From: Candidatus Hydrogenedentota bacterium
GTDB lineage: Bacteria; Hydrogenedentota; Hydrogenedentia; Hydrogenedentales; GCA-2746185
Length of the DNA: 19,104 nucleotides
Direction: 5' to 3'
Assembly (NCBI GenBank): GCA_046583315.1
Contig: JAYGCN010000246.1
Span: 1 to 19,104, forward strand
In this document: positions 1 through 19,104 of the stretch, piece after piece
Layout of the letters: every line of letters begins with the position of its first letter
Position numbering within the stretch: the first letter of the stretch is position 1
Position numbers and translations under genes: made by a program
The notes under the pieces: generated by a model
What the model saw: only the letters and a program-made list of their open reading frames with translations
What the model was told of the DNA's origin: nothing
Databases searched by the model: none

Positions 1-1
1 G

Positions 2-1240
2 GGCGGGTATTTTGACCGAACGGATGTTTTTTCGGGGGTGAGCACGCCAATTTATGCGCGGGCGTTGGTGGTTTCGAATAGTGAGACGCAGGTCGGCATT
101 GTTGTTCTCGATTTGTGTTATGTGTCGCGGGAACTGACGGAACAGGCGCGCGTGGAAATTGAGAAACAGACGGGTATGCCGGGCGAAAACATCATCGTCA
201 GCGCGACGCATACCCATTCGGCACCGTCCGGATTTATGGGCGCGCGATTCCTGGGTCGTGAAGAACAACCGGAACTTTCGGCCTTCCTGCTCAAGCAAAC
301 GATCGAAGCGATCGTCACTGCGCACGGAAATCTCGAACCCGCGACGGTCGGATTTGCGTATGGCGATCTACCCGGCATGACACGCAACCGTCAACAGAAC
401 AATGACCTCGTCGACCCAAAGGTGGGTGTGCTAAAGCTTCAGAAGAAAGACTCCCGTGAATACATCGCCGTCCTCGCGAATTACACCGGACACCCGGTCA
501 TCCTCGGCGGCAATAATCTTCTGCTCTCCTCCGAGTTCCCCGGACAAGCCTGCACTACGGTCGAAGAAAATCTCGGCGGCGTGACTATCTTCACACAAGG
601 AGCGTGCGGCGACATCACTGTGCATCGAAGCGGTCCTCCTTTCGAAGAAGTGAAACGAGTCGGCCGCGTGATCGGCGGTGAAATCGTCAAAGTTGCCGAA
701 CAGATTCGCGCAACGGAAGACAACACGCTCTTTTCGGAATATCGCCCCGTAAAAGTTGAATCGCGCGAGGTACCGACCATCGAAGAGGCTCAAGCTGATA
801 TCGAAATACGTAAGAAGTCCTATGCGGATGCCCAAGAAAACGAAACACCTGACTACATCCTCAAGAATCTGAAACGTGAAATAAATGCGGCAGGCACGAC
901 CTTGGTCGTCGCGAAAAGCGTTGAAAAGAATCCAAGTCTTCTTGATTATTCCACCAGCACCAGCACCCAGGTCATGCAAATCGGTCCCATGGTCGCCGTC
1001 GCCATTCCCGGCGAAATGTTCGTCGAATACCAACTCGAACTCAAACAACGCATCCAGCAAGACGTCGACAAGCCCGCCATCATCATCGGATACGCCAACG
1101 ATTATATCGGCTACATCATTACCCCCCGCGCACACGAGACCGGCGGTTACGAAAAGGCCATCTCACGGGTTTCGCCCACCGCTGGCCGTCAGCTAACGGA
1201 AACTGCCATGGACATCGTACAGCGAAACATTAGTCGGTGA
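2..1240 (+). CDS. Neutral/alkaline ceramidase-like amidohydrolase (5'-truncated)
   Basis: The frame is open from base 2 (GGYFDRTDVFSGVSTPIYARAL), so the true start lies upstream of the window. Family motifs ATHTHSAP, NYTGHP, QGACGDI, PGEMF, GYANDYIGYI and GGYE are present. Confidence 0.8.
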   Translation, partial: GGYFDRTDVFSGVSTPIYARALVVSNSETQVGIVVLDLCYVSRELTEQARVEIEKQTGMPGENIIVSATHTHSAPSGFMGARFLGREEQPELSAFLLKQTIEAIVTAHGNLEPATVGFAYGDLPGMTRNRQQNNDLVDPKVGVLKLQKKDSREYIAVLANYTGHPVILGGNNLLLSSEFPGQACTTVEENLGGVTIFTQGACGDITVHRSGPPFEEVKRVGRVIGGEIVKVAEQIRATEDNTLFSEYRPVKVESREVPTIEEAQADIEIRKKSYADAQENETPDYILKNLKREINAAGTTLVVAKSVEKNPSLLDYSTSTSTQVMQIGPMVAVAIPGEMFVEYQLELKQRIQQDVDKPAIIIGYANDYIGYIITPRAHETGGYEKAISRVSPTAGRQLTETAMDIVQRNISR

Positions 1241-1284
1241 GTCAAGATTAGTCGATCGAGTGTGCATAAAGGCCCTTTATAATA

Positions 1285-1328
1285 TAGTCAAAATTAAACT
1301 TGACTAAAATGATAAGTTATGTAATAAT
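1285..1328 (+). promoter_or_regulatory. Putative sigma70 promoter of the sulfite reductase operon overlapped by an Rrf2-family-like operator
   Basis: TTGACT (1300-1305), 17 bp, then AATAAT (1323-1328) preceded by TG. Inverted repeat TAGTCAA-N8-TTGACTA (1285-1306). AAACTTGACTAAAATGATAAGTTAT resembles IscR type-1/CymR-like boxes. Confidence 0.55.
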
Positions 1329-1369
1329 TAAACCAAATACGAACCAACACGTGGAGCACGTCTAGAACC

Positions 1370-3136
1370 ATGAGCAATGAACTTACAAAAGATCTACCGA
1401 AGAAAAAGAAGCTGACCCCCGTTGAGGGCTTCAAAGAAAACAGTCGAGGCCTCAGCGGATCCATCGTCACGGATCTGGGCGAAGATGTCGATCATTTCCA
1501 GGAAGAATCCATCCAACTCCTGAAACATCACGGCACCTATCAGCAGGACAATCGTGAAACCCGCAAGGAACGCAAAGCGGCTGGTCTCGGCAAAGATTAT
1601 TCGATGATGATCCGCACGAAATTCCCAGGCGGCCATCTCACGGCTGAGCAATACCTCATCTGTGACGACCTCTCGAAGAAATACGGCAGCAACGATCTAC
1701 GTGCGACTTCACGCCAATGCTTCCAATTTCGCGGCGTGGTCAAAGGTAACCTGCGCGGACTGCTTCACGATCTCAATCATCTTGCTCAGGTCACCTCCAT
1801 GGGTGCATGCGGCGATGTCGTGCGTAACACGATGGCCTCACCGGTAGCGGACTTCGACCCGGCCTACGAGAATCTCGGCGTAGACCTGCAAGCGCTTGCG
1901 AAAACGATAAGCGATCATTTTTTGCCAGAAACAACCGCCTATTACGATCTCTGGCTCGACGATAAAAAGGCAACCGTACACGAAAACGATACGGTCACCT
2001 TTGACGGCGAAGCCATCGCGCCTGATGAGCCCATTTACGGCAAGACCTATCTGCCCCGTAAATTTAAAATCGGACTCGCCACCGACTTCGATAATTCCGT
2101 CGATGTCTACACTCAAGACGTCGGCATCGTCGCCGTGACTGAAAATGGCGTGGCCGTCGGATTCGAGGTCATCGCAGGCGGCGGACTCGGTTACAGCCAC
2201 GGTCGCTCCGGCGCAACCTATGCACGCTCCGGCTCCCCCATCGCCTACGTCCAGGAAGACGACATCATTCCGCTCATCGAAGCCATCGTGAAAGTACAAC
2301 GCGACTTCGGCGATCGCACCAATCGTAAACACGCGCGTCTCAAATACACGATTGACGACCTTGGATTGGACGTCTTCCGCGCCAAAGTGGAAGAATACGC
2401 CGGCCGCAAATTCGATGCACCAAAAGGCGACATCGACTGCACGAATCAACCGGGCTTCCTCGGCTGGCACAAGCAAACCAACGGCAAGAATTACCTCGGA
2501 GTATGGGTCGAAAACGGCCGCATCATGGATGTAGATGGCAAATGGCAATTCAAAACTGGACTGCGCGCCATCATCGAGAAATACAAGCCCGGCATCCGTC
2601 TCACACCGATGAGCAAGGTTCTACTGACCGATATCCACGACGCAGACAAGGCCGATATCGATGCCATGCTCGGTGAATACGGCATCCCCACCAGCGACAC
2701 CGTCAGCCCCCTGCGTAGTCGTGAGATGGCGTGCCCCGCATTGCCCATGTGTCCGCTCGCAACCTCCGAAGCCGAGCGGTGCCTGCCCGACATCATGGCC
2801 CAACTCGAAGACATGGGCCACGGCGATGCCGACGTGATTGTGCGCATGAGCGGATGTCCCAATGGATGCCCGCGCCCCGTGTCCGCCGAAATCGGAATCG
2901 TCGGCAAAGGCACGAATCAGTATTGCTTCCACGTCGGAAGCAACAAAGGTTCGCGATTTAACGACAAACTATACGAGGTCGTCCGTACCGAGCAACTCGC
3001 CCCGGTGATGGACGTGCTCTTCACCGAATGGAAATCAAAACGTAGCGACGCTCAGAGCTTCGGCGACTGGTCCCACGACACAGGACTCGATGCCTTACGC
3101 GAACTGGTCGACGCAAGTGGTGCACTCAGTGACTAA
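1370..3136 (+). CDS. cysI: Assimilatory sulfite reductase hemoprotein (siroheme/4Fe-4S; CysI/Sir family)
   Basis: Motifs LLKHHGTYQQDNR, GACGDVVRN, YGKTYLPRKFKI, RKHARLKY, and the cofactor cysteines MACPALPMC and RMSGCPNGC. GGAG upstream of ATG 1370. Confidence 0.93.
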   Translation: MSNELTKDLPKKKKLTPVEGFKENSRGLSGSIVTDLGEDVDHFQEESIQLLKHHGTYQQDNRETRKERKAAGLGKDYSMMIRTKFPGGHLTAEQYLICDDLSKKYGSNDLRATSRQCFQFRGVVKGNLRGLLHDLNHLAQVTSMGACGDVVRNTMASPVADFDPAYENLGVDLQALAKTISDHFLPETTAYYDLWLDDKKATVHENDTVTFDGEAIAPDEPIYGKTYLPRKFKIGLATDFDNSVDVYTQDVGIVAVTENGVAVGFEVIAGGGLGYSHGRSGATYARSGSPIAYVQEDDIIPLIEAIVKVQRDFGDRTNRKHARLKYTIDDLGLDVFRAKVEEYAGRKFDAPKGDIDCTNQPGFLGWHKQTNGKNYLGVWVENGRIMDVDGKWQFKTGLRAIIEKYKPGIRLTPMSKVLLTDIHDADKADIDAMLGEYGIPTSDTVSPLRSREMACPALPMCPLATSEAERCLPDIMAQLEDMGHGDADVIVRMSGCPNGCPRPVSAEIGIVGKGTNQYCFHVGSNKGSRFNDKLYEVVRTEQLAPVMDVLFTEWKSKRSDAQSFGDWSHDTGLDALRELVDASGALSD

Positions 3137-3170
3137 TTCACGAACTGACATAGCGAATCCAAAGGAAACC

Positions 3171-3902
3171 TTGCTCGCGCAGGACCCTGCGTTGCTCGAA
3201 GAACTCAACGCCATGCCCGCCGAAGATCTCATTCGCTGGGCCTGGGACAACTTCGGCGATCGCGTCGGCATCATCACCAGCTTCCAGGACACCGGCTGTG
3301 TCATGATCGATATGGCGAGTCGAGTGGCTCCGGGTATGCGCGTGTTGACCATTGATACACTTCGTCTACATCCAGAGACCTACGCGCTAATGAACGAAAT
3401 CGAAAGTAAATACAATCTCGCAATTGAACACTACCGACCCGATACGGATCGTCTGAAACGCATGGTTGCCCAACACGGCGAGTTCCTCTTCTTCGACAGC
3501 AAAGCCAAACAGGAATACTGCTGCCAGATTCGCAAAGTAGAGCCCAACATCCGTGCACTGCAAACCATCGACGTGTGGATTACCGGTCTGCGCCAGGACC
3601 ATTCAGACAGCCGAAGTGATACGCCCAAGGCGCAGTACTCCGAGAACGAGTGGAACACCCTGCTCAAACTCGCGCCCCTCGCCGATTGGAATACCGAGCA
3701 GACGCAAGTCTACGTCGATGAAAAAGGTGTTCCGAAAAACGCGCTCTACGACCAAGGTTACACTTCCATCGGTTGCCATACCTGCTCTACGCCCACCCTG
3801 CCGCACGAAGGCAAACGCGCGGGACGCTGGCGCTGGTTCAATTCGATGGACCCTGATGCCGATAAAGAATGCGGTATCCACAACGAAGGCGGCGGCATTT
3901 AG
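3171..3902 (+). CDS. cysH: Adenosine 5'-phosphosulfate (APS)/PAPS reductase, 4Fe-4S APS-reductase type
   Basis: Motifs TSFQ, IDTLRLHPETY, CC (EYCCQIRKVEP), WITGLR, SIGCHTC, RAGRW and C-terminal ECGIH. Start placed at TTG 3171 after AAGGA; the ORF-track start at 3090 overlaps cysI. Confidence 0.92.
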   Translation: MLAQDPALLEELNAMPAEDLIRWAWDNFGDRVGIITSFQDTGCVMIDMASRVAPGMRVLTIDTLRLHPETYALMNEIESKYNLAIEHYRPDTDRLKRMVAQHGEFLFFDSKAKQEYCCQIRKVEPNIRALQTIDVWITGLRQDHSDSRSDTPKAQYSENEWNTLLKLAPLADWNTEQTQVYVDEKGVPKNALYDQGYTSIGCHTCSTPTLPHEGKRAGRWRWFNSMDPDADKECGIHNEGGGI

Positions 3903-3928
3903 GCCCTGCCAGCCACGACTCGAACACC

Positions 3929-3959
3929 AAACGTCCCTGCAAACGCGGGGGCGTTTTTT
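3929..3959 (+). terminator. Rho-independent terminator of cysI-cysH
   Basis: AAACGTCCCTGC-AAAC-GCGGGGGCGTTT hairpin (with G-U pairs) ending in a T-run. Confidence 0.8.
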
Positions 3960-4077
3960 CATGCCTACCTACTAGTTTCGACACGCAAGAATCTTGATGA
4001 CAAATCAGTGCACATCCGATATCATGGACAGTACATGATTGGCAGGACATCCGAACCTCAGGGAAGGAACCAACCCC

Positions 4078-4335
4078 ATGATTTCGCACCTCGATCCCAA
4101 AGAAATCGTACGACAGATCAGAAAAAACTGGATCCACGAGGCATCCTGTCCGCTCTGCGGTCGTCACGACTGGGCGGTGCAACACGAACTCTACGAATTA
4201 CGCCAACACAACGGAAACAACGTCATCGGTGGCGAAACCGTAATCCCTATCGTACCCGTCACCTGCAAAAAATGCGGCAACACCGTCATGATCAACGGCA
4301 TCATCGCTGGCGTCGTGGAATGCGAAAGCCAATAA
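4078..4335 (+). CDS. Small zinc-ribbon hypothetical protein (CPLC...CKKC), 85 aa
   Basis: GGAAGGA RBS before ATG 4078, and two CxxC pairs separated by about 35 aa. Confidence 0.75.
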   Translation: MISHLDPKEIVRQIRKNWIHEASCPLCGRHDWAVQHELYELRQHNGNNVIGGETVIPIVPVTCKKCGNTVMINGIIAGVVECESQ

Positions 4336-4336
4336 G

Positions 4337-4425
4337 GATACAAAGTATTCGGTGATTTCTCTTTGCTTCTTTCTCCTTTTCTAAATAGAAAGAAGAGCGG
4401 TTGAAGTTGTTACCCTTCAACCGCT
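4337..4425 (+). repeat. Intergenic REP/MITE-like structured repeat, copy 1, with tandem hairpins
   Basis: GATAC-aaa-GTATT, TGATT and TCTTTGCTTCT are shared with 19067-19104. Inverted repeats CTTCTTTCT/AGAAAGAAG (4366-4395) and AGCGGTTGAAG/CTTCAACCGCT (4396-4425). Confidence 0.5.
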
Positions 4426-4467
4426 ACTCTGACTCCTTCAATTCAACATTCCTAAAGGAGCACTCCC

Positions 4468-5262
4468 ATGGCCGATCTTGAAGTTTCCATTGAAAACGGT
4501 ATCGCCACATTGACGATGAACCGTCCCGAAGCCCGCAACGCCTTATCCAACGAGATGAAACAGGCCCTGACCGATATCCTGCACGACATCGAACTCGACG
4601 ACTCAGTTCGTTGCGTCGTGCTCACCGGCGAAGGCGATCACTTCATGGCCGGTGGTGACGTCAAAGGCATGTTCGAAACCTTCAAGCAAACGCCAGATGA
4701 AATCGAAAAGGCCTACAACCTACGCATCCACGGGCTTCACACCATCATGTACCCCATGCGCCGCATGGCCAAACCCATCATCGCCTCCGTACACGGTGCC
4801 GCTGCCGGCGCGGGCGTATCCTTCGCGCTTTGCTGCGACCTCGTCATCTGTTCCGACGACGCATTCTTCACACTCGCCTACTGCAACATCGGTACCAGTC
4901 CCGACGGCGCATCCACCTTCCACCTGCCTCGCACGATGGGCATCAAAAAAGCCATGGAAATGACTTTGTTAGGGGATCGCTTTACGGCTGAAGAAGCCAA
5001 AGACATGGGCATCGTAAACTTCGTCGTGCCCGCGGCTGAGCTCCAAGCCGAAACCACAAAACTCGCCGCGCGCCTTGCCAACGGTCCCACCTACGTATAC
5101 GGTCGCGCCAAGAAACTGCTCTACCAATCCAACGAAACCCACTTCGAATCTCAGCTCCAAGCCGAAGCCGAATCCTTCGCCGCCTGCGCCGCGCGGCAAG
5201 ACTTCAAAGAAGGGGTAACCGCATTCGTGGAGAAACGCAAACCGAATTTCACTGGTTCCTGA
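4468..5262 (+). CDS. Enoyl-CoA hydratase/isomerase (crotonase) family protein, PaaG-like
   Basis: Motifs MNRPEARNAL, FMAGGDVK, HGAAAGAG, IGTSPDGAS and EGVTAFVEKRKP. AAGGAG RBS. Confidence 0.9.
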   Translation: MADLEVSIENGIATLTMNRPEARNALSNEMKQALTDILHDIELDDSVRCVVLTGEGDHFMAGGDVKGMFETFKQTPDEIEKAYNLRIHGLHTIMYPMRRMAKPIIASVHGAAAGAGVSFALCCDLVICSDDAFFTLAYCNIGTSPDGASTFHLPRTMGIKKAMEMTLLGDRFTAEEAKDMGIVNFVVPAAELQAETTKLAARLANGPTYVYGRAKKLLYQSNETHFESQLQAEAESFAACAARQDFKEGVTAFVEKRKPNFTGS

Positions 5263-5268
5263 TTAACA

Positions 5269-6180
5269 TTACGCCCGCGGGTGAAACTGTTCGTGCGCTT
5301 TGGTGAGCCGTTCGCGACTCACGTGCGTGTAAATCTGCGTCGTGGCGATGTCGGCGTGTCCAAGCATTTCCTGGACCGCGCGCAGGTCGGCGCCATTGTC
5401 GAGGAGGTGCGTCGCGAAAGAGTGGCGCAGCATGTGGGGCGTAACGTTTTGGCTAATGTTTGCAGCGCGGGCCGCGTGTTTTACGACCTGCCACACGCTC
5501 GTGCGGCTCATCCGATTACCGCGCGTAGACAGAAAAACCGTTTTATCCTTCTGTTTCCAGGTGCCCCGAACCGCATACCACGTCTCCAGAGTCTGGCGCG
5601 CCTTTTCTCCCAGTGGCACGATACGAGTTTTACTTCCCTTGCCACGTACTCGAAGGCTCGATTCATCAAGTTGAACATCCATCAACGGCAACGTCGCCAA
5701 TTCCGAGATGCGCAGTCCACACGAATAAAACAATTCCAGAATGGCCGTGTCCCGCTTGCCCGCGTCGGTTGAGATGCCCGGTGCGGCGAGTATCGCCTCA
5801 ATTTCCAGCCCGGACAGCACGTGCGGCAATGAGCGCAAGGCTCTGGGAGAGTCGAAATCTTGCGTGGGGTTGTCTACCGTGATGTGTTCGTCTTGCAGGA
5901 ATAAATGAAATCGACGGATCGCGCTGAGGTGGCGCGCAATGGACCGTGCGGCAAGATCGTCCTTTCGCAACGCGATGAGATGATCCATGACATCCTCACG
6001 AAGAATGTCGTCAGGTCTATCGATACCGTTTTCGGCGAGATGATCGAGATACCGATTGATATCACTCGCGTAGGCTTCCAGTGATTTATCGGAAAGACCC
6101 GATTCGAAGACGCTTGTGCGAATGAACGCATCCACATGCTGATGCAGTGGTGACGTGGATTCGGATTTCGCGTCGGCCAT
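5269..6180 (-). CDS. xerD: Site-specific tyrosine recombinase XerD
   Basis: Full catalytic set: GLRISE (R), GKGSK (K), PHMLRHSFATHLL (HxxR), LGH, TTQIYTH (Y), ending HPRA. N-terminal SAM-like domain (ESGLSDKSLEAYASD). The exact start (6180 or 6186) is uncertain. Confidence 0.88.
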   Translation of the reverse strand: MADAKSESTSPLHQHVDAFIRTSVFESGLSDKSLEAYASDINRYLDHLAENGIDRPDDILREDVMDHLIALRKDDLAARSIARHLSAIRRFHLFLQDEHITVDNPTQDFDSPRALRSLPHVLSGLEIEAILAAPGISTDAGKRDTAILELFYSCGLRISELATLPLMDVQLDESSLRVRGKGSKTRIVPLGEKARQTLETWYAVRGTWKQKDKTVFLSTRGNRMSRTSVWQVVKHAARAANISQNVTPHMLRHSFATHLLDNGADLRAVQEMLGHADIATTQIYTHVSRERLTKAHEQFHPRA

Positions 6181-6201
6181 GACCATTTCCCCCGGGAACA
6201 C

Positions 6202-6238
6202 AAAAAACGCGCCCCGGTACTTAGTATACCGGGGCGCG
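6202..6238 (-). terminator. Rho-independent terminator after the OmpA-domain gene
   Basis: 12-bp stem CGCGCCCCGGTA/TACCGGGGCGCG with a 6-U tail on the minus strand. Confidence 0.85.
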
Positions 6239-6264
6239 CGGAATAAGAAAAGGGTTAACTTGTC

Positions 6265-6933
6265 TTAGCTTCCAATTTTGATAACGAATACAGCGCGTCG
6301 ATTCTGTGCGCGATTCGAATCTGAGCTGTTCGGTACCGCCGGTGAGGATTCACCTTTACTGACAGCACTCACACGGCTGGCGGCGATGCCTTGGTCGATA
6401 AGCGCATCGGCTACCGAATCGGCACGACGTTGTCCGAGTTTCGTATTGTAATCGGGGTCGCCAGAACCGTTCAGGTCGCAGGTGTGTCCTTCGACAGTGA
6501 CGGTATCGCCACTATTCTGTTTGAGCATGGCCGTAACCTTGCCAACTTCCGCCGTACCAGAACTTTTCAGCGTGGACTTGTCAAAATCGAAGAGTACACT
6601 GTTAAAGACCGGAATGCTGCGTTCTACTTTTGGTGCTGGAGGAGCCGGTGGCGGGGCTGGCGGGGCTGGTGGTGCTGGCGGAGCCGGGGGGGTATACATG
6701 TTATAGACAACCCCACGGTTGCCCCACAATTCTGAGTCGTTGACATTGGACTCGGGTACGGTGGGCCACCACCAGTAACCAGAATAGCGATCACTCTTGA
6801 CAGGACCCGCGGTGGCCCCTGTGTTTCCGAACCAGGACAGGTCGTCCATAGAGCTTGCTGCCGATGCGCCTGGCGAGACAAGCAATGTCACTGTAAATGC
6901 GACAAGAAGTCCCCCTAGAATTAGCTTTTTCAT
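6265..6933 (-). CDS. Secreted OmpA-C-like peptidoglycan-binding protein with a Pro/Ala linker
   Basis: Sec signal (MKKLILGG...GASA), OmpA_C motifs VLFDFDKSTL, VEGHTCD, YNTKLGQRRADSV, KGE and NRR. AGAGGAG RBS. Confidence 0.9.
   Translation of the reverse strand: MKKLILGGLLVAFTVTLLVSPGASAASSMDDLSWFGNTGATAGPVKSDRYSGYWWWPTVPESNVNDSELWGNRGVVYNMYTPPAPPAPPAPPAPPPAPPAPKVERSIPVFNSVLFDFDKSTLKSSGTAEVGKVTAMLKQNSGDTVTVEGHTCDLNGSGDPDYNTKLGQRRADSVADALIDQGIAASRVSAVSKGESSPAVPNSSDSNRAQNRRAVFVIKIGS
6631..6692 (-). repeat. Coding low-complexity (PPA)n linker
   Basis: Translates to PPAPPAPPAPPAPPPAPPAP. Confidence 0.85.
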
Positions 6934-6990
6934 TGTACATACTCCTCTTTCTTGGGTCTGAAAAATTATGCGAAAGGTGCTACGTTCGCT

Positions 6991-7019
6991 ATCGTAGCAT
7001 AGGCGAGGTGTACATGCAA
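6991..7019 (-). promoter_or_regulatory. Putative sigma70 promoter of the OmpA-domain gene
   Basis: Minus strand TTGCAT-17 bp-TACGAT with an extended TG. Confidence 0.5.
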
Positions 7020-7108
7020 ACGATCTATCATGTCACGCCCCCCGAATTCCGCAAGTACGGAGTGAATGCTCCAGAAGTGAGAAAGGTTCCAGTAATTGCG
7101 GGGTATAC

Positions 7109-7146
7109 AAAAAAAAGCTCCCCGAACCTAATGTTCGGGGAGCTTT
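7109..7146 (-). terminator. Rho-independent terminator after the sigma region-4-like gene
   Basis: AAAGCTCCCCGAAC/GTTCGGGGAGCTTT stem with an 8-U tract on the minus strand, just after the stop at 7154. Confidence 0.88.
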
Positions 7147-7153
7147 CTCTAAT

Positions 7154-7570
7154 TTAGGCAGCCGTGCTCAAGCGTGACCGAAGAGCATCGAAAGCCGTTT
7201 CAATGGTTTCGTCGTTCTCCTTGTCAATCACCTTGCGCAATTTTGGTATCGCGCCGCCGACTTTTTTGCCTCCACGCACCGTTCCGAAGAGGTGACGGCT
7301 AACGGTTGACTGGGTCAAATCCAGGATAGTAGCGATATCTTCCTGGGTTTTTCCGTAGAGGTAGTATAGCTTGACGACCTCCATCTGGCGTTGCGTCAAC
7401 TTTGAATCCAGTAAATCCAGCACAACTGGTTTTACTTCGGTGAAGAAGTTCGAAAAAGCATCACGCCTTTCTCTGTCTTCGTCGCTTTCAAACCACAGCG
7501 CACGTTCAGCCGGGAGATTCTCCAAGTATCCTGATTCCGCCGAAACTTCCCAAAAGTCCGAATTGTACAT
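7154..7570 (-). CDS. Stand-alone sigma70 region-4-like helix-turn-helix protein (138 aa)
   Basis: LTQRQMEVVKLYYLYGKTQEDIATILDLTQSTVSRHL is a typical region-4 HTH. Strong AAAGGAGGTG RBS before ATG 7570. No recognisable region 2. Confidence 0.82.
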   Translation of the reverse strand: MYNSDFWEVSAESGYLENLPAERALWFESDEDRERRDAFSNFFTEVKPVVLDLLDSKLTQRQMEVVKLYYLYGKTQEDIATILDLTQSTVSRHLFGTVRGGKKVGGAIPKLRKVIDKENDETIETAFDALRSRLSTAA

Positions 7571-7799
7571 TGCTGTCACCTCCTTTCAAGAGATCTGTGT
7601 TTTCCCAGCAGGCAAAGTCCGCTTTCGTTAGTTCTCGACCAGCCCGATTCACCTTGAGGCCGAGCGTCCCGCGTGTACGGGAAAAGCGCTTCGGGTCTGT
7701 TGGCACCACATGGGCCGGTTTCACTACCTTCGAACGATTCGCGCACCACAGGGCGACGAAACCGTTCATGAGGGTCGCTCGTTTGGTTGCTGTAAACAT
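7506..7799 (-). CDS. Small basic hypothetical ORF / possible second uORF
   Basis: AAAGGAG RBS 7 nt before ATG 7799. The ORF runs over the RBS and start of the region-4 gene in another frame. No recognisable domain. Confidence 0.35.
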   Translation of the reverse strand: MFTATKRATLMNGFVALWCANRSKVVKPAHVVPTDPKRFSRTRGTLGLKVNRAGRELTKADFACWENTDLLKGGDSNVQFGLLGSFGGIRILGESPG

Positions 7800-7853
7800 G
7801 TTCCAGCTCCTTTGGTTGGGTTGGTCACCTTCCCGACCTATTCGGGAGGAAAT

Positions 7854-7895
7854 AAAAAAAAGCCGCCGGTGGATTTTGCTAATCCACCGGCGGCC
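7854..7895 (-). terminator. Attenuator-type intrinsic terminator in the 5' leader
   Basis: Perfect 14-bp stem GCCGCCGGTGGATT/AATCCACCGGCGGC, 5-nt loop and 8 U on the minus strand. No large gene lies upstream on this strand before the promoter. Confidence 0.88.
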
Positions 7896-7925
7896 TGGTT
7901 TGCCGTTTTATGTGAGGTAACCCTT

Positions 7926-8096
7926 TTAGTTGGGTAATCCCTCCATCGGTGGAGAAGTCGTGAGCCAGATTCGATGTGTTAGCACCGTGCCCATCGGTTT
8001 GGGCATCGTCACGAGGCGTTTAGCATCCACAAGGGCGCAGATACAGTTCGCCCGCGAGGCGTATGCATTACTAAATCGCTGGTGCGTGATTTGCAT
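7926..8096 (-). CDS. Putative leader peptide (56 aa, MQITHQ...RIWLTTSPPMEGLPN)
   Basis: TAAGGA RBS before ATG 8096. It lies between a sigma70 promoter and a terminator about 30 nt past its stop. Confidence 0.55.
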   Translation of the reverse strand: MQITHQRFSNAYASRANCICALVDAKRLVTMPKPMGTVLTHRIWLTTSPPMEGLPN

Positions 8097-8166
8097 GTCT
8101 GCTTTCCTTATGGTTTTCCGCATCGAAATGCAGATTGGCTTCGTTTGGGTAGAACTTTATCGCGAG

Positions 8167-8195
8167 AGCATAACAGAAACGGGGTCATCTAGCAA
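8167..8195 (-). promoter_or_regulatory. Putative sigma70 promoter of the leader/region-4 transcript
   Basis: Minus strand TTGCTA-17 bp-TATGCT with an extended TG. The predicted TSS is near 8160. Confidence 0.6.
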
Positions 8196-8286
8196 CCAAT
8201 TTGTTGGTTTCGATGAACGATTCTGCACGTTGTCGTTATCTCTTGTAGGGAGTATGCGCACTTTTTCGTGTCGAGCGATTATTTTT

Positions 8287-8357
8287 TGTCAATTATTTTT
8301 CGGACATTTTTGTACAAATTGACGCATGATGTACAAAATTGTGAACAAAAATGTACA
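8287..8357. promoter_or_regulatory. Putative upstream activator sequence array (TGT-N12-ACA / TGTACA repeats)
   Basis: TGTACA at 8311, 8330 and 8352. Overlapping TGT-N12-ACA at 8330-8347 and 8340-8357, and TGTC-N12-GACA at 8287-8306. The array lies 75-145 bp upstream of a sigma54 motif. Confidence 0.55.
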
Positions 8358-8431
8358 CGATGGCAGTCATTTCAAACCAGTGCTCCAAGAACCGCCCCAA
8401 TAGCAGGGACGTTTGTGTTTATTGGTGATCG

Positions 8432-8447
8432 TGGCACGGGAATTGCG
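8432..8447 (+). promoter_or_regulatory. Sigma54 (-24/-12) promoter
   Basis: TGGCACGGGAATTGCG matches the TGGCAC-N5-TTGC consensus, about 35 bp before ATG 8483. Confidence 0.85.
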
Positions 8448-8482
8448 AAAAAGACCCCAGCACCTTGTATGAAGGAGTAATC

Positions 8483-9679
8483 ATGAGTACCACCACTGTT
8501 GAGCCAACAAGTCTGAAACAAGTCCTCTCTGGAAAGGAACTATCGATGTTGCCATCAGACGCTCAGCCGCTTCATGTACTGGTTGTTGACGATGAGAATG
8601 GTCCACGCCAGGCACTGCGGATGTTATTGAAGGAAACGTACACGGTTCACATAGTTGAGGGTGCCTTGGAAGCATTAAAGGCGCTTGAGGAATTCCCGAT
8701 TGGGGTGGTCGTCAGTGACATTCGCATGCCCAAGATCTCGGGTGTGGAGTTGTTGCAGATGATCCAGCAACGGTACCCGAATATTCAGGTCATTATTGTA
8801 ACGGGTTATGGTGAATTGGATACGGCCATGAAAGCCGTTGAATATGGCGCCTATGCTTATCTGGAAAAACCCTACGACGCGGATAAAATGTTGAACATTG
8901 TCGCATCGGCCTATGGAAAGTTCACGGAAGAACGGGAGCGACGCGCATTGGAAGATTTGGCTCTTGAAGCGAGTCGTTTTGAGACCTTGGGACGTTTGGT
9001 GTCGGGCACAATGCACGATCTTGGAACGCCATTAACCGTGCTCAACAGCCACCTAGAAATACTCTCCATGAATCCACACCGTGATGACATCGCCAAACGT
9101 GTGGAGACGATGCGCTCGCAAGTGGCCTATTGCTCAGAACTTACGAGAAGCACGATGGATTATTTGCGCCATGACAAAGGTGTACACGGCCCACTGAATC
9201 TCAATGCTGTTGTCGAAGAAACCATGGCCGTTGCCAATCCGTATCTTCGAGAGACTTCGGTTGAGTGCCAGCTGGACCTGGATGCAAGTCTTCCTGAAAT
9301 TTATGGAGAGATCGCGTTGCTACGGCAGTCCATTATGAACTTGATGAATAACGCTTGCCAGGCGATGCTTGAGCAGAAGGAAGATCGCATTCTTCATGTG
9401 CGCAGCTACTTGACAGAAGATCGCGTGTGCCTTGAAATCGAAGATAGGGGTCCGGGAATTCCGGAAACATTACGGAATCGGATTTTTGAAATGTTTTATT
9501 CAACGAAGGGGGAAAAGGGAACCGGTCTTGGCCTGGGGGTTGTCTCCAACGTGATGCGACGCTGCGGGGGTAGCGTCGATCTCGTTGATGGGCAGCATGG
9601 CACAGGCGCGTGTTTCCGACTTCAGTTTCCTGCTCGGGGGTTGTCTGAGCAGGGGGATGGAGTGGCTTTGGCGCAATAA
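8483..9679 (+). CDS. Cytoplasmic hybrid response-regulator receiver / histidine kinase
   Basis: REC domain (VVDDE, SDIRMP, IVTGY, EKP), HisKA H-box MHDLGTPL, and HATPase N/G1/F/G2 boxes (NLMNNACQA, DRGPGI, IFEMFYSTK, GTGLGL). AAGGAG RBS. Confidence 0.92.
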   Translation: MSTTTVEPTSLKQVLSGKELSMLPSDAQPLHVLVVDDENGPRQALRMLLKETYTVHIVEGALEALKALEEFPIGVVVSDIRMPKISGVELLQMIQQRYPNIQVIIVTGYGELDTAMKAVEYGAYAYLEKPYDADKMLNIVASAYGKFTEERERRALEDLALEASRFETLGRLVSGTMHDLGTPLTVLNSHLEILSMNPHRDDIAKRVETMRSQVAYCSELTRSTMDYLRHDKGVHGPLNLNAVVEETMAVANPYLRETSVECQLDLDASLPEIYGEIALLRQSIMNLMNNACQAMLEQKEDRILHVRSYLTEDRVCLEIEDRGPGIPETLRNRIFEMFYSTKGEKGTGLGLGVVSNVMRRCGGSVDLVDGQHGTGACFRLQFPARGLSEQGDGVALAQ

Positions 9680-9719
9680 TTATTGTTAGATATTGAGCGA
9701 GGGGCAAGGCCTGAGGCAT

Positions 9720-9764
9720 TCGGGGTCGAATTACCATCAGGTAATTCGACCCCGATGTCCTTTT
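9720..9764 (+). terminator. Long perfect hairpin, probable terminator after the hybrid kinase
   Basis: 16-bp stem TCGGGGTCGAATTACC-ATCA-GGTAATTCGACCCCGA followed by TGTCCTTTT. Confidence 0.6.
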
Positions 9765-9811
9765 GATATACTCAACAAGGACGCTAACGAGCTCATCCCT
9801 AGGAGTGTGCC

Positions 9812-10159
9812 TTGATAAAGCATGTATGCGATGGTTGCGGCGCTACGATTCCGCCCAAGACCTTGCGCTATACGGTTACAATTGATGTGCGCGCCGCGTA
9901 TGACACCCTGGAGATTGGCCTGGCAGAGTTGGTGCGGGATCACCGCCAGGAATTGCTTGCGCTGATCGATTCTCTGTCCGATGCCTCAACCGACGATGTG
10001 GAAGCCTCCGTGTATAAGAAACTGACGCTCGATCTGTGTCCCTCCTGTCAGCGCGCGTATCTGAAAGAGCCCCTTCGATTTCATCCGGAGCAGGATCCCG
10101 GGAAATCCGATCTGGATATCGACACCTTCTTACGATCACTGGGCATCTCCAATGATTGA
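9812..10159 (+). CDS. Hypothetical protein with a split zinc finger (CDGC ... DLCPSC)
   Basis: AGGAG RBS before TTG 9812, and two CxxC motifs flanking an acidic insert. Confidence 0.78.
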   Translation: MIKHVCDGCGATIPPKTLRYTVTIDVRAAYDTLEIGLAELVRDHRQELLALIDSLSDASTDDVEASVYKKLTLDLCPSCQRAYLKEPLRFHPEQDPGKSDLDIDTFLRSLGISND

Positions 10160-10239
10160 CCTGATTTGGCTTGGGGACCGGTCTTACGGTAGGATTATTC
10201 TCTAATGTGTAGTCGCGCTTCGGCAATGGGATACAGTTG

Positions 10240-11349
10240 ATGTTTGAAAAGTTTAGGATTCCCGGAATAATTCTGGTGATTGTGATGTCTGGTTGGCTGG
10301 TGATTACAGTTGGCGGGTGTGGCGCTATTGCTGATCCAGACCGGAAGGTGATCGCGAATTTCGAAGGGGAAAAATTTCGCAGGGGCGACCTGCGGGACGT
10401 GATTCGGGAGATGTCCGATGAGGACCGGCCGCTCATTCAGACGCGTGACGATTTGGTGGAGACGCTGAACGATCACCTGAATAAACAAATCTTGATTATG
10501 GAAGCGCGCGAGTTGCGCATTGAGGAGAAACTTGAGGTTTCCAGAGAACACGCGCGTCGGATTTATTTCGCGAAACACCCCGAATACGTGAACGTGGAAA
10601 AAATGACTGACCCCTCGGTGATGGGGATTTCACAGAACGATTTGATGGCGCTACAGGCGGAGTTGGAATTCGGCATTGATGATGAGATGGAACTTCTGTT
10701 CCAGGCGGCGGCGTTTGAGTATCGGGTGCAACATTTTATCGAGACGGCCAAACCCAAGATAGAAGAATGGGAATTTGAGGATGAGTACGACGCGCGCAAG
10801 GAGTCACTATTTACGTTTGAGACCGTAGATTTCATCGGAATTCGTTTTCCTTTAGGGCCAGGTGCGCAAAAGGAAGCCGTGAAAGCACGTGGACGTATCG
10901 ACGCGGGTGAACCTTTCCAGGATGTCCTCCGAAAATATTTGGCACTCAGCCCTGATTTCGGCATCCGGGCCGCATTTGATAATAATCCAACCAAAATGCG
11001 CTTCGTTCAATTCTGGTACGGCGTAACGGGCAGCAAAAAGGGCGATTTGGTCGGCCCGGTATTTCTACCGTCGCACGATCAAATGCGTCCCGGACCGGAT
11101 GGTCGGATGGAAGTTAAGCAGGAAACGGATTCGTGGGTCGTATTGGAGGTTATCGATAGCGAGGCCCCTCGCCAGAAATCGCTTGAGGAATCAAAACAGG
11201 AATTGGTCATGCCCATTCTGCGGCGGCGCGTGATGGATGAGCTGCGCGCTTCCTATGGTGTCGAAATTTTCCCAGAGGAATTATGGCGTCCGGAAGGGTA
11301 CGGGAATCAATTTAAGGATTCGATGATTGAGACGTCGGTGAAGCGGTAG
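10240..11349 (+). CDS. PrsA/SurA-like foldase (parvulin-like) lipoprotein
   Basis: Hydrophobic N-terminus with a lipobox-like VGGC, and motifs VIANFEGEKF, LILIMEARELRIE-type SurA-N helix, RIDAGEPFQDVLRKY, KKGDLVGPV and KSLEESKQE. Confidence 0.65.
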   Translation: MFEKFRIPGIILVIVMSGWLVITVGGCGAIADPDRKVIANFEGEKFRRGDLRDVIREMSDEDRPLIQTRDDLVETLNDHLNKQILIMEARELRIEEKLEVSREHARRIYFAKHPEYVNVEKMTDPSVMGISQNDLMALQAELEFGIDDEMELLFQAAAFEYRVQHFIETAKPKIEEWEFEDEYDARKESLFTFETVDFIGIRFPLGPGAQKEAVKARGRIDAGEPFQDVLRKYLALSPDFGIRAAFDNNPTKMRFVQFWYGVTGSKKGDLVGPVFLPSHDQMRPGPDGRMEVKQETDSWVVLEVIDSEAPRQKSLEESKQELVMPILRRRVMDELRASYGVEIFPEELWRPEGYGNQFKDSMIETSVKR

Positions 11350-12958
11350 TCTCCAACGGATCGATGTAACGTCCCCGGGCAATGATGTCTTGTGGATCGA
11401 GTGCCCGTTTGAGGCTGGTGGCGACATCCCAGTATACAGATGAACGCTGCTTTATTTTTGGCATGCCTTGCAATCCCGAACGGTAGATGTAATACCCGTT
11501 TTCCATAATCGCTTTCATCATGGCGTCGTAACAATCCGAGGCGGCCTGACACTCTTCTGCTACGGTCTTGTCGAAGGCAATGTTGAATATGGCGACGACG
11601 CTACGCTCCGTGAGCAAAATAAAACTGACGATCATGTCGAAGCCGTGGGCGTGAAAAATAGGTTCGACGATTTTCTGAATGGCGATGGGTTCGCTGCCCA
11701 GCATCGGCATAACCGGCGAAACCCAATAGAGTCCGATATTAATATCGCGCAAATCTTCGATGCCCTCGGGTGGTTTACGCAGTCTCCATTGCGCGCCACG
11801 AAGCGGTTCGGATGACGGGATGCCTTTGAGCAGATCAAAGTTTTGGCGCACGATGCGCATGCGCCATTCAAAAGCACGACCCAATCCTATCTTCACCAGA
11901 TTTCGAGCGATGGCCTCAGCAGTGTCCACCTTCCAATCGGTGAGAAATCGTGGTCTGCACAAACCCTTGAGTGCGCGTTTCAATTCTTTGCGTGCTGCAC
12001 GTACGGAACTTTTGGATCCCGAAATCGATCCCGATCCCTGCCACGCCTTCGCCATGGACTGCTCACGCATGTCGTCCCTGAGTTCCGGAGAAAGCGGAGT
12101 CTCTTTTGTCTTGTCCCACGGATAATGCCCGGTACTCGTCATTACACGGAAATCATTGCCGATGTGGATCGCGGTTGTAAGCGTACCGTTCATTCGGAGC
12201 GGCCGGAGGCGATCAACGAGGTCCTCGATCTGCGCGAAGTCGTCGACCATAAAATAGAAAAACTCGAAGGCTTCCGGCTCAGGAAGTAGCCACAATCCGA
12301 TCCTGGTAATGATGCCGTAATTGGACTGCGTAAAAATCCCGTTCATGAACGGCCCTGCGCCGTAGGGATACACCTGCGCCGCGCGGGCATCTTCATAGTG
12401 CCCAAAGCCGGTATTCAGAACGCGACCGTTCGCAAGTACAATCTCCATGCTGCAAGTGGTCAATATATGATCGCCATACCGCGTATGCCCGAAGCCACGG
12501 TCTGCCGTGTTCCCGACAAGACTCGAATCCGGGCCGGCAGCCGTCGCGTCCATCCAAAGACCCGTCTTATTTTCTTGAAGATATTTGTACAGTTGTCCCT
12601 GCGTAACGCCAGGTTCAATGACGCAATAGGCGAGTTCGGAATTTACCTCCAGGATTTTATTCATACGACCGAGATCGATTATGGCCGCACCATCCGAAGC
12701 CGCACAGGCATCTCCGTAACCCCAGTTTTTACCGCAGGAAATCGGGTAGACCACGACGCCATGTTCGGAAGCGATTTGCACAATCGCCTGAACTTCTTCG
12801 GTGGATTCGGGGTACAGCACGCACGAGGGTTGCGGCGCGTCGGCCTGAGTCGTACGTCCGTATTTCTCGAGCGTCAGCGCGTCATCGAGAACTTTTTTCG
12901 CTCCCAGAGATTCCCGCCACGCGTTGATTGCGTTGGTCGTCTGAGCTGGATCGTGCAT
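11312..12958 (-). CDS. FAD-linked oxidoreductase of the VAO/p-cresol methylhydroxylase family
   Basis: Motifs PISCGKNWGYG, IDLGRMNKI, IEPGVTQ, GNTADRGFG, EIVLANG, FTQSNYGII, YIYR and LKRALDPQDII. The start is uncertain (12958, or GTG 13018). Confidence 0.88.
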   Translation of the reverse strand: MHDPAQTTNAINAWRESLGAKKVLDDALTLEKYGRTTQADAPQPSCVLYPESTEEVQAIVQIASEHGVVVYPISCGKNWGYGDACAASDGAAIIDLGRMNKILEVNSELAYCVIEPGVTQGQLYKYLQENKTGLWMDATAAGPDSSLVGNTADRGFGHTRYGDHILTTCSMEIVLANGRVLNTGFGHYEDARAAQVYPYGAGPFMNGIFTQSNYGIITRIGLWLLPEPEAFEFFYFMVDDFAQIEDLVDRLRPLRMNGTLTTAIHIGNDFRVMTSTGHYPWDKTKETPLSPELRDDMREQSMAKAWQGSGSISGSKSSVRAARKELKRALKGLCRPRFLTDWKVDTAEAIARNLVKIGLGRAFEWRMRIVRQNFDLLKGIPSSEPLRGAQWRLRKPPEGIEDLRDINIGLYWVSPVMPMLGSEPIAIQKIVEPIFHAHGFDMIVSFILLTERSVVAIFNIAFDKTVAEECQAASDCYDAMMKAIMENGYYIYRSGLQGMPKIKQRSSVYWDVATSLKRALDPQDIIARGRYIDPLETTASPTSQSSNP

Positions 12959-13108
12959 ATCGTCGAATTTCTCCCCCGGCTCGACTGGCGACGTAGTATG
13001 ATCTCCCCCTGAGTTCACCGATTACGACGCTTTTAGTATATGACTATTGTACAGAATGTTTGCCTTCGATGGTATCAATTTCCGCCACGCTCGAAGTTCT
13101 GTTTTTGC

Positions 13109-13414
13109 TTAATCTCTGGGTAATTTTATCTTGCGCTTGTCCGGTTTCGGGTGTTGACGATACAGGATGGCGACGTGCCCAATGATGCCGGCGACGGTCG
13201 CTCCGGTGGATTCGGCGATCTGGGCGGTGAACTCTTTCTTTTCATCTTTGTGCTCGTTGAAGCGTATTTTGATGAGTTCGTGGGCATCGAGGGATTGATT
13301 GACTGATTCAATGAGCGCGTCAGTAATGCCGCGATTGCCGATGAGCACAGCGGGGTCGAGGTGATGGGCCTGGCTACGTAGAGATTTTCGTTGGCCACTG
13401 GATAGTTCGGGCAT
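13109..13414 (-). CDS. yhbY: Ribosome assembly RNA-binding protein YhbY (CRM domain)
   Basis: Motifs LSSGQRKSLRSQAHHLDP, IGNRG, LDAHELIKI and IGHVAILYR. AAGGA RBS. Confidence 0.92.
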   Translation of the reverse strand: MPELSSGQRKSLRSQAHHLDPAVLIGNRGITDALIESVNQSLDAHELIKIRFNEHKDEKKEFTAQIAESTGATVAGIIGHVAILYRQHPKPDKRKIKLPRD

Positions 13415-13629
13415 GGGTTTTCCTTTTGTTGGCTACGTTCTGATCGTATCGAAAACGGAAGAGGTTTACAAAAAGCAGGCGTTGAAGCGTCCGAATATAG
13501 TACCAAAATGTAATAAAGTATATCAAGGCTACGTTTATGTATGACTTCGCCGTTTTTGATCGCCTTGCCATTATGCTCTAAGTGTTTGTAATTATACGGG
13601 TTGTGATAAATCAATTTTTGGTGGAGAAA

Positions 13630-13645
13630 CGGCATAGAGTTTGCT
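13630..13645 (+). promoter_or_regulatory. Sigma54 (-24/-12) promoter of glutamine synthetase
   Basis: CGGCATAGAGTTTGCT (GG-N10-GC), with an IHF-like TAAgtgtTTGTAA at 13579-13591 upstream. Confidence 0.7.
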
Positions 13646-13741
13646 ACAGTAGTACTTCATGTTTTTTCCCATGAAAGTGTTCGGCTGTGTTAAAAATTGG
13701 ACGGAACAGGGCTAATTTAATCTAAAAGGAGCTAGTGAGCG

Positions 13742-15928
13742 ATGAGTGGAAGCAAAGCGCGCTTGGACGCGGTAAAGGCAGTAATTGACTTCGAAAGTTC
13801 AGGAGCAGGGGTAAATTTTCTTGAGACGTCTACGACCGATTTATTCGGCGAGAATGTGTTTAATTTGGAAACCATGCGGGCACGTCTGCCCAAGGCGGTT
13901 TTCAAACAGTTGAAAGCAACGATCGAAACCGGATCGAAACTGGATTCGGGTGTGGCTGATGTTGTTGCTTCGGCAATGAAAGATTGGGCGGTCGAAAAAG
14001 GGGCGACGCACTACACCCACGTGTTTTATCCCTTGACCGGATTGACGGCTGAAAAGCATGACAGCTTTCTTACACCGGATGATGAAGGCGGCGCGATATT
14101 CGAATTCGGCGGCAAAGTGCTGATTCAAGGCGAGCCGGATGCGTCCAGTTTCCCTTCGGGCGGAATTCGTGCGACCTTTGAAGCGCGTGGATACACAGCT
14201 TGGGATGTAACAAGTCCCGCGTACATCCTCGAGAACGCAAATGGTACGACCTTGTGCATTCCGACAGCGTTTGTGTCGTGGACGGGCGAGGCGCTTGACA
14301 AAAAGACGCCTATCCTTCGTTCGCAGCAGGCATTGAATAAGCAGTCGCAACGTATTCTTGCTCTTTTTGGTCATGAGGACGGCGCGAATGTTTGTTCGAC
14401 CGCCGGTGCTGAGCAGGAGTATTTCCTGATTGACCGTAACTTCTATTATGCGCGTCCGGATTTACAAATGACGGGTCGCACGCTTTTTGGCGCGGCTTCG
14501 CCGAAGGGTCAGGAGTTTGATGACCATTATTTCGGCGCGATTCCCGAGCGTGTGCTGGCCTGTATGCATGAAGCGGAACACGAATTATTCCGACTCGGCG
14601 TGCCCATCAAAACCCGTCACAACGAGGTGGCTCCAGGCCAGTTCGAGATCGCTCCGGTGTTTGAAGGCGGCAACGTGGCCACGGACCATCAGCAGCTGAT
14701 TATGATCACGCTGAGAAAGATTGCGGAACGACACGGGCTCGTTTGCCTGCTGCATGAGAAGCCCTTCGCAGGACTCAACGGCTCGGGTAAACACCTGAAT
14801 TGGTCCCTGGGCAGTACCACTCAAGGCAATATGCTTGATCCGGGCGACACGCCGCATGACAACGCGCAATTCCTGGTGTTCTGTGCCGCAGTAATTCGCG
14901 CGGTACACAAACATTCCAAACTGTTGCGCGCCGTCATCGCTTCTGCAGGCAACGACCATCGTCTGGGTGCCAACGAAGCACCGCCGGCGATTATCTCTAT
15001 CTTCCTGGGCGCACAATTGACCGACGTATTCAATCAAATCAAAAAAGGCGGCGCGAAACGCTCGAAGAAAGCTGGTTTCTTGAATGTGGGCGTTGATTCG
15101 CTACCGGTGTTGCCGCGTGATGCTGGCGACCGTAACCGTACGAGTCCCTTTGCATTCACAGGCAACCGTTTTGAGTTCCGCGCGGTGGCTTCGAGTCAGT
15201 CCATCGCGGGTCCGCTTGTCGCACTGAACACCATCGTGGCGGATTCACTCGACTACATTGCGACCCAGCTCGAGAAAGCGACAAAGGGAAATCCCAAGAA
15301 GCTGAATGGTGCCTTGCAGAAAGTCTTGAAGGAAATCATCACGACCCACGGCGATATCATCTTTAACGGCGACGGATACTCGGACGCATGGCACAAGGAA
15401 GCTGTCACGAAGCGCAAATTGCCCAATCTGCGCACGACACCCGAGGCCCTGCCGATGTTAACCTCGAAAGATGTGTTGGCGATGTTCAAGAAGCATAAAG
15501 TGTTGTCAAATCGTGAAATGACCAGTCGTCTTGAAGTCTATACGGAACAGTACTGCATGACCGTAAACGTGGAAGCGAACGTGTGCCTGGAAATGGGCCG
15601 CACGATTATCTTCCCCGCGGCAGTGCGTTATCAGAATGAACTGGCTCAAGCAGTCGCAAATCTGAAGGCTGTGGGCGCTGATCCGGATACCCGTACGCTG
15701 GACAAGGTGACAGTGCTTATCAAGAAGCTTCAGGATAGCCTGAATTCTCTGGAAGAGCTTGCTGGGAACGTGTCGGGCAATACGCTTATTGCAGAAGCAA
15801 AGTACTATTGTGCAAAAGTGTTGCCGAAGATGCTCGAAGTGCGTGAAGCCGCTGATGGTCTGGAAGCGTATGTCGCCGACGATATGTGGCCGCTTCCGAC
15901 GTATCAGGAAATGCTGTTCATCAAGTAA
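13742..15928 (+). CDS. glnA: Glutamine synthetase type III (GlnN-type)
   Basis: 728 aa with [82 protein letters not shown] and WPLPTY. AAGGAG RBS. Confidence 0.96.
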
Positions 15929-15951
15929 GAACGGTTCCAAGTAAGAATTAG

Positions 15952-15987
15952 ACGCGCTCGCATGGTAACCCGTGCGAGCGCGTTTTT
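15952..15987 (+). terminator. Rho-independent terminator between convergent genes
   Basis: ACGCGCTCGCA/TGCGAGCGCGT stem followed by a T-run. Confidence 0.8.
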
Positions 15988-16011
15988 AGTTAACACTTGA
16001 AGAATCGTGGG

Positions 16012-17382
16012 CTATACGGGCAATTCCCAGCCGTTGTGGTATTCCTTGCTCACGACTTCTTTCGGATTCGGGTGATTATTGACGACACCCTTCACGTTGT
16101 CCCACTCATATTTCTCGCCAGTTTTTATGGTGAGATTTCCGAAGAGCACCATCTCGGAAAACGGTCCTGAATAATCAAAATTGGAGCACGCTGGCGCGAT
16201 ACCCTTGCACGCTTCGACCCAATTGCGATAATGGTTCACCGCGCGAATTCGCGGTATCGTGGGATCGGGTTTTGTGTATTCCGCCATGCGCTCATCCGGT
16301 AACAAGCGTGGTTTCCCGCCGTATTCACCAGCCGTCAAGACGCCATCGTCTCCGACCAGATACGATCCATTCGTGCGACCGTTCCATTCGCCTTCACCGA
16401 TGAGTTGATTGTCCGGCACACCCTTCGGGCGCGGCGGCATGTGTCCGCCGTCGTACCAATAAACATTCACGGGCGGCATATCGCCACGTGCCGAGAAACT
16501 GAACTTAATCGTCGAGGCATTCGGATAGGTAAAGTCATTCTTGCCCTCAATCGCCAACGTCTCAATCGTATAGGACTTCGCTTCATACAACTTCAGCGAC
16601 CAATACACCGGGTCCATAATGTGACACGCCATATCGGCCAATGCGCCGCCGCCGAAATCCTGCCAGCCGCGCCAATTATGCGGCAGGTATTCTTTATTGT
16701 ACGGTCGCTTCTTCGCCACGCCCAACCAGCGATCCCAATCGAGCGTCTCAGGAACTTTCTGAGACTCCAGCGCATGGTTGATGCCCTGCGGCCAGCTCGG
16801 GCGATTCGTCCATACATGCGCCTCACGCACCGGGCCTATCGCTCCAGACCAAACCATCTCGCATTGTTCGCGCACGCCGTTGCCCGAGTGACCCTGATTG
16901 CCCATCTGCGTCGCCACGCCCATCTCGCGGGCCGTATTCGTCAGCAGACGCGCTTCCGCAACGGTGTGGGTTAGAGGTTTCTGCACATAGCAGTGGATGC
17001 CGTGTTTCATCGCATAGTAGGCGGCCGGCGCGTGGGTATGATCCGGTGTTGACACCGTGACCGCGTCAATTTTCTTGCCCATCTTGTCAATCATCTCGCG
17101 GAAATCGCTAAACCTCTTCGCTTTGTCGAAATAGGCAAAGGTCTCCCCCGCGCGACGCTCATCGACATCGCACAAGGCCACGATATTTTCCTTTCGAAGC
17201 GAAAAAATATCGTCCCGACCTTTCCCGCCAGCACCAATCGCAGCAATATTCAGTTTCTCATTCGGCGAAATCTTACGCGGTACGACTTTGGCCGCGTTTA
17301 CGCGGACGGGAAATACGAGTCCTGCCGCCGAGGTTGTGGTCGCAGCCAAAAATGCGCGCCGGGTGAGTTTGAACTTGTTCAT
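16012..17382 (-). CDS. Tat-exported Gfo/Idh/MocA family oxidoreductase
   Basis: Twin-arginine signal TRRAFL, Rossmann IGAGGKG, and motifs VSTPDHTH, YVQKPL, QMGNQ and LADMACH. GGAG before ATG 17382. Confidence 0.92.
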   Translation of the reverse strand: MNKFKLTRRAFLAATTTSAAGLVFPVRVNAAKVVPRKISPNEKLNIAAIGAGGKGRDDIFSLRKENIVALCDVDERRAGETFAYFDKAKRFSDFREMIDKMGKKIDAVTVSTPDHTHAPAAYYAMKHGIHCYVQKPLTHTVAEARLLTNTAREMGVATQMGNQGHSGNGVREQCEMVWSGAIGPVREAHVWTNRPSWPQGINHALESQKVPETLDWDRWLGVAKKRPYNKEYLPHNWRGWQDFGGGALADMACHIMDPVYWSLKLYEAKSYTIETLAIEGKNDFTYPNASTIKFSFSARGDMPPVNVYWYDGGHMPPRPKGVPDNQLIGEGEWNGRTNGSYLVGDDGVLTAGEYGGKPRLLPDERMAEYTKPDPTIPRIRAVNHYRNWVEACKGIAPACSNFDYSGPFSEMVLFGNLTIKTGEKYEWDNVKGVVNNHPNPKEVVSKEYHNGWELPV

Positions 17383-17479
17383 GATAGTTGCTCCGGTGTA
17401 GACATAATCTGGCTTCCATGATATCGGTGTACCCAACGCGAGTCAACCGCTATAATGCTCTGAACCAAGGAGACCATTC

Positions 17480-18475
17480 ATGCGCGCATGGCGATTTAGC
17501 GAATTTGGCGATATTCTTGAACAGTACAAGATGGTGGACGTGGATCGGCCCGTGCCCGAAGACGGTGAAGTCCTGATTCGACTGAACTACGCGTCGATCA
17601 ATCCCGCCGACCGTCTGCTGATCGAAGGCCTCTACCCTGGTGCAGGCGAGTTGCCCTTGACCGTCGGTCGCGATGGTTCCGGGACCGTCATCGGAACCTC
17701 CGAATCAAGTCGGTTTAACGTTGGCGACGAAGTGTTGATTTTACGCAGCACCGTCGGCATCACACGACAAGGCACGCTCGCTGAATACGTCACCGCCGGC
17801 GAATCTGTCGTTGCGCATGTGCCCGAGGGCTGGTCCATGGCCGAAACCGCTTCCGCTGCACTCGTTTATCTCACCGCATGGAAAGCCCTCGTCCTGCAAG
17901 GAAAGTTAAAAGAAGGCGAAACCGTGTTGGTCACGGGTGCCACTGGCGGCGTGGGCATCGCAGCTGTGCAACTCGCCAAGGCGATGGGTGCCAACGTGAT
18001 TGCCATGACGCGCGATGCGGCCAAAGGCGAAAAACTTCGCGAACTCGGTGCCGATCACATTGTCGACTCGGCTACCGATGATCTCGCCGGCGCGTTGCAG
18101 TCCATCGCGAAAGATGGGATAAGTCTGATCATCGAGAACATCGCCGGGCCTGAGCTGCAATCCCACATCGACGTGTGCGGACTCAACGGCCGCATCATGG
18201 TCATCGGTTTGCTCGCCGGTCGCATGAGCGAAATCAACCTGGGCCCGGTGCTGTTCAAGCAACTCCGAATCGAAGGCGTACACGTCGGAAAATTCGTGCC
18301 CAATCAGGCGCAGGAAGCCTGGAGGCGCATCGTAGACATCCTGGACAACGCCGGCGCGAAACCGCTCATCGCCGAAACCTTCCCGATGGACCAGACGCTC
18401 GAGGCCTTCGATGCCCTGCGAGCAGGTCACATGGGCAAAATAGTCATTCAGGTCGATTCGCTGAACGATGAGTAG
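17480..18475 (+). CDS. MDR-family NADPH:quinone oxidoreductase-like (zinc-independent) protein
   Basis: Motifs ASINPAD, VGRDGSG, VLVTGATGGVG and GHMGKIV. No catalytic zinc cysteines. AAGGAG RBS. Confidence 0.9.
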   Translation: MRAWRFSEFGDILEQYKMVDVDRPVPEDGEVLIRLNYASINPADRLLIEGLYPGAGELPLTVGRDGSGTVIGTSESSRFNVGDEVLILRSTVGITRQGTLAEYVTAGESVVAHVPEGWSMAETASAALVYLTAWKALVLQGKLKEGETVLVTGATGGVGIAAVQLAKAMGANVIAMTRDAAKGEKLRELGADHIVDSATDDLAGALQSIAKDGISLIIENIAGPELQSHIDVCGLNGRIMVIGLLAGRMSEINLGPVLFKQLRIEGVHVGKFVPNQAQEAWRRIVDILDNAGAKPLIAETFPMDQTLEAFDALRAGHMGKIVIQVDSLNDE

Positions 18476-19039
18476 TGTACAAATCGAAACGCCACTGGGA
18501 TTAGTCGTCTGTCGCTTTCGTATCGATGGAAAAACCCGGAGACTTCCGCCGAATTGACGCGAGCGTGCGAAATCCTCGAGGAATCGATCACCGATGCCGA
18601 CGGAATCGACGGCGGTCGCGTTGTCCGGATACGGTACAACGCGGATCGCGCCATACGCCAACTGAAATTCGAGATGCGCTGGTCGGACACGACATACCTG
18701 CCCCGCGGCAAACCGGAATGCGAACAGGGCATCAACGCACTGCGCTGGACCACCGATCAACACACCACCATCATTGCCACTGAAGACGTGCACGCGCTCA
18801 CCAGCCGACTCGCGCGCGGCCACGACATCAGCCCCGATGCCGCGAACTACCTGCACGACCTCTCCCCCGAACTCGACCACCTCGTATTCGGATTCCACAA
18901 CGACGGCCTCTCGATCCGCCTCACCGAAATTCCCAAAAACGAATTCGTGCAGCTCCACTTCGTCCTTGCCTGGAACCCCATCCCCGAACCCAAGCCCGAA
19001 GCCACCTGGTTAGCGGTGAACTTACCTTTTTCGCGATAG
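18468..19039 (+). pseudogene. Hypothetical protein split by an apparent 1-nt frameshift (pseudogene or sequencing error)
   Basis: ATG 18468 overlaps the upstream gene end and reads MSSVQIETPLGLVVCRFRIDGK, then soon stops. Adding one A in the run GGAAAAACCC (18528-18537) joins it to the 18554-19039 ORF (NPETSAELTRACEILEE...). Confidence 0.55.
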
Positions 19040-19050
19040 AAAAAGGTAAG
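19021..19050. repeat. Perfect 12-bp inverted repeat spanning the stop codon
   Basis: CTTACCTTTTTC-GCGATA-GAAAAAGGTAAG. Confidence 0.7.
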
Positions 19051-19066
19051 ACCAAAAAGAACCGGG

Positions 19067-19104
19067 AAATACTTCGTATTTACAATTGATTCTTCTTTGC
19101 TTCT
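19067..19104 (+). repeat. Intergenic REP/MITE-like repeat, copy 2 (truncated by the window end)
   Basis: AAATAC-ttc-GTATTT, TGATT and TCTTTGCTTCT appear in the same order as at 4337-4370. Confidence 0.45.

Follow-up and report, generated by a model that had tools for sequence, protein, structure and literature searches.

The locus and its genes

The window, i.e. the whole stretch of DNA that was analysed (19,104 nucleotides; contig JAYGCN010000246.1 of the Candidatus Hydrogenedentota assembly GCA_046583315.1), carries on its minus strand a small gene for a sigma-70 region-4-like protein, which is predicted to form a monocistronic unit with terminators on both sides and is preceded by a leader with two upstream ORFs. 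The features that are referred to below are:

8253..8266, minus strand: box AAAAAGTGCGCATA (consensus AAAGTRYGCATA), conserved; candidate binding site of the region-4 protein, with presumed autoregulation
8167..8195, minus strand: sigma-70-type promoter of the leader (TTGCTA at 8195-8190, TATGCT at 8172-8167)
8105..8109, minus strand: ribosome-binding site of uORF1, AAGGA, identified from the sequence
7926..8096, minus strand: uORF1, putative 56-aa sensor leader, the geometry of which is shared by relatives
7943..7953, minus strand: 5' strand of the predicted antiterminator, codons S-P-P-M in the window (pairing, covariation and folding simulation)
7914..7943, minus strand: hairpin covering the stop codon of uORF1 (folding)
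7854..7896, minus strand: intrinsic terminator with 8 U, GCCGCCGG in the window, family core GCCGCAGG...CCTGCGGC
7506..7799, minus strand: uORF2, with its own ribosome-binding site at 7813-7807, in the -1 frame and overlapping the region-4 gene at its start
7586-7577, minus strand: strong ribosome-binding site of the region-4 gene, identified from the sequence
7154..7570, minus strand: gene for the stand-alone sigma-70 region-4-like HTH protein, 138 aa (PF04545, E 8.5e-11)
7109..7146, minus strand: terminator hairpin and U tract after the region-4 gene, from the sequence, the hairpin being listed on the plus strand
1255..1268, plus strand: box copy; the sulfite reductase gene (1370-3136) follows at a distance of 115 nt and is a candidate regulon member in the window

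The Pfam models matched by the protein are Sigma70_r4 and other HTH models, with no match to WhiB, and its single non-conserved profile match was to TIGR02937 only. The predicted structure (pLDDT 59.7) gave weak fold matches with sigma region-4 structures on top, none of them at E 0.001, and in a profile comparison with RpoD of the same genome just 35 columns were aligned (probability 2.6). The gene was matched in 86 of the 135 genomes of the phylum, almost always as one copy; at E 1e-20 it was found in none of the 23 genomes of family f11 and none of the 10 of family f13. Members of family f13 have a divergent paralog-like region-4 protein with another recognition helix and without the box (L620:1374-1824 and L621:1332-1860), directly followed by a shikimate-kinase-like ORF (named by eye), and the family was scored as gene-lacking despite these weak matches. 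Two sigma region-2 matches, G000:C220:10425-10628 and C259:2853-3044, contain an in-frame TAG and are possibly broken ECF genes or assembly errors.

Among the neighbouring genes, an OmpA-family protein with a long Pro-Ala linker is encoded immediately downstream of the region-4 unit (6265-6933, minus strand; syntenic in 40 of 75 loci). On the other side a divergent response regulator/histidine kinase gene (8486-9679; response regulator gene syntenic in 51 of 75 loci) is preceded by a sigma-54-type promoter, TGGCAC-N5-TTGC, at 8432-8446 (plus strand), with a similar motif in 38 of 81 relatives. Repeated TGTACA-containing sites upstream of this promoter (8308-8360) may bind an enhancer protein.

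The leader in the window

A first-pass annotation had proposed a ribosome-dependent attenuator at 7854..8195 (minus strand), and all the features that it named are present at the positions claimed, i.e. the promoter with a 17-nt spacer, the AAGGA motif at 8109-8105, the 56-aa ORF (8096-7926) ending in RIWLTTSPPMEGLPN, an antiterminator pairing between 7953-7943 and 7893-7883 (10 of 11 positions, one of them G-U, and one A-C mismatch), a local hairpin at 7954-7941 (-4.4 kcal/mol), a third hairpin at 7943-7914 whose loop contains the stop codon (-10.3 kcal/mol), and the terminator (7896-7860, -30.6 kcal/mol, 8 U). The leader promoter is absent from the four sites listed in our consensus promoter scan of the window, and the hairpin over the stop codon was not seen as a conserved feature in those relatives that were inspected by eye. 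As to a separate promoter driving the gene from between the terminator and the gene, which the same annotation had raised as one of the findings that would speak against its proposal, the consensus scan detected none that could do so. The sole match in this interval, 7589-7562, was rejected because its -10 element lies inside the coding sequence and thus cannot drive the gene.

No known RNA family was found over the leader in the Rfam comparison that the annotation had recommended; the covariance models gave no relevant match in the window, with a single miRNA match (E 0.72) elsewhere in it. A metabolite riboswitch or T-box acting independently of translation would be in keeping with the strong overall folding of the leader, which in the window beats 100 of 100 shuffled sequences (z -4.9). 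Against such an RNA stand the absence of an Rfam match and of any conserved aptamer-like sequence upstream, together with an ORF geometry that is kept in 81 of 82 loci compared with 14% by chance, and we find this explanation hardly credible.

From the metatranscriptome a single 154-nt contig covers 7950-8103, which fits a short leader transcript; the region-4 gene was uncovered, and this counts as no evidence in either direction. The antiterminator duplex of the window has a predicted energy of -17.9 kcal/mol, a value that 160 of 1060 random tiles (36 nt) from the window equalled when paired with the same terminator arm. Judged from this genome alone the pairing is thus not special, and the case for an attenuator beyond chance therefore rests on the relatives.

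Conservation of the attenuator in Ca. Hydrogenedentota

The comparison comprised 86 loci of the region-4 gene in Ca. Hydrogenedentota (55 after dereplication). The terminator, recognised by its core GCCGCAGG...CCTGCGGC and its U tract, is present in 82 of these; two of the other four had too little upstream DNA, a third gave no match, and the match in the fourth was mis-anchored and was discarded. In 81 of the 82 terminator loci a leader ORF of 28-66 aa (median 41) ends 26-41 nt ahead of the terminator core, compared with 14% for shuffled leaders, and a sigma-70-like promoter precedes uORF1 in 49 of the 55 dereplicated loci (3 on the antisense strand; 6.3 expected from shuffling). The order of the elements, i.e. 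box, sigma-70 promoter, uORF1, terminator, uORF2 over the start, gene and terminator, is kept across the phylum.

Of the two kinds of conservation that the first-pass annotation had suggested looking for in homologs, covariation between leader and terminator arm was found, whereas a conserved C-terminus of the leader peptide was not, the frames differing between sister loci. For the 55 dereplicated loci the 3' end of the leader pairs with its own terminator arm/loop at -23.6 kcal/mol and with the arms of other loci at -18.4 kcal/mol, an advantage that was reached in 0 of 100,000 permutations and that three control windows lacked. One core pair of the antiterminator, as counted in the predicted duplexes, is A-U in 35 loci, G-C in nine, G-U in one and C-G in one, the last being this window.

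The effect of a ribosome on uORF1 was simulated by masking its footprint and calculating, for each P-site position, the energy with which the terminator arm is sequestered. In these simulations the arm is held by approximately 15 kcal/mol when the P site is at least 13 codons ahead of the stop codon, and by approximately 5 kcal/mol once it has reached the last 9-10 codons; the switch point of the window lies between W and L of HRIWL. The geometry proposed at the outset, with a ribosome at S-P-P-M favouring termination and an earlier stall favouring read-through, is borne out by the simulations. The comparative data (terminator, ORF geometry, promoter and covariation) exclude mere chance as an explanation, and we consider the leader very probably to be a ribosome-controlled transcription attenuator, as predicted from these sequence comparisons.

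The uORF1 peptide and the sensed signal

The peptide encoded by uORF1 evolves without constraint at the protein level. Among 16 sister pairs its codons show 39 silent and 111 replacement changes, compared with 536 silent and 170 replacement changes in the region-4 gene. In agreement with the first-pass remark that the leader has no amino-acid run, no conserved run was detected (median 15 different residues), unlike the cognate codons of the permissive zone in classical attenuators of the trp/his/thr type. Ahead of the switch point uORF1 of the window contains 19 of the 20 amino acids, Glu being the missing one. The composition of the permissive zone is biased: W, H and M are present in 46, 53 and 47 of 55 leaders (18, 32 and 29 expected from the proteome), and D and E in 16 and 15 (46 and 47 expected). 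The enrichment of Cys in uORF1 is no higher than in alternative frames. By analogy, this composition fits a broad sensor of the supply of charged tRNA.

The first-pass annotation had taken the Ser-Pro-Pro codons as the sensed feature, i.e. as an EF-P-dependent or RAPP-like pause, and this we regard as very improbable. Pro-Pro does occur at the antiterminator in the window and its close relatives L002 and L594, as well as in several leaders of the Latescibacterota type. Yet in the phylum it is present in just 10 of the 81 leaders, PPP in none, and RAPP-like motifs in 0 of 81 uORF1 and 0 of 74 uORF2 sequences. Moreover, Pro-Pro lies in the non-permissive zone, where a pause would promote termination rather than read-through, and sister loci (L062 vs L076 and L030 vs L081) translate the antiterminator in different frames. 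This argument on frames is based on direct inspection of the sister loci and not on automatic counts (48/23/10), which are only indicative since the automatic anchor of the antiterminator was misplaced in some loci. Pro codons arise in any case from the C-rich strand that pairs with the G-rich arm; Pro-Pro in the leader is incidental. The accompanying suggestion was that the signal may be translation stress rather than an amino acid; uORF2, the upstream box and the candidate regulon (see below), which that annotation had overlooked, speak for a leader that mainly senses the supply of amino acids.

A second ORF over the start of the gene

In 74 of the 82 loci an ORF in the -1 frame overlaps the start codon region of the gene, while the other two frames have such an ORF in four and two loci. 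It shows no more signs of selection as a protein than uORF1 does (57 silent and 179 replacement codons in 14 sister pairs), which rules it out as a conserved protein or sigma partner. A +1 frameshift fusion of uORF2 with the gene is unlikely because the gene retains its own start and ribosome-binding site, and folding did not reveal a hairpin that hides this ribosome-binding site (z -0.19). The likeliest role of uORF2 would be that of a second, translational gate, operating through occlusion by ribosomes and eased by stalling upstream; translational coupling is the alternative.

The upstream box and a candidate regulon

In 72 of 81 loci the box AAAGTRYGCATA precedes the leader promoter, at a distance that varies and no more than 300 nt from uORF1. 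Its columns are near-invariant, and the 45 nt further upstream are unconserved. For a search of the window's genome, genes were called crudely (3809 ORFs) and a first matrix was trained solely on boxes that precede the region-4 gene. It gave a strong site within 200 nt upstream of 26 genes. Twelve of these best sites precede hisS, hisF, hisB, aroQ and the genes for threonine dehydratase, aspartate kinase and dapB, as well as argD, a PLP aminotransferase gene, ilvB, leuS and metG, and the remaining 14 lie upstream of other or unknown genes. At least 11 amino-acid targets among 26 would have a probability of 1e-10 to 1e-7 under a baseline of 3-6%, which was assumed and not measured.

A second matrix was trained also on argD and ilvB sites from other genomes and is therefore circular for these two genes. 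With it, 67 sense and 34 antisense sites were found upstream of 3574 genes, compared with 32 sense and 9 antisense sites upstream of starts at the strictest cut-off. Additional targets were pheS, proB, ilvA, hom, dapA, a metB-like gene and the sulfite reductase gene of the window; the latter is followed by a PAPS-reductase-like ORF (by eye), and the two (1370-3902) are a candidate cysteine-synthesis target of the box at 1255-1268. Amino-acid targets, as classified by eye, make up 19 of the 67 sense sites, 3 of the 34 antisense sites and 2 of the 32 sites obtained with the reversed matrix (Fisher p 0.003). Two of the strongest sites in this genome precede genes for proteins of 91 and 322 aa without a Pfam or NCBIfam match (L174, G000:C285, and L173, G000:C289), which may be as yet unrecognised members of the response.

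When other genomes were examined, the core RYGCATR was present within 200 nt of argD in 22 of 26 genomes that have the region-4 gene and within 200 nt of ilvB in 22 of 33 such genomes, and in 0 of 9 gene-lacking genomes for either; G000 was omitted from these counts, as were two genomes that are incomplete. A tree built from three genes puts the gene-lacking genomes at three separate points, and a profile search of five of them gave no match in three and only the divergent paralog-like protein in two. In one of them, G043, 11 of 12 exact sites lie within ORFs, and in another, G044, no exact site was found ahead of any amino-acid gene. G024 has the region-4 gene and lacks the box at ilvB and argD; its exact sites precede the genes for aspartate kinase, a MATE pump, citrate synthase and lon. 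The exact sites of G028 precede lysA, hflX, rtcB and a DinB gene.

The data do not support leuS (3 of 21 genomes), dapB (6 of 24), aroQ (2 of 14) and lysC (7 of 34) as phylum-wide targets, the counts being near the antisense background (4, 3, 2 and 2, respectively), nor do they support hflX, the box of which is inconsistent among genomes. Genome-wide, the exact 12-mer is in no excess over the reversed control in most of 94 genomes. G055 has 17 exact sites, none of them upstream of an amino-acid gene and most within a repeated intergenic element that contains AAAGTGTGCATA and is found on many contigs (L330-L344); it looks like a mobile element or repeat rather than a regulon. The distribution of the box, among genomes that as kin are non-independent, suggests a regulon with a small conserved core and lineage-specific members.

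A second subfamily with another helix and another box

Beyond the phylum, a profile search gave 170 clusters at E 1e-10. From metagenomes 80 loci were compared, of which 71 distinct proteins were parsed and 57 had at least 330 nt of upstream DNA. All 11 loci with a recognition helix ending in SRHL carry the first box and none the second, whereas the first box is present in 0 of the other 46, of which 22 have a second box, AAAAGTGCATCC, followed by GTGTA. A short uORF is present at 20 of these 22. Relatives of this second subfamily are labelled Latescibacterota, Handelsmanbacteria, Gemmatimonadota and Zixibacteria, with a near Atlas cluster that is mostly Poribacteria. Here too leader and terminator covary (-27.2 vs -22.6, 0 of 20,000 permutations; 13 of 18 loci), and the strand ahead of the terminator can pair with the ribosome-binding site of the gene, possibly giving another route to a second gate.

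A subgroup with the second box (L574, L586, L598 and L568) has a short leader with a hairpin at the ribosome-binding site and, by eye, no U-tract terminator, suggesting that these loci may use translational attenuation only. Homologs in which the helix, where parsed, ends in QQSVSEHL (L540, L543, L547, L560, L565, L581, L590 and L596) are without box or leader and sit directly behind a conserved long gene, suggesting a different, possibly operon-linked role. It is mainly the joint change of recognition helix and box that leads us to think that the region-4 protein reads the box itself; the two appear to have changed together in two lineages only, whose members are, as kin, non-independent.

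A proposed circuit and rival explanations

On balance we consider it probable, by a modest measure, that the locus encodes a regulator of general amino-acid control which activates itself and is gated by the stalling of ribosomes, where binding, activation and signal are what we infer. When translation is fast the ribosome would occupy the last ~10 codons of uORF1 and block the antiterminator, so that the terminator forms, while a stall anywhere in the first ~30 codons, which are rich in W, H, M, V, R and T and poor in D and E, would give read-through. The trigger would be ribosomes that stall for want of charged tRNA. Ribosomes translating uORF2 would sweep across the ribosome-binding site of the gene unless stalled, which is likely to constitute the translational gate. 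Once made, the region-4 protein would likely amplify itself via the upstream box and induce ilvB and argD and, depending on the lineage, also lys, thr, his, aro, met and tRNA-ligase genes.

A variant retains both the attenuator and the regulon, but has the protein supply region 4 to a split or appropriated sigma factor by docking on the beta flap of RNA polymerase, which would make the box a promoter element and not an activator site; we judge it unlikely, though to be taken seriously. It would account for a protein that consists of region 4 only, for the many target boxes that lie 48-63 nt from the start codon and leave no space for another promoter, for TAT 13-16 nt past the box in 18 of 24 argD sites, and for the constant spacing of GTGTA from the box at the autoregulatory site. 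It also has a precedent in Tn916 Sig7-8, placed under an attenuator in the portion of the report available (10.64898/2026.10.01.756105). The predicted complex with the beta flap of G001 (0.35, the best control scoring 0.00; agreement between runs of 47% or more, pLDDT of 64 or more) may lend it weak support; like complexes have already been solved, and passes with a score of 0.60 or below comprised 18 of 157 solved complexes and both mismatches that passed. On the other hand, a region-2-like partner is not adjacent, the unit being monocistronic and uORF2 unconserved as a protein, and there is no convincing region-2-only gene among the 34 Pfam region-2 matches of the genome. The downstream element varies by target, with a GTGTA-like sequence at 2 of the 26 sites here, and the locus itself has a separate sigma-70 promoter after the box. 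These same 34 region-2 matches also provide sigma factors that could read such a box, and the link between protein and box is purely correlative (two lineages, three losses). The attenuator could thus be real and the box read by another, co-distributed regulator or sigma factor, with the region-4 gene as one target with another job; that the box is strongest and most conserved ahead of the region-4 gene, follows the recognition helix, does not precede homologs with the QQSVSEHL helix and is missing at argD and ilvB wherever the region-4 gene was not found makes this distinctly unlikely.

Of what the circuit senses and in which direction it acts, two further accounts were considered. If it mainly senses ribosome-targeting antibiotics or general translation stress, in the manner of the WhiB7 resistome, the amino-acid genes would be side targets: a sequence-independent leader would respond to any stall, and boxes precede MATE, GNAT, EamA and methyltransferase genes (here and in G024) as well as hflX and rtcB (G028). 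This we hold to be quite unlikely, as argD and ilvB are the most consistent targets tested, hflX is inconsistent, and the leader is biased towards rare amino acids and against D and E. That the region-4 protein represses the genes with a box, with uORF2 inverting the output of the attenuator, is improbable; the boxes do overlap likely promoter regions and their core is partly palindromic, but read-through upon stalling would then boost a repressor of biosynthesis during starvation, and the sites are biased in strand (32 sense vs 9 antisense at the strictest cut-off). It is for this switch logic and strand bias that activation is preferred to repression.

The amino-acid-control circuit can be put in more general terms, for which we see the chances as evenly balanced: in several uncultured phyla a stand-alone, self-amplifying region-4 protein, gated by a leader whose two uORFs sample almost every amino acid, would direct the polymerase to amino-acid, tRNA-ligase and ribosome-rescue promoters, possibly by docking on it as a partial sigma factor, and the circuit would be a convergently evolved bacterial counterpart of Gcn4/ATF4 that replaces attenuators for each operon. 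If true, a function, binding site and regulon can be assigned to a widespread and unannotated family of region-4-only proteins, and a second independent origin of a stall-sensing regulator circuit is added, together with an overlapping out-of-frame uORF as a possible gate. Beyond the attenuator, uORF2, the upstream box with its candidate regulon, and the Latescibacterota-type subfamily with another helix and box are new. A literature search returned no publication on this system, and Latescibacter- was named in none of those listed; most subscription papers fell outside its scope.

Comparison with known systems

In most bacteria that have been studied amino-acid genes are controlled operon by operon. 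The classical trp, thr, his and ilv attenuators have an antiterminator in the 3' end of the leader ORF, an A/C-rich spacer and a G+C terminator with a U tract, all of which are shared by the leader described here; it differs in that there is no run of a single codon and in that a regulator is controlled instead of a biosynthetic operon. The main known example of a regulator of many amino-acid pathways placed behind a single stall-sensing leader is WhiB7, for which the metabolic output shown is narrow (aspC).

The whiB7/wblC system of Actinobacteria, as far as it is described in the sections of the study available (10.1101/2023.06.02.543512), likewise has a small transcription factor that is gated by a uORF of variable sequence together with an antiterminator and an intrinsic terminator. 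There, stalling leads to read-through and the protein exerts positive feedback on its own promoter, many amino acids give a response that tracks the amino-acid content of the whiB7 uORF, and an aminotransferase is controlled (10.1101/2023.06.02.543512). Uses of uORFs in response to multiple stresses have already been described for toiL and whiB7, according to an excerpt of PMC12121999. A putative counterpart of the own-promoter site is the box that precedes the promoter here, which covaries with the recognition helix and which the protein may bind so as to activate its own gene. The present system is different in having a sigma region-4 HTH without a WhiB match, another box and a second, overlapping uORF, in candidate targets that span many amino-acid pathways and tRNA ligases, and in its hosts, i.e. 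Hydrogenedentota and lineages of the Latescibacterota type. It thus works like whiB7/wblC yet is no member of it, the proteins being unrelated.

The RAPP/SecM arrest peptides share with the leader a short upstream ORF with, in this genome, Pro-Pro near its end. The RAPP motif is defined in the accessible text of PMC12526060 as R-A/G-P/G-P; here there is no such motif, no conservation of the peptide, and the downstream gene does not encode secretion machinery. The split sigma factors Sig7-8 of Tn916 and SigO-RsoA offer a further comparison; there, a region-4-only protein of ~140 aa stands behind a ribosome-stalling attenuator with a positive feedback promoter, as given in part of the report (10.64898/2026.10.01.756105). 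In contrast to Sig7-8/SigO-RsoA, the region-4 gene described here has no adjacent region-2-like partner, is chromosomal and single-copy, and has metabolic candidate targets.

In eukaryotes, uORF2 of ATF4 overlaps the start out of frame, and both Gcn4 and ATF4 induce amino-acid genes. For ATF4, uORF1 is stimulatory and uORF2 inhibitory, as stated in the available extract of PMC5972666. By analogy only, the locus described here resembles Gcn4/ATF4 in that a two-uORF leader gates a regulator; there is no homology, and where Gcn4/ATF4 depend on scanning and reinitiation, this leader would operate through transcription attenuation and, probably, ribosome occlusion.
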